From: an uncultured Eubacteriales bacterium
Lineage (GTDB): Bacteria > Bacillota > Clostridia > Oscillospirales > Acutalibacteraceae
NCBI GenBank assembly: GCA_934726435.1
Contig: CAKVDR010000001.1
Span: 1-45,482, forward strand
DNA length: 45,482 nt
Reading direction: 5' to 3'
The position numbers and the translations under genes are program-made. Numbering within the stretch: the first letter of the stretch is position 1; each line of letters starts with the position of its first letter. Below the pieces are notes generated by a model. It saw nothing but the letters and a program-made list of their open reading frames with translations, was not told where the DNA came from and did no database searches. Below are positions 1 through 45,482 of this stretch, piece by piece.

Positions 1-993
1 TCTGAAAAGCCATTTATTTTTCAGCTTAACCGGTGGCGAATTTTTAAGCAAATCATCGCCGTTATCAACCGAGCATTTAAGCTCTTTGATAGTTCCTATT
101 TTTTCTTTAAAGACTTTTAATTCATCCTCCGGCACCCAACCGACCAAAATAAAACTGTCGCCGTATTTCGCAGCATAAGATTTAATTTCAAAATAGGTGC
201 TTAACTTCTCAATTTTCTTGTAAAATTGCATGCACTTAGCTTTTTGTTCGCTCCAAAATTTTGCTATTTCACTTTCAATAACTTCCAAATTGCGCTCAAG
301 AACATCAAGCTGAATTTTTATTTCTTTTGATCTATCACTTGGAGTTTTTTCACTCATGCGCATTTTGATTTCTCTGAATTGCATTTTTGAAAATATCCTG
401 TCGATTTCTTCCAAATCTTCGATTCTTGCAAAGTAAATGCCCCAAACATTTTCACCGTCGTTATCAAACTCGAAAAACATAAGGTCAAGGCCTCTTAATT
501 TGCTTTCTTGAGAAATCTTTTCAAATTGCGAGAAATTTTCCACAGGCATTCTTCCGAATCTTGCTTTTATGTATTCGCAAGATAAAACCTCGTCCATCGT
601 TTTGTCAAGTCCGTGGAAATGCTTTAATTTCTCAAATTCGTCGTTAAGATTCGTCATGTTCGTGTGAATTTCTCTTTTTTTGTCAACCAGTGCTTCAACT
701 TTCTCCGAAAAATAATTAACAAACTTGTCAATCTTACTCCTGCTCACATGAAAACCCGAAACATCGGCGCTTTCAACTTTTCCACCACACGAATATATGG
801 CGTTTTTGAGCTTTGCAAGAGGACCTGAAAAAGGATTTTCCTCAGTTATAGGAGAAAAATTCTCGGTGCTTGAATAAAAAGAGTAAACATTATCAGGCTG
901 AAAAACCCCGGATTCACCGCAGATGTTAACAAGTTCATCGAGCTTCTTAACAGGGCCTATAATGCTTACAAGATTCATTTTACATACAGCCAT
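1..993 (-). CDS. ntpI: V-type ATP synthase subunit I (N-terminal about 331 aa; C-terminus lies beyond the window start)
   Basis: My own reverse-strand translation from ATG 993 reads MAVCKMNLVSIIGPVKKLDELVNICGESGVF. It continues to GWVPEDELKVFKEK and PPVKLKNKWLF, which matches the N-terminal cytoplasmic domain layout of subunit I/a. The frame stays open to base 1. A GGCGGGA RBS lies upstream. The gene follows the subunit C gene in the operon. It is absent from the supplied ORF track because it runs off the window edge. Confidence 0.8.
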   Translation of the reverse strand, partial: MAVCKMNLVSIIGPVKKLDELVNICGESGVFQPDNVYSFYSSTENFSPITEENPFSGPLAKLKNAIYSCGGKVESADVSGFHVSRSKIDKFVNYFSEKVEALVDKKREIHTNMTNLNDEFEKLKHFHGLDKTMDEVLSCEYIKARFGRMPVENFSQFEKISQESKLRGLDLMFFEFDNDGENVWGIYFARIEDLEEIDRIFSKMQFREIKMRMSEKTPSDRSKEIKIQLDVLERNLEVIESEIAKFWSEQKAKCMQFYKKIEKLSTYFEIKSYAAKYGDSFILVGWVPEDELKVFKEKIGTIKELKCSVDNGDDLLKNSPPVKLKNKWLFR

Positions 994-1013
994 TTTTGGC
1001 ATCCCGCCTTTCT

Positions 1014-2051
1014 TTATACTATAAGCATTTTTCTGATTTCATCAGGAGAAAGTCTATATTTAATTCCTTCAATAATCGTGATTAAATTAAGAATTTCGGT
1101 TTCTTCAAGAAAAACATACGACATCAAAACTATCTGCGGCGAAATCGAAAATCTTATGTTGTGTTTGCACCAGTTAAACCTCATGTTTCTCGGCACTTTG
1201 TCGACTATATCAAGATTTTTTGAAAACCATTTTTTGCCCATCGGGGTGTTTTTCATGTCGATCATCATTTGCTTGTTGCTTGGCGTTTCAATGAAAGACA
1301 AAAGCCTTTCTTTGCTCAATGTTCCGCCGCTTATGAGGCAATTTAAAATGTATTCATCCGAAAGCTTATAAAACTTTTTCATCCTTGTAATTTTAACAAG
1401 GTTGTTAAGATCAATATAAAGACTAAAAAAATCTTTAAGCTGCTTTTTCGCAGGATTTTTCACATATTTATCAATAATCCCAAAAATAACCTCATAAAGA
1501 TAACTGTGAAGGGCAGTTTCAATTCCTGTGATATCAAGTCTGCCGCCTTTTTTCGGTTTAAACGGGGCTAAAATCTCGTAATAGTGAGAATTCTTAACGC
1601 ACCGCAAAAGGTCATCAAAACTTTCGCATGAAGGAAGAGATTTTAAATCAACCTTCGTGTGACCGTAGAAAAAATCAGGGATAATAAACCTGTATCCTCC
1701 GGGCTTCTCGGCCGAAATAAGCATTATCGTGTGCATAAACTGCTCAACTTCAGCTCTTGAAACAAAATAATCGCAAAAATGCTCACCAACCGAAAGGTCA
1801 TACCTTCCAAGGGTTTCAAAGTCTATGAAAAGCTTGAGTTTCAACCTGTCTTCAAGGTCGCTCCTATGAACGCTGTTTTCGTTTATATCTTTAAGCACTT
1901 CGCCGTAAAGAGTTTTCTTTTTAAGATAAGAAGCCAAATCAGGAATGTTCCTGCATGCAAGAAGCTCCTCGTAATTTTTCTTCGAAATTCTTTTCCCATA
2001 CATTGCGCGTGCCTTTGAAAGCACAGCATTCGAAGCGTAAGAAATTATCAT
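1014..2051 (-). CDS. ntpC: V-type ATP synthase subunit C (homologue of the V0 d subunit, AC39 family)
   Basis: The 345-aa ORF starts YASNAVLSKARAMYGKRISKKNYEELL, which resembles the subunit C/d family. A GGTGGTG RBS is present. It sits directly upstream of ntpI. Confidence 0.75.
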   Translation of the reverse strand: MIISYASNAVLSKARAMYGKRISKKNYEELLACRNIPDLASYLKKKTLYGEVLKDINENSVHRSDLEDRLKLKLFIDFETLGRYDLSVGEHFCDYFVSRAEVEQFMHTIMLISAEKPGGYRFIIPDFFYGHTKVDLKSLPSCESFDDLLRCVKNSHYYEILAPFKPKKGGRLDITGIETALHSYLYEVIFGIIDKYVKNPAKKQLKDFFSLYIDLNNLVKITRMKKFYKLSDEYILNCLISGGTLSKERLLSFIETPSNKQMMIDMKNTPMGKKWFSKNLDIVDKVPRNMRFNWCKHNIRFSISPQIVLMSYVFLEETEILNLITIIEGIKYRLSPDEIRKMLIV

Positions 2052-2090
2052 TTCATTTCACCACCGTTCCCAAAGTTATTTAAAAAAATT

Positions 2091-2402
2091 TTATTCCTCA
2101 ATAACTCTTTTTACTATGCTTTCAGCCCAAGCTTCCTTGTTTTTGCGGTAAATTTCTTCTATTCTTTCAATTTTCTTTCTGTTAACGCCCTCAATGGCAG
2201 AAAGCTTTATGCATGCCTTTATTTTTTCATCTTTTTCAATCTCTTTTATGTCTCCTTCGGCACGCTTGAGATACTCTGCCCGCCTTTTTTCTTTGAGGTC
2301 GCTTATTTTCTGCTCAAGGTCAATTTGCAATTCTTTTTCTTTGATTGCATTTTCACGAGTTTGCTTGTCAAGCTCGATTATTTTGCCTATCATGTCCTCC
2401 AT
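2091..2402 (-). CDS. Small coiled-coil protein, probably the V-ATPase peripheral-stalk subunit (G/H-like)
   Basis: The 103-aa protein is strongly charged and predicted to be all-helical (KEKELQIDLEQKISDLKEKRRAEYLKRAEGDIKEIEK). It is the first gene of the V-ATPase operon and has an AGGAGG RBS. The assignment rests on context and composition only. Confidence 0.5.
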   Translation of the reverse strand: MEDMIGKIIELDKQTRENAIKEKELQIDLEQKISDLKEKRRAEYLKRAEGDIKEIEKDEKIKACIKLSAIEGVNRKKIERIEEIYRKNKEAWAESIVKRVIEE

Positions 2403-2513
2403 GGCATAACCTCCTTTTTTAGTATTTTACATTAGCATTATGATACAAATATTTAAAAAGTCAATAACTAATCAAAAAAATCTTAAAATTTTTTAGGAAA
2501 TGTATTTTAGGTA

Positions 2514-2542
2514 TTTACATAAAACGTTAATTAAGATAAAAT
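2514..2542 (+). promoter_or_regulatory. Sigma-A type promoter candidate for the pyrH operon
   Basis: TTTACA (2514-2519), a 17-nt spacer, then TAAAAT (2537-2542). Confidence 0.4.
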
Positions 2543-2605
2543 ATCTTTTAAGCTATGTTTAGTTTTTATCAACTTAAATCCAGTAAATTCGGGAGTGATT
2601 TTGTT

Positions 2606-3316
2606 TTGGAAAAACCTTACAAAAGAATACTTTTAAAATTAAGCGGTGAATCGCTTGCAGGCCCAAAAGGCTTTGGAATAGACTTCGAAGAAACCATGAA
2701 AATTGCGAAAACTTTAAAGGAGCTTGCTTCGAAAGGAATAGAAGTTTCAGTGGTTGTTGGCGGAGGAAACTTCTGGAGAGGCCGCAGCAATTCTGAGATG
2801 GACAGAGTCAAAGCTGACCACATAGGCATGATGGCAACAATGATGAACGCCACCGCGCTTTCAGATTGCATTAATCAAGCAGGGGCAAAAAGCATCGTTC
2901 TTTCGGCCGTGCCTTTCCCGCAAGTTGGCAAGCACTACAGCCCAGAAAGAGCTGACAAACACCTCAAAAAAGGCGAAATTGTTATCTTTGGCTATGGAAC
3001 AGGCAATGCATTTTTCTCAACTGACACTGCTTCATCGCTAAGAGCCGCAGAAATCAAAGCGGAAGTGATCTTAAAAGCAGCCGCAAATGTAAACGGCGTT
3101 TACGACAGCGACCCGAACAAAAACCCAAACGCAAAAAGATACAAGACCCTTACATTTGACGAAATGCTTGCGAAAAACCTCAAAGTAATCGATGGTTCCG
3201 CCGCTGCAATGTGCAGAGATAACGGAATTTCATTCTTGATTTTCAACATGAATCCGCTTGAAAACATAGTGAATATTCTAGAAAATCCTTCCATGGGCAC
3301 TTTGGTCACACCATAA
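2606..3316 (+). CDS. pyrH: UMP kinase
   Basis: KRILLKLSGESL, VVVGGGNFWRG and GNAFFSTDTASSLRAAE match uridylate kinase motifs. I prefer the TTG start at 2606, which has a GGGAG RBS 10 nt upstream and gives 236 aa. The track start at ATG 2555 has no RBS and lies only 13 nt after the candidate -10 element. Confidence 0.9.
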   Translation: MEKPYKRILLKLSGESLAGPKGFGIDFEETMKIAKTLKELASKGIEVSVVVGGGNFWRGRSNSEMDRVKADHIGMMATMMNATALSDCINQAGAKSIVLSAVPFPQVGKHYSPERADKHLKKGEIVIFGYGTGNAFFSTDTASSLRAAEIKAEVILKAAANVNGVYDSDPNKNPNAKRYKTLTFDEMLAKNLKVIDGSAAAMCRDNGISFLIFNMNPLENIVNILENPSMGTLVTP

Positions 3317-3343
3317 AATATTAAGAAAGAAAGGTAACTGATT

Positions 3344-3898
3344 ATGAACACAATTCTTGAAAACGCAAAAGAAAAAATGAAAGCAGCTATCGAGCATTTA
3401 AAAGAAGAATACACCGCAATTCGCGCAGGAAGAGCAAACCCAGCAGTTCTTGACAAAGTAACCGTTGATTACTACGGTTCACCAACTCCGATAAATCAAG
3501 TTGCAGCAGTTTCAGTAACCGAAGCAAGAGTAATTTTAATTCAGCCTTGGGATGCTTCGATTCTCAGCGGAATTGAGAAAGCAATTCAAAAATCAGATAT
3601 CGGCATTAACCCGCAAAACGACGGCAAAAATATTAGGCTCATTTTCCCGCAACTCACCGAAGACAGAAGGAAAGAAATCGTGAAAGAGATTTCAAAAATT
3701 GCCGAAGATGCAAAAGTTTCAATCAGAAATATCCGCCGTGATTGCATGGATAAAATCAAAAACCTCAAAAAGACTTCAGAAATCACTGAAGATGACATGA
3801 AAAAAGCCGAAAAGAAAGTTCAAACTTTCACCGATGATTCTTGCGCAGAAATCGAAAAACTTTGTAGCGCAAAAACAACCCAAACAATGGAAATTTAG
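3344..3898 (+). CDS. frr: Ribosome recycling factor
   Basis: The 184-aa ORF carries typical Frr sequence (RAGRANPAVLDKVTVDYYGSPTPINQVA, PQLTEDRRKE). It sits in the conserved pyrH-frr-uppS-cdsA context. Confidence 0.95.
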   Translation: MNTILENAKEKMKAAIEHLKEEYTAIRAGRANPAVLDKVTVDYYGSPTPINQVAAVSVTEARVILIQPWDASILSGIEKAIQKSDIGINPQNDGKNIRLIFPQLTEDRRKEIVKEISKIAEDAKVSIRNIRRDCMDKIKNLKKTSEITEDDMKKAEKKVQTFTDDSCAEIEKLCSAKTTQTMEI

Positions 3899-3919
3899 TC
3901 AAAATTCGAGGAATTTAAA

Positions 3920-4633
3920 ATGGAATCCAATAATACCCTTCCGGTTCACATAGGAATAATAATGGACGGCAACAGAAGGTGGGCTAAAAACCACTTTCTG
4001 CCAACTCTTCAAGGTCATTCCAAAGGCGCCGAAGTCTTCAAAAAAATTGCCATTCACTGCAATGAAATCGGGATTAAATACTTGACTGTTTATGCTTTTT
4101 CAACAGAAAATTGGAAACGCTCCGAAGAGGAAGTTTCTTACCTCATGCGCCTTTTTGGGAGCTATCTCAAAGACGTTATAAACGAAAAACTCGGCAAAGA
4201 AAACATAAAAATAAAATTCATCGGCGCTATTTCAAAACTGCCCGAAAAAATAAGAAAATTAATAGCCGAGGCTGAAGAAAAATCTTCGCAAAACACCGGC
4301 CTTAGCCTAAACATTGCTGTGAATTACGGCGGCAGGGAAGAAATAACAAACGCCGCTAAAATGTTAGCAAAAGAAGTTAAAGAAGGCAAAATAACCCCCG
4401 AAGAAATAACCGAGAAATACCTTGAAACCAAGCTTTACACTGCCTCCCAGCCCGATGTTGACCTCATAATAAGAACGGCAAATGAGCAAAGAACCTCGAA
4501 CTTTATGATATGGAAATCAGCTTATGCTGAGCTTTATTTCACGCCGATTTTGTGGCCTGATTTTAATGAAAAGGAATTGGAAAAAGCCCTAAAAGAATTT
4601 TCCGGGCGAACAAGACGCTTTGGAGGTGCTTAA
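3920..4633 (+). CDS. uppS: Isoprenyl transferase (undecaprenyl-diphosphate synthase)
   Basis: HIGIIMDGNRRWAK, YAFSTENWKR and the C-terminal RRFGG are cis-prenyltransferase motifs. Confidence 0.95.
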   Translation: MESNNTLPVHIGIIMDGNRRWAKNHFLPTLQGHSKGAEVFKKIAIHCNEIGIKYLTVYAFSTENWKRSEEEVSYLMRLFGSYLKDVINEKLGKENIKIKFIGAISKLPEKIRKLIAEAEEKSSQNTGLSLNIAVNYGGREEITNAAKMLAKEVKEGKITPEEITEKYLETKLYTASQPDVDLIIRTANEQRTSNFMIWKSAYAELYFTPILWPDFNEKELEKALKEFSGRTRRFGGA

Positions 4634-4635
4634 TT

Positions 4636-5454
4636 TTGGCAACCAGAATAGCTTCCGGCTTGATTGGCGGGTTTTTAACGCTCGTCATCTTGCTTTTTAA
4701 TCAAAATTGCTTGTGGCTTATCAACCTGGTGACTGCAATTATTTCTTTCCTAGCAATGAGGGAAATTTTCGCGGTTTCCGGGATTGATAAGCTACGCATT
4801 TTAACGATTCCAACAAGCATTTTCGTTACTATTCTGCCGCTTTTCGGGTTTTCTGCCATTTGGGAACTTGGTTTTTATTTTTACAATCTGATCATGTTTT
4901 CTTCAATGATTCTAAATAAATCCGTCAAACTCCGTGATGTTTGCACTGTTTACAGCATGGCGCTACTAATTTCTTACTCGCTTTTCAAAATAGTAGACCT
5001 CAGAAACACGAGCTCTGAGTTCGGCAGTTTTTACGTCTTTTTAGCGCTTTGCATCGCTTGGATGTCCGACACTGGTGCGTATTTTAGCGGTAAATTTTTC
5101 GGCAAAAGCAAACTTTGCCCCGAAATAAGCCCTAAAAAAACTTTCGAAGGTTTCATCGGCGGAATTGCATTCTGCCTGTTTTGTGTTATTTTAATAGCTT
5201 TAGTTTTCAACAGTTATGTCTTCCCGCAGAAACAGCATATAAACTACATTTTGGTCACTATTTTAGGTCTTATCGGTTCGCTGATTTCCTCGCTTGGTGA
5301 CCTTTGTTTTTCTGTTTTCAAAAGAAAATGCGGCGTCAAAGATTTCGGGAACTTAATGCCCGGGCACGGAGGAGTCCTCGATAGATTCGACAGCGTAATT
5401 TTCGTGGTTCCTTACGTTTATTTATTTTTGAAATTCATACCTATTATACGTTAA
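4636..5454 (+). CDS. cdsA: Phosphatidate cytidylyltransferase
   Basis: Multi-pass membrane protein with a CTP-transferase signature (SDTGAYFSGKFFGK, PGHGGVLDRFDS). TTG start with a GGAGGTG RBS. Confidence 0.9.
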   Translation: MATRIASGLIGGFLTLVILLFNQNCLWLINLVTAIISFLAMREIFAVSGIDKLRILTIPTSIFVTILPLFGFSAIWELGFYFYNLIMFSSMILNKSVKLRDVCTVYSMALLISYSLFKIVDLRNTSSEFGSFYVFLALCIAWMSDTGAYFSGKFFGKSKLCPEISPKKTFEGFIGGIAFCLFCVILIALVFNSYVFPQKQHINYILVTILGLIGSLISSLGDLCFSVFKRKCGVKDFGNLMPGHGGVLDRFDSVIFVVPYVYLFLKFIPIIR

Positions 5455-5458
5455 AAGA

Positions 5459-6625
5459 GTGATTAAATTGGAAAAAAATATTTCTGTTTTGGGTTCAACG
5501 GGTTCAATCGGAACCCAAACTTTGGAAGTAGCAAAAGAGCTTGGAATAAAAGTTCACGCACTGACTGCAAATGAAAACATAGACTTGCTTGAAGAGCAAA
5601 TCAGAATTTTTAGGCCCGAAATTGCAGCAGTTGCAAACGAAGAAAAAGCAAAAGTTCTTAAAGAAAAAGTGAAAGATACCTCGACCAAAATCCTGGCCGG
5701 GGAAGAAGGAATCTGCCAGGCAGCAACCGCTAAAAATGCAGAAACCGTCGTGGCGGCTCTTTGCGGTATTTCCGGTCTTGTACCAACAAGCGAGGCTATT
5801 AAATCGGGCAAAAATATAGCCCTTGCGAACAAAGAAGTTTTGGTAACCGGCGGGAAAATAATCAAAAAAATGGCAAAAGAAAAAGGTGTTCCTTTGCTCC
5901 CGGTTGACAGCGAGCACAGCGCAATTTTCCAGTGTTTGCAGGGCGTTAGAAATAAAAATGATCTTAAAAAACTTATTTTAACTGCTTCAGGCGGGCCATT
6001 TTTCGGCAAAACCAAAAATGAACTTGAAAAAGTCACGCTTAAGCAAGCGCTTAATCACCCGAGCTGGAGCATGGGCAAAAAAATAAGCATTGATTCCGCA
6101 ACCATGATGAACAAAGGCTTTGAAATAATCGAAGCTGCACACCTTTTTGACGTCAGCACTGATGATATCGATGTGATTATCCACAGGCAAAGCGTGGTTC
6201 ACTCGATGATCGAGCTCAAAGATGGTTCGGTGATTGCGCAAATGGCTGTTCCAAGCATGAAACTCCCCATCCAATACGCTCTTACTTTTCCACACCATGA
6301 GCCTTGCGCTGTTGAAAGCCTTAACCTTTCGAAATTCAAAGAATTAACTTTCTTTGAGCCAGATTATGAGACTTTTGAATCTATAAACCTTTGCAAAAAA
6401 GCTTTTGAAGAAGACTTGTGCGTAGTTTTAAACGCTGCAAATGAAAAAGCAGTTGAGTTATTTTTGAAAGAAAAAATTGAATTTTTAGACATAATAAAAC
6501 TCATAAAAGAAGCTCTTGAAGAGTTCAAAAACGCCGACAAACCCACCACAATAAGCGAAATTATCGAACTTGACAAAAAAGTTAAAGCGCAAACTGAAAT
6601 AAAAGCTAAAAAATTAAGAAAGTGA
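5459..6625 (+). CDS. dxr: 1-deoxy-D-xylulose 5-phosphate reductoisomerase
   Basis: Dxr motifs are present: LGSTGSIGTQTL, LANKE, PVDSEHSAIFQC and NHPSWSMGKKISIDSATMMNKG. The start is uncertain; it could be GTG 5459 or TTG 5468. Confidence 0.95.
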   Translation: MIKLEKNISVLGSTGSIGTQTLEVAKELGIKVHALTANENIDLLEEQIRIFRPEIAAVANEEKAKVLKEKVKDTSTKILAGEEGICQAATAKNAETVVAALCGISGLVPTSEAIKSGKNIALANKEVLVTGGKIIKKMAKEKGVPLLPVDSEHSAIFQCLQGVRNKNDLKKLILTASGGPFFGKTKNELEKVTLKQALNHPSWSMGKKISIDSATMMNKGFEIIEAAHLFDVSTDDIDVIIHRQSVVHSMIELKDGSVIAQMAVPSMKLPIQYALTFPHHEPCAVESLNLSKFKELTFFEPDYETFESINLCKKAFEEDLCVVLNAANEKAVELFLKEKIEFLDIIKLIKEALEEFKNADKPTTISEIIELDKKVKAQTEIKAKKLRK

Positions 6626-6636
6626 GGCAAGTTTAA

Positions 6637-7695
6637 ATGAACATACTTTTGGTATTAATAGGAATTTTACTCTTTGAGATATTAATAATTTCTCATGAAT
6701 GGGGCCATTTCATCACGGCAAAAACTTTCGGCGTAAAAGTCAATGAATTCGCGCTTGGAATGGGGCCTAAAATATTTTCGGTTCAAAAGGGCGAAACTAA
6801 TTTTTCAATCAGAATTTTACCTTTCGGCGGTTTTTGCGCCATGGAAGGCGAAGACGAAACGAGCAATAATCCTCGTGCGTTTAACAACATTAAACCTTGG
6901 AAAAGAATGATTGTTCTTGCGGCCGGCGCAACAATGAACTTAATCTTTGGTTTTATTTTAACACTCATCATGATGGCGCAAAGCAGTAGTTTTATTTCTA
7001 ACACCGTTTCAGGTTTTGCAGAAAACGCGGCTTCTCAAGCTTGCGGGCTTCAAGCAGGTGACGAAATTCTTAAAGTCAACGGCACGCACGTTTTTACTTC
7101 AAAAGATATCAGCTTTGCAATTTTAACATCAGAAAAAAACTCCTTTGATTTCAAAGTTAGAAGAAACGGCGAAAAAACAGAACTTAAAAATATTGAATTT
7201 GAAACAGTCGAAAAAGAAGACGGTACCAAATCAATTAAAATTGACTTTAAACTTGATAAAATCCCAAAAAGTTTTTTCACGGTGATTAAAGAAGCATTTT
7301 TAGACATAATTTCAACCGTTCAAATCACATGGCTAAGCCTTATTGGAATAATCACAGGTAAATTTGGCTTAAAAGAAGTGACCGGGCCTGTAGGAATGGT
7401 TTCGATGATAGGAACTGCAACTTCAAAAGGACTAGAAGTGAGCCTTTGGGCAGCAATTAACAACATGGTTTCAGTCGTTGCATTAATAGCCCTAAACCTC
7501 GGTATAATGAACCTTCTTCCACTTCCTGCGCTTGATGGCGGAAGAATTGTATTTGCACTCTTTGAACAATTAACAGGCAAAAAAATAAGCGAAAAATACG
7601 AAGGATTAGTCCACACAATAGGTTTTATACTACTCATGATATTTATAGCTTTAATAACTTTCCATGACATAACACGTCTATTTAAACGAGGATGA
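6637..7695 (+). CDS. rseP: RIP zinc metalloprotease RseP/YluC family (site-2 protease with PDZ domain)
   Basis: An HEWGH motif lies in the first transmembrane segment. There is a central PDZ-like segment and a C-terminal NLLPLPALDGG motif. Confidence 0.9.
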   Translation: MNILLVLIGILLFEILIISHEWGHFITAKTFGVKVNEFALGMGPKIFSVQKGETNFSIRILPFGGFCAMEGEDETSNNPRAFNNIKPWKRMIVLAAGATMNLIFGFILTLIMMAQSSSFISNTVSGFAENAASQACGLQAGDEILKVNGTHVFTSKDISFAILTSEKNSFDFKVRRNGEKTELKNIEFETVEKEDGTKSIKIDFKLDKIPKSFFTVIKEAFLDIISTVQITWLSLIGIITGKFGLKEVTGPVGMVSMIGTATSKGLEVSLWAAINNMVSVVALIALNLGIMNLLPLPALDGGRIVFALFEQLTGKKISEKYEGLVHTIGFILLMIFIALITFHDITRLFKRG

Positions 7696-8750
7696 AAATG
7701 AGAAGAAAATCAAAAGAAGTAAAAATAGGAAAAATAAAAATCGGCGGTGAAAACCCCATCGCCGTGCAATCAATGCTCAGCATTCCATCATATGACATCG
7801 AAAAAAGCATCCTGCAAGCTAAACGCCTTAAAGCCGCAGGGTGCGATATATTGAGAATTGCAATTCCGGATTTAAACGCAGTGAAATTAATCGGTGAAAT
7901 TAAAGAAAACGTTGATATTCCGCTGGTTGCTGACATTCATTTCGACTACAAGCTCGCCGTTGAATCCGCTCATGCGGGAATTGACAAAATAAGGATAAAC
8001 CCAGGGAACATCCCTAAAAATCACATGAAAGAAATCACAAAAGCTTGCCGCGAAAGAAATATTCCCATCAGGGTGGGCGTTAATGCGGGTTCGCTCGAAA
8101 AATATCTCGTCAAAAACGAAAACCGCGCAGAAGCCATGGTTAAAAGCGCTATGGATAACATAAAAATCCTTGAAAGCCTTGATTTTAATGACATCGTGGT
8201 TTCGCTTAAATCTTCGGACGTTAAAACCTGTACGGATGCTTACAAAATCATGGCTGAAAAATGCGATTATCCTCTTCATTTGGGCATAACCGAAACAGGC
8301 ACTAAACACATGGGTACGATTAAATCCGCCATAGGAATCGGCTCACTTCTGCTTGATGGAATAGGCGACACGATAAGGGTTTCGCTCACAGAAGACCCGG
8401 TCGAAGAAGTAAAATGCGGCATTGATATTCTTAAATCTCTGGGCCTTAGAAAGGGAATAAGTTTTGTTTCCTGCCCAACTTGCGGAAGAACCCGCATAGA
8501 CCTGATTAAACTTGCAAAAGAGGCCGAAAAAGCCCTTGAAAATAACAAAAGCAATCTGAAAATTGCCATAATGGGCTGCGTGGTTAACGGCCCAGGTGAA
8601 GCAAAAGACGCCGACATCGGAATTGCAGGAGCAGACGGAATGGGAGTTATATTCAAAAAAGGCAAGGTTATTAAAACCGTTAAAGAAGAAGATTTGCTCA
8701 GCGAGCTTATCTTTGAAGTAAACCAATTAACCCAAAAAGGAATGCATTAA
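7692..8750 (+). CDS. ispG: 4-hydroxy-3-methylbut-2-en-1-yl diphosphate synthase
   Basis: IspG/GcpE hallmarks are present: GGENPIAVQSM, RINPGN, CPTCGR and GCVVNGPGE. The start overlaps the rseP stop in an ATGA. Confidence 0.95.
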   Translation: MKMRRKSKEVKIGKIKIGGENPIAVQSMLSIPSYDIEKSILQAKRLKAAGCDILRIAIPDLNAVKLIGEIKENVDIPLVADIHFDYKLAVESAHAGIDKIRINPGNIPKNHMKEITKACRERNIPIRVGVNAGSLEKYLVKNENRAEAMVKSAMDNIKILESLDFNDIVVSLKSSDVKTCTDAYKIMAEKCDYPLHLGITETGTKHMGTIKSAIGIGSLLLDGIGDTIRVSLTEDPVEEVKCGIDILKSLGLRKGISFVSCPTCGRTRIDLIKLAKEAEKALENNKSNLKIAIMGCVVNGPGEAKDADIGIAGADGMGVIFKKGKVIKTVKEEDLLSELIFEVNQLTQKGMH

Positions 8751-8751
8751 A

Positions 8752-11700
8752 TTGAAAACAACATTTGAAAAACTCTTTGAAAAACACATTCATATTGGTT
8801 TAGACAAGTCCATCCTTGATTCCACAGTTGAATCTTTAAGGGTGGACAAGCTTAAACTGCAACTAACCATTAACCTATCTTCGCCTGAAAAATTGCTCCC
8901 TGAAAACATAAAAAAAGCAGAGAATACCTTGCTTAATTCCCAGCTTGGATTAAAAGAAATAACTATAAATCAAACTATAAAAGAAAAAATCGAAGACTCA
9001 AGCCTTCAAAAGTTAATCGAAGATTGCGCAAAAGACTTCCCCTCAGCTTTAAAAGCTCTTAAAAACTTTTCCGCCGAAATAATCGGCAGCACTGCAAAAA
9101 TCACCCTTTGCGGCAAGGGCAAAGCTTTGCTTACAATCAAAGGAATTGACAAAAAAATCTCGGCGTGCCTTTCAAAAAAATTCGGTAAAGAAATAAAAAC
9201 CGAGTTCATTGAAACCGAAAACAAAAAGGCAAAAGAAGCCATAAATGATTATGCTCCAGCGCCGAAAGAAAAATCAAAAGAAGAAAAAATTGAAATTGAA
9301 ACTAAAAAAATAGAAATAAGAAAAAGCGGGGAATACACCCCCGAAGTTTGCCTCGAAACTTCAAAAGTAATTTACGGCAACAAAATTTCAGGGCAAATCA
9401 CACCAATCCGCGAAATAGATTCCCAGATGAAGTCTGCTATCATTTGGGGAGACATTTTTTTCATTGACAGCAGAGTAACAAAAGATAATCAAAAAATAAT
9501 TTGCTCAATTTACATAACCGATTACACGAGTTCAATAATACTAAAAATAATCGAAAGCAAAAACCTGGCTTCCTATATTGAAAAGTTAAAACCCGGCATG
9601 ACAGTTTTGGTAAGGGGTGAACTTTCAGAGGATACCTATGAAAAAGAAATTATTCTAAGGCCAAGAAGCATAAACGTCGTGAGCAAATATGAAATCACTG
9701 ACAACGCCCCGAAAAAAAGAGTTGAACTTCATCTTCACACGAATATGTCTTCAATGGATGGCATGACAAGCGCAACCGAACTCATCGAGAGGGCACATTC
9801 TTGGGGCCACAGCGCTATTGCAATAACCGACCACGGCGTGGCTCAGGCTTACCCCGAAGCGATGAACTGCGCAAACAAAATTAACAAATCAAGCGAAAAT
9901 AAAATAAAAATTCTTTATGGAACTGAAGCTTATTTCGTAAATGACATGCTTCCAATCGTGACGGGAAAAGACGAGCGAGTTTTCGAAGATGAATTCATTT
10001 GCTTCGACCTTGAAACCACCGGCCTTAACGCAAAACAAGATAAAATAATTGAAATCGGTGCGTTTAGAGTTAAAAACAAGGAAATTCTCGATGAATTTTC
10101 GCTCTTTGTTGATCCTAAAATGACAATTTCGGAAAAAACGACCGAACTCACAGGCATAACGAACGAAATGCTTGCAGGCGCGCCTGAAGAAAAAGAAGCG
10201 CTAGAAAAATTCATGGAATTCTGCGGCGATAACCCTGTTTTGGTCGCTCACAATGCTAATTTCGACGTTTCTTTCATAAAAGCAACCGCTGAAAAATACG
10301 GCATAAATTTCGATTTTAGTTACATCGACACTGTTCCATTTAGCCGTGCGCTGATAATGAGCATTAAAAATTACAAGCTCGATACAGTAGCGAAATTTTT
10401 GAAAATCCCGGAATTTAACCATCACAGAGCCTGCGATGACGCAAAGGCTTTGGCGCATATTTTCATTGCTTTGATAGACATTGCCGTGAAAGATAAAAAC
10501 ATCACGAATATCTCAGAAATTAACACGGCACTTTCTTCAACCGACGCTAAAAAAGCCTATTCTTACCACATGATAATCCTCGTGAAAAATCAAACTGGGC
10601 TTAAAAATCTTTACAAACTCATTTCTTTTGCGCATCTTAAATATTTTTACAAAAAGCCGAGAATTCCCAAAAGCGAGCTTATTAAATTTAGAGAAGGTTT
10701 GATAATCGGCAGTGCTTGTGAGGCAGGGGAGCTTTTCAGAGCTATTGTTGCTGGCAGACCTTGGAATGACCTTTTGGAAATTGCAAAATTTTATGATTAC
10801 CTTGAAATTCAGCCGCTCGGGAACAACGAATTCATGCTCAGAGAAGGCATGGTTAATTCCCGCAAAGAGCTTAAAGAATTCAACAAAACCGTGATTAAAC
10901 TCGGCGAAGAACTAAATATTCCCGTCGTTGCTACGTGCGACGTTCACTTCATGGACCCGCACCATGCAGAATACAGGAAAATCCTGCAAGCAGGCCAAGG
11001 CTACGACGATGCTGACAACCAAGCACCGCTTTATTTCAGAACTACCGCCGAAATGCTCGAGGAATTTTCTTATCTTGAAAAAGAAAAAGCCTATGAAATC
11101 GTGGTTGAAAACACCAACAAAATCGCCGAGAGCATTGAAGAAATTTCCCCGATTCCTCCCGGAGTTTTCCCGCCATTTATCGAAGGCGCGCAAGATGAAT
11201 TAATCAGCATAACAATGACCAGAGCAAAAGAAAAATACGGCGACCCACTGCCCGAAATAGTAGCCAAAAGGCTAGAAAAAGAACTCGGTTCCATCACGAA
11301 GCATGGCTTTTCGGTGCTTTACATGGTTGCTCAAAAGCTAGTTGCAGACTCCGAAAAACACGGCTACCTAGTTGGTTCAAGGGGTTCGGTAGGTTCTTCA
11401 TTCGTGGCAACGATTTCCGGCATCTCGGAAGTTAACCCATTGGTCCCGCACTATTTGTGCCCAAAATGCAAAAACTCGGAATTCATAACCGACGGAAGTT
11501 ACGGTTCAGGCTTTGACTTACCGCCGAAAAAATGCCCGAAATGCGGCACTGATTACCTCCAAGACGGGCATGATATTCCTTTTGAAACGTTCCTGGGTTT
11601 TGACGGCGATAAAACACCTGATATAGACCTTAACTTCTCGGGCGAATATCAGTCAAGAGCCCACAGATACACCGAAACAATCTTCGGGAAAGATAACGTT

Positions 11701-13047
11701 TTCAAAGCAGGAACAATAGGCACGGTTGCAACCAAAACGGGTATAGGCTTCACCAAAAAATACGCCGAAGAACGCGGAATAACCCTCAAAAAGGCCGAAA
11801 TGATGAGGCTCGCAAACGGATGTACAGGCGTTAAACGCACAACCGGCCAGCACCCCGGTGGAATGGTCGTTGTTCCGAAAGGAAAAGAAATCTACGACTT
11901 CTGCCCGGTTCAAAGGCCGGCAAATGACCAAAAATCTGATAATATAACCACACACTTCGACTTCCACGCTATTCACGACACAATATGTAAGCTCGACGAA
12001 CTCGGGCACGATGTTCCGACGATTTATAAATATCTTGAAGATTACACAGGCATCAAAGTTACTGATGTTCCAATGAACGACAAAGAAGTCATTTCGCTCT
12101 TCACTTCGACCAAAGCCCTGGGCGTAAAACCCGTTGATATCGATTCCCACACAGGAACATTCTCGCTGCCGGAAGTAGGAACAAATTTCGTAAGGCAGAT
12201 GCTCATCGAATGCAAACCAACCACGTTTTCAGACTTGCTCCAGATTTCAGGCCTTTCCCACGGAACAGACGTTTGGAATGGCAATGCGCACGATCTAATT
12301 AAAAAAGGAATATGCACAATTTCGGAAGTTATCGGAACAAGAGACAACATTATGGTTTATTTGATGCACAAAGGCATGGATCCAAAAACTGCGTTTAGCA
12401 TCATGGAAATAGTTCGAAAAGGCAAAGCCACCAAACTTTTAACCCCTGAACACCTTAAATCAATGCGCGAGCACGGCGTGCCGGAATGGTATATTTCTTC
12501 CTGCATGAAAATTAAATATATGTTCCCAAAAGCTCACGCTGCGGCTTACATGATAGCAACTTTAAGGCTCGGGTGGTATAAAGTTCACAAACCCGCAGAA
12601 TACTACGCAGCATATTTCACCGCTCGAGGTGAAGATTTCGACGGTTTAACCGTCATAAAAGGCAGAAGTGCCCTGAAGAAAAAAATGGCCGAAATCACCG
12701 CAAAAGGCAAGGAAGCCAGCGCAAAAGAACAAAGTGCTTTTTCAACATTTCAAATTATTAACGAGATGCTTGCAAGAGGCGTTGAAATCTTGCCCGTTGA
12801 CCTTTACAAATCCGATTCATATAAATTTTTAATGGAAGACGGAAAAATAAGGCTTCCTTTCTCGTCACTCTCAGGAGTAGGTGAATCAGCGGCACAGAGC
12901 CTTGTTGATTCAAGAGCTGAAGGAAAATACATCTCGGTTGACGACATTCAGCTTCGCTCAAAAGTCACCAAAGCGGTTATAGAAACTCTTCAAACTGCAG
13001 GAGTCTTAAAAGATTTGCCACAAAGTAATCAAATTTCGTTTTTTTAA
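8752..13047 (+). CDS. polC: DNA polymerase III alpha subunit, PolC type
   Basis: The 1431-aa ORF has a PHP domain (VELHLHTNMSSMDG), an inserted DEDDh exonuclease domain (FDLETTGL, HNANFDVSF, HHRACDDA), a zinc finger (CPKCK...CPKCG) and a polymerase core. Confidence 0.97.
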   Translation: MKTTFEKLFEKHIHIGLDKSILDSTVESLRVDKLKLQLTINLSSPEKLLPENIKKAENTLLNSQLGLKEITINQTIKEKIEDSSLQKLIEDCAKDFPSALKALKNFSAEIIGSTAKITLCGKGKALLTIKGIDKKISACLSKKFGKEIKTEFIETENKKAKEAINDYAPAPKEKSKEEKIEIETKKIEIRKSGEYTPEVCLETSKVIYGNKISGQITPIREIDSQMKSAIIWGDIFFIDSRVTKDNQKIICSIYITDYTSSIILKIIESKNLASYIEKLKPGMTVLVRGELSEDTYEKEIILRPRSINVVSKYEITDNAPKKRVELHLHTNMSSMDGMTSATELIERAHSWGHSAIAITDHGVAQAYPEAMNCANKINKSSENKIKILYGTEAYFVNDMLPIVTGKDERVFEDEFICFDLETTGLNAKQDKIIEIGAFRVKNKEILDEFSLFVDPKMTISEKTTELTGITNEMLAGAPEEKEALEKFMEFCGDNPVLVAHNANFDVSFIKATAEKYGINFDFSYIDTVPFSRALIMSIKNYKLDTVAKFLKIPEFNHHRACDDAKALAHIFIALIDIAVKDKNITNISEINTALSSTDAKKAYSYHMIILVKNQTGLKNLYKLISFAHLKYFYKKPRIPKSELIKFREGLIIGSACEAGELFRAIVAGRPWNDLLEIAKFYDYLEIQPLGNNEFMLREGMVNSRKELKEFNKTVIKLGEELNIPVVATCDVHFMDPHHAEYRKILQAGQGYDDADNQAPLYFRTTAEMLEEFSYLEKEKAYEIVVENTNKIAESIEEISPIPPGVFPPFIEGAQDELISITMTRAKEKYGDPLPEIVAKRLEKELGSITKHGFSVLYMVAQKLVADSEKHGYLVGSRGSVGSSFVATISGISEVNPLVPHYLCPKCKNSEFITDGSYGSGFDLPPKKCPKCGTDYLQDGHDIPFETFLGFDGDKTPDIDLNFSGEYQSRAHRYTETIFGKDNVFKAGTIGTVATKTGIGFTKKYAEERGITLKKAEMMRLANGCTGVKRTTGQHPGGMVVVPKGKEIYDFCPVQRPANDQKSDNITTHFDFHAIHDTICKLDELGHDVPTIYKYLEDYTGIKVTDVPMNDKEVISLFTSTKALGVKPVDIDSHTGTFSLPEVGTNFVRQMLIECKPTTFSDLLQISGLSHGTDVWNGNAHDLIKKGICTISEVIGTRDNIMVYLMHKGMDPKTAFSIMEIVRKGKATKLLTPEHLKSMREHGVPEWYISSCMKIKYMFPKAHAAAYMIATLRLGWYKVHKPAEYYAAYFTARGEDFDGLTVIKGRSALKKKMAEITAKGKEASAKEQSAFSTFQIINEMLARGVEILPVDLYKSDSYKFLMEDGKIRLPFSSLSGVGESAAQSLVDSRAEGKYISVDDIQLRSKVTKAVIETLQTAGVLKDLPQSNQISFF

Positions 13048-13119
13048 TAAAAAATTGTAAAATTTTCCACTTGTATGTCACGTACTATTTATTTATTATA
13101 AATTTATAAAATAAAAGTG

Positions 13120-13148
13120 TTGACATTTCTTTTTACTGTGTATATAAT
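13120..13148 (+). promoter_or_regulatory. Consensus sigma-A promoter upstream of the first Nif11-leader peptide gene
   Basis: TTGACA (13120-13125), an exact 17-nt spacer, then TATAAT (13143-13148). An A-rich tract lies upstream. Confidence 0.7.
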
Positions 13149-13199
13149 CTAGAAATATGATCCTAGGTATAAAATAAAACAAAAAAGGTGGAATTAATT

Positions 13200-13529
13200 A
13201 TGAAAATTGAAAAAATTACTGAAGTAGTTAAAGATGAGGAATTTGCAAAAAGCATTATTGATATGAAATCTCCTGAAGAAGTTAAAGAAGCTTTTGCTAA
13301 AAAAGAAGTTGAAATTTCTTTAGATGAAGCACAAGTTATTATTTCAACCATAGAAAGAATGGTTAAAAAAGGTTCCGTTGAACTTTCAGAGAAAGACTTA
13401 GAAGAAATAGCAGGTGGCAGAACCCCCTCAATAAGTGAAAGACTTTCTTATTCATTGGCTGCGGCACTTGGAACAATAGTAGTGGCTTTATCTATCAAGA
13501 AAATGTATGATATTCGTAAAGAACGCTAA
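13200..13529 (+). CDS. Nif11-like leader / double-glycine precursor peptide P1 (73-aa leader plus 36-aa core)
   Basis: AAGGTGG RBS 8 nt before ATG 13200; the track start at 13188 is a GTG lying inside that RBS. The leader ends ELSEKDLEEIAGG. The core is RTPSISERLSYSLAAALGTIVVALSIKKMYDIRKER. Confidence 0.75.
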   Translation: MKIEKITEVVKDEEFAKSIIDMKSPEEVKEAFAKKEVEISLDEAQVIISTIERMVKKGSVELSEKDLEEIAGGRTPSISERLSYSLAAALGTIVVALSIKKMYDIRKER

Positions 13530-13858
13530 AAAATAGTACTTTCTTGCAAAAAAGAGAAAAATTTAAGAAATAATAATAATTTTAATTAACTCACTCAAAA
13601 CAATAAAAGCAGTTTTTGCTATCAAAGGAAGCAATCTTTTTCTAAAAGAGGCAAAGTCGTTAATTCCTACCATATGAAAAATAACTAATAAAGGTCTCTC
13701 TGAATTTTCAGCAGTAGACCTAAAATAAATTATACGGTGGTTATAGGGTTTATTAATTATTGCCAGCGCAGATTATAAAAAATTGCAAAAAATAAAAAAT
13801 GAAAAGAGTTAATAATATGTAATAACTAAGATATTAAATACAAGGGGGATTTACTACA

Positions 13859-14248
13859 ATGGAAAAAGAAGACATTTCAGAAGCAATGAAAGATATAAAA
13901 TTTGCCGAGAGCATAATGGACATGCAATCGCCCGAGAAAATTAAAAAAGCTTTTAAAGCAAAAGGAGTTGACCTTTCTTTGGAAGAATCACAAGTAGTAA
14001 TTTCCACGATTAAAAAAATTGATGAAAGTGAATCAGGCGAACTTTCAGAAAATGACCTACAAAAAATTGTGGGAGGAGTAGGGGAAAGCGAAAAAACAAG
14101 AGACCCTAAAATCGAAAAAATGGCGACGATTGCCACCGGTGTGGCAGTTGGAATGTTTGCTTATGAAACTTTTTCAAACGCAAAAAATTTAGTTTTTAGC
14201 GCAGGTGGAAAAATAGCAGATGCGATAATAAGAAAAATAAAAAAATAG
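13859..14248 (+). CDS. Nif11-like leader / double-glycine precursor peptide P2 (73-aa leader plus 56-aa core)
   Basis: AGGGGGA RBS. The leader ends ELSENDLQKIVGG. The core contains the hydrophobic helix MATIATGVAVGMFAY (a GxxxG motif) and the cationic tail KIADAIIRKIKK. Confidence 0.75.
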   Translation: MEKEDISEAMKDIKFAESIMDMQSPEKIKKAFKAKGVDLSLEESQVVISTIKKIDESESGELSENDLQKIVGGVGESEKTRDPKIEKMATIATGVAVGMFAYETFSNAKNLVFSAGGKIADAIIRKIKK

Positions 14249-14260
14249 GAGGAATTCAAA

Positions 14261-14689
14261 ATGGATAAACATCAAATGATGGAAGTTATGAGAGATGAGG
14301 ATTTTGTAAACGAAATTCTTGACATGCAAACAACTGAAGAAGTCCAAGAAGCTTTTGCTGAAAAAGGTATTGAAATTTCTTTGGAAGAATTTGATATAAT
14401 TTCTCAGATAATAAGTAAAATGGTTGATAAAAACACAACTGAACTTTCTGATGATGATTTAGCAGAGATTTCCGGTGGGTCTTTAGTTAGCGGTGGAAAA
14501 AAAGTTTTTAAAGACGTTGCAAATAGCTTCTCAAGCGCAAATGATGACACGACCAAACTAGGTTCAGCACTTGCGTACACTTCAATAGCCGTAGGTTTCA
14601 TTGCTACAGGAATTGCTGGAAAAATAATTTATGACAAAGGGAAAAAAGTAGTAAAATGGCTTAAAAACGGCTGTTCTTCAAAGAAATAA
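14261..14689 (+). CDS. Nif11-like leader / double-glycine precursor peptide P3 (73-aa leader plus 69-aa core)
   Basis: AGGAGG RBS, 12 nt after the P2 stop. The leader ends ELSDDDLAEISGG. The core contains SIAVGFIATGIAGKIIY (GxxxG) and the cationic tail KGKKVVKWLKNGCSSKK. Confidence 0.75.
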   Translation: MDKHQMMEVMRDEDFVNEILDMQTTEEVQEAFAEKGIEISLEEFDIISQIISKMVDKNTTELSDDDLAEISGGSLVSGGKKVFKDVANSFSSANDDTTKLGSALAYTSIAVGFIATGIAGKIIYDKGKKVVKWLKNGCSSKK

Positions 14690-14695
14690 AAAAAT

Positions 14696-14726
14696 TCCTC
14701 CGGTTTTTCCCGGAGGATAATTTATT
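14696..14726 (+). terminator. Rho-independent terminator after P3
   Basis: TCCTCCGG (14696-14703), a 6-nt loop, then CCGGAGGA (14710-14717), followed by a T-rich tract. Confidence 0.7.
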
Positions 14727-14825
14727 GCTTAAATAAATTAAATACTAAAACAGCTAACTTTGTAATCGTCAAGAATTTTTTCTACTTTCAAATATCTCCT
14801 ATTATGTTTTAAAATAATTTCAAAT

Positions 14826-14861
14826 ATAAAAAAATTATCTCCGGTTAAAAAGCAACCGGAG
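14826..14861 (-). terminator. Rho-independent terminator for the minus-strand secreted-protein gene
   Basis: CTCCGGTT (14839-14846) pairs with AACCGGAG (14854-14861). On the minus strand a T-run follows the hairpin. Confidence 0.65.
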
Positions 14862-14906
14862 GTTTATTAATAAACATTAGAATATCTTAAGCTATAACTT
14901 AATTAA

Positions 14907-15752
14907 TTATTTTTTAAATCCTCTATTCTGTACATGAAATTTTTTATCTACTATTCCAAATTCTTTCAAAAGGCTATTATACTTTGCAATTTTATTAATA
15001 TTATAATTTACGATGTTTGGATTGCTAGAATCTTTTCTTACAGTACCTTGCGGGCGGAATTGGAATACTAATTGTTTTTCATTTTCAGAAGTGAAAACAA
15101 GATCTACTCCACCATAAGGATCGTCTTTTTTGACAAACACTGTTTCCGAATTCCAACCTGTTGCTTCGCAAACGCAGTTAAGTTGCAAAGCGAGTTCAAA
15201 TTGTTCACGTGTGAAAGTTCCCGCTTTATAGATTATTCTTTTTATACTGTCATTAGTAACTACATATGAGGACTCATCCATTGCATACGGATTTTCTTTA
15301 GGTTGGCTAGTCTTTTTTGTGATACCACTTCTAAAATATGTTCTAACAAAATTCAATTCTTTTCTAAGTTTATTATATTCAGGGAATGCCAAAGGTTTAT
15401 CCCCTTTGCTACTATCAACAAAACAAGTTTTTGCGTTAGGTGTGATTTTACCGTCATAAGGTTTTACAGGATTATAATTAAACATGTCAGGGATTTCTCT
15501 AAATCTTTTTCTTGCCATTGCAATCCTAACAAGATCTTCAGGAGTTTGAAAATATTTTGCAACAACCATCATACTATGTCTATCAAGGTGTCCTTTTTCA
15601 ATAATTTCTTTTTCGTCTGGTGCACAAGATACTGATTGCCCTTTTTCAATAACTTCTTTTTCGTCCGGTGCACAAAATCCTGATGGCATTGTTGAAAGAA
15701 TTCCAACAACAGAAAAAGCCATTGCCGTTGCTCTTTTAATAATTTTTTTCAT
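14907..15752 (-). CDS. Secreted protein of unknown function with a tandem CAPDEKE[VI]IEKG repeat after the signal peptide
   Basis: I place the start at MKKIIKRATAMAFSVVGILS, which has a GTGAGG RBS. It has an N-terminal signal peptide and I recognise no domain. Confidence 0.6.
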   Translation of the reverse strand: MKKIIKRATAMAFSVVGILSTMPSGFCAPDEKEVIEKGQSVSCAPDEKEIIEKGHLDRHSMMVVAKYFQTPEDLVRIAMARKRFREIPDMFNYNPVKPYDGKITPNAKTCFVDSSKGDKPLAFPEYNKLRKELNFVRTYFRSGITKKTSQPKENPYAMDESSYVVTNDSIKRIIYKAGTFTREQFELALQLNCVCEATGWNSETVFVKKDDPYGGVDLVFTSENEKQLVFQFRPQGTVRKDSSNPNIVNYNINKIAKYNSLLKEFGIVDKKFHVQNRGFKK

Positions 15753-15789
15753 TAAAACCAACCTCACTTTTTAATATTTTACAATTCAT

Positions 15790-15818
15790 ATTTTAACACT
15801 ATAATATGCTTTTGTCAA
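15790..15818 (-). promoter_or_regulatory. Sigma-A promoter for the 14907-15752 gene
   Basis: On the minus strand: TTGACA (15818-15813), a 17-nt spacer, then TAAAAT (15795-15790). Confidence 0.6.
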
Positions 15819-15845
15819 CACTTTTTTAATTATTCTTAAACTTTT

Positions 15846-15883
15846 TTTAAAAATAAAAGGCTCTGATCTTTTAAATCAAAGCC
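15846..15883 (-). terminator. Terminator after the M23 peptidase gene
   Basis: Imperfect 9-bp hairpin, GGCTCTGAT with ATCAAAGCC. On the minus strand TTTTATTTTT follows. Confidence 0.55.
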
Positions 15884-15900
15884 CTGTTTTAATATTTAAT

Positions 15901-16917
15901 TCATTTTTCTTCCCAATCAAATTCACGCGAATATTCTTTATTTTCGGAGTTTCTTACAACGCTTGATTTATTCTTCTCCAAAAGCTGCATTAGAGCATAA
16001 AGATCAATCCAGATTTCGTGATCAGATTCTTTTTGAGACTCATCAAAAACAAGCTCAAGGCCAATGTGAAGGTGGCTTTGCTCAATGTTATTTACATTTT
16101 CTTTTTTGCTGTAACCCGTCCTGCCAACATAACCTATAACATCCCCGGCTTTAACGATATCGCCTTCTTTTAAATCTGATTTAAAAGGCTTGTTTTGCCT
16201 CAAATGAGCGTAGTAATAATATCTTTTATTATCAAAGCTTCTTATGCCAATTCTCCAGCCGCCGTATTGGTTCCAGCCCATGATTTCAACTCTGCCTGAT
16301 TCAACCGCAATAACCGGAGTGCCTATGGCGCACATCATATCATGCCCAAGATGAGGCCTTGCGTAACCATAAGACCGCGAAGCTCCAAAATCGTCATAAT
16401 GCGAAAAAGGGAAGGTTTTTGCAATCGGCGAGAAGCATTTAAGGCCGTAGGCTTCTTCCCAAACAGGCTCTTCACTATTTTTTGGTTTCTTTTGAACTTT
16501 GTAATCGCCCAGAAAGCTCTTTAAAACAGCCTCATAGGCCTCAAAATAATAACCATATGTTTTCATGTTCTTTGCTATTTCGTTCATTTTTTCGCCATTT
16601 TTAAGCTTCTTAACCACATCATCCATATCAGATGATTTATATTTTTTGAAATCTCCGCCGTATTTTGAACCCAAATAAGCAAGAATTTCAATCCAGTTTA
16701 ATTTAATCTCTTCGCTATGAGATTTTATATCCTCGCGCATTGCTTTTTCAAGCGCTTCATAAGTTGGGTTAAACTCAACGTATTTTATGAATTTTTTATT
16801 CTCTTCCGCGCGCACTGAAAATCCGCCATTGCCTAGAACAAAAGCCCCTGCTCCGAAAATAGTTAAAAAAGCCAAACCAAAAAGCAAATATCTTCTTTTA
16901 AACCTAAGTACAAACAA
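15901..16917 (-). CDS. M23 family metallopeptidase (peptidoglycan DD-endopeptidase-like), membrane-anchored or secreted
   Basis: HLGHDM, GDVIGYVGRTGYS and SHLHIGLE match the HxxxD and HxH zinc-site motifs of M23. There is an N-terminal transmembrane or signal segment. TTG start with a GAGGTG RBS. Confidence 0.85.
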   Translation of the reverse strand: MFVLRFKRRYLLFGLAFLTIFGAGAFVLGNGGFSVRAEENKKFIKYVEFNPTYEALEKAMREDIKSHSEEIKLNWIEILAYLGSKYGGDFKKYKSSDMDDVVKKLKNGEKMNEIAKNMKTYGYYFEAYEAVLKSFLGDYKVQKKPKNSEEPVWEEAYGLKCFSPIAKTFPFSHYDDFGASRSYGYARPHLGHDMMCAIGTPVIAVESGRVEIMGWNQYGGWRIGIRSFDNKRYYYYAHLRQNKPFKSDLKEGDIVKAGDVIGYVGRTGYSKKENVNNIEQSHLHIGLELVFDESQKESDHEIWIDLYALMQLLEKNKSSVVRNSENKEYSREFDWEEK

Positions 16918-16985
16918 AAATCACACCTCACATAACGCGTCTAAAATCAATTATATTTGCAAAGCCCCGCAAAAATGCAAGATTA

Positions 16986-17015
16986 AACAAAAAAATGCCT
17001 GCACCAAAGTGCAGG
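16986..17015 (-). terminator. Terminator after the ferredoxin gene
   Basis: On the minus strand: CCTGCAC, TTTG, GTGCAGG, followed by CATTTTTTT. Confidence 0.7.
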
Positions 17016-17020
17016 TTAAA

Positions 17021-17209
17021 TTATTCAGCTTCAATAGCGTCAACAGGACAAACGTCTTTTGCTTCCAAAACTTTGTCTTCGAGCTCAGCTTCAACGGTTT
17101 CCGAAATAGCCTCGGATTTATCCTCGCTGTTATACTTAAAAGCCTCAGGGCAAATGTCAATGCACATTCCACAGCCAATGCAGCTTTCTTGGTTCACGCA
17201 AACTTTCAT
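17021..17209 (-). CDS. fdx: Small 4Fe-4S ferredoxin
   Basis: 62 aa with CIGCGMCIDICP and a distal CP. AGGAGG RBS. Confidence 0.85.
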   Translation of the reverse strand: MKVCVNQESCIGCGMCIDICPEAFKYNSEDKSEAISETVEAELEDKVLEAKDVCPVDAIEAE

Positions 17210-17398
17210 GCGTTAATTCCTCCTAAAACTTAATTTGGAAAGTATTATACTACAAAACTAAATCAGTATCAATCAATTCCTTTCCTTTAAATTACATTTA
17301 CTCAAATAATTTTCTCATGTAAACTATATAATATGAATAATCCTCAAGAAATATACAACACTATAGTTATGTGAAAATTATAAGAGGGGGGAACAAAT

Positions 17399-17950
17399 TT
17401 GAAATCAACAGGAATAGTCAGAAGAATTGATGACCTGGGCAGGATTGTAATTCCAAAAGAGATAAGAAGAACACTTCGAATCAGAGAAGGTGACCCGCTG
17501 GAAATTTACACCGATAACACAGGTAATATTATATTTAAAAAATATTCTTTCATAAAGGAAATTTCTCCGTTTGCAGCAAGATACGCCGATGTCCTCGCTA
17601 GAAAAGTCAACATGCCAGTAATTGTATCCGACTGCGACCATATCGTTGCTGTTTCAGGCGCGCCTAAACGAGAATTTTCAGAAAGAAGAATAACCTCTTT
17701 CGTTGAAGATTTAATGCAAGATAGAACAAACTACTCTTCTTTTAAAACTCCAACCGAAAGGTTCTTGCCCGTTGAAGGTCTCGAAAATGAGGCTTTATGT
17801 GCATTTCCAATAATTTGTGCAGGTGATGTAATCGGGAGTGTTTGCGTCTTAAAAAATAGCAAAACAAGCCTAACCGATACAGAAAAAGCCGCAAAAATAA
17901 ATTTAGCCGAGATAACCACTCAGCTTCTCGGCAAACAACTTGAAGATTAA
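17399..17950 (+). CDS. spoVT: Stage V sporulation protein T (AbrB-type SpoVT transcription regulator)
   Basis: The N-terminal GIVRRIDDLGRIVIPKEIRRTLRIREGDPLEIY is a SpoVT/AbrB swapped-hairpin domain. It is followed by a roughly 120-aa GAF-like C-terminal domain. TTG start with an AGAGGGGGG RBS. Confidence 0.85.
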   Translation: MKSTGIVRRIDDLGRIVIPKEIRRTLRIREGDPLEIYTDNTGNIIFKKYSFIKEISPFAARYADVLARKVNMPVIVSDCDHIVAVSGAPKREFSERRITSFVEDLMQDRTNYSSFKTPTERFLPVEGLENEALCAFPIICAGDVIGSVCVLKNSKTSLTDTEKAAKINLAEITTQLLGKQLED

Positions 17951-19425
17951 TTTTCTATGAGGCTCTGACCCGTCATTTCGGCGGGTTTTTTTATTTTCAA
18001 AATTTCAAGCAAGGTAGGGGCAATGTCGCAAAGGCTGCCTGATTTTTTTAATTTGCAGTCAAAACCGTCAATCACAAAAGGCACTTTGCTCGTTGTATGC
18101 GCAGTGAAGATTTCGCCGTTTTCATCAATCATTTTTTCAGCATTACCGTGATCAGCAGTAATAACCATCACTCCGCCGGATTTTCTAACGAGCTCGCAAA
18201 CTCTTCCAATGCACTCATCAACTTTTTCAACAGCGTGGGTAGCAGCGTCAAAATTTCCCGTGTGGCCAACCATATCAGGATTAGCATAGTTCATGAAAAC
18301 AACGTCATACTTCCCGGAATCTATAGCTTTCAAAACCGATGTTGTAACTTCCTCAGCGCTCATCTCAGGCGCTAAATCATAAGTTTTAACTTTCGGCGAA
18401 TTTACAATCATCCTGCTTTCGTTTTCAAAAGGTTTCTCAGCCCCGGCATTTAAAAAGAACGTAACATGCGCATATTTTTCAGTTTCAGCGATTCTCAGCT
18501 GCTTAAGGCCGCACTTTGAAAGATATTCACCAATTGTGTTCTTAACTTCTCTGGGGCTAAAAATGCACGGCACGCCCTCTTCATACCTGGTGAAACCAAA
18601 ATATTTAACTGTGCCCATTTTCAAAAACATTTCACTTATTTGCCGTGCTCTGTCAGTTCTAAAATTAAAGCAAATTACCGCATCATTTTTGCTCATCGGC
18701 GCATAGCCGTTTTTTACCGCAGGAACAATGAATTCATCGGTCACACCCGCACTATAGCTAGCTTTTAAATAATCTCGCGCGCCTTCAAAATTAACTCCCT
18801 TAGCACACGCCATAGCCTCGAAAGCCTGGGTTGTTCTTTCCAGACGCTTATCTCTATCCATAGCGTAAAATCTGCCGCAAATAGTTTTAATTTCGCCAAT
18901 GCCAAGCTCTTTTGCAAGATTTTCAACAGCAGAAATATACGAAACCGCCGATTTAACTCCGGTATCTCTTCCGTCAGTCCAAGCATGAATGAAAACGTTT
19001 TTAATTTTAAACTCATGCGCCATTTTCAAAAGAGCAAAAAGATGATTAATGCTACTGTGAACACCTCCATCGGAAACAAGACCCATCAAATGAAGATTCG
19101 AGCCATTTTTTGAAACTTCGCTCATGATTCCCGCAAGATTTTCGTTTTTAAAAAAGCTCCCGTCTGAAATGCATTTGTCAATAAATGTCAAATCTTGGTA
19201 AACAACTCTTCCCGCACCAATGTTCATATGCCCGACTTCTGAATTTCCCATCTGTCCCTCAGGCAGCCCAACGAAAAGCCCTGAAGCCTCAAGCTCAGTG
19301 TAAGGGCACGAAGAAAAAATTTTATCCAAATTAGGAGTTTTCGCGCTGAAAACAGCGTTACCAACGGTTTCTTTTCTAATTCCAAAGCCGTCCATTATCG
19401 CAAGAACAACAGGTTTAAAACTCAT
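17947..19425 (-). CDS. gpmI: 2,3-bisphosphoglycerate-independent phosphoglycerate mutase
   Basis: ILDGFG-type N-terminus (LAIMDGFG), NSEVGHMNIGAGR and ITADHGNAE. I chose the start at the second ATG (19425) for RBS spacing. Confidence 0.95.
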   Translation of the reverse strand: MSFKPVVLAIMDGFGIRKETVGNAVFSAKTPNLDKIFSSCPYTELEASGLFVGLPEGQMGNSEVGHMNIGAGRVVYQDLTFIDKCISDGSFFKNENLAGIMSEVSKNGSNLHLMGLVSDGGVHSSINHLFALLKMAHEFKIKNVFIHAWTDGRDTGVKSAVSYISAVENLAKELGIGEIKTICGRFYAMDRDKRLERTTQAFEAMACAKGVNFEGARDYLKASYSAGVTDEFIVPAVKNGYAPMSKNDAVICFNFRTDRARQISEMFLKMGTVKYFGFTRYEEGVPCIFSPREVKNTIGEYLSKCGLKQLRIAETEKYAHVTFFLNAGAEKPFENESRMIVNSPKVKTYDLAPEMSAEEVTTSVLKAIDSGKYDVVFMNYANPDMVGHTGNFDAATHAVEKVDECIGRVCELVRKSGGVMVITADHGNAEKMIDENGEIFTAHTTSKVPFVIDGFDCKLKKSGSLCDIAPTLLEILKIKKPAEMTGQSLIEN

Positions 19426-19437
19426 AAACATCCCACC

Positions 19438-20190
19438 TTACAAACGAAAATTTACTATCTTTTTAAATTTCTCAGCGTCAAGCGAAGCCCCGCCAATCAA
19501 GCCGCCGTCAATATTTTCCATAGCGAAAAAGTCTTTTGCGTTCTTCTCGTTAACTGAGCCGCCGTAAAGAATTTTAACATCCGAAGCCGCTTCGCTTCCG
19601 AACTTTTCAGAAATGAAATTTCTAATAAACCCACACATCTCCGAAGCCTCGGCAGGGGAGGCAACCTTGCCCGTTCCAATGGCCCAAATCGGCTCATAAG
19701 CAACCGAAATATTTTTAACTTCATCTTTATTTATGTTTTCAAAACAGTCTTCAAGCTGCGATTTAACGAACTTTTCAGCCTGGCCTTTTTCTTTTGTTTC
19801 TAAGCTTTCACCAACGCAAACGATAGGTTTAAGGCCATTTTTCAAAGCTGCTAAAATCTTTTTGTTTATCATTTCGCCAGTTTCAAAAAAGTACTCTCTT
19901 CTTTCACTGTGGCCTAAAATAACGTATTTAACCCCTGCGTCTTTAAGCATTGAAGCCGAAATTTCGCCCGTGAATGCTCCGCTTTCTTCCCAAAAGCAAT
20001 TCTGCGCACCAAGGCTAAAACCGCATTTTTCCGCAAAAGGTTTAAGAGCCAAAATCGAAATAAACGGAGGGCAAACAGCCACTTCATCTTCGGTTTTTGC
20101 AAAATTTTCATCCAGGCTTTCAGCAAAATCAAATGTTTCAGAAATATTTTTATTCATCTTCCAGTTGGCAACTATAAGTTTTTTCTTCAA
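19438..20190 (-). CDS. tpiA: Triosephosphate isomerase
   Basis: ANWKMN, ILGHSERR and YEPIWAIGTG. I prefer the TTG start at 20190, 8 nt after a GGAG RBS. The track start at GTG 20199 abuts the RBS directly. Confidence 0.93.
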   Translation of the reverse strand: MKKKLIVANWKMNKNISETFDFAESLDENFAKTEDEVAVCPPFISILALKPFAEKCGFSLGAQNCFWEESGAFTGEISASMLKDAGVKYVILGHSERREYFFETGEMINKKILAALKNGLKPIVCVGESLETKEKGQAEKFVKSQLEDCFENINKDEVKNISVAYEPIWAIGTGKVASPAEASEMCGFIRNFISEKFGSEAASDVKILYGGSVNEKNAKDFFAMENIDGGLIGGASLDAEKFKKIVNFRL

Positions 20191-20272
20191 AACACTCACT
20201 CCAAACTTTTATTTAATGCGCAAAGCTTAAAAACAATTCAAAGCCACCGGTTTTCGGTGACCTTGAAAAAAA

Positions 20273-22753
20273 TTATTGTTCTTCCTCTTTAGTTTCTGTT
20301 TCTTCTTTTTCATCAGGTTCTTCATGCGGCACGCAAGCAGTAGCAACAACTTTGAAATCATTCGAAACTTTCATCAAAACTACTCCTTTTGAAGGCCTGA
20401 GGCATTTTCTTATGCTGTTTCCTTCAATCCTGATGATAACGCCGTTATCAGAAATAAGAATAACGTCATCGTCATCGCCAACGGTGTTAATCGAAGCAAC
20501 ATCACCGTATTTTTCGGTGTAATAGTTAAGAATTCCTTTGCCGCTTCTTGACTGAATCTTGTAGTCATCCGGGCTTGAAAGCCTTCCGAAACCTGTTTCA
20601 GAAACAGTGAGAATATTTTTGTCTTCATCGACAACTATCATTCCCACAACGCTGTCATTCTCGTCAAGTTTCATGGCTCTAACGCCTCTTGCGCTCCTTC
20701 CAACGGCTCTGATGTCAGTTTCAAGGAACCTTATGCATTTGCCTTTTTTCGTTGCAACGAGTAAGTTCTTCGTTCCGTCAGTCAAGCGCACCCAAGAAAG
20801 CTCATCACCTTCATCGAGATCAAGCGCAACCAACCCGCCCTTCCTCGAGCTGTCGAAAGACGTAAGAGAAGTTCTTTTAATTACGCCGTTTTTAGTTATC
20901 ATAACAAGATATTTATCTTCTTCGAACTCTGTTACTTTTATCATCGAAGTTACTTTTTCATCCGAAGAAATCGGCAAGATATTAGCAACATTAGTGCCTT
21001 TTGAAGTTCTTGAACCTTCCGGGATTTCATAGCATTTAACTCTGTAAACTTTGCCGCGATTGGTGAAGAACAGAATGTAATCATGGCTGTTGATAATAAA
21101 CAGCTCGCTGACTGTGTCTTCGTCGCGCCTTGTCATGCCTGAAACTCCTCTTCCGCCGCGGCGTTGCAAACGGTAGCTTTCGAGACTTTGCCTTTTAACG
21201 TAGCCAAAGTGGGTAAGGGTCAAAGCACAATCTTCCTTCGGGATTAAATCTTCAATGTCAACTTCTCCGCTAACATTCAAAATTTCGGTTCTTCTTTCGT
21301 CGCCGAATTGCCTTTTAACTTCAAGAGCTTCGGTTTTAATAATCTCTCTTACTCTTGATTCATGCGAAAGAATGTCGTTGTAATCGGCAATCTTGGTTTC
21401 AAGCTCTTTGAGTTCATCTTCAATTTTGTGTCTTTCAAGACCCGTGAGTCTTCCAAGAGGCATTTGAACAATCGCCTGAGTTTGAATTTCATCAAGGCCG
21501 AATCTTTCTGAGAGTTTTTCGCGGCCTTCTTGAACTGATTTCGCAGATTTCAAAATAGCAATAACTTCGTCGATGAAATCAAGCGCAGTTTTGAGGCCTT
21601 CAAGAATATGTGCGCGCTCTTTTGCTTTTCTAAGCTCGAAAAGCGTTCTTCTTGTAACAACCTGAATCTGGAAGTTAATATAATGCTCTAAAACTTCTTT
21701 TAAAGTCAAAACTTTCGGCTCACCGTTAACAATTGCAAGCATTATAACGCCAAACGTAGTTTGAAGCTGAGAATACGAAAAAAGTTTGTTAAGAACAATT
21801 TGCGGTGAAGCATCCCTTTTAAGGTCAATTTCAATGTGCATTCCTTTTCTGTCGGAATGGTCTTCAATCCTCGAAATTCCTTCGATTCTTTTCTCTTTAA
21901 CCATGTCTGCGATGTTTTCAATCAGCCTGGCTTTGTTAACTTGGTAAGGAAGTTCAGTAACGATTATTTTGAAACGTGAATTTTTGTCTTCAACTATTTC
22001 TGTTTTTGCACGAACTGTGATTTTTCCTCTGCCGGTTGCGTAGGCTGCTCTGATTCCCGCTTTACCCATGATAATTCCGCCAGTCGGGAAGTCCGGGCCT
22101 TTAATATAAGCCAAAAGGTCGGCAAGCTCCGCTTCAGGGTTATCAATCAAATAGCACATAGCGTCAATAACTTCACACATATTGTGCGGCGGAATATTAG
22201 TCGCCATTCCAACCGCAATTCCCGTTGAACCATTCACAAGAAGATTCGGGAAACGCGACGGAAGAACTGTTGGTTCTTTTAATCTGTCGTCGTAGTTTGG
22301 AACAAAATCAACCGTTTCTTTGTCTATGTCCGAAAGCATTTTAACAGCGATTTTTCCCATTCTAGACTCGGTATATCTGTAAGCAGCAGGCGGGTCGCCA
22401 TCTATTGAACCGAAGTTTCCATGGCCATCAACGAGCATATATCTCATCGAAAAATCCTGCGCAAGGCGCACCAAAGCATCATAAACCGAAGCATCGCCGT
22501 GCGGATGATATCTACCAAGAACCGCACCAACAACGTTTGCACATTTTCTGTAAGGCTTATTTGGCCCTAAATTATCTTCAAAAAGCGCATAAAGAATCCT
22601 TCTGTGAACAGGTTTGAGGCCGTCTCTAACATCAGGAAGCGCCCTTGCAACTATTACAGACATAGAGTAATCCAAAAAGGATTTTTTCATTTCTTTTTCG
22701 AGGTCTACATCTATAATTTTTGAAGACTTTATATCGTCTGTTTGATTATCCAT
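20273..22753 (-). CDS. gyrA: DNA gyrase subunit A
   Basis: 826 aa with YSMSVIVARALPDVRDGLKPVHRR, AAYRYTE (active-site Tyr region) and C-terminal beta-pinwheel repeats. Confidence 0.97.
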   Translation of the reverse strand: MDNQTDDIKSSKIIDVDLEKEMKKSFLDYSMSVIVARALPDVRDGLKPVHRRILYALFEDNLGPNKPYRKCANVVGAVLGRYHPHGDASVYDALVRLAQDFSMRYMLVDGHGNFGSIDGDPPAAYRYTESRMGKIAVKMLSDIDKETVDFVPNYDDRLKEPTVLPSRFPNLLVNGSTGIAVGMATNIPPHNMCEVIDAMCYLIDNPEAELADLLAYIKGPDFPTGGIIMGKAGIRAAYATGRGKITVRAKTEIVEDKNSRFKIIVTELPYQVNKARLIENIADMVKEKRIEGISRIEDHSDRKGMHIEIDLKRDASPQIVLNKLFSYSQLQTTFGVIMLAIVNGEPKVLTLKEVLEHYINFQIQVVTRRTLFELRKAKERAHILEGLKTALDFIDEVIAILKSAKSVQEGREKLSERFGLDEIQTQAIVQMPLGRLTGLERHKIEDELKELETKIADYNDILSHESRVREIIKTEALEVKRQFGDERRTEILNVSGEVDIEDLIPKEDCALTLTHFGYVKRQSLESYRLQRRGGRGVSGMTRRDEDTVSELFIINSHDYILFFTNRGKVYRVKCYEIPEGSRTSKGTNVANILPISSDEKVTSMIKVTEFEEDKYLVMITKNGVIKRTSLTSFDSSRKGGLVALDLDEGDELSWVRLTDGTKNLLVATKKGKCIRFLETDIRAVGRSARGVRAMKLDENDSVVGMIVVDEDKNILTVSETGFGRLSSPDDYKIQSRSGKGILNYYTEKYGDVASINTVGDDDDVILISDNGVIIRIEGNSIRKCLRPSKGVVLMKVSNDFKVVATACVPHEEPDEKEETETKEEEQ

Positions 22754-22819
22754 TTAGTACTCTCCTAAAATCGCTCATGCAAGCTGCAAAGCCGCACGAA
22801 AGCTAAATTTTTGTGCTAA

Positions 22820-23515
22820 CTAAACTCGGTTGCAACCCGAAAGTATCATCGCCTCAATTTCCGGGCGAACATCAGGATGGGCCGCTCTTAAAGGAATGAT
22901 AATTCCTCTTTGGCCGGGTCTAGAAACGATTATCAAATCGTCGCGTTCTTCGCATTTGTAGGTTCCGTCAAGATGTATAACACTTTTTTTGTGTTCGGTT
23001 TCAATTTCCAGGCGATTGGGGAATATATCCACCGTGAAGTGCCTGTCTTTCAATAATTTTTTAAAATAAAGTCTCAAATTTACAAATGACACAAGCCAAA
23101 TCATGACAAGCGCAAAAAATGGTACACCAGCCATAAAAACGTAATATGAAGAGCCGCTGATTGCAGCCATTAAACTTAGAATTAACAAGAAAATTAATTG
23201 AATAATCACATATTTTATGCGAATTTTTCTTTGTTCCCTGTAAATTTCGTTATGACGAATGAATTTTGCAACATCTTTTTTCATCAAATCGTATTTAATT
23301 TTAAGCCCTGTGGTGTTTTCTTTATATTCCTCCGGGGTTACATCTGCAACCACTTCAGCTTCGTTTTCACACCCTTGATATTCATCGTCGTCATCGTCTT
23401 CTAAATCACTGCCAGGCATCGAAAGATCGTCGCTACTTTCTTTCAAGCCGTTTACTTTTTCTTCAAAATCACTTTTTTCCCAGCCTCCAGGCCTGGGACT
23501 CGAATCATTATCCAT
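22820..23515 (-). CDS. Membrane protein with an acidic N-terminus, two transmembrane helices and a YcxB-like C-terminal domain (tentative)
   Basis: AGGAGG RBS. Two hydrophobic helices are followed by a domain ending IIIPLRA, which resembles the YcxB-like family. It is inserted between gyrB and gyrA. Confidence 0.5.
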   Translation of the reverse strand: MDNDSSPRPGGWEKSDFEEKVNGLKESSDDLSMPGSDLEDDDDDEYQGCENEAEVVADVTPEEYKENTTGLKIKYDLMKKDVAKFIRHNEIYREQRKIRIKYVIIQLIFLLILSLMAAISGSSYYVFMAGVPFFALVMIWLVSFVNLRLYFKKLLKDRHFTVDIFPNRLEIETEHKKSVIHLDGTYKCEERDDLIIVSRPGQRGIIIPLRAAHPDVRPEIEAMILSGCNRV

Positions 23516-23609
23516 TTTTCCTCCTAAAAATCATTTAAATTTGTTTTATTATACATCTTGATCAAATAAAACTCAATATCTAACACGAATTTATATCATA
23601 AATATGAAA

Positions 23610-25556
<1,947 letters not shown>

Positions 25557-25567
25557 TTATAAAAAAT

Positions 25568-25963
25568 TTAATCGCTAAAAATTTCTTCTTTTGAAACATC
25601 AGTGGTTGCTTGATCATTTTTGGGTTTTTCAGTCTGTTTTTTATTTTTACTCGGAATTTTTTCCGGTCTTAAAACTATAAGAAGCGGCGAAAGAAAATAA
25701 AATATTCCAAAAATAAAAATTATGAAAATAAGACCCATCAAGCAAAATTTACACCCAAGAAACATCACTAAAATAAAAACAATGAGTGATATAAGCTCAG
25801 TTGCTCCAAGGAGCTTAAAGATAAGCGGTTCAAGAGTAACTTCTGATTTTCTTTTGCAATAAGGACATTTAAATTTGTTGCGATTTTTTGCTGTAAGAGC
25901 TTCAACATAAAAAAGCTTAGTACCGCAATAGGGGCAATGGGGCAATTGAAAATTTGAAGACAT
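25568..25963 (-). CDS. Zinc-ribbon membrane protein of unknown function
   Basis: CPYCGTKL...CPYCKRKS forms a zinc ribbon. It is followed by two transmembrane helices and a basic tail. GGAGGTGA RBS. Confidence 0.5.
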   Translation of the reverse strand: MSSNFQLPHCPYCGTKLFYVEALTAKNRNKFKCPYCKRKSEVTLEPLIFKLLGATELISLIVFILVMFLGCKFCLMGLIFIIFIFGIFYFLSPLLIVLRPEKIPSKNKKQTEKPKNDQATTDVSKEEIFSD

Positions 25964-25991
25964 ATAAGCCGTTCACCTCCAAAATTAACTT

Positions 25992-26279
25992 TTATTCCAA
26001 AGCTTTTACTGCACTTCGTTTAAAAATAGTAGAAGTTAAAAGCGGGCTTAAAAAAACTTTTTCTCGGCGTTTGCCACTTTCGCAGCAAATAACGCATGAT
26101 TTAGGCAAGTCTTGAGTCACGTTAATAATTTTATCACTTTTCTCAGCATTTGACAAATAGTCCCTGTTAACTTTGAAAACGGTTATCTTATCAACGTCGA
26201 ATATTCCCACTATTTCATTTTCATTTACTACGGTATCTCCGCCAATGTGAAGGTAAGGATTTTTCCCATTTTTAACCAT
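25992..26279 (-). CDS. remB: DUF370 / RemB (YaaB) family protein
   Basis: I place the start at MVKNGKNPYLHIGGDTVV, which has a GGAGGG RBS. It is about 95 aa and sits in the conserved position between recF and gyrB, as yaaB/remB does in Bacillus. It overlaps the recF stop by 8 nt. Confidence 0.75.
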   Translation of the reverse strand: MVKNGKNPYLHIGGDTVVNENEIVGIFDVDKITVFKVNRDYLSNAEKSDKIINVTQDLPKSCVICCESGKRREKVFLSPLLTSTIFKRSAVKALE

Positions 26280-27384
26280 TTTCAAGCCCTCCGTTTTTGA
26301 TGTGAAAAGTGCTTGCACTACCAAAATATTTAATTAAATCTCTGTCACAACCAGTTATGAAGGTTTGGCCGCTTCCAAGCCTGCTCATAACGTACTTTTG
26401 GCGGTATTCATCGAGCTCACTCATAACATCATCAAGCAAAATTACCGGAGGCTCACAAATGCTTTCTTCAAGTACCGAAGCTTCAGCTATTTTAAGAGCC
26501 AAAACTGCAGAGCGCTGCTGACCCTGCGAGCCAAAATGCTTAATGCTTTTGCCACCGAGCAAAATTTCAAGGTCATCTTTATGCGGCCCGATAGTCGTAA
26601 AACCTTGCTTTAAATCTGAATTTTTAGAATCTTTAAGCCTGAGTAAAAAATTTTCTTCCAAAGATTTTTCATCTGCAAGCAAAGCTTCATTTTTGCAAAC
26701 TGTTGAAAGATAATTTATCCCTAAAATTTCTTTGCCTTTTGAAATTTCAAAATATGCATTTTCAGCTTCAACTTTAAGCTTTGAAAGATAGTTTATTCTC
26801 ATTTTGATTATTCTGGCTCCAAAAAAAGCGAGTTTTGAATCCCAAATTTCAAGCGAAGGCTCATTTAAACTTTGTTTTTTAATCATTATCCTTAAAAGCG
26901 CGTTTCTTTGCTTGAGACTTTGGTTGTAAGCGATCATTAACTTGGTAAAAGAAGGTTCGAGCTGGCAAATCGCAGCATCGAGGAATTTTCTTCGGTTATC
27001 AGGACCGTCTTTTACGAGCGACAGATGAAGCGGTGTGAAGAGAACTGTTCTGAATTTGCCTATCATCTCGGTAGGGTATTTCTTAGCAATCCCGTTTAAA
27101 AAAATTTTTCTTTTATCTTCGGCAAAATTTATCGAGATTTTTTGATTCCTTTTTTCGAGAAAAAAATTGCCGTCAAGCCTAGCGCTATTTTCACTGAATT
27201 TTATAAGATTTGCATCTTTTGTTTTCCTGAATGATCTCGCTCCGGTAAACATCCAAATCGCTTCAAGAAGGTTGGTTTTGCCTTGGGCATTTTGGCCATA
27301 GATATAGTTTGTTTTCTCGTCAAAATCAAAGGAATTTTCGCTTAAGTTTCTATAGTTTTTGATGTTCAATTTCAGAATTCTCAT
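26272..27384 (-). CDS. recF: DNA replication and repair protein RecF
   Basis: MRILKLNIKNYRN, the Walker A motif GQNAQGKTNLLEA, the signature region FGSQGQQRS and the Walker B motif ILLDDVMSELD. I set the start at ATG 27384, which has a GGTGA RBS. Confidence 0.93.
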   Translation of the reverse strand: MRILKLNIKNYRNLSENSFDFDEKTNYIYGQNAQGKTNLLEAIWMFTGARSFRKTKDANLIKFSENSARLDGNFFLEKRNQKISINFAEDKRKIFLNGIAKKYPTEMIGKFRTVLFTPLHLSLVKDGPDNRRKFLDAAICQLEPSFTKLMIAYNQSLKQRNALLRIMIKKQSLNEPSLEIWDSKLAFFGARIIKMRINYLSKLKVEAENAYFEISKGKEILGINYLSTVCKNEALLADEKSLEENFLLRLKDSKNSDLKQGFTTIGPHKDDLEILLGGKSIKHFGSQGQQRSAVLALKIAEASVLEESICEPPVILLDDVMSELDEYRQKYVMSRLGSGQTFITGCDRDLIKYFGSASTFHIKNGGLENG

Positions 27385-27440
27385 TAAAGCGTCACCGTGG
27401 TTATTATACCACATTTAGTTTTGTTTTTGCACATAATCTG

Positions 27441-28556
27441 CTATTCCGACTTAACCCTAACCGGCAAAACGAGAAACAAAAATGAATTTCCTTGTTGAGG
27501 AACAATTTTTATTGGACTTAAAGGCCCGCTTACTTGAATTTCTATTTCATCACAATCTGTGTTTTTAAGTGCATCAAGCATGTATTTATTGTTGAATGCT
27601 GTTTCTATATCTTCTGAGATATCACTTGTGCAGGTAATTTCATCGTTTGATTTACCGACTAAAGTTGTGCAAGAAAGGTGCGTAGAATTTTTTGAAAAAG
27701 TGCATCTCACTGGGCTTTTTAGTCTGTCGGTTATGAGAAGCGAAACCCTTTCAATGCTATCGACTAAATCGATAGTTGAAATCTTTATTTTTGAACTTGC
27801 AGTTTGAGGAACAGCAGCTTTGTAATCAAGAAATTCTCCTTCGAGAAGTCTTGAAATGATGGTGTATTCTCCAATGTAAAAAGCAATGTGCCTCATTCCG
27901 GTTGATATTTCAATGGTTTCGCTGTCTTCAGTGTTTTGGGGGAGAAGCCTTAAAACTTCTTTGAGTGTTTTTCCGGGAACTACAAATTTGAATTCTAAAT
28001 CTGAATCGATAGGTTCTTTTCTTATCGCAAGCCTATAACCATCAACTGAAACTAAGGTTAGAGTTTTATTTTTCACATCGAATAAAGTTCCGGTGTGAAC
28101 TGGTTTTGAATCAGTATCTGCTACTGCGAAAATGGTTTGTTTTATCATGCTTCTTAAGGTATTTATTGGTACTTTTAAGCTTTCTTTGCCCGATATCTCC
28201 GGTAAAGTTGGGAACTCTTTTGCGTCTATTCCAATTAATTCGAAATGACTTTGACCACCGGAAATTTTAACTAGTAAATTTTCGCTTACTTCGATTTCAA
28301 CTGTGTCTGAAGGAAGCTTTTTTATAATTTCGGTTAAAAGGTGACCATTAATCACAATTTGACCTTCTTTTTCTGTAGTAGCTTGTAAAGAAGTGGTGAT
28401 TCCCATTTCAGTATTGTAACCACAGAGTTTTATGGTTCCTTCTTTGCAAGTTATCAACACTCCTTCAAGAGCTGCTATGGTTGACCTTTGTGCAACAGCT
28501 TTTTGAACGCTAGTAAGTGAATTTGCAAGTTGAAGTTTTCCACATTTGAATTTCAT
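27441..28556 (-). CDS. dnaN: DNA polymerase III beta subunit (sliding clamp)
   Basis: 371 aa with a three-domain clamp pattern, including VSVDGYRLA, and the C-terminal LPVR. It lies downstream of dnaA. Confidence 0.95.
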   Translation of the reverse strand: MKFKCGKLQLANSLTSVQKAVAQRSTIAALEGVLITCKEGTIKLCGYNTEMGITTSLQATTEKEGQIVINGHLLTEIIKKLPSDTVEIEVSENLLVKISGGQSHFELIGIDAKEFPTLPEISGKESLKVPINTLRSMIKQTIFAVADTDSKPVHTGTLFDVKNKTLTLVSVDGYRLAIRKEPIDSDLEFKFVVPGKTLKEVLRLLPQNTEDSETIEISTGMRHIAFYIGEYTIISRLLEGEFLDYKAAVPQTASSKIKISTIDLVDSIERVSLLITDRLKSPVRCTFSKNSTHLSCTTLVGKSNDEITCTSDISEDIETAFNNKYMLDALKNTDCDEIEIQVSGPLSPIKIVPQQGNSFLFLVLPVRVKSE

Positions 28557-28574
28557 TGAATCAATCCTTTTTTG

Positions 28575-28790
28575 AGAGTTTTTCAGCCCGAGTTTTCTAC
28601 ATAATATATTTAATTAGTAGTAGTAGTAGGGGCTGTGGAAAAGTTGAATTGGGTTAAAGATGCCGAATTTAGCTTGTTCGAGGCCTAAAATTTCTGTGTT
28701 GAAATTATGTTGACAGTTTGTGAGGAAATGTGGACAAATTTTCTGTTTCCACAAAATTGTTGAAAACTTTGTGTTGAATGTTGAAAAGTT
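28575..28790. promoter_or_regulatory. oriC: oriC (dnaA-dnaN spacer): AT-rich unwinding stretch, (TAG)5 DnaA-trios, GGGC cluster, DnaA box, and further DnaA-box-like 9-mers
   Basis: The AT-rich stretch is ctacataatatatttaat. Five TAG trios occupy 28615-28629 and GGGC occupies 28630-28633. TGTGGAAAA at 28634-28642 has 1 mismatch to TGTGGATAA, as does TGTGGACAA at 28729-28737. GTTTCCACA at 28745-28753 has 2 mismatches to TTATCCACA. Confidence 0.8.
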
Positions 28791-28850
28791 GTTGAGAAAA
28801 TTTTGGCCGCAAAAAATATTAGATTTAGCATGAAATTTAATTCGTTTTTA

Positions 28851-30167
28851 TCAGCTATCTCTTATATTTTTTATTATGTCTTCAACCATAGCTTTTGTTT
28901 TTTGATCTTTTGCGAGATTTTTTTCAACTTGTTGGAGAGCATAAACGATTGTCGAGTGGTCTCTTCCGCCGAAATGATCGCCAATGGTAACCAGCGGGAG
29001 CTGAGTTATTTCTCTTACGATGTACATTGAAATTTGACGTGCGTTTGAGATTGAAGCTGATCTTTTTGAAGATTTGATATCTTGTGGGGAAACTCCGAGA
29101 GTTCTTGCAACTTCGTTTATTATTTTTTCGATAGTTATTGGAGGTGGTTGGTCGTTATTAAGTATATCTGAAATGGCCATTTGAGCTGTTTGAATGCCCA
29201 TTGGTTCGCCGCCGAGAAGGTGATGAGCTTTGATTTTTTTAACTGCTCCTTCGAGTTGACGAATGTTGGTTTTAAGTTTTTTAGCTATGTATTCACAAAC
29301 TTCGTTTGGAAGTCTTATTTGAAGAAGTTCTGCTTTGCGTTTAATTATCGCGATTCTTGTTTCGAAATCAGGCGGCTGAATGTCAGCTATTAAGCCCCAT
29401 TCAAAGCGTGTTCTAAGCCTATCTTCAAGAGTTTGAATTTCTTTCGGGGGCCTGTCCGATGTTAAAACTATTTGTTTTTTGGCTTCATAAAGCGAGTTGA
29501 AAGTGTGGAAAAACTCTTCCTGAGTGGAGTCTTTTCCTGCAATGAACTGGATATCATCGACCAAAAGAACATCTGCTTCTCTATATTTTTGATGAAATTC
29601 AGTCATAGAATTATTCCTGATTGAATCAATCAGTTGGTTGGTGAAGTCATCGCCCTTGATGTAAAGGCAGACTTTGTTAGAATTGGATTTTTTAACGTCA
29701 TTTGCAATTGCATAAAGAAGATGAGTTTTGCCAAGGCCTGAGTTTCCGTAAATAAAAAGTGGGTTGTAAGCTCCTGCTGGGTTTGCGGCAACTGCTAAGG
29801 CTGCAGCGTGAGCAAATTTGTTTGAAGAACCCACGATGTAAGTGTCGAAAGTGAATTCATATTCTGAGTCTATTGCTAGGTTTTGGTCGCTTTTTTTGTT
29901 TGCGTCTTTGAGCTCTTCGGGAATTGTGAAACAAACGTCTATTCCCGAACCGAAAATTTCTGAAAATGCGCTGCTAATCAGTCCGTGGTAGCATTTTGTT
30001 AGGGTTTGCCTGTGGAATTCGTTTGGTGCCATTAAAACCGCTTTGCCTTTTTCAAAGTCAAGTTCAACGGGTTCTATTCTATCAATCCATGTCTTATATG
30101 CGACGCCGGTTATTTTGGTTTTGCAGAACTCGCATATAAGGTCCCATGCTTCATTGAAAGAGTTCAT
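28851..30167 (-). CDS. dnaA: Chromosomal replication initiator protein DnaA
   Basis: The AAA+ domain carries GNSGLGKTHLL and LLVDDIQF. The C-terminal DNA-binding domain carries IGDHFGGRDHSTV-type sequence (IGDHFGGRDHSTIVYA). Confidence 0.97.
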   Translation of the reverse strand: MNSFNEAWDLICEFCKTKITGVAYKTWIDRIEPVELDFEKGKAVLMAPNEFHRQTLTKCYHGLISSAFSEIFGSGIDVCFTIPEELKDANKKSDQNLAIDSEYEFTFDTYIVGSSNKFAHAAALAVAANPAGAYNPLFIYGNSGLGKTHLLYAIANDVKKSNSNKVCLYIKGDDFTNQLIDSIRNNSMTEFHQKYREADVLLVDDIQFIAGKDSTQEEFFHTFNSLYEAKKQIVLTSDRPPKEIQTLEDRLRTRFEWGLIADIQPPDFETRIAIIKRKAELLQIRLPNEVCEYIAKKLKTNIRQLEGAVKKIKAHHLLGGEPMGIQTAQMAISDILNNDQPPPITIEKIINEVARTLGVSPQDIKSSKRSASISNARQISMYIVREITQLPLVTIGDHFGGRDHSTIVYALQQVEKNLAKDQKTKAMVEDIIKNIRDS

Positions 30168-30444
30168 AAAAAAACATATCCTCCGAACATTTTAAAATTT
30201 TTTATTAGAATTTTTGCCGCTAAGCAAAACTTCCGCCATTTTATGATAATATTAGTAATTATACCAGATTTTACGAAAGTTTTCAACATAGTATGTTTAA
30301 AGTTAAATTTACTCAAAAACTAGTTGACAGGAGGATTTTTAAGTTATATACTTATTTTTGACAACACAAAATTTTTATGCCTTTTTATGGTCATAAAATA
30401 CAAATTGTGAATAAAGAAAATAAACAATCCGGGAGGAAAAATCA
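30168..30444. promoter_or_regulatory. dnaA-rpmH divergent intergenic region (second putative oriC segment and promoters)
   Basis: The region is very AT-rich. I found one near-consensus DnaA box, TGTGAATAA at 30406-30414, and only weak additional boxes. Confidence 0.4.
30324..30352 (+). promoter_or_regulatory. Sigma-A promoter for rpmH
   Basis: TTGACA (30324-30329), a 17-nt spacer, then TATACT (30347-30352). Confidence 0.6.
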
Positions 30445-30579
30445 ATGAAAAGAACATATCAACCTAAGAAAATCCACAGAAAAAAAGAACACGGTTTCAG
30501 AAAAAGAATGTCAACACGCAACGGAATTAAAGTTCTTGCAAGAAGAAGAGCTAAGAGAAGAAAGAGACTTTCTTACTAA
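30445..30579 (+). CDS. rpmH: 50S ribosomal protein L34
   Basis: My own translation gives [44 protein letters not shown] (44 aa). GGGAGG RBS. It is absent from the ORF track because it is under 60 aa. Confidence 0.95.
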
Positions 30580-30603
30580 TTTTTCGCGCGGTTAGCGCAT
30601 CCT

Positions 30604-30627
30604 CGGGAGTTTTGCTCTCGTTTTTTT
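30604..30627 (+). terminator. Hairpin plus T-run between rpmH and rnpA (partial terminator or attenuator)
   Basis: CGGGAG, TTTTG, CTCTCG (one G-U pair), followed by TTTTTTT. Confidence 0.5.
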
Positions 30628-30677
30628 GAGGTTCAGAGGTTAAGCTTTTAGGTTTAATCTCAAAAAGGAAGCTTGCT

Positions 30678-31013
30678 ATGAAAAAAATGGTATCTCTAAA
30701 TAGAAATCAAGATTTTAGGCGGGTGTATTGCAAAGGAAAATATGCATCCTCGCCACTTCTTGTTACATACATTTTGAAGAATAAATGCGGTTTTAACCGT
30801 GTGGGAATAACAACGAGCAAAAAAATAGGCAATGCCGTCAAGAGAAATCGTGCGAGAAGAATTTTAAGGGCCTCTTTTTCCGGTTTAAACGAAAATTTAG
30901 CCGGGAATTTTGACATAGTTTTTGTTGCGAGAAAGGGTACACCTCTTGCTAAAAGCTATGATGCTTCGAAAGAAATGGCTCATCACCTTAAAAAGTTGGG
31001 TTTAATTAAATGA
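30678..31013 (+). CDS. rnpA: Ribonuclease P protein component
   Basis: 111-aa basic protein with the RNR-type motif ([17 protein letters not shown]). It sits in the conserved rpmH-rnpA context. Confidence 0.9.
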
Positions 31014-31225
31014 AATTTTTGATGATGAGTTTAATACGTTTTTACATGAAATTTATATCTCCCCTCAAAAAGCCGTGCTGTAGGTTTGTTCCCACATGCT
31101 CGGAGTATGCGCTTGAAGCGATTGATCGTTTTGGTGCTTTTCGGGGAGGTTTTATGGCATTTTGCCGTATTTTAAGGTGTAACCCTTTTTGCAAAGGCGG
31201 TTACGACCCGGTTCCTCGGAAATAA
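31010..31225 (+). CDS. yidD: Membrane protein insertion efficiency factor YidD
   Basis: YidD hallmarks are present: [15 protein letters not shown] and the C-terminal GGYDPVP. The start overlaps the rnpA stop in an ATGA. Confidence 0.9.
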
Positions 31226-31258
31226 AGTTTTAATTTTTGTTTTGAAGGAGAATTTATT

Positions 31259-32191
31259 TTGGGATTCATATTTGATTTATTTGGAAATATTTCCGGTTAT
31301 CTTTTGTGGTTTTTCTTTGATGCAGTCAGCAACTACGCAGTTGCGATAACTCTTTTTGCTTTAGTCATAAATCTGGTCATGCTTCCTTTTACTATTAAAA
31401 GGCAAAAAAATATGGCTCTTACTTCAAGAGTTAGTGCGAAGGATGCAGAACTTAGAAAAAAATATGAGAAAAACCCTAAGAAATACAATGAGGAAAGAGC
31501 TCTTCTTTATGAAAAAGAGGGCATTGACCCGATGGCGGGCTGTTTCACGACTATGATTCTTCCGCTTTTAATTTGGGGCGGAGTTTTCGGTGCAATTGCA
31601 AGGCCTCTTCATAACACACTTCATATTCCTCAAGAAAAGGTTACTTCGATTGTTTCTACTTTGAAAGAAGAGGAAAAAATTAAACCTCCTTATGAAGAGC
31701 TTCAAATCGTAAGACATTTTGAAAGCCTTAAAGGCTTCCTTGGTGAGAAACTTAGCAAAGAAGAGTTTGCTGATGTTGAAGAATACAGCACAGGATTTAA
31801 CTTCTGCGGAATTAATCTTCTTGGTAATCCAAGTGGTTCGAACTTCAAAGAAATGCTTTGGATTATTCCTTTGCTTTGCCTTGCCAGTTCTGCTGCGGGA
31901 ATATTCGTTTCTCAAAAAATTAGTGGGATGCAAAACCAAGCTCAAGGCTGCGCGAAGTTCATGCCATATGGTGCAGTGCTTTTCACGACATATGTTACTT
32001 ACACTATGCCTGCTGCGGTTGGATTTTATTGGTTTGTAAATGGTGTAATCGGCACGGTTATAAGTATAATAATAGGAAAATACTGGAATATAAATACAAT
32101 AAATGCTAAATCCGAAGCTGCCAGGATTTCAATGCTTGAAGCAAAAGAAGCTAAGGTCATTAGCGTTAAAGAAGAAAAAATAAATGTTTAA
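31259..32191 (+). CDS. yidC: YidC/Oxa1 family membrane protein insertase
   Basis: Multi-pass membrane protein carrying MLPFTIKRQKNM and a basic loop, in the conserved position after yidD. TTG start with a GAAGGAG RBS. Confidence 0.85.
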   Translation: MGFIFDLFGNISGYLLWFFFDAVSNYAVAITLFALVINLVMLPFTIKRQKNMALTSRVSAKDAELRKKYEKNPKKYNEERALLYEKEGIDPMAGCFTTMILPLLIWGGVFGAIARPLHNTLHIPQEKVTSIVSTLKEEEKIKPPYEELQIVRHFESLKGFLGEKLSKEEFADVEEYSTGFNFCGINLLGNPSGSNFKEMLWIIPLLCLASSAAGIFVSQKISGMQNQAQGCAKFMPYGAVLFTTYVTYTMPAAVGFYWFVNGVIGTVISIIIGKYWNINTINAKSEAARISMLEAKEAKVISVKEEKINV

Positions 32192-32236
32192 AAGAATTAG
32201 CCTTTTTTAGGGCTAATTTTAAAATGTGGAGGAATT

Positions 32237-33595
32237 ATGAGTACTATTGCCGCTATTTCAACAGCCAAAGGCGTTGGAGGAATAGGCGTTATAAGAATTT
32301 CGGGGGATGATGCGATAGAAATCGTGAGCAAGGTTTTTGTTCCGTTTAACAATTCCACCAAGGTTACTGATATGAAAGGCTACACTGCAAAGTACGGGAA
32401 AATCGTTAAAAATGGAGAAGTCATCGATGAAGCCGTTTTGCTGGTTTTCCGCGCTCCTTATAGCTACACAGGGGAAAATGTTGCCGAGATATCTTGCCAT
32501 GGTGGGCTTTTTGTTACAAGGGAGGTTTTAAGAGCGGTTTTGGACGAAGGCGCGATTCTTGCTGGCCCAGGCGAATTCACGAAAAGAGCATTTTTAAATG
32601 GTAAGGTTGACCTTTCTCAGGCGGAATCAGTTATGGATATAATTTCCGCTAGAAGTAGGCGTGCAAACAGAATTGCACAGAATCAAAGAGACGGCGTTTT
32701 GAGCAAAAAAATAAACTCTCTTAAAGAAAAACTCCTTGAAATTTCTGCTTCGCTTTCGGTTTGGGCGGACTTCCCTGAAGAAGATATCCCCGAAGTTGAT
32801 TCCAAAAACCTTGCAAACGATTTAAAAGAAGTTCAAAATGGAATATCAAATTTGATTAAAAACTACGACAAAGTTTTGACTGATGGCGTGAAAACAGTGA
32901 TAATTGGCAGACCGAATGTGGGCAAATCAACCCTTATGAACTTGATTTCGGGTTGTGAAAAATCAATTGTTACTGACATTGCCGGAACAACAAGAGATAT
33001 GGTTGAAGAAACCGTTATGGTTGGCGATATTCCTCTTTTGCTGGTTGACACTGCAGGAATCAGAGAAACTGACGATATTGTTGAAAAAATAGGTGTTGGA
33101 AGAGCTAAAAAATCAATTAATGACTCCGACCTGAATATACTGATCTTAGACGCTTCGCAGCCGCTGACGGCTGAAGATTTAGAAATAATGAAGCTTTGCG
33201 ACGCTTCTAAGACGATAGTAGTTCTCAACAAGATGGACCTTGGAATGAAAATAAGCCCGAGTGATCTTTCGGACTTTTCGGGCAAAATTGTTGAGATGTC
33301 GGCGCTTAATTATGAAGGCGAAGAGGAGTTTAGGGCAATGCTTCAAAAAGTCGTTGCGGTTTCTGAAGTTGAGCCTTCTGAGGCACTTATTTCTAATGAA
33401 CGCCAATTTACGGCTATGAAAAGGGCTCTCGAAATGGTAAGTAGTGCAGCCGAAGATTTAAAAAGTGGTATAACACTCGATGCTGTCACTGTGCTTATTC
33501 AAAATGCCGCTTCTGAGCTGATGAATCTCACTGGCGAGAATGTTAATATCGAAACCGTTAATAAGATTTTTTCTAAATTTTGCGTTGGAAAATAA
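32237..33595 (+). CDS. mnmE: tRNA modification GTPase MnmE
   Basis: TIAAISTA, GRPNVGKSTLMN, DTAGIRET and the C-terminal FCVGK. Confidence 0.95.
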   Translation: MSTIAAISTAKGVGGIGVIRISGDDAIEIVSKVFVPFNNSTKVTDMKGYTAKYGKIVKNGEVIDEAVLLVFRAPYSYTGENVAEISCHGGLFVTREVLRAVLDEGAILAGPGEFTKRAFLNGKVDLSQAESVMDIISARSRRANRIAQNQRDGVLSKKINSLKEKLLEISASLSVWADFPEEDIPEVDSKNLANDLKEVQNGISNLIKNYDKVLTDGVKTVIIGRPNVGKSTLMNLISGCEKSIVTDIAGTTRDMVEETVMVGDIPLLLVDTAGIRETDDIVEKIGVGRAKKSINDSDLNILILDASQPLTAEDLEIMKLCDASKTIVVLNKMDLGMKISPSDLSDFSGKIVEMSALNYEGEEEFRAMLQKVVAVSEVEPSEALISNERQFTAMKRALEMVSSAAEDLKSGITLDAVTVLIQNAASELMNLTGENVNIETVNKIFSKFCVGK

Positions 33596-33621
33596 TTGAA
33601 TTTAAAAGGGTGAGATTTCCA

Positions 33622-34215
33622 ATGATAACAGAATTTAAAAAATTCGCGAATAAATTAATGGTATTAGTTTTGGTTTTATTCTCATGTTTTGCTAACACTG
33701 TGCATGCCGCATCATATGTGACTAATCAAGATTTTAGCAAGGTAGTTAAAGGTGAAGTTTTTTTTAAAACCATGGCTAAAGATAGAGGAAAGTTTTATAT
33801 TTCATGTAACCTCTGCAGATATATAAATAATTCTGAGAATATAAGGTGCACTTTCGGAGAATTTTGGAGTATTGATGGAGTATTTAAAGTTTTCATTTTT
33901 AGTGGTGATCATCGCATGAATATAGCGCGGAATATTGCTTGGGATATGTTTAAAAAGAAAGCAAGTTATTTTATTGTCAATGAAAAACAAAGCATGATGG
34001 ACAGTGCGGATAATGTTGAAAGTTTGATTTTTTCTATCAAAAATAAAATTCTCCCGGTTTATAATGACTTACTTTTAAAACTGGGAAGGAAGCCGATTGA
34101 AAATTTAAATAAAGAAGAACTGGCTTATTTGTGCGATGAAACTTGCAGGATGTATTATTGCTATGTTTTGGATTTCAAAGCTTATGTTAATTATTGTTAC
34201 ATATTTAGAATTTAA
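33622..34215 (+). CDS. Cys-rich secreted protein of unknown function, inserted between mnmE and mnmG
   Basis: AGGGTGAG RBS before ATG 33622. The signal peptide is KLMVLVLVLFSCFANTVHA-AS. The region is visibly more AT-rich than its flanks. Confidence 0.6.
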   Translation: MITEFKKFANKLMVLVLVLFSCFANTVHAASYVTNQDFSKVVKGEVFFKTMAKDRGKFYISCNLCRYINNSENIRCTFGEFWSIDGVFKVFIFSGDHRMNIARNIAWDMFKKKASYFIVNEKQSMMDSADNVESLIFSIKNKILPVYNDLLLKLGRKPIENLNKEELAYLCDETCRMYYCYVLDFKAYVNYCYIFRI

Positions 34216-34246
34216 GATACAGAAGTTTAAAAAGAAGGGTGAAAAA

Positions 34247-36130
34247 TTGGAATATACAGAAGAATTTGAAGTTGCGGTCATCGGTGGTGGCCACGCAGGA
34301 ATAGAGGCTGGTCTTGCAAGCGCAAGGCTTGGATGCAAAACGGCGGTTTTTGCAATAAATTTGGATTCAGTTGGCAATTGCCCATGTAATCCATCCATCG
34401 GCGGAACGGCTAAAGGCCACCTCGTGAGAGAAATTGACGCTCTTGGCGGCGAAATGGGAAAAACAGCTGATGAGTGCATGCTTCAAAGCAGGATGCTTAA
34501 TTTAGGCAAAGGCCCGGCGGTTCATTCGCTTCGTGCGCAGATTGACAGGAATAGATACAAAGAAACCATGAAACATAAGCTTGAAATGCAAAAGAATTTG
34601 GTTTTGAAACAGGCTGAGATTGTTTCTATCGAAAAAGCAGGCGATAAATGGGCTTTAAAAACCAGGAATGAAATTTTATATTTGTGCAAAGCTGTGGTAA
34701 TTGCAACGGGAACATTCCTTAAGGGCAAGGTTTTCATCGGCGATGTTTCTTATGAAAGCGGCCCTGACGGAGTCTTCCCGGCGAGAACTCTTAGCAACAG
34801 TTTGCGTGAAATGGGCGTTAACCTTAAAAGATTCAAAACCGGAACGCCTGCAAGAGTTTTAAAATCGAGTATTAATTTCGAGGGTCTTGAAAAGCAGCCT
34901 GGAGATAGCAAAATAGTGCCATTTTCTTACAGAACTGAAGAAAATCTTGAAAATAAAGTTGACTGCTATATTTCTTGGACTAACGAAAAAACAAAAGAAG
35001 TTATTTTAAAAAATTTGCACAGAGCCCCGATGTACAGCGGAAAAATTGAAGGCGTTGGACCTCGTTATTGCCCAAGCATCGAAGATAAAATCGTGAGATT
35101 CTCTGAAAAAGAAAGGCATCAGCTTTTTATCGAACCTTGTGGCCTTGGAACGGAGGAAATGTACCTTCAAGGTATGTCAACTTCGCTTCCTGAAGAAGTT
35201 CAAATCGAGATGTACCGCACGATTAAAGGTCTTGAAAATGTTAAAATAATGCGTCCGGCTTATGCGATTGAATATGATATTGTCGACCCGACTGAACTTT
35301 ACAGCACGCTTGAATTCAAAAAACTGCCTGGTCTTTATGGTGCGGGCCAGTTCAACGGAAGCTCGGGCTATGAAGAGGCTGCGGCTCAAGGTTTGGTTGC
35401 GGGAATTAACGCTGCGCTTAAAATTAAAGGCGAGCCACCAATGATTCTCGACCGTGGAAGTTCATACATTGGAACTTTAGTCGATGACCTTGTAACGAAA
35501 GGTGTTAATGACCCTTACAGAATGATGACTTCACGCTCAGAATATAGGCTTGTTTTAAGGCAAGATAACGCTGATGAGCGCTTGACGCCGATTGGAAGAA
35601 AAATCGGGCTTATAAACGACAAGCAATGGGAAGACTTCCTTGAAAGGAAGCGCCTTAAAGAATCTGAAATTGAAAGAATCAAAACGGTTGTTATTTCTCC
35701 ATCTGAAAAATTAAGCGAAATAATGACTGCAAAAGGCACGGCACCCCTCATGACGGGAATTAAAATGATCGATCTTTTAAAACGCCCGCAAATAACCTAC
35801 GATGATTTAACTGAATTCGACCCTTCAAGGCCGGAAATTGACGAGAGCATTTTCGAAAAAGTTTCGGTTGAAATTAAATACGAAGGTTACATTAAAAGGC
35901 AACTTCGTCAAGTCAGCGAGATGAGAAGGCTGGAAAATAAGCTGCTTTCCCCCGAAACGGATTATAAATCAATAAGGGGTCTTAGGCTTGAGGCTATTGA
36001 GAAATTAAGCAAAATTAAGCCTCTTAATATTGGCCAAGCTTCCAGAATTTCCGGCGTTAGCCCGGCTGACATTTCGGTTATAATGATCTGGCTTTCAACA
36101 AATTCTTCGAAAGAGGTGGAAAATTCTTGA
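34247..36130 (+). CDS. mnmG: tRNA uridine 5-carboxymethylaminomethyl modification enzyme MnmG
   Basis: FEVAVIGGGHAGIEA is the FAD-binding motif. I chose the TTG start at 34247, which has an AGGGTGA RBS and gives 627 aa, a typical length. The track start at 34136 would overlap the upstream gene. Confidence 0.95.
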   Translation: MEYTEEFEVAVIGGGHAGIEAGLASARLGCKTAVFAINLDSVGNCPCNPSIGGTAKGHLVREIDALGGEMGKTADECMLQSRMLNLGKGPAVHSLRAQIDRNRYKETMKHKLEMQKNLVLKQAEIVSIEKAGDKWALKTRNEILYLCKAVVIATGTFLKGKVFIGDVSYESGPDGVFPARTLSNSLREMGVNLKRFKTGTPARVLKSSINFEGLEKQPGDSKIVPFSYRTEENLENKVDCYISWTNEKTKEVILKNLHRAPMYSGKIEGVGPRYCPSIEDKIVRFSEKERHQLFIEPCGLGTEEMYLQGMSTSLPEEVQIEMYRTIKGLENVKIMRPAYAIEYDIVDPTELYSTLEFKKLPGLYGAGQFNGSSGYEEAAAQGLVAGINAALKIKGEPPMILDRGSSYIGTLVDDLVTKGVNDPYRMMTSRSEYRLVLRQDNADERLTPIGRKIGLINDKQWEDFLERKRLKESEIERIKTVVISPSEKLSEIMTAKGTAPLMTGIKMIDLLKRPQITYDDLTEFDPSRPEIDESIFEKVSVEIKYEGYIKRQLRQVSEMRRLENKLLSPETDYKSIRGLRLEAIEKLSKIKPLNIGQASRISGVSPADISVIMIWLSTNSSKEVENS

Positions 36131-36831
36131 ATCTTTTAAAAACCGAAGCTGAAAAATTTGGTTTAAATTTGAGCGAGCGCCAACTCGAGCAGTTTGAAAT
36201 TTACAAAAATTACTTGCTTGAATATAACGCGCACACTAATTTGACATCAATCAAAGAGCCCGACGATATTGCAATAAAACACTTTTTAGACAGCATAATA
36301 ATTTGCAAATTCATGAAAATAAATGAAAACGCAAAAGTAATAGACGTTGGAACGGGCGCAGGATTTCCGGGAGTTCCTTTGAAAATTTTAAACCCTACAG
36401 TAAATCTCACGCTGGTTGACAGCCTTAACAAAAGGGTTACTTTTCTTAAAAATTTGGCTTCTAAAATTGAAATCAGCGCCGATATAATTCACGCCAGAGC
36501 TGAAGAACTCGCGCACAATGAAAATTACCGTGAAAAATACGATTTTGCGGTTTCAAGAGCGGTTGCGCCGCTTAATGTTTTGGCGGAATATTGCTTGGGT
36601 TACGTTAAAACAGGTGGATGTTTAATTGCTCTTAAGGGCCCTGAAATTTCTGAAGAAGTTAAGGCTGCAAACCGTGCGATTTCGCTTCTTGGCGGGGTTT
36701 TGGAAGCAGAGTTTCACTGCGAGCTTCCTTTAGAAAAAGGCAAAAGAAGTATTGTGGTCATTAAGAAGAAATCCGAAACGCCAAAAAAATACCCTAGAAA
36801 AAATTCTAAAATCTCTTCCGCTGCACTTTAA
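36127..36831 (+). CDS. rsmG: 16S rRNA (guanine527-N7)-methyltransferase RsmG
   Basis: IDVGTGAGFPGVPLKI is the SAM-binding motif. The context after mnmG is conserved. TTG start overlapping the mnmG stop. Confidence 0.92.
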   Translation: MNLLKTEAEKFGLNLSERQLEQFEIYKNYLLEYNAHTNLTSIKEPDDIAIKHFLDSIIICKFMKINENAKVIDVGTGAGFPGVPLKILNPTVNLTLVDSLNKRVTFLKNLASKIEISADIIHARAEELAHNENYREKYDFAVSRAVAPLNVLAEYCLGYVKTGGCLIALKGPEISEEVKAANRAISLLGGVLEAEFHCELPLEKGKRSIVVIKKKSETPKKYPRKNSKISSAAL

Positions 36832-36885
36832 ATTGTGTTAAAATCAGCTTGTTTTAATTTTGAAAATTAATTGGGAGTGATGATA

Positions 36886-38151
36886 ATGCTGGATATTAAG
36901 TTCATAAGAAGTAATCCCGACTTAGTAAAAAAAGCAATGAAAAACCGCAATGCTGACCTCGATAGCACGGTGGATGAAGTTATTGAAACAGACGCCGAGA
37001 GAAGAAATTTGATGGGTGAAATGGAAAGCGAAAAAGCCCGCCAAAACGACGTTAGCAAGAAAATTCCTCAAATGAAAAAAGAGGGCAAAGACACAACTGA
37101 AATAATGAAAGAAATGAAAACCCTTTCTGAAAAAATTTCTTCTTTGAGGGCTAAAATTTCTGAGCTTGAAGAAAAACAAAGGAAGATTTTGCTTTCTATC
37201 CCGAATGTTCCGCATGAATCTGTGCCTGTTGGGAAGGATGATTCAGAAAACGTTGAGGTTAGAAAATGGGGTCAGCCAAGGAATGATGAAGTCCTGCCGC
37301 ACTGGGAAATTGGCAAAAAACTTGGTATTTTAGACCCTGAAACCGCAGCGAAAATCACCGGTACGAGGTTTCATGTTTACAAAGGAATGGGCGCAAGGCT
37401 TGAACGCTCGGTTATAAATTTCTTTTTGAACACTCACACTTCAAAGGGTTACACCGAAATTTTGCCGCCGTTTATTGTTAATTCAGATTCAATGACGGGT
37501 ACGGGTCAACTTCCTAAGTTTAAAGAAGACGCTTTTAAGCTTGAAAACAGCGATTATTACCTCGTGCCCACGGCTGAAGTGCCTGTGACAAATATGCACA
37601 GAAATGAGATTCTTGACGGAACGAAACTGCCTATTAAATACTGCGCTTATACCGCTTGTTTTAGAGCTGAAGCCGGCTCTGCAGGAAGAGACACAAGAGG
37701 TCTTATTCGTCAGCATCAATTTAACAAAGTTGAGCTCGTTAAATTCGTTCGCCCGGAAAATTCTTATGACGAACTTGAAAAATTAACCGCTGATGCTGAA
37801 AACTTGCTGCAACTTTTGAAGATTCCTTACAGAGTAGTTTGCCTTTCGACGGGTGACTTAGGATTTTCTTCTGCTAAAACTTACGACATTGAAGTTTGGA
37901 TGCCTTCTTACGGAAGATATGTTGAGATTTCTTCGTGCTCAAATTTCGAAGATTATCAAGCAAGAAGACTTCAAGCAAGATTTAAAGACAGCCCCAAAGA
38001 TAAAGCTCAATTTGCACACACTTTAAATGGTTCAGGTCTTGCAGTTGGAAGAACCGTTGCGGCAATTCTTGAAAATTACCAAACAAATGAAGGCACAATT
38101 GAAATCCCAGAGGTTTTAAGGGAATATATGGGAACAGATATCATTAAATAA
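36886..38151 (+). CDS. serS: Serine--tRNA ligase
   Basis: [12 protein letters not shown], a coiled-coil arm, and class II motifs ([32 protein letters not shown]). I set the start at ATG 36886, which has a GGGAGTG RBS. Confidence 0.95.
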
Positions 38152-38167
38152 CATATTTATTTTAGAA

Positions 38168-38206
38168 GAGAGTGTAAAGAATTTATTTATACTCTCAAAT
38201 TTTTTC
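38168..38206 (+). terminator. Terminator after serS
   Basis: GAGAGT with ACTCTC form a hairpin enclosing an AT-rich loop. AAATTTTTT follows. Confidence 0.5.
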
Positions 38207-38301
38207 TACAAAATTGAATGATAGTTATAGATATGTTAAAATAAGAATACAATTATTATAATGAAATAAATTTAAAGATGAGAGAAGGATGGCATTTATT
38301 T

Positions 38302-39144
38302 ATGAAAAGTAATAAGATTCTTAAACTTGGCTCATTGACTTTATCGTCAATGATTTTTTCTGTTTCTGCATTGCACCCCGTTTATGCAAGCCGCGTCCAC
38401 ACTAAAAAAGCGATATTTTCCGATTCAACCCCTTTGGCTAAACGCCTGGAAGAAGAAAGACAGGCAATGAAACCCCATAAAGAAAAAGAAACAGCTATTA
38501 ATTTGGATGATATATTCAACTTGGATGTAAATTCAAAAAAAGCGTTGAGGGTAGATCTGATCGGTCCTGTGCCGATTAATAAGTTTGAAATTTGCGAAAA
38601 GATTGAAAATCTTGAAGAGGAAATTTATGGTAAAAATATATTTACATTAAGAGAGTCGAAATGTTATAGAGGCGTTTTTCACATTGAGTTATGTACGGGC
38701 GTTTCTTTTAAAGGTTTTAAGGAGTGTTCTAGGTTGAATTCCTTTAAAATTTGTGTTCGAAAATTTTATGATAAACAGTTTATGCCACTTAACGTGTTAG
38801 TTTATTATTATGTTATAGATCTTTTACAAAAAATTGATGATAAAATTAATGCTCCGAAATTTTACCGTGATAAATTATGGCGGGAATGTCAAATGGATAA
38901 CATTATAGACAGGCTTCAATCAAGGAGGGAAAGTCTGAGTGATTTAGTTCGCAGGAGTAAAAATACTTTGACTTTGCAATTTAATTGTGGTGTTGAAAGC
39001 GTGATTGAATTTCTCTTTAAGATAAGGGATTTTTGCGAGCGCTGGGCGTTTGAAAATGATGCACTGTTGGAGGAAAGTTGTTTAAAAGATATAGACACTG
39101 CCATAGCAATACTTTGGTATATTGATCAAAGTATAATAGCGTAA
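38302..39144 (+). CDS. Secreted protein of unknown function (first gene of the secreted-protein island)
   Basis: I place the start at MKSNKILKLGSLTLSSMIFSVSALHPVYA-S. It has an RBS and a signal peptide, and I recognise no domain. Confidence 0.6.
   Translation: MKSNKILKLGSLTLSSMIFSVSALHPVYASRVHTKKAIFSDSTPLAKRLEEERQAMKPHKEKETAINLDDIFNLDVNSKKALRVDLIGPVPINKFEICEKIENLEEEIYGKNIFTLRESKCYRGVFHIELCTGVSFKGFKECSRLNSFKICVRKFYDKQFMPLNVLVYYYVIDLLQKIDDKINAPKFYRDKLWRECQMDNIIDRLQSRRESLSDLVRRSKNTLTLQFNCGVESVIEFLFKIRDFCERWAFENDALLEESCLKDIDTAIAILWYIDQSIIA

Positions 39145-45482: not shown

Follow-up and report, generated by a model that had tools for sequence, protein, structure and literature searches.

Downstream of polC, in a genome of an uncultured gut bacterium, lie three small genes that look like precursors of double-glycine peptides and have no exporter beside them. 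Are their products exported peptides, or are they proteins that stay in the membrane of the cell that makes them? The first-pass annotation left both answers standing: either maturation is supplied in trans from elsewhere in the genome, or the products are tail-anchored proteins that are never exported. The window analysed here is the whole stretch of 45,482 nucleotides, which belongs to a MAG of 454,583 bp in 37 contigs rated 57% complete. The features on which the argument depends are collected in Table 1.

Table 1. Position and content of the precursor cluster and its flanks in the window
Feature	Position	Strand	Description
V-ATPase subunit I gene (ntpI), 5' part	1-1002	-	first 334 aa; open at the contig edge
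V-ATPase subunit C/d (AC39)	1014-2051	-	PF01992, 193.7 bits; syntenic with L027 and L033
polC	8752-13047	+	DNA polymerase III alpha, Gram-positive type; Pfam PHP, RNase_T, DNA_pol3_alpha and finger domains
Sigma-70-type consensus promoter before A	13120-13148	+	TTGACA-17-TATAAT, 12/12 matches
Precursor A	13200-13529	+	109 aa; 73-aa leader (13200-13418) and 36-aa tail RTPSISERLSYSLAAALGTIVVALSIKKMYDIRKER
Precursor B	13859-14248	+	129 aa; 73-aa leader and 56-aa tail
Precursor C	14261-14689	+	142 aa; 73-aa leader and 69-aa tail
Bidirectional intrinsic terminator hairpin closing the cluster	14696-14717	both	8-bp stem, 6 GC pairs
Convergent secreted protein	14907-15767	-	286 aa, signal peptide; no Pfam or NCBIfam match
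M23 peptidase, conserved flank	15901-16917	-	PF01551, 65.9 bits; syntenic in L025 and L026

All three precursor genes are real: they are plus-strand ORFs whose TIGR03798 matches end at Gly72-Gly73, and the cluster is placed as first described, between polC and the gene of a convergent secreted protein, and closed by a terminator. Gene C, with a GGAGG ribosome-binding site of its own, starts 12 nt past the stop codon of B. The hexamers of the promoter before A are kept in the related genomes G043 and G008, and polC, 97.8% identical to its G043 orthologue, is the conserved upstream neighbour of the cluster. The only ORF in the 330-bp spacer between A and B encodes 36 aa in antisense; we rejected the idea that this spacer is a decayed gene copy, its last ~80 bases matching the region upstream of B in relatives. 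The promoters of A and of the convergent gene each contain a 13-nt sequence, AAAAGTGTTGACA, found twice in the window; since neither G043 nor G008 conserves it, a role as a shared operator was likewise rejected. The convergent protein belongs to a variable family with a common N-terminal domain and with leucine-rich repeats present or absent, and relatives carry versions of 582, 633, and 256 aa at the same place. We regard it as a neighbour that need not belong to the system. Within 8 kb on either side of the cluster we found no C39 peptidase, ABC protein, modification enzyme, or plausible immunity ORF, and the window as a whole contained no exporter, modification enzyme, or immunity gene, which agrees with the earlier observation on the surroundings of the cluster.

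The leaders of A, B, and C are acidic, Nif11-like segments of 73 aa with a canonical double-glycine end. TIGR03798, the model of the Nif11-like leader, matched residues 7/8-73 in each precursor and ended exactly at Gly72-Gly73, with scores of 16.4 (A), 19.3 (B), and 22.9 (C) bits, all below the cut-off of 32.3; the C leader alone reached 25.4 bits against the same cut-off. In the wider family all 37 of the 37 sampled leaders matched TIGR03798 at E<=0.01 (best, 4.7e-11), and the leaders of A, B, and C read as a divergent branch of the TIGR03798 family. Their ends are ELSEKDLEEIAGG, ELSENDLQKIVGG, and ELSDDDLAEISGG, each with the Gly-Gly cleavage motif at residue 73. Among 143 representatives of the family the C39 recognition motif hardly varies: Leu-12 is found in 130 of them, Ser/Thr at -11 and acidic residues from -10 to -8 predominate, and Leu-7, Ile/Val-4, and the two glycines follow. 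This pattern is the N11P motif ELSDEELEAVAGG of Haft et al. (2010; PMC2887384). The net charge of the leader is -6 to -16. Because a plain homology search returned only orthologues of C (15 matches), the family became visible only with an exhaustive profile search, which gathered 1371 clusters. The leader was present in 36/36 genus genomes, with 1 to 22 or more dispersed leader-bearing precursors per genome. In an AlphaFold2 model of C the leader forms five short helices, the last of them (64-71) just before the two glycines; at a pLDDT of 58.7, and below 50 in the tail, the model is weak, and a fold search was therefore ruled out.

The tails are cationic, 36-69 aa long, and each contains one Gly/Ala-rich hydrophobic helix. 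The A tail (4.0 kDa, pI 10.2, net +4) consists of RTPSISER, the segment LSYSLAAALGTIVVALSI, and KKMYDIRKER; the B tail (6.0 kDa, pI 9.7, net +4) has a GVAVG motif; and in the C tail (7.2 kDa, pI 9.9, net +8) the hydrophobic helix is followed by VVKWLKNG..KK. Positive charges are placed after the helix, the stub behind it counting by hand as net +3, +4, and +7 in A, B, and C, respectively. Cysteine is absent from tails A and B and occurs once in tail C. Across the family the tails vary widely. A hydrophobic helix is lacking in 42 of 142 and takes an amphipathic form in the close relatives P0011 and P0012, and thus it is not obligatory; about one-fifth (28/143) show a helix followed by a [VG]KW[AG]xKK motif. 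Compared with G043, dN/dS was 0.05-0.15 for the leaders and 0.23-0.63 for the tails, and dN reached 0.20-0.49 in the tails and 0.0097 in polC. Exported precursor families typically combine a conserved leader with a core that changes fast.

A scan of the genome for a peptidase-containing ABC transporter (PCAT), as proposed with the first-pass annotation, came out negative in the assembled 455 kb and positive in 23 of 24 genus genomes. In the own assembly tblastn gave no orthologue-level match to ntpA, ntpB, ntpD, the HlyD-like protein, PCAT, or ABC2, and PF00664, the membrane domain of type-I ABC exporters, had no match in the 455 kb. The sole PF03412 match (11.4 bits, C2:26282-26422) was set aside as a chance hit inside what its sequence suggests is a glycyl-tRNA synthetase-like gene. 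Matches to PCAT and ABC2 on contigs C2, C5, C8, C18, C26, and C37 were confined to the ATPase domain at 27-33% identity and were therefore attributed to unrelated ABC proteins. Each of the 23 positive genomes has one C39-ABC protein of ~720 aa. It belongs to a cassette of three genes, encoding a short HlyD-like protein (TIGR03794-like), a TIGR03796 PCAT, and a TIGR03797 partner. The PCAT scored 896.3 bits in G010 and 902.8 bits in G043 (equivalog cut-off, 853.3) and the partner 724 and 728 bits (cut-off, 709), and the small protein upstream of the PCAT matched TIGR03794. The PCAT motifs QMEALECGAAC, NHFVVL, and NDPA hold what we take to be the C39 catalytic residues Gln/Cys/His/Asp.

The position of this cassette would largely explain why the precursors had appeared orphaned. 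In the nearest relative (UMGS1703, flanks ~97% identical) and in the genus the V-ATPase operon runs straight into the cassette. The order in G043 (flanks ~97% identical) is cluster, polC, ispG, several genes, ntpI to ntpD, HlyD-like gene, PCAT, and ABC2, and it is the same in G003 (flanks 60-70% identical). The homologous loci of relatives, which were to be checked for a transporter, have a linked one: in G043, G003, G013, and G001 the cassette is syntenic with the polC-adjacent precursors, ~20-26 kb away from them. The own contig stops inside ntpI (by tblastn, the fragment is 49% identical to ntpI of G010 and 97% to the G043 orthologue), 7.1 kb short of the PCAT in the alignment with G043. 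Given this synteny, and because 43% of the genome is rated missing, the cassette of the own genome is expected immediately beyond the left contig end, the PCAT gene starting ~7 kb from that end and ~20 kb from the cluster. The precursors probably look orphaned because the contig ends ~7 kb short of the exporter, which in relatives is distant but linked. Nor does this family fit the expectation that a transporter normally adjoins such precursors: locations far from the modification and export genes are a trait of N11P precursors (Haft et al., 2010; PMC2887384), and a distant exporter is an ordinary arrangement for the N11P peptide family. A partner gene missing from the window of a 57%-complete MAG is accordingly weak evidence.

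Could A, B, and C nevertheless be tail-anchored membrane proteins, with a cytoplasmic Nif11-like head and a C-terminal anchor, neither cleaved nor exported? Each has one hydrophobic helix near the C-terminus and no N-terminal signal peptide, and the head has changed less than the tail, as would also be expected of a functional head domain. The exporter is also absent from the assembled 455 kb, but the contig end accounts for this. The annotation had held that homologues always occurring in genomes without any PCAT would favour this reading. In a sample of 150 other genomes of the order (>=90% complete) the leader occurred in nine, all of them among the 13 with TIGR03796 over its cut-off, and in 0/137 of those without it. 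All nine belong to other genera, and in every one the leader genes lie 2.5-6.5 kb from the TIGR03796 PCAT; in G025 five precursors stand directly downstream of the cassette. Since the leader was found in none of these 137 genomes without the PCAT, the tail-anchored reading loses ground, and export in trans explains the data best. The near-invariance of the C39 recognition motif and the many family tails without a hydrophobic helix also speak against anchoring, and a stub of net +3, +4, or +7 would violate the positive-inside rule if it lay on the outer side, whereas a tail anchor would call for a short, weakly charged stub and no dependence on an exporter. We consider anchoring highly improbable. 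The other proposal of the annotation, maturation in trans, gains support from the single TIGR03796/TIGR03797 cassette conserved in the genus and syntenic with the precursors; leader and TIGR03794/TIGR03796/TIGR03797 cassette co-occur in relatives, the cassette being unassembled in the genome of the window. We therefore hold, with a probability of about 0.7, that A, B, and C are Nif11-type (N11P-like) double-glycine precursors exported in trans by the single NHLP/Nif11 cassette of the genus.

Two further explanations were weighed. The peptides might be cleaved by the PCAT and then kept in the membrane of the producer as cargo-less versions of a two-part tag, leader-GG and a signal-like helix, with which large proteins of the genus begin, or might serve as signals and not as antimicrobials. 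The A tail resembles the signal-like segment that follows the two glycines in large proteins of the genus, the tails with a helix and [VG]KW[AG]xKK would suit the interface of a membrane, their positive end lying on the inner side, and the lack of an adjacent immunity gene is unusual for a bacteriocin locus. However, the wide variation of the tails, many of them without a helix, fits such retention poorly, two-peptide bacteriocins with a cationic tail and interfacial Trp/Tyr are modelled in target membranes in the same way, and we know of no PCAT that releases its cargo sideways into the membrane. Retention or signalling is thus unlikely. Alternatively, A, B, and C might be true RiPPs whose cores are modified before export by a remote enzyme, such as a radical-SAM-like protein encoded on contig C8 of the own genome. 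Its ORF adjoins short GG-leader peptides, and in G025 the same leader family stands beside an enzyme judged from its sequence to be radical SAM/SPASM-like, with cores that carry a C-terminal Trp. Guiding modification enzymes is, moreover, the classical role of N11P leaders (PMC2887384). Against this, the C8 ORF has its own short-leader substrates next to it, the tails lack the C-terminal Trp of the G025-type cores, there is no Cys in tails A and B and one in C, and no modification enzyme was found within 8 kb of the cluster. Five near-complete genus genomes yielded neither a YcaO nor a LanC-like protein, the LanC-like negative being weak because that search was silent in every control genome as well. 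The genes appear to have an N11P-type leader, and we consider a RiPP nature highly improbable.

Returning to unmodified peptides exported in trans, we propose the following route. The consensus promoter would drive A, and B and C would be co-transcribed. The last leader helix, with Leu-12, Leu-7, Ile/Val-4, and Gly-Gly, would dock in the cytoplasmic C39 domain, much as LahT150 binds the last leader helix (PMC6363468). A cut after Gly73 would remove the leader, and the PCAT would pump the tail out. The products would be unmodified cationic peptides of 4038, 6003, and 7171 Da, most likely inserting into the membranes of other cells in the manner of class II bacteriocins, with B and C possibly working together as two partners. 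Cleavage, export, the lack of modification, and an antimicrobial role are what we infer for A, B, and C.

Among the closest known systems are the N11P (Nif11-derived) precursor peptides with their three-gene export cassette, for example the ProcA prochlorosins (PMC2887384). With A, B, and C they have in common a ~70-aa leader that closes with ELSxxxLxxIxGG, large paralogous families in which the leader is conserved and the core hypervariable, and the same cassette, from which, as a single shared exporter, the precursors may lie far away. In contrast to them, A, B, and C score below the TIGR03798 cut-off, no LanM or cyclodehydratase was found here, the genes belong to a gut-dwelling genus of Clostridia whose genomes measure ~1 Mb, and the HlyD-like protein has only ~193 aa. 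The LahA1-9/LahT system of Lachnospiraceae bacterium C6A11 (Bobeica et al., 2019; PMC6363468) is likewise from a gut Firmicute with one PCAT and multiple Nif11-type double-glycine precursors with diverse cores, and the C39 domain of LahT recognises the last ~13 leader residues; the Lah precursor genes sit in one cluster with those of LahT and lanthipeptide enzymes, whereas those of the present genus are dispersed and apparently unmodified. Class IIb two-peptide bacteriocins (lactococcin G, plantaricin EF/JK; TIGR03949, NF038034) resemble B and C in being encoded by an adjacent, co-transcribed pair, here 12 nt apart, and in their double-glycine leaders, cationic one-helix peptides, small-residue motifs (GVAVG here), and aromatic helix ends. 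Unlike them, A, B, and C have a leader of 73 aa (15-30 aa in class IIb) and longer mature peptides, and lie beside neither an immunity gene nor a dedicated transporter. TIGR03949 matched A only, at a sub-threshold 15.7 bits (cut-off, 21.5).

Large proteins of the genus, with two hydrophobic segments and with domains of a cytoplasmic type (USP, AAA), begin with this leader as well; one large member is a 373-aa adhesin-like protein at C16:5903-7024. The presence of the leader on such two-segment proteins leaves room for a role in membrane insertion over release. On a broader reading the PCAT of the genus would be a general sorting route for dozens of dispersed genes with a leader, a double glycine, and a signal-like segment, and A, B, and C would be its minimal members and not bacteriocins; the cargo would then extend from tails of 36-69 aa up to proteins of 370-840 aa, USP-type deubiquitinase-like and AAA-domain proteins among them. 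We regard this as possible, and as rather doubtful at present. No paper describing such a two-part start on large proteins was found in the literature searched. In this genus of ~1-Mb genomes a single NHLP-type PCAT is maintained next to the V-ATPase operon, a core position; together with up to 22 or more leader genes whose tails evolve fast, this suggests that exported membrane-active peptides and proteins are important for how these uncultured gut bacteria live. The A, B, and C peptides are short enough for synthesis and testing.

The first-pass annotation placed the three small precursor genes A, B, and C between polC and a convergent gene for a secreted protein, with a terminator at the end, and the open reading frames and terminal hairpin bear this arrangement out. 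Housekeeping genes surround the cluster (dxr, an M50 protease gene, ispG, and polC on one side; ferredoxin, spoVT, gpmI, and tpiA genes on the other), and a gene for V-ATPase subunit C/d (AC39) adjoins the truncated subunit I gene at the contig end. The convergent protein belongs to a variable family found at this site in every case (the window; L025 10489-12237 and L026 9384-11285 and 11360-12130 in two related loci). Its members share an N-terminal domain (..KYF..P.DL......K.....E.....YNP..) as well as a signal peptide; the 582- and 633-aa versions carry an additional long leucine-rich repeat array, BspA-like by eye. A 13-nt element, AAAAGTGTTGACA, occurs in only two copies in the window, identical at 13113-13125 (+) and 15813-15825 (-), where it overlaps the -35 regions of the promoters of A and the convergent gene. 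Because it is not conserved in the related genomes UMGS1703 or UMGS1750, the pair probably represents just two strong promoters.

Features of the precursor cluster and its flanks in the window
Feature	Position	Strand	Remarks
V-ATPase subunit I, first 334 aa	1-1002	-	open at contig end
polC	8752-13047	+	upstream neighbour of A
Consensus promoter ahead of A	13120-13148	+	TTGACA-17-TATAAT
A	13200-13529	+	109 aa
B	13859-14248	+	129 aa
C	14261-14689	+	142 aa; start 12 nt past stop of B; GGAGG ribosome-binding site in front
Bidirectional hairpin terminator	14696-14717	both	ends cluster
Convergent signal-peptide protein	14907-15767	-	286 aa, no family match
M23 peptidase	15901-16917	-	flank

The products of A, B, and C align to the Nif11-like leader model TIGR03798 from residue 7 or 8 to residue 73, stopping exactly at Gly72-Gly73, with scores (16.4, 19.3, and 22.9 bits, respectively) that are all below the cut-off of 32.3. 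Their 73-aa leaders are acidic (net charge -6 to -16) and end in the motif ELSxxDLxxIxGG, and each tail (36, 56, and 69 aa; pI 9.7-10.2; net charge +4 to +8) contains a single Gly/Ala-rich hydrophobic helix with a cationic end after it, with no Cys in the tails of A and B. A weak AlphaFold2 model (pLDDT 58.7) predicts a helical leader whose final short helix (residues 64-71) lies beside the cut site, and an unconfident tail. The sequence features of A-C are real.

An exhaustive profile search with the leader returned 1371 representative clusters at E <= 0.001 (128 at E <= 1e-10). Among the 150 matches listed, the leader lay at or near the N-terminus, and 143 of them were used for family statistics. 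The median leader has 73 aa and a net charge of -9, and the median tail has 47 aa (range 12-465) and a net charge of +3; a clearly hydrophobic 17-residue window was present in 100 of 142 tails and absent from 42. Leu-12 was found in 130/143 leaders, together with Ser/Thr-11 and acidic residues at -10 to -8, all of which match the classical double-glycine consensus and are independent of the search pattern, and TIGR03798 was matched by 37/37 sampled leaders. About one third of the tails worldwide (45/143, in P0016-P0164) amount to a short hydrophobic helix with RRW, RGRW, or KW at its end; in a second group (28/143), to which C belongs, the helix precedes [VG]KW[AG]xKK.

The genome assembly that contains the window (454,583 bp in 37 contigs) is rated 57% complete. 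As the first-pass annotation had noted, no exporter lies near the precursors: the window encodes neither a C39 peptidase nor an ABC protein. A PF03412 scan of the 455-kb assembly gave a single match, which falls within a glycyl-tRNA synthetase-like gene and is due to chance, and no ABC exporter membrane domain was found anywhere in it. Among 24 genus genomes (0.8-1.8 Mb), however, 23 contain a single ~720-aa open frame in which the C39 domain scores strongly (118-129 bits). The locus order was the same in the six that were read: the V-ATPase operon, a ~195-aa protein, the C39-ABC protein, and a second ABC protein. The C39-ABC protein, a peptidase-containing ABC transporter (PCAT) with all residues read as the catalytic Gln, Cys, His, and Asp, scored 896 and 903 bits against TIGR03796 (cut-off 853) in G010 and G043 (UMGS1703), respectively, and its partner scored 724 and 728 bits against TIGR03797 (cut-off 709). 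The ~195-aa HlyD-like protein reached 95-103 bits against TIGR03794 in these genomes, under the cut-off because it is short. The three genes correspond to the NHLP/Nif11 export cassette (Haft et al., 2010; PMC2887384).

In the closest relative, the human-gut MAG UMGS1703 (flanking proteins ~97% identical), three leader genes, polC, ispG, and several further genes lead to ntpI through ntpD and the cassette, and the PCAT gene starts 7.1 kb past the equivalent of the contig end, ~20 kb from gene A. The order is the same in G003, whose flanks are 60-70% identical, and the transporter is 23 kb from the cluster there, 26 kb in G013, and 21.5 kb in G001. Because ntpA, ntpB, ntpD, and the cassette genes are all missing from our assembly, the whole block probably falls in an assembly gap. 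Thus, the description of A-C as orphaned holds within the window and the assembled 455 kb but not in relatives, where the V-ATPase operon runs into the cassette; it is mostly an artefact of where the contig stops, together with a known habit of the precursor family. The polC-adjacent site is old and variable in copy number, with one leader gene in G003, three in the window and UMGS1703, and six in UMGS1750.

The leader family was present in 36/36 genus genomes, with at least 1-22 copies per genome, often in tandem arrays. The survey was extended, with a broader leader profile, to a sample of 150 genomes from elsewhere in the order, each >=90% complete. TIGR03796 exceeded its cut-off in 13 of them; the leader occurred in nine, representing six different families, and all nine were among these 13, with the leader in 0/137 others. 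In 9/9, leader genes were on the same contig as the PCAT gene, 2.5-6.5 kb away; in G025, five precursors directly follow the cassette together with a radical-SAM/SPASM-like enzyme, which adjoins terminal-Trp cores. Because related genomes are not independent, these data are given as counts without a statistical test.

Relative to UMGS1703, dN/dS was 0.05-0.15 for the leaders and 0.23-0.63 for the tails, with tail dN of 0.20-0.49 against 0.0097 for polC. Relatives of C (62-65% identical overall) have an almost unchanged leader and much of the tail replaced, in some close relatives by an amphipathic helix instead of the hydrophobic one. Such pairing of a conserved leader with a rapidly evolving core is what marks exported precursor families. 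The dS values of A-C (0.46-0.94; 13200-14689 against L025) exceed those of polC (0.36) and ispG (0.26), a hint that paralogues have exchanged sequence or that the alleles are older.

Taking these results together, export in trans by the conserved PCAT is the best explanation for A-C. Maturation in trans, one of two readings in the first-pass annotation, is supported by leader-PCAT co-occurrence and by cassette synteny in relatives, and the link of A-C to the transporter has good support; we infer cleavage, export, and an antimicrobial role, if any. In the proposed mechanism, the promoter of A would drive the genes, and B and C would be co-transcribed. The final helix of each leader would bind the C39 domain that the TIGR03796 subunit exposes to the cytoplasm, and cleavage after Gly73 would remove the leader. 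Export of the tails would fall to the two ABC proteins, assisted by the short HlyD-like protein, and the released cationic peptides (4.0, 6.0, and 7.2 kDa) would then insert into membranes. Unmodified peptides are expected, because five near-complete genus genomes yielded no YcaO and the tails of A and B are Cys-free; a LanC-like search gave no match even in control genomes, so its silence carries no weight. What weighs most against a classical bacteriocin role is that no immunity gene was found beside the cluster.

The other reading, that A-C are tail-anchored membrane proteins, would be favoured by homologues that always occur without a PCAT. The opposite was seen, and homologues never occurred without one in the complete genomes of the order-wide sample. 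Also counting against a tail anchor, the C39 recognition motif is almost invariant, family members can do without the hydrophobic helix, and the strongly positive segment after the helix (net +3, +4, and +7 by our own count) would need to be pushed across the membrane. Ranked second after export is a reading in which the peptides are handled by the PCAT and kept in the producer's membrane. This reading, and that of a general sorting route, are motivated by large proteins on which the same leader precedes a signal-like start.

Leader-bearing frames of 390-845 aa are common across the genus. In the own assembly, a 474-aa protein (C3:17294-18718; L005 295-1719, -) has such a leader and Gly-Gly, followed by two hydrophobic segments and a USP/UCH-type ubiquitin hydrolase domain (PF00443, 57.9 bits) with both the Cys box GLPNVGFSCHLNAALQ and the His box GHYYAY; its PDB matches are eukaryotic USPs, and orthologues occur across the genus (L041, L043, P0052, P0055, and P0065). 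A 486-aa protein with the same leader (C22:7708-9168; L002 1384-2844) has no family match, and a 373-aa adhesin-like protein (C16:5903-7024) combines a shorter GG leader with a Pectate_lyase_5 adhesive domain and GNGG repeats. Nine proteins of 389-839 aa from eight further genomes (L038-L045; G021, G011, G022, G009, G019, G017, G024, and G001) all run from leader through Gly-Gly to a signal-like segment; two have UCH domains, one (L044) a weak AAA ATPase match, and six no Pfam match. The signal-peptide-like segment directly follows Gly-Gly in the genus proteins and in the 486- and 373-aa proteins, and after a four-residue spacer in the 474-aa protein; a second hydrophobic helix often lies ~45-65 residues further on. 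The tail of A itself resembles a segment of this kind that carries no cargo.

A separate RiPP-type cluster may lie at C8:2946-6371 in the same assembly as the window, where four tandem ORFs (66-123 aa) start with short double-glycine leaders and adjoin a 353-aa ORF judged radical-SAM-like by sequence. Classical short GG leaders also occur on small ORFs at C2:3701-3964, C2:4587-4889, C2:21062-21286, C11:11189-11362, C32:634-927, and C36:85-390, with two CxxC...CxxC zinc-ribbon-like cores and one Cys-rich hydrophobic core among them. For a genome of its size, this one has unusually many GG-leader genes.

Follow-up and report, generated by a model that had tools for sequence, protein, structure and literature searches.

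Precursors of the Nif11 and NHLP families are typically substrates of maturases and are sometimes encoded at a distance from those enzymes (PMC2887384). Structure and mutagenesis of the C39 domain of LahT identified its docking residues as those at positions −4, −7 and −12, and confined the recognition motif to the last 13 leader residues (PMC6363468). Class IIb bacteriocins are defined by a shorter double-glycine leader of 15–30 residues, class II operons normally include an immunity gene, and for lactococcin G alpha a layout with a hydrophobic helix and then a basic tail has been proposed (PMC2850506). Here we describe an array of three ORFs, P1, P2 and P3, on the plus strand of an uncultured human-gut Clostridia genome (13200–13529, 13859–14248 and 14261–14689). 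The whole stretch of DNA analysed, referred to below as the window, is a complete contig of 45,482 bp. None of the three proteins is annotated in any public source. Most likely they are bacteriocin-like precursors destined for export, and their general type is already known.

Each ORF encodes a 73-aa leader followed by a core of different length. P1 is a 109-aa precursor with its leader at 13200–13418, ending in GG, and a 36-aa core at 13419–13526 (RTPSISERLSYSLAAALGTIVVALSIKKMYDIRKER). P2 has 129 aa, divided into a leader (13859–14077) and a 56-aa core (14078–14245) that contains GVAVG, and P3 has 142 aa, with its leader at 14261–14479 and a 69-aa core at 14480–14686. Ribosome-binding sites (AAGGTGG, AGGGGGA and AGGAGG) lie 8–9 nt upstream of the respective ATGs. 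A consensus scan identified a sigma-70-type promoter at 13120–13148 on the plus strand, comprising TTGACA (13120–13125), a 17-nt spacer and TATAAT (13143–13148), a 12/12 match; it found no second strong plus-strand promoter-like site 5′ of P1–P3. P2 and P3 are separated by just 12 nt, and the interval from promoter to terminator holds no additional plus-strand ORF of at least 30 aa. P1, P2 and P3 probably form one operon transcribed from the promoter at 13120, because the scan for terminators found no plus-strand terminator-like site in the P1–P3 interval. The unit ends at a bidirectional, intrinsic-terminator-like hairpin (14696–14717, plus strand; eight pairs, six of them G-C), and a further terminator hairpin lies at 14837–14863. 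A first-pass annotation, made by a model from the nucleotide sequence, had already described the perfect P1 promoter, a strong ribosome-binding site for each gene and cores of 36, 56 and 69 aa, and all of these hold.

The same annotation proposed that the three ORFs are paralogues whose leaders end in Gly-Gly at residues 72–73. Both parts are borne out. The first GG falls at these residues in all three proteins, and paralogy is far above chance in tblastn searches against the window (E = 7e-21 for P1/P2, 7e-20 for P1/P3 and 1e-14 for P2/P3). Residues 1–73 align without gaps, with 23 invariant columns, and the four leader motif blocks quoted earlier match P1, P2 and P3 by direct reading. The leaders are acidic (net charge −7, −6 and −16 for P1, P2 and P3, respectively) and reach a maximum hydropathy of ∼1.0, with no N-terminal hydrophobic segment. 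An AlphaFold model of P3 predicts a helical bundle for the leader (pLDDT 82–93) and assigns the core lower confidence (pLDDT 47–70); a Foldseek comparison of this model with the PDB returned nothing below E = 3.

Assignment to the Nif11/TIGR03798 type, also proposed at first pass, stands as homology but not as a threshold match. P1, P2 and P3 score 16.4, 19.3 and 22.9 bits against TIGR03798 (E = 8e-3, 1e-3 and 7.6e-5), all below the curated cut-off of 32.3 bits, in alignments that span model positions 11/12–68 and stop exactly at the GG. The suggested check against Pfam Nif11 (PF07862) gave no match to any of the three even at E<=10, and their other Pfam matches, such as EF-hand_7 and NUP160, are at chance level. 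A profile built from the window leaders retrieved 1627 cluster representatives at E<=1e-3 from 1.8 billion proteins, all of them short proteins that begin with the leader, and 116 of 140 sampled relatives match TIGR03798 at E<=1e-3. Two relatives exceed the TIGR03798 cut-off (P0094 and P0210, with 32.9 and 33.1 bits versus 32.3), and both bear the NCBI name of Nif11-like leader peptide family precursor. The window-leader profile recovers P0094 at E = 4e-14, and a broader family profile, which includes the window leaders, recovers P0210 at E = 5e-18. A PDB sequence search with the leader profile gave weak matches to a ‘Nif11 domain-containing protein’ (9zn4_A, E = 0.14) and an NHLP leader (9cjx_A, E = 0.85). 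By sequence comparison, then, the P1–P3 leaders are divergent Nif11-like double-glycine leaders homologous to the TIGR03798 family; membership rests on profile and transitive evidence because each protein scores below the cut-off.

The end of the leader carries the residues expected of a C39 substrate, namely Gly-Gly (or GA/GS) at −2/−1 and hydrophobic residues at −4, −7 and −12. L62 (−12), L67 (−7), I70 (−4), G72 and G73 are present in P1, P2 and P3. Among 140 family members the two glycines are the sole invariant columns (G−1 and G−2, 140/140), and the three docking positions are conserved at 91–98% (I/V at −4 in 137, L at −7 in 135 and L at −12 in 128 of the 140). A helix is predicted at residues 64–70, directly before the GG (AlphaFold model of P3, block pLDDT 82), in keeping with the short helix at about −4 to −11 on which C39 substrates present their docking residues. 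The N-terminal ∼58 residues of the leader are more conserved than recognition by a peptidase-containing ABC transporter (PCAT) alone needs. Strong conservation thus covers all 73 residues and not just the ∼13 that C39 requires; this hints at some further partner and would argue against the ‘unmodified’ cores of the first-pass annotation.

The cores share a layout rather than a sequence length. Each is cationic (net charge +4, +4 and +8; pI 9.7–10.2) and contains a single hydrophobic 15-mer (Kyte-Doolittle 1.55–2.22) followed by a basic tail, as had been described. Cysteine is absent from the P1 and P2 cores and occurs once in the P3 core, in agreement with the earlier view that lanthipeptide chemistry is unlikely. 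Similar features recur across the family, with Cys-free cores in 100 of 141 members and a hydrophobic helix in 102, of which 93 have a basic segment downstream. Small-xxx-small motifs can be read in all three sequences: GVAVG in P2 is a GxxxG motif, while AAALG in P1 and SIAVG and TGIAG in P3 are variants only. The proposed likeness to class II bacteriocins is partial: the cationic, Cys-poor, one-helix character agrees, while the leader length of class IIb and an immunity gene do not. Against the class IIb model for lactobin A/cerein 7B (TIGR03949), P1 scores 15.7 bits, below the cut-off of 21.5, and P2 and P3 give no match.

Comparison with sister genomes indicates turnover of the array. Its position is a conserved slot after polC, and copy number is 3, 5 or 6 across these genomes. 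The P1–P2 spacer contains a decayed fourth paralogue (13588–13734, plus strand), detected by tblastn with family leaders (E down to 2e-5) as a relic of leader residues ∼23–71. It has two in-frame stops and no start codon, and its translation reads ...KAVFAIKGSNLFLKEAKSLIPTI, stop, KITNKGLSEFSAVDLK, stop. In sister species the corresponding position is occupied by additional paralogues that are intact. One sister-species paralogue from the polC-downstream array (L019, 8264–8707) passes the TIGR03949 cut-off (24.0 versus 21.5 bits), and the polC-downstream slot of L006 holds a classical short-leader peptide, MKFIELNESELSSVSGG.

Leaders evolve slowly (dN/dS 0.05–0.22) and cores faster (0.20–0.63). 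For example, dN/dS between P1 and its L005 orthologue is 0.15 in the leader and 0.63 in the core. The corresponding values for P3 are 0.05–0.06 and 0.30–0.36, and among 15 P3 homologues the leader is near-invariant and the cores are variable. For P2 and its orthologues in L005 and L019 the ranges are closer, 0.13–0.22 for the leader and 0.20–0.23 for the core. P2 orthologues are present in 353 collection blocks.

The genomic surroundings divide the family by core length. Pfam searches of essentially all larger ORFs in the 45,482-bp contig turned up only housekeeping genes of the replication-origin region; the contig contains neither a C39/ABC transporter or accessory protein nor an immunity gene or maturase. 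The same holds for the 10 kb around long-core members in about 13 distinct related contexts, which include no exporter, immunity gene or maturase. In these contexts the long-core members are orphans amid housekeeping genes (near polC, rpsO, spoVT or ribosomal genes). Peptidase_C39 ABC transporters cluster with short-core relatives in L015, L016/L017 and L028/L029, and only short-core members are clustered with exporters. A radical-SAM (rSAM)/SPASM enzyme of 627–669 aa is paired with this leader type in three independent clusters of relatives. A metagenome scan found just two loci, both without exporters.

We think it somewhat probable that P1, P2 and P3 are precursors with a divergent Nif11-type double-glycine leader, that they are exported and cleaved by a PCAT encoded elsewhere, and that they are bacteriocin-like. 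In the cytoplasm the acidic leader, folded into a helical bundle, would keep the C-terminal part, which is hydrophobic and cationic, in a soluble and inactive state. The C39 domain of a PCAT encoded elsewhere in the genome would dock the short helix bearing L−12, L−7 and I−4 and cut after G72-G73, and the C-terminal part would be exported. The freed peptides, of ∼4.0, 6.0 and 7.2 kDa, would each consist of one hydrophobic helix rich in small residues and then a Lys/Arg tail. They may enter target-cell membranes from outside, with the membrane potential drawing the cationic tail inward, and act as bacteriocin-like peptides singly or in combination. For P1–P3 we infer cleavage, export, antimicrobial action and the modification state of the cores from these features.

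Several observations count against export by a PCAT as a bacteriocin. The contig carries no exporter, accessory, immunity or maturase gene, and long-core members are partnerless within 10 kb in about 13 contexts. The immunity gene normal for class II operons is missing here, the individual HMM scores fall short of the curated cut-offs, and the Pfam Nif11 model is not matched. The over-conservation of the N-terminal ∼58 leader residues, relative to what PCAT recognition alone needs, likewise weighs against it.

In the leading alternative, P1–P3 are true RiPP precursors. The long Nif11-type leader would then serve as the binding site for a maturase encoded elsewhere, which would act on the Cys-free core ahead of PCAT cleavage, and the resulting peptides would be modified, unlike bacteriocins of the unmodified class II type. 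The maturase could be a radical-SAM/SPASM enzyme, as found beside the short-core relatives, or an epimerase. Strong purifying selection acts on the 73-aa leader as a whole (dN/dS 0.05–0.22), although C39 needs only ∼13 residues (PMC6363468), the leader is predicted as a well-folded bundle, and three independent clusters of relatives pair this leader type with the 627–669-aa enzyme. Such a maturase could also be remote, given that Nif11/NHLP families are typical maturase substrates whose precursors may be far from their enzymes (PMC2887384). However, a maturase is absent from the contig and from 10 kb around every long-core context, the cores have neither Cys nor the (R/K)(R/K)W signature with which the rSAM-associated relatives end, and cores of 36–69 aa with a transmembrane-like helix resemble unmodified class II peptides. 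We regard maturation of this kind as unlikely.

The long-core branch, with its folded Nif11-like domain, GG, variable linker, single TM helix and basic tail, might form a separate class of gut-Clostridia peptides that has yet to be described and whose biology is unlike that of classical bacteriocins. Dozens to hundreds of clusters at 50% identity make up this branch, and its members are orphans in all ∼13 contexts seen. One possibility is that its peptides are cargo of a single distant PCAT and are delivered into the producer's own or neighbouring membranes with no immunity gene devoted to them; alternatively, the conserved leader domain could interact with a partner of its own or serve some purpose besides export. 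We hold a separate class of this sort to be improbable.

The constant orphan state of long-core members among housekeeping genes, with no transporter near, would also suit uncleaved single-pass membrane proteins in which a Nif11-like helical domain sits on a C-terminal TM tether and has a housekeeping or regulatory role in the producer. The strong, constitutive-type promoter, the highly conserved and, in prediction, confidently folded N-terminal domain, and the near-universal hydrophobic helix and basic tail fit such proteins as well. A mere linker, however, does not explain an invariant GG with docking residues conserved at 91–98%, and C39 exporters adjoin the same leader type in relatives. 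The basic C-terminal tail would moreover impose an N-out topology, requiring an acidic domain of 73–120 aa to be translocated without a signal peptide, and hypervariable cores, copy-number turnover and a pseudogene suit antagonism genes better than housekeeping ones. A membrane-tethered role seems decidedly improbable. Very improbable indeed are PCAT-exported signalling peptides of the ComC/BlpC pheromone type rather than toxins: double-glycine export is common to pheromones and bacteriocins and the leader end weakly and partially matches ComC models (E = 0.03–0.12), but these matches are far below cut-off and cover the GG motif only, no histidine kinase or response regulator is adjacent, the 36–69-aa cores with a transmembrane-like helix contrast with known pheromones of 17–30 aa, and three to six divergent paralogues per locus are atypical for a signal.

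Other readings were rejected. The combination of GG, TM helix and basic tail recalls GlyGly-CTERM/rhombosortase sorting signals, which occur in proteins with an N-terminal signal peptide and place the GG right before a TM helix and basic cluster at the extreme C-terminus. P1–P3 have no signal peptide, GG and helix lie anywhere between 0 and ∼70 residues apart in different family members, and the residues before the GG are the C39 leader consensus. Lanthipeptide and sactipeptide chemistry was rejected because the cores, apart from one residue in P3, lack the Cys needed for thioethers. A neighbouring 286-aa secreted protein and an M23 peptidase were considered as partners; this adjacency is conserved only inside the lineage of the window, L005 and L019–L024 and is missing in other family contexts, so it was treated as synteny.

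P1–P3 fall under the curated thresholds of automatic annotation, and one orthologue group of the array is found in hundreds of human-gut assemblies. If exported and active, the bacteriocin-like peptides that we favour would constitute an unmined and probably chemically simple set of Cys-free antimicrobial peptides from uncultured gut Clostridia. The split between exporter-clustered short-core members and always-orphan long-core members also raises the question of how small Firmicute genomes provide for their Nif11-type precursors.

The array resembles several known systems in part. With class IIb/IId bacteriocins (lactococcin G, the plantaricins and lactobin A/cerein 7B, TIGR03949) it shares a GG cleavage motif, adjacent genes in what is probably one operon, and predicted mature parts of cationic, helical character whose C-terminal tail is cationic too; of the GxxxG-type motifs, P2 has GVAVG and P1 and P3 have small-xxx-small variants. 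In contrast, its leader has 73 aa versus 15–30 (PMC2850506), the operon and its surroundings are devoid of immunity, transporter and accessory genes, and the peptides score below the TIGR03949 cut-off and have longer cores, up to 69 aa. The cyanobacterial Nif11/NHLP-leader bacteriocin precursors (Wang et al. 2011, PMC3140520; ‘CTB family’ NF038167/PF28158) likewise combine a Nif11-type leader with GG, and their cores are often Gly/Ala-rich and unmodified (PMC3140520). They are usually clustered with PCAT/HlyD genes, unlike P1–P3, and come from another phylum with other core sequences; matches of the window peptides to NF038167 are weak (E ∼0.02) and confined to the GG region at the leader end.

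The precursors in the rSAM/SPASM and PCAT clusters (L015, L016 and L028) belong to the same leader family as those of the window (E ∼1e-14 to 1e-18). In both, paralogues stand in tandem and the hydrophobic core runs into basic residues. The cores of the cluster precursors are short (28–43 aa) with a C-terminal Trp signature, (R/K)(R/K)W, and an rSAM enzyme, two membrane-fusion proteins and a PCAT are adjacent, whereas the window array has none of these genes. From the N11P/TIGR03798 precursors, exemplified by prochlorosin ProcA and by Lachnospiraceae LahA1-9, which are processed by LahT, the window peptides differ in scoring below the curated cut-off, without a Pfam Nif11 match, in having no nearby LanM, rSAM or PCAT gene, and in their long, Cys-free cores, which are without lanthionine chemistry and each carry a TM-like helix and Lys/Arg tail. 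They nonetheless have in common with N11P a helical leader of ∼70 aa ending in LSxxDLxxIxGG, several paralogues whose leader is conserved and whose cores are hypervariable, the docking residues at −4, −7 and −12, and a type of organization in which precursors may be remote from their enzymes.

Three paralogous precursor genes lie in tandem on the + strand of the window: P1 (13200–13529, 109 aa), P2 (13859–14248, 129 aa) and P3 (14261–14689, 142 aa). As the first-pass annotation had described, the first Gly-Gly occupies residues 72–73 in all three, with cores of 36, 56 and 69 aa after it. The leaders (residues 1–73) align without gaps and share 23 invariant columns, and pairwise tblastn within the window (E 1e-14 to 7e-21) excludes chance in favor of paralogy. 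Its description of the expression signals and cores was likewise borne out: P1 has a perfect TTGACA-17-TATAAT promoter (13120–13148, + strand, scoring 12/12), ribosome-binding sites (AAGGTGG, AGGGGGA and AGGAGG for P1, P2 and P3, respectively) stand 8–9 nt 5′ of the ATGs, Cys occurs once across P1–P3, and each core has a single hydrophobic 15-mer along with a basic tail. The leaders are acidic (net charges −7, −6 and −16) and the cores basic (pI 9.7–10.2). P1, P2 and P3 probably form a single operon, because terminator-like hairpins on the + strand (14696–14717 and 14837–14863) are found only 3′ of P3.

The earlier link of these leaders to the Nif11-like family (TIGR03798) is supported by profile searches, with each single protein below the cut-off. 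P1, P2 and P3 score 16.4, 19.3 and 22.9 bits against a curated cut-off of 32.3, and a Pfam search returned no Nif11 match in any of them. Their alignments span nearly the full TIGR03798 model and terminate at the GG. A profile of the P1–P3 leaders, run against 1.84 billion representatives, matched 1627 proteins at E≤1e-3, of which 210 reached E≤1e-10; every match was to the N-terminus of a short protein. TIGR03798 in turn matches 116 of 140 sampled relatives at E≤1e-3. Two relatives, P0094 (E 4e-14 to the window-leader profile) and P0210 (E 5e-18 to a broader family profile), exceed the curated cut-off and are named by NCBI as ‘Nif11-like leader peptide family’ precursors. From these links we infer that the window leaders are divergent relatives of the Nif11-like leader family, with scores below its threshold. 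In an AlphaFold model of P3 built with the family alignment, the leader is predicted with confidence (pLDDT 82–93) to form a helical bundle, in which a short helix at 64–70 directly precedes the GG; the core prediction is of low confidence.

Conservation is marked at the cleavage site. G-1 and G-2 are invariant in 140 family members, followed by I/V at -4 (137/140), L at -7 (135/140) and L at -12 (128/140); P1, P2 and P3 all carry I-4, L-7 and L-12. Residues at these three positions dock in a hydrophobic groove on the C39 peptidase domain of LahT; the recognition motif lies within the last 13 leader residues, and cleavage is abolished when the docking residues are mutated (PMC6363468). Against orthologues in two related loci (L005 and L019), dN/dS is 0.05–0.22 for the leader and 0.20–0.63 for the core. 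P1–P3 are real genes; their leader is conserved and their core diverges faster yet is still constrained, as is usual in RiPP and bacteriocin precursors. Constraint over the whole leader, beyond the ∼13 residues that C39 requires, would be compatible with a further partner that binds the leader.

The window is one whole contig (45,482 bp) from a human-gut MAG and covers the replication-origin region. Its gene order is pyrH (UMP kinase), frr, uppS, cdsA, dxr, rseP, ispG, polC, the peptide array, a secreted protein, an M23 peptidase, spoVT, gpmI, tpiA, gyrA, gyrB, recF, dnaN, dnaA, rnpA, yidC, mnmE, mnmG, rsmG and serS, with no ABC transporter, C39 peptidase, radical-SAM enzyme or LanM within the 45,482 bp. 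The array's slot after polC is conserved between genomes. L005 (UMGS1703, uncultured Ruminococcaceae) has the same three genes there, and a widespread sister species (L019–L023) has 5 or 6 paralogues, with one orthologue seen in 353 collection blocks. One sister-species paralogue scores 24.0 bits against TIGR03949, the class IIb bacteriocin model for lactobin A/cerein 7B, above the cut-off of 21.5. In another Eubacteriales MAG (L006, 9540–10432), the slot holds a classical short-leader double-glycine peptide (MKFIELNESELSSVSGG...) and a long-leader gene in which TAA directly follows the start codon (ATG TAA, 9995–10000), the result of either pseudogenization or misassembly.

The P1–P2 spacer contains a decayed fourth leader copy (13588–13734, + strand), which lacks a start codon and is interrupted by two in-frame stops; intact extra paralogues occupy this position in the sister species. 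P3 orthologues in sister species (L019 10399–10890; P0004, P0006 and P0007) have poly-threonine tails at the C-terminus, the longest with ∼15 Thr, which the window P3 lacks. Convergent to the array, a 286-aa signal-peptide protein (14907–15767, − strand) has a duplicated CAPDEKE[VI]IEKG motif and no Pfam match. Its counterpart in sister genomes, by position alone, is 582–621 aa, and within the window lineage the M23 peptidase gene always comes next. Farther along, seven tandem paralogous genes (39854–43476, + strand, and 38278–39827) encode small secreted proteins with a common signal peptide (MKK.KLNAVIASILSLG..CSGS.FAS) and no Pfam match; in the gene for the 312-aa member, a 12-nt unit (KDKx-type) is repeated in tandem (40249–40596). 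A lone 5S rRNA gene (44590–44706, − strand; 23S not adjacent) is flanked by a 295-nt repeat of 86% identity (43957–44251 and 44914–45208), and a perfect 77-nt repeat (44482–44558) recurs at the contig end (45406–45482). A ‘secreted-protein gene + 5S’ unit looks tandemly duplicated (43957–45482), with the assembly breaking inside it.

The leader family has two branches. Short-core members (∼100–115 aa in total) have a hydrophobic stretch and a terminal (R/K)(R/K)W, and lie 3–6 in tandem in three independent clusters (L015, 9599–20306; L016/17, 10001–20336 in L016; L028/29, 10001–20324 in L028) adjoining a 627–669-aa radical-SAM/SPASM enzyme, two membrane-fusion proteins and a Peptidase_C39 ABC transporter. 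The enzyme has a ∼300-aa N-terminal extension; a second ABC transporter accompanies the C39 one, and upstream are genes for STAS, anti-sigma and ECF-sigma proteins. Because no NCBIfam equivalog matched the enzyme, these clusters may represent an uncharacterized RiPP class. Long-core members, including P1–P3, are orphans in every examined context (window, L005, L006, L007, L010–12, L014, L019–24, L026 and L027). Separately, in a Treponema sp. MAG (L008, 5980–9073), a Nif11-like leader precedes a core of 10 aa (VPPDIAYYPW), and an overlapping 968-aa ORF comes immediately after; this is likely a compact RiPP locus in a spirochaete.

The best-supported mechanism, which we favor with some reserve, is one in which the acidic, folded leader would hold the hydrophobic, cationic core inert, a PCAT (an ABC transporter with a C39 domain) encoded elsewhere would cleave after G73 and export the core, and the resulting 4–7 kDa peptides would target membranes. 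In the Nif11-like leader family it is normal for precursors to be encoded far from the genes that process them (PMC2887384). The helix-plus-cationic-tail layout resembles that of lactococcin G alpha, for which membrane potential is modeled to pull the cationic C-terminus across the target membrane (PMC2850506). Export by the same route of a core modified by a distant maturase is distinctly less probable; lanthipeptide chemistry was tested and rejected. We consider it improbable that P1–P3 are uncleaved small membrane proteins: the C39 motif is invariant, and the basic C-terminal tail implies an N-out topology, yet the large acidic N-terminal domain has no signal peptide. A GlyGly-CTERM-type sorting signal was also tested and rejected. 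That the peptides are pheromones is very improbable.

The array differs from class IIb bacteriocins, in which leaders are 15–30 aa long and an immunity gene lies in the operon; the window leaders are longer and the array lacks such a gene. Because it also falls below the curated cut-offs of both TIGR03798 and TIGR03949, we file P1–P3, certified members of no curated subfamily, as a divergent relative: new, unannotated Nif11-like double-glycine precursors. In functional terms, they resemble a precursor array of Nif11 type that is serviced by a PCAT and has class II-like cores.
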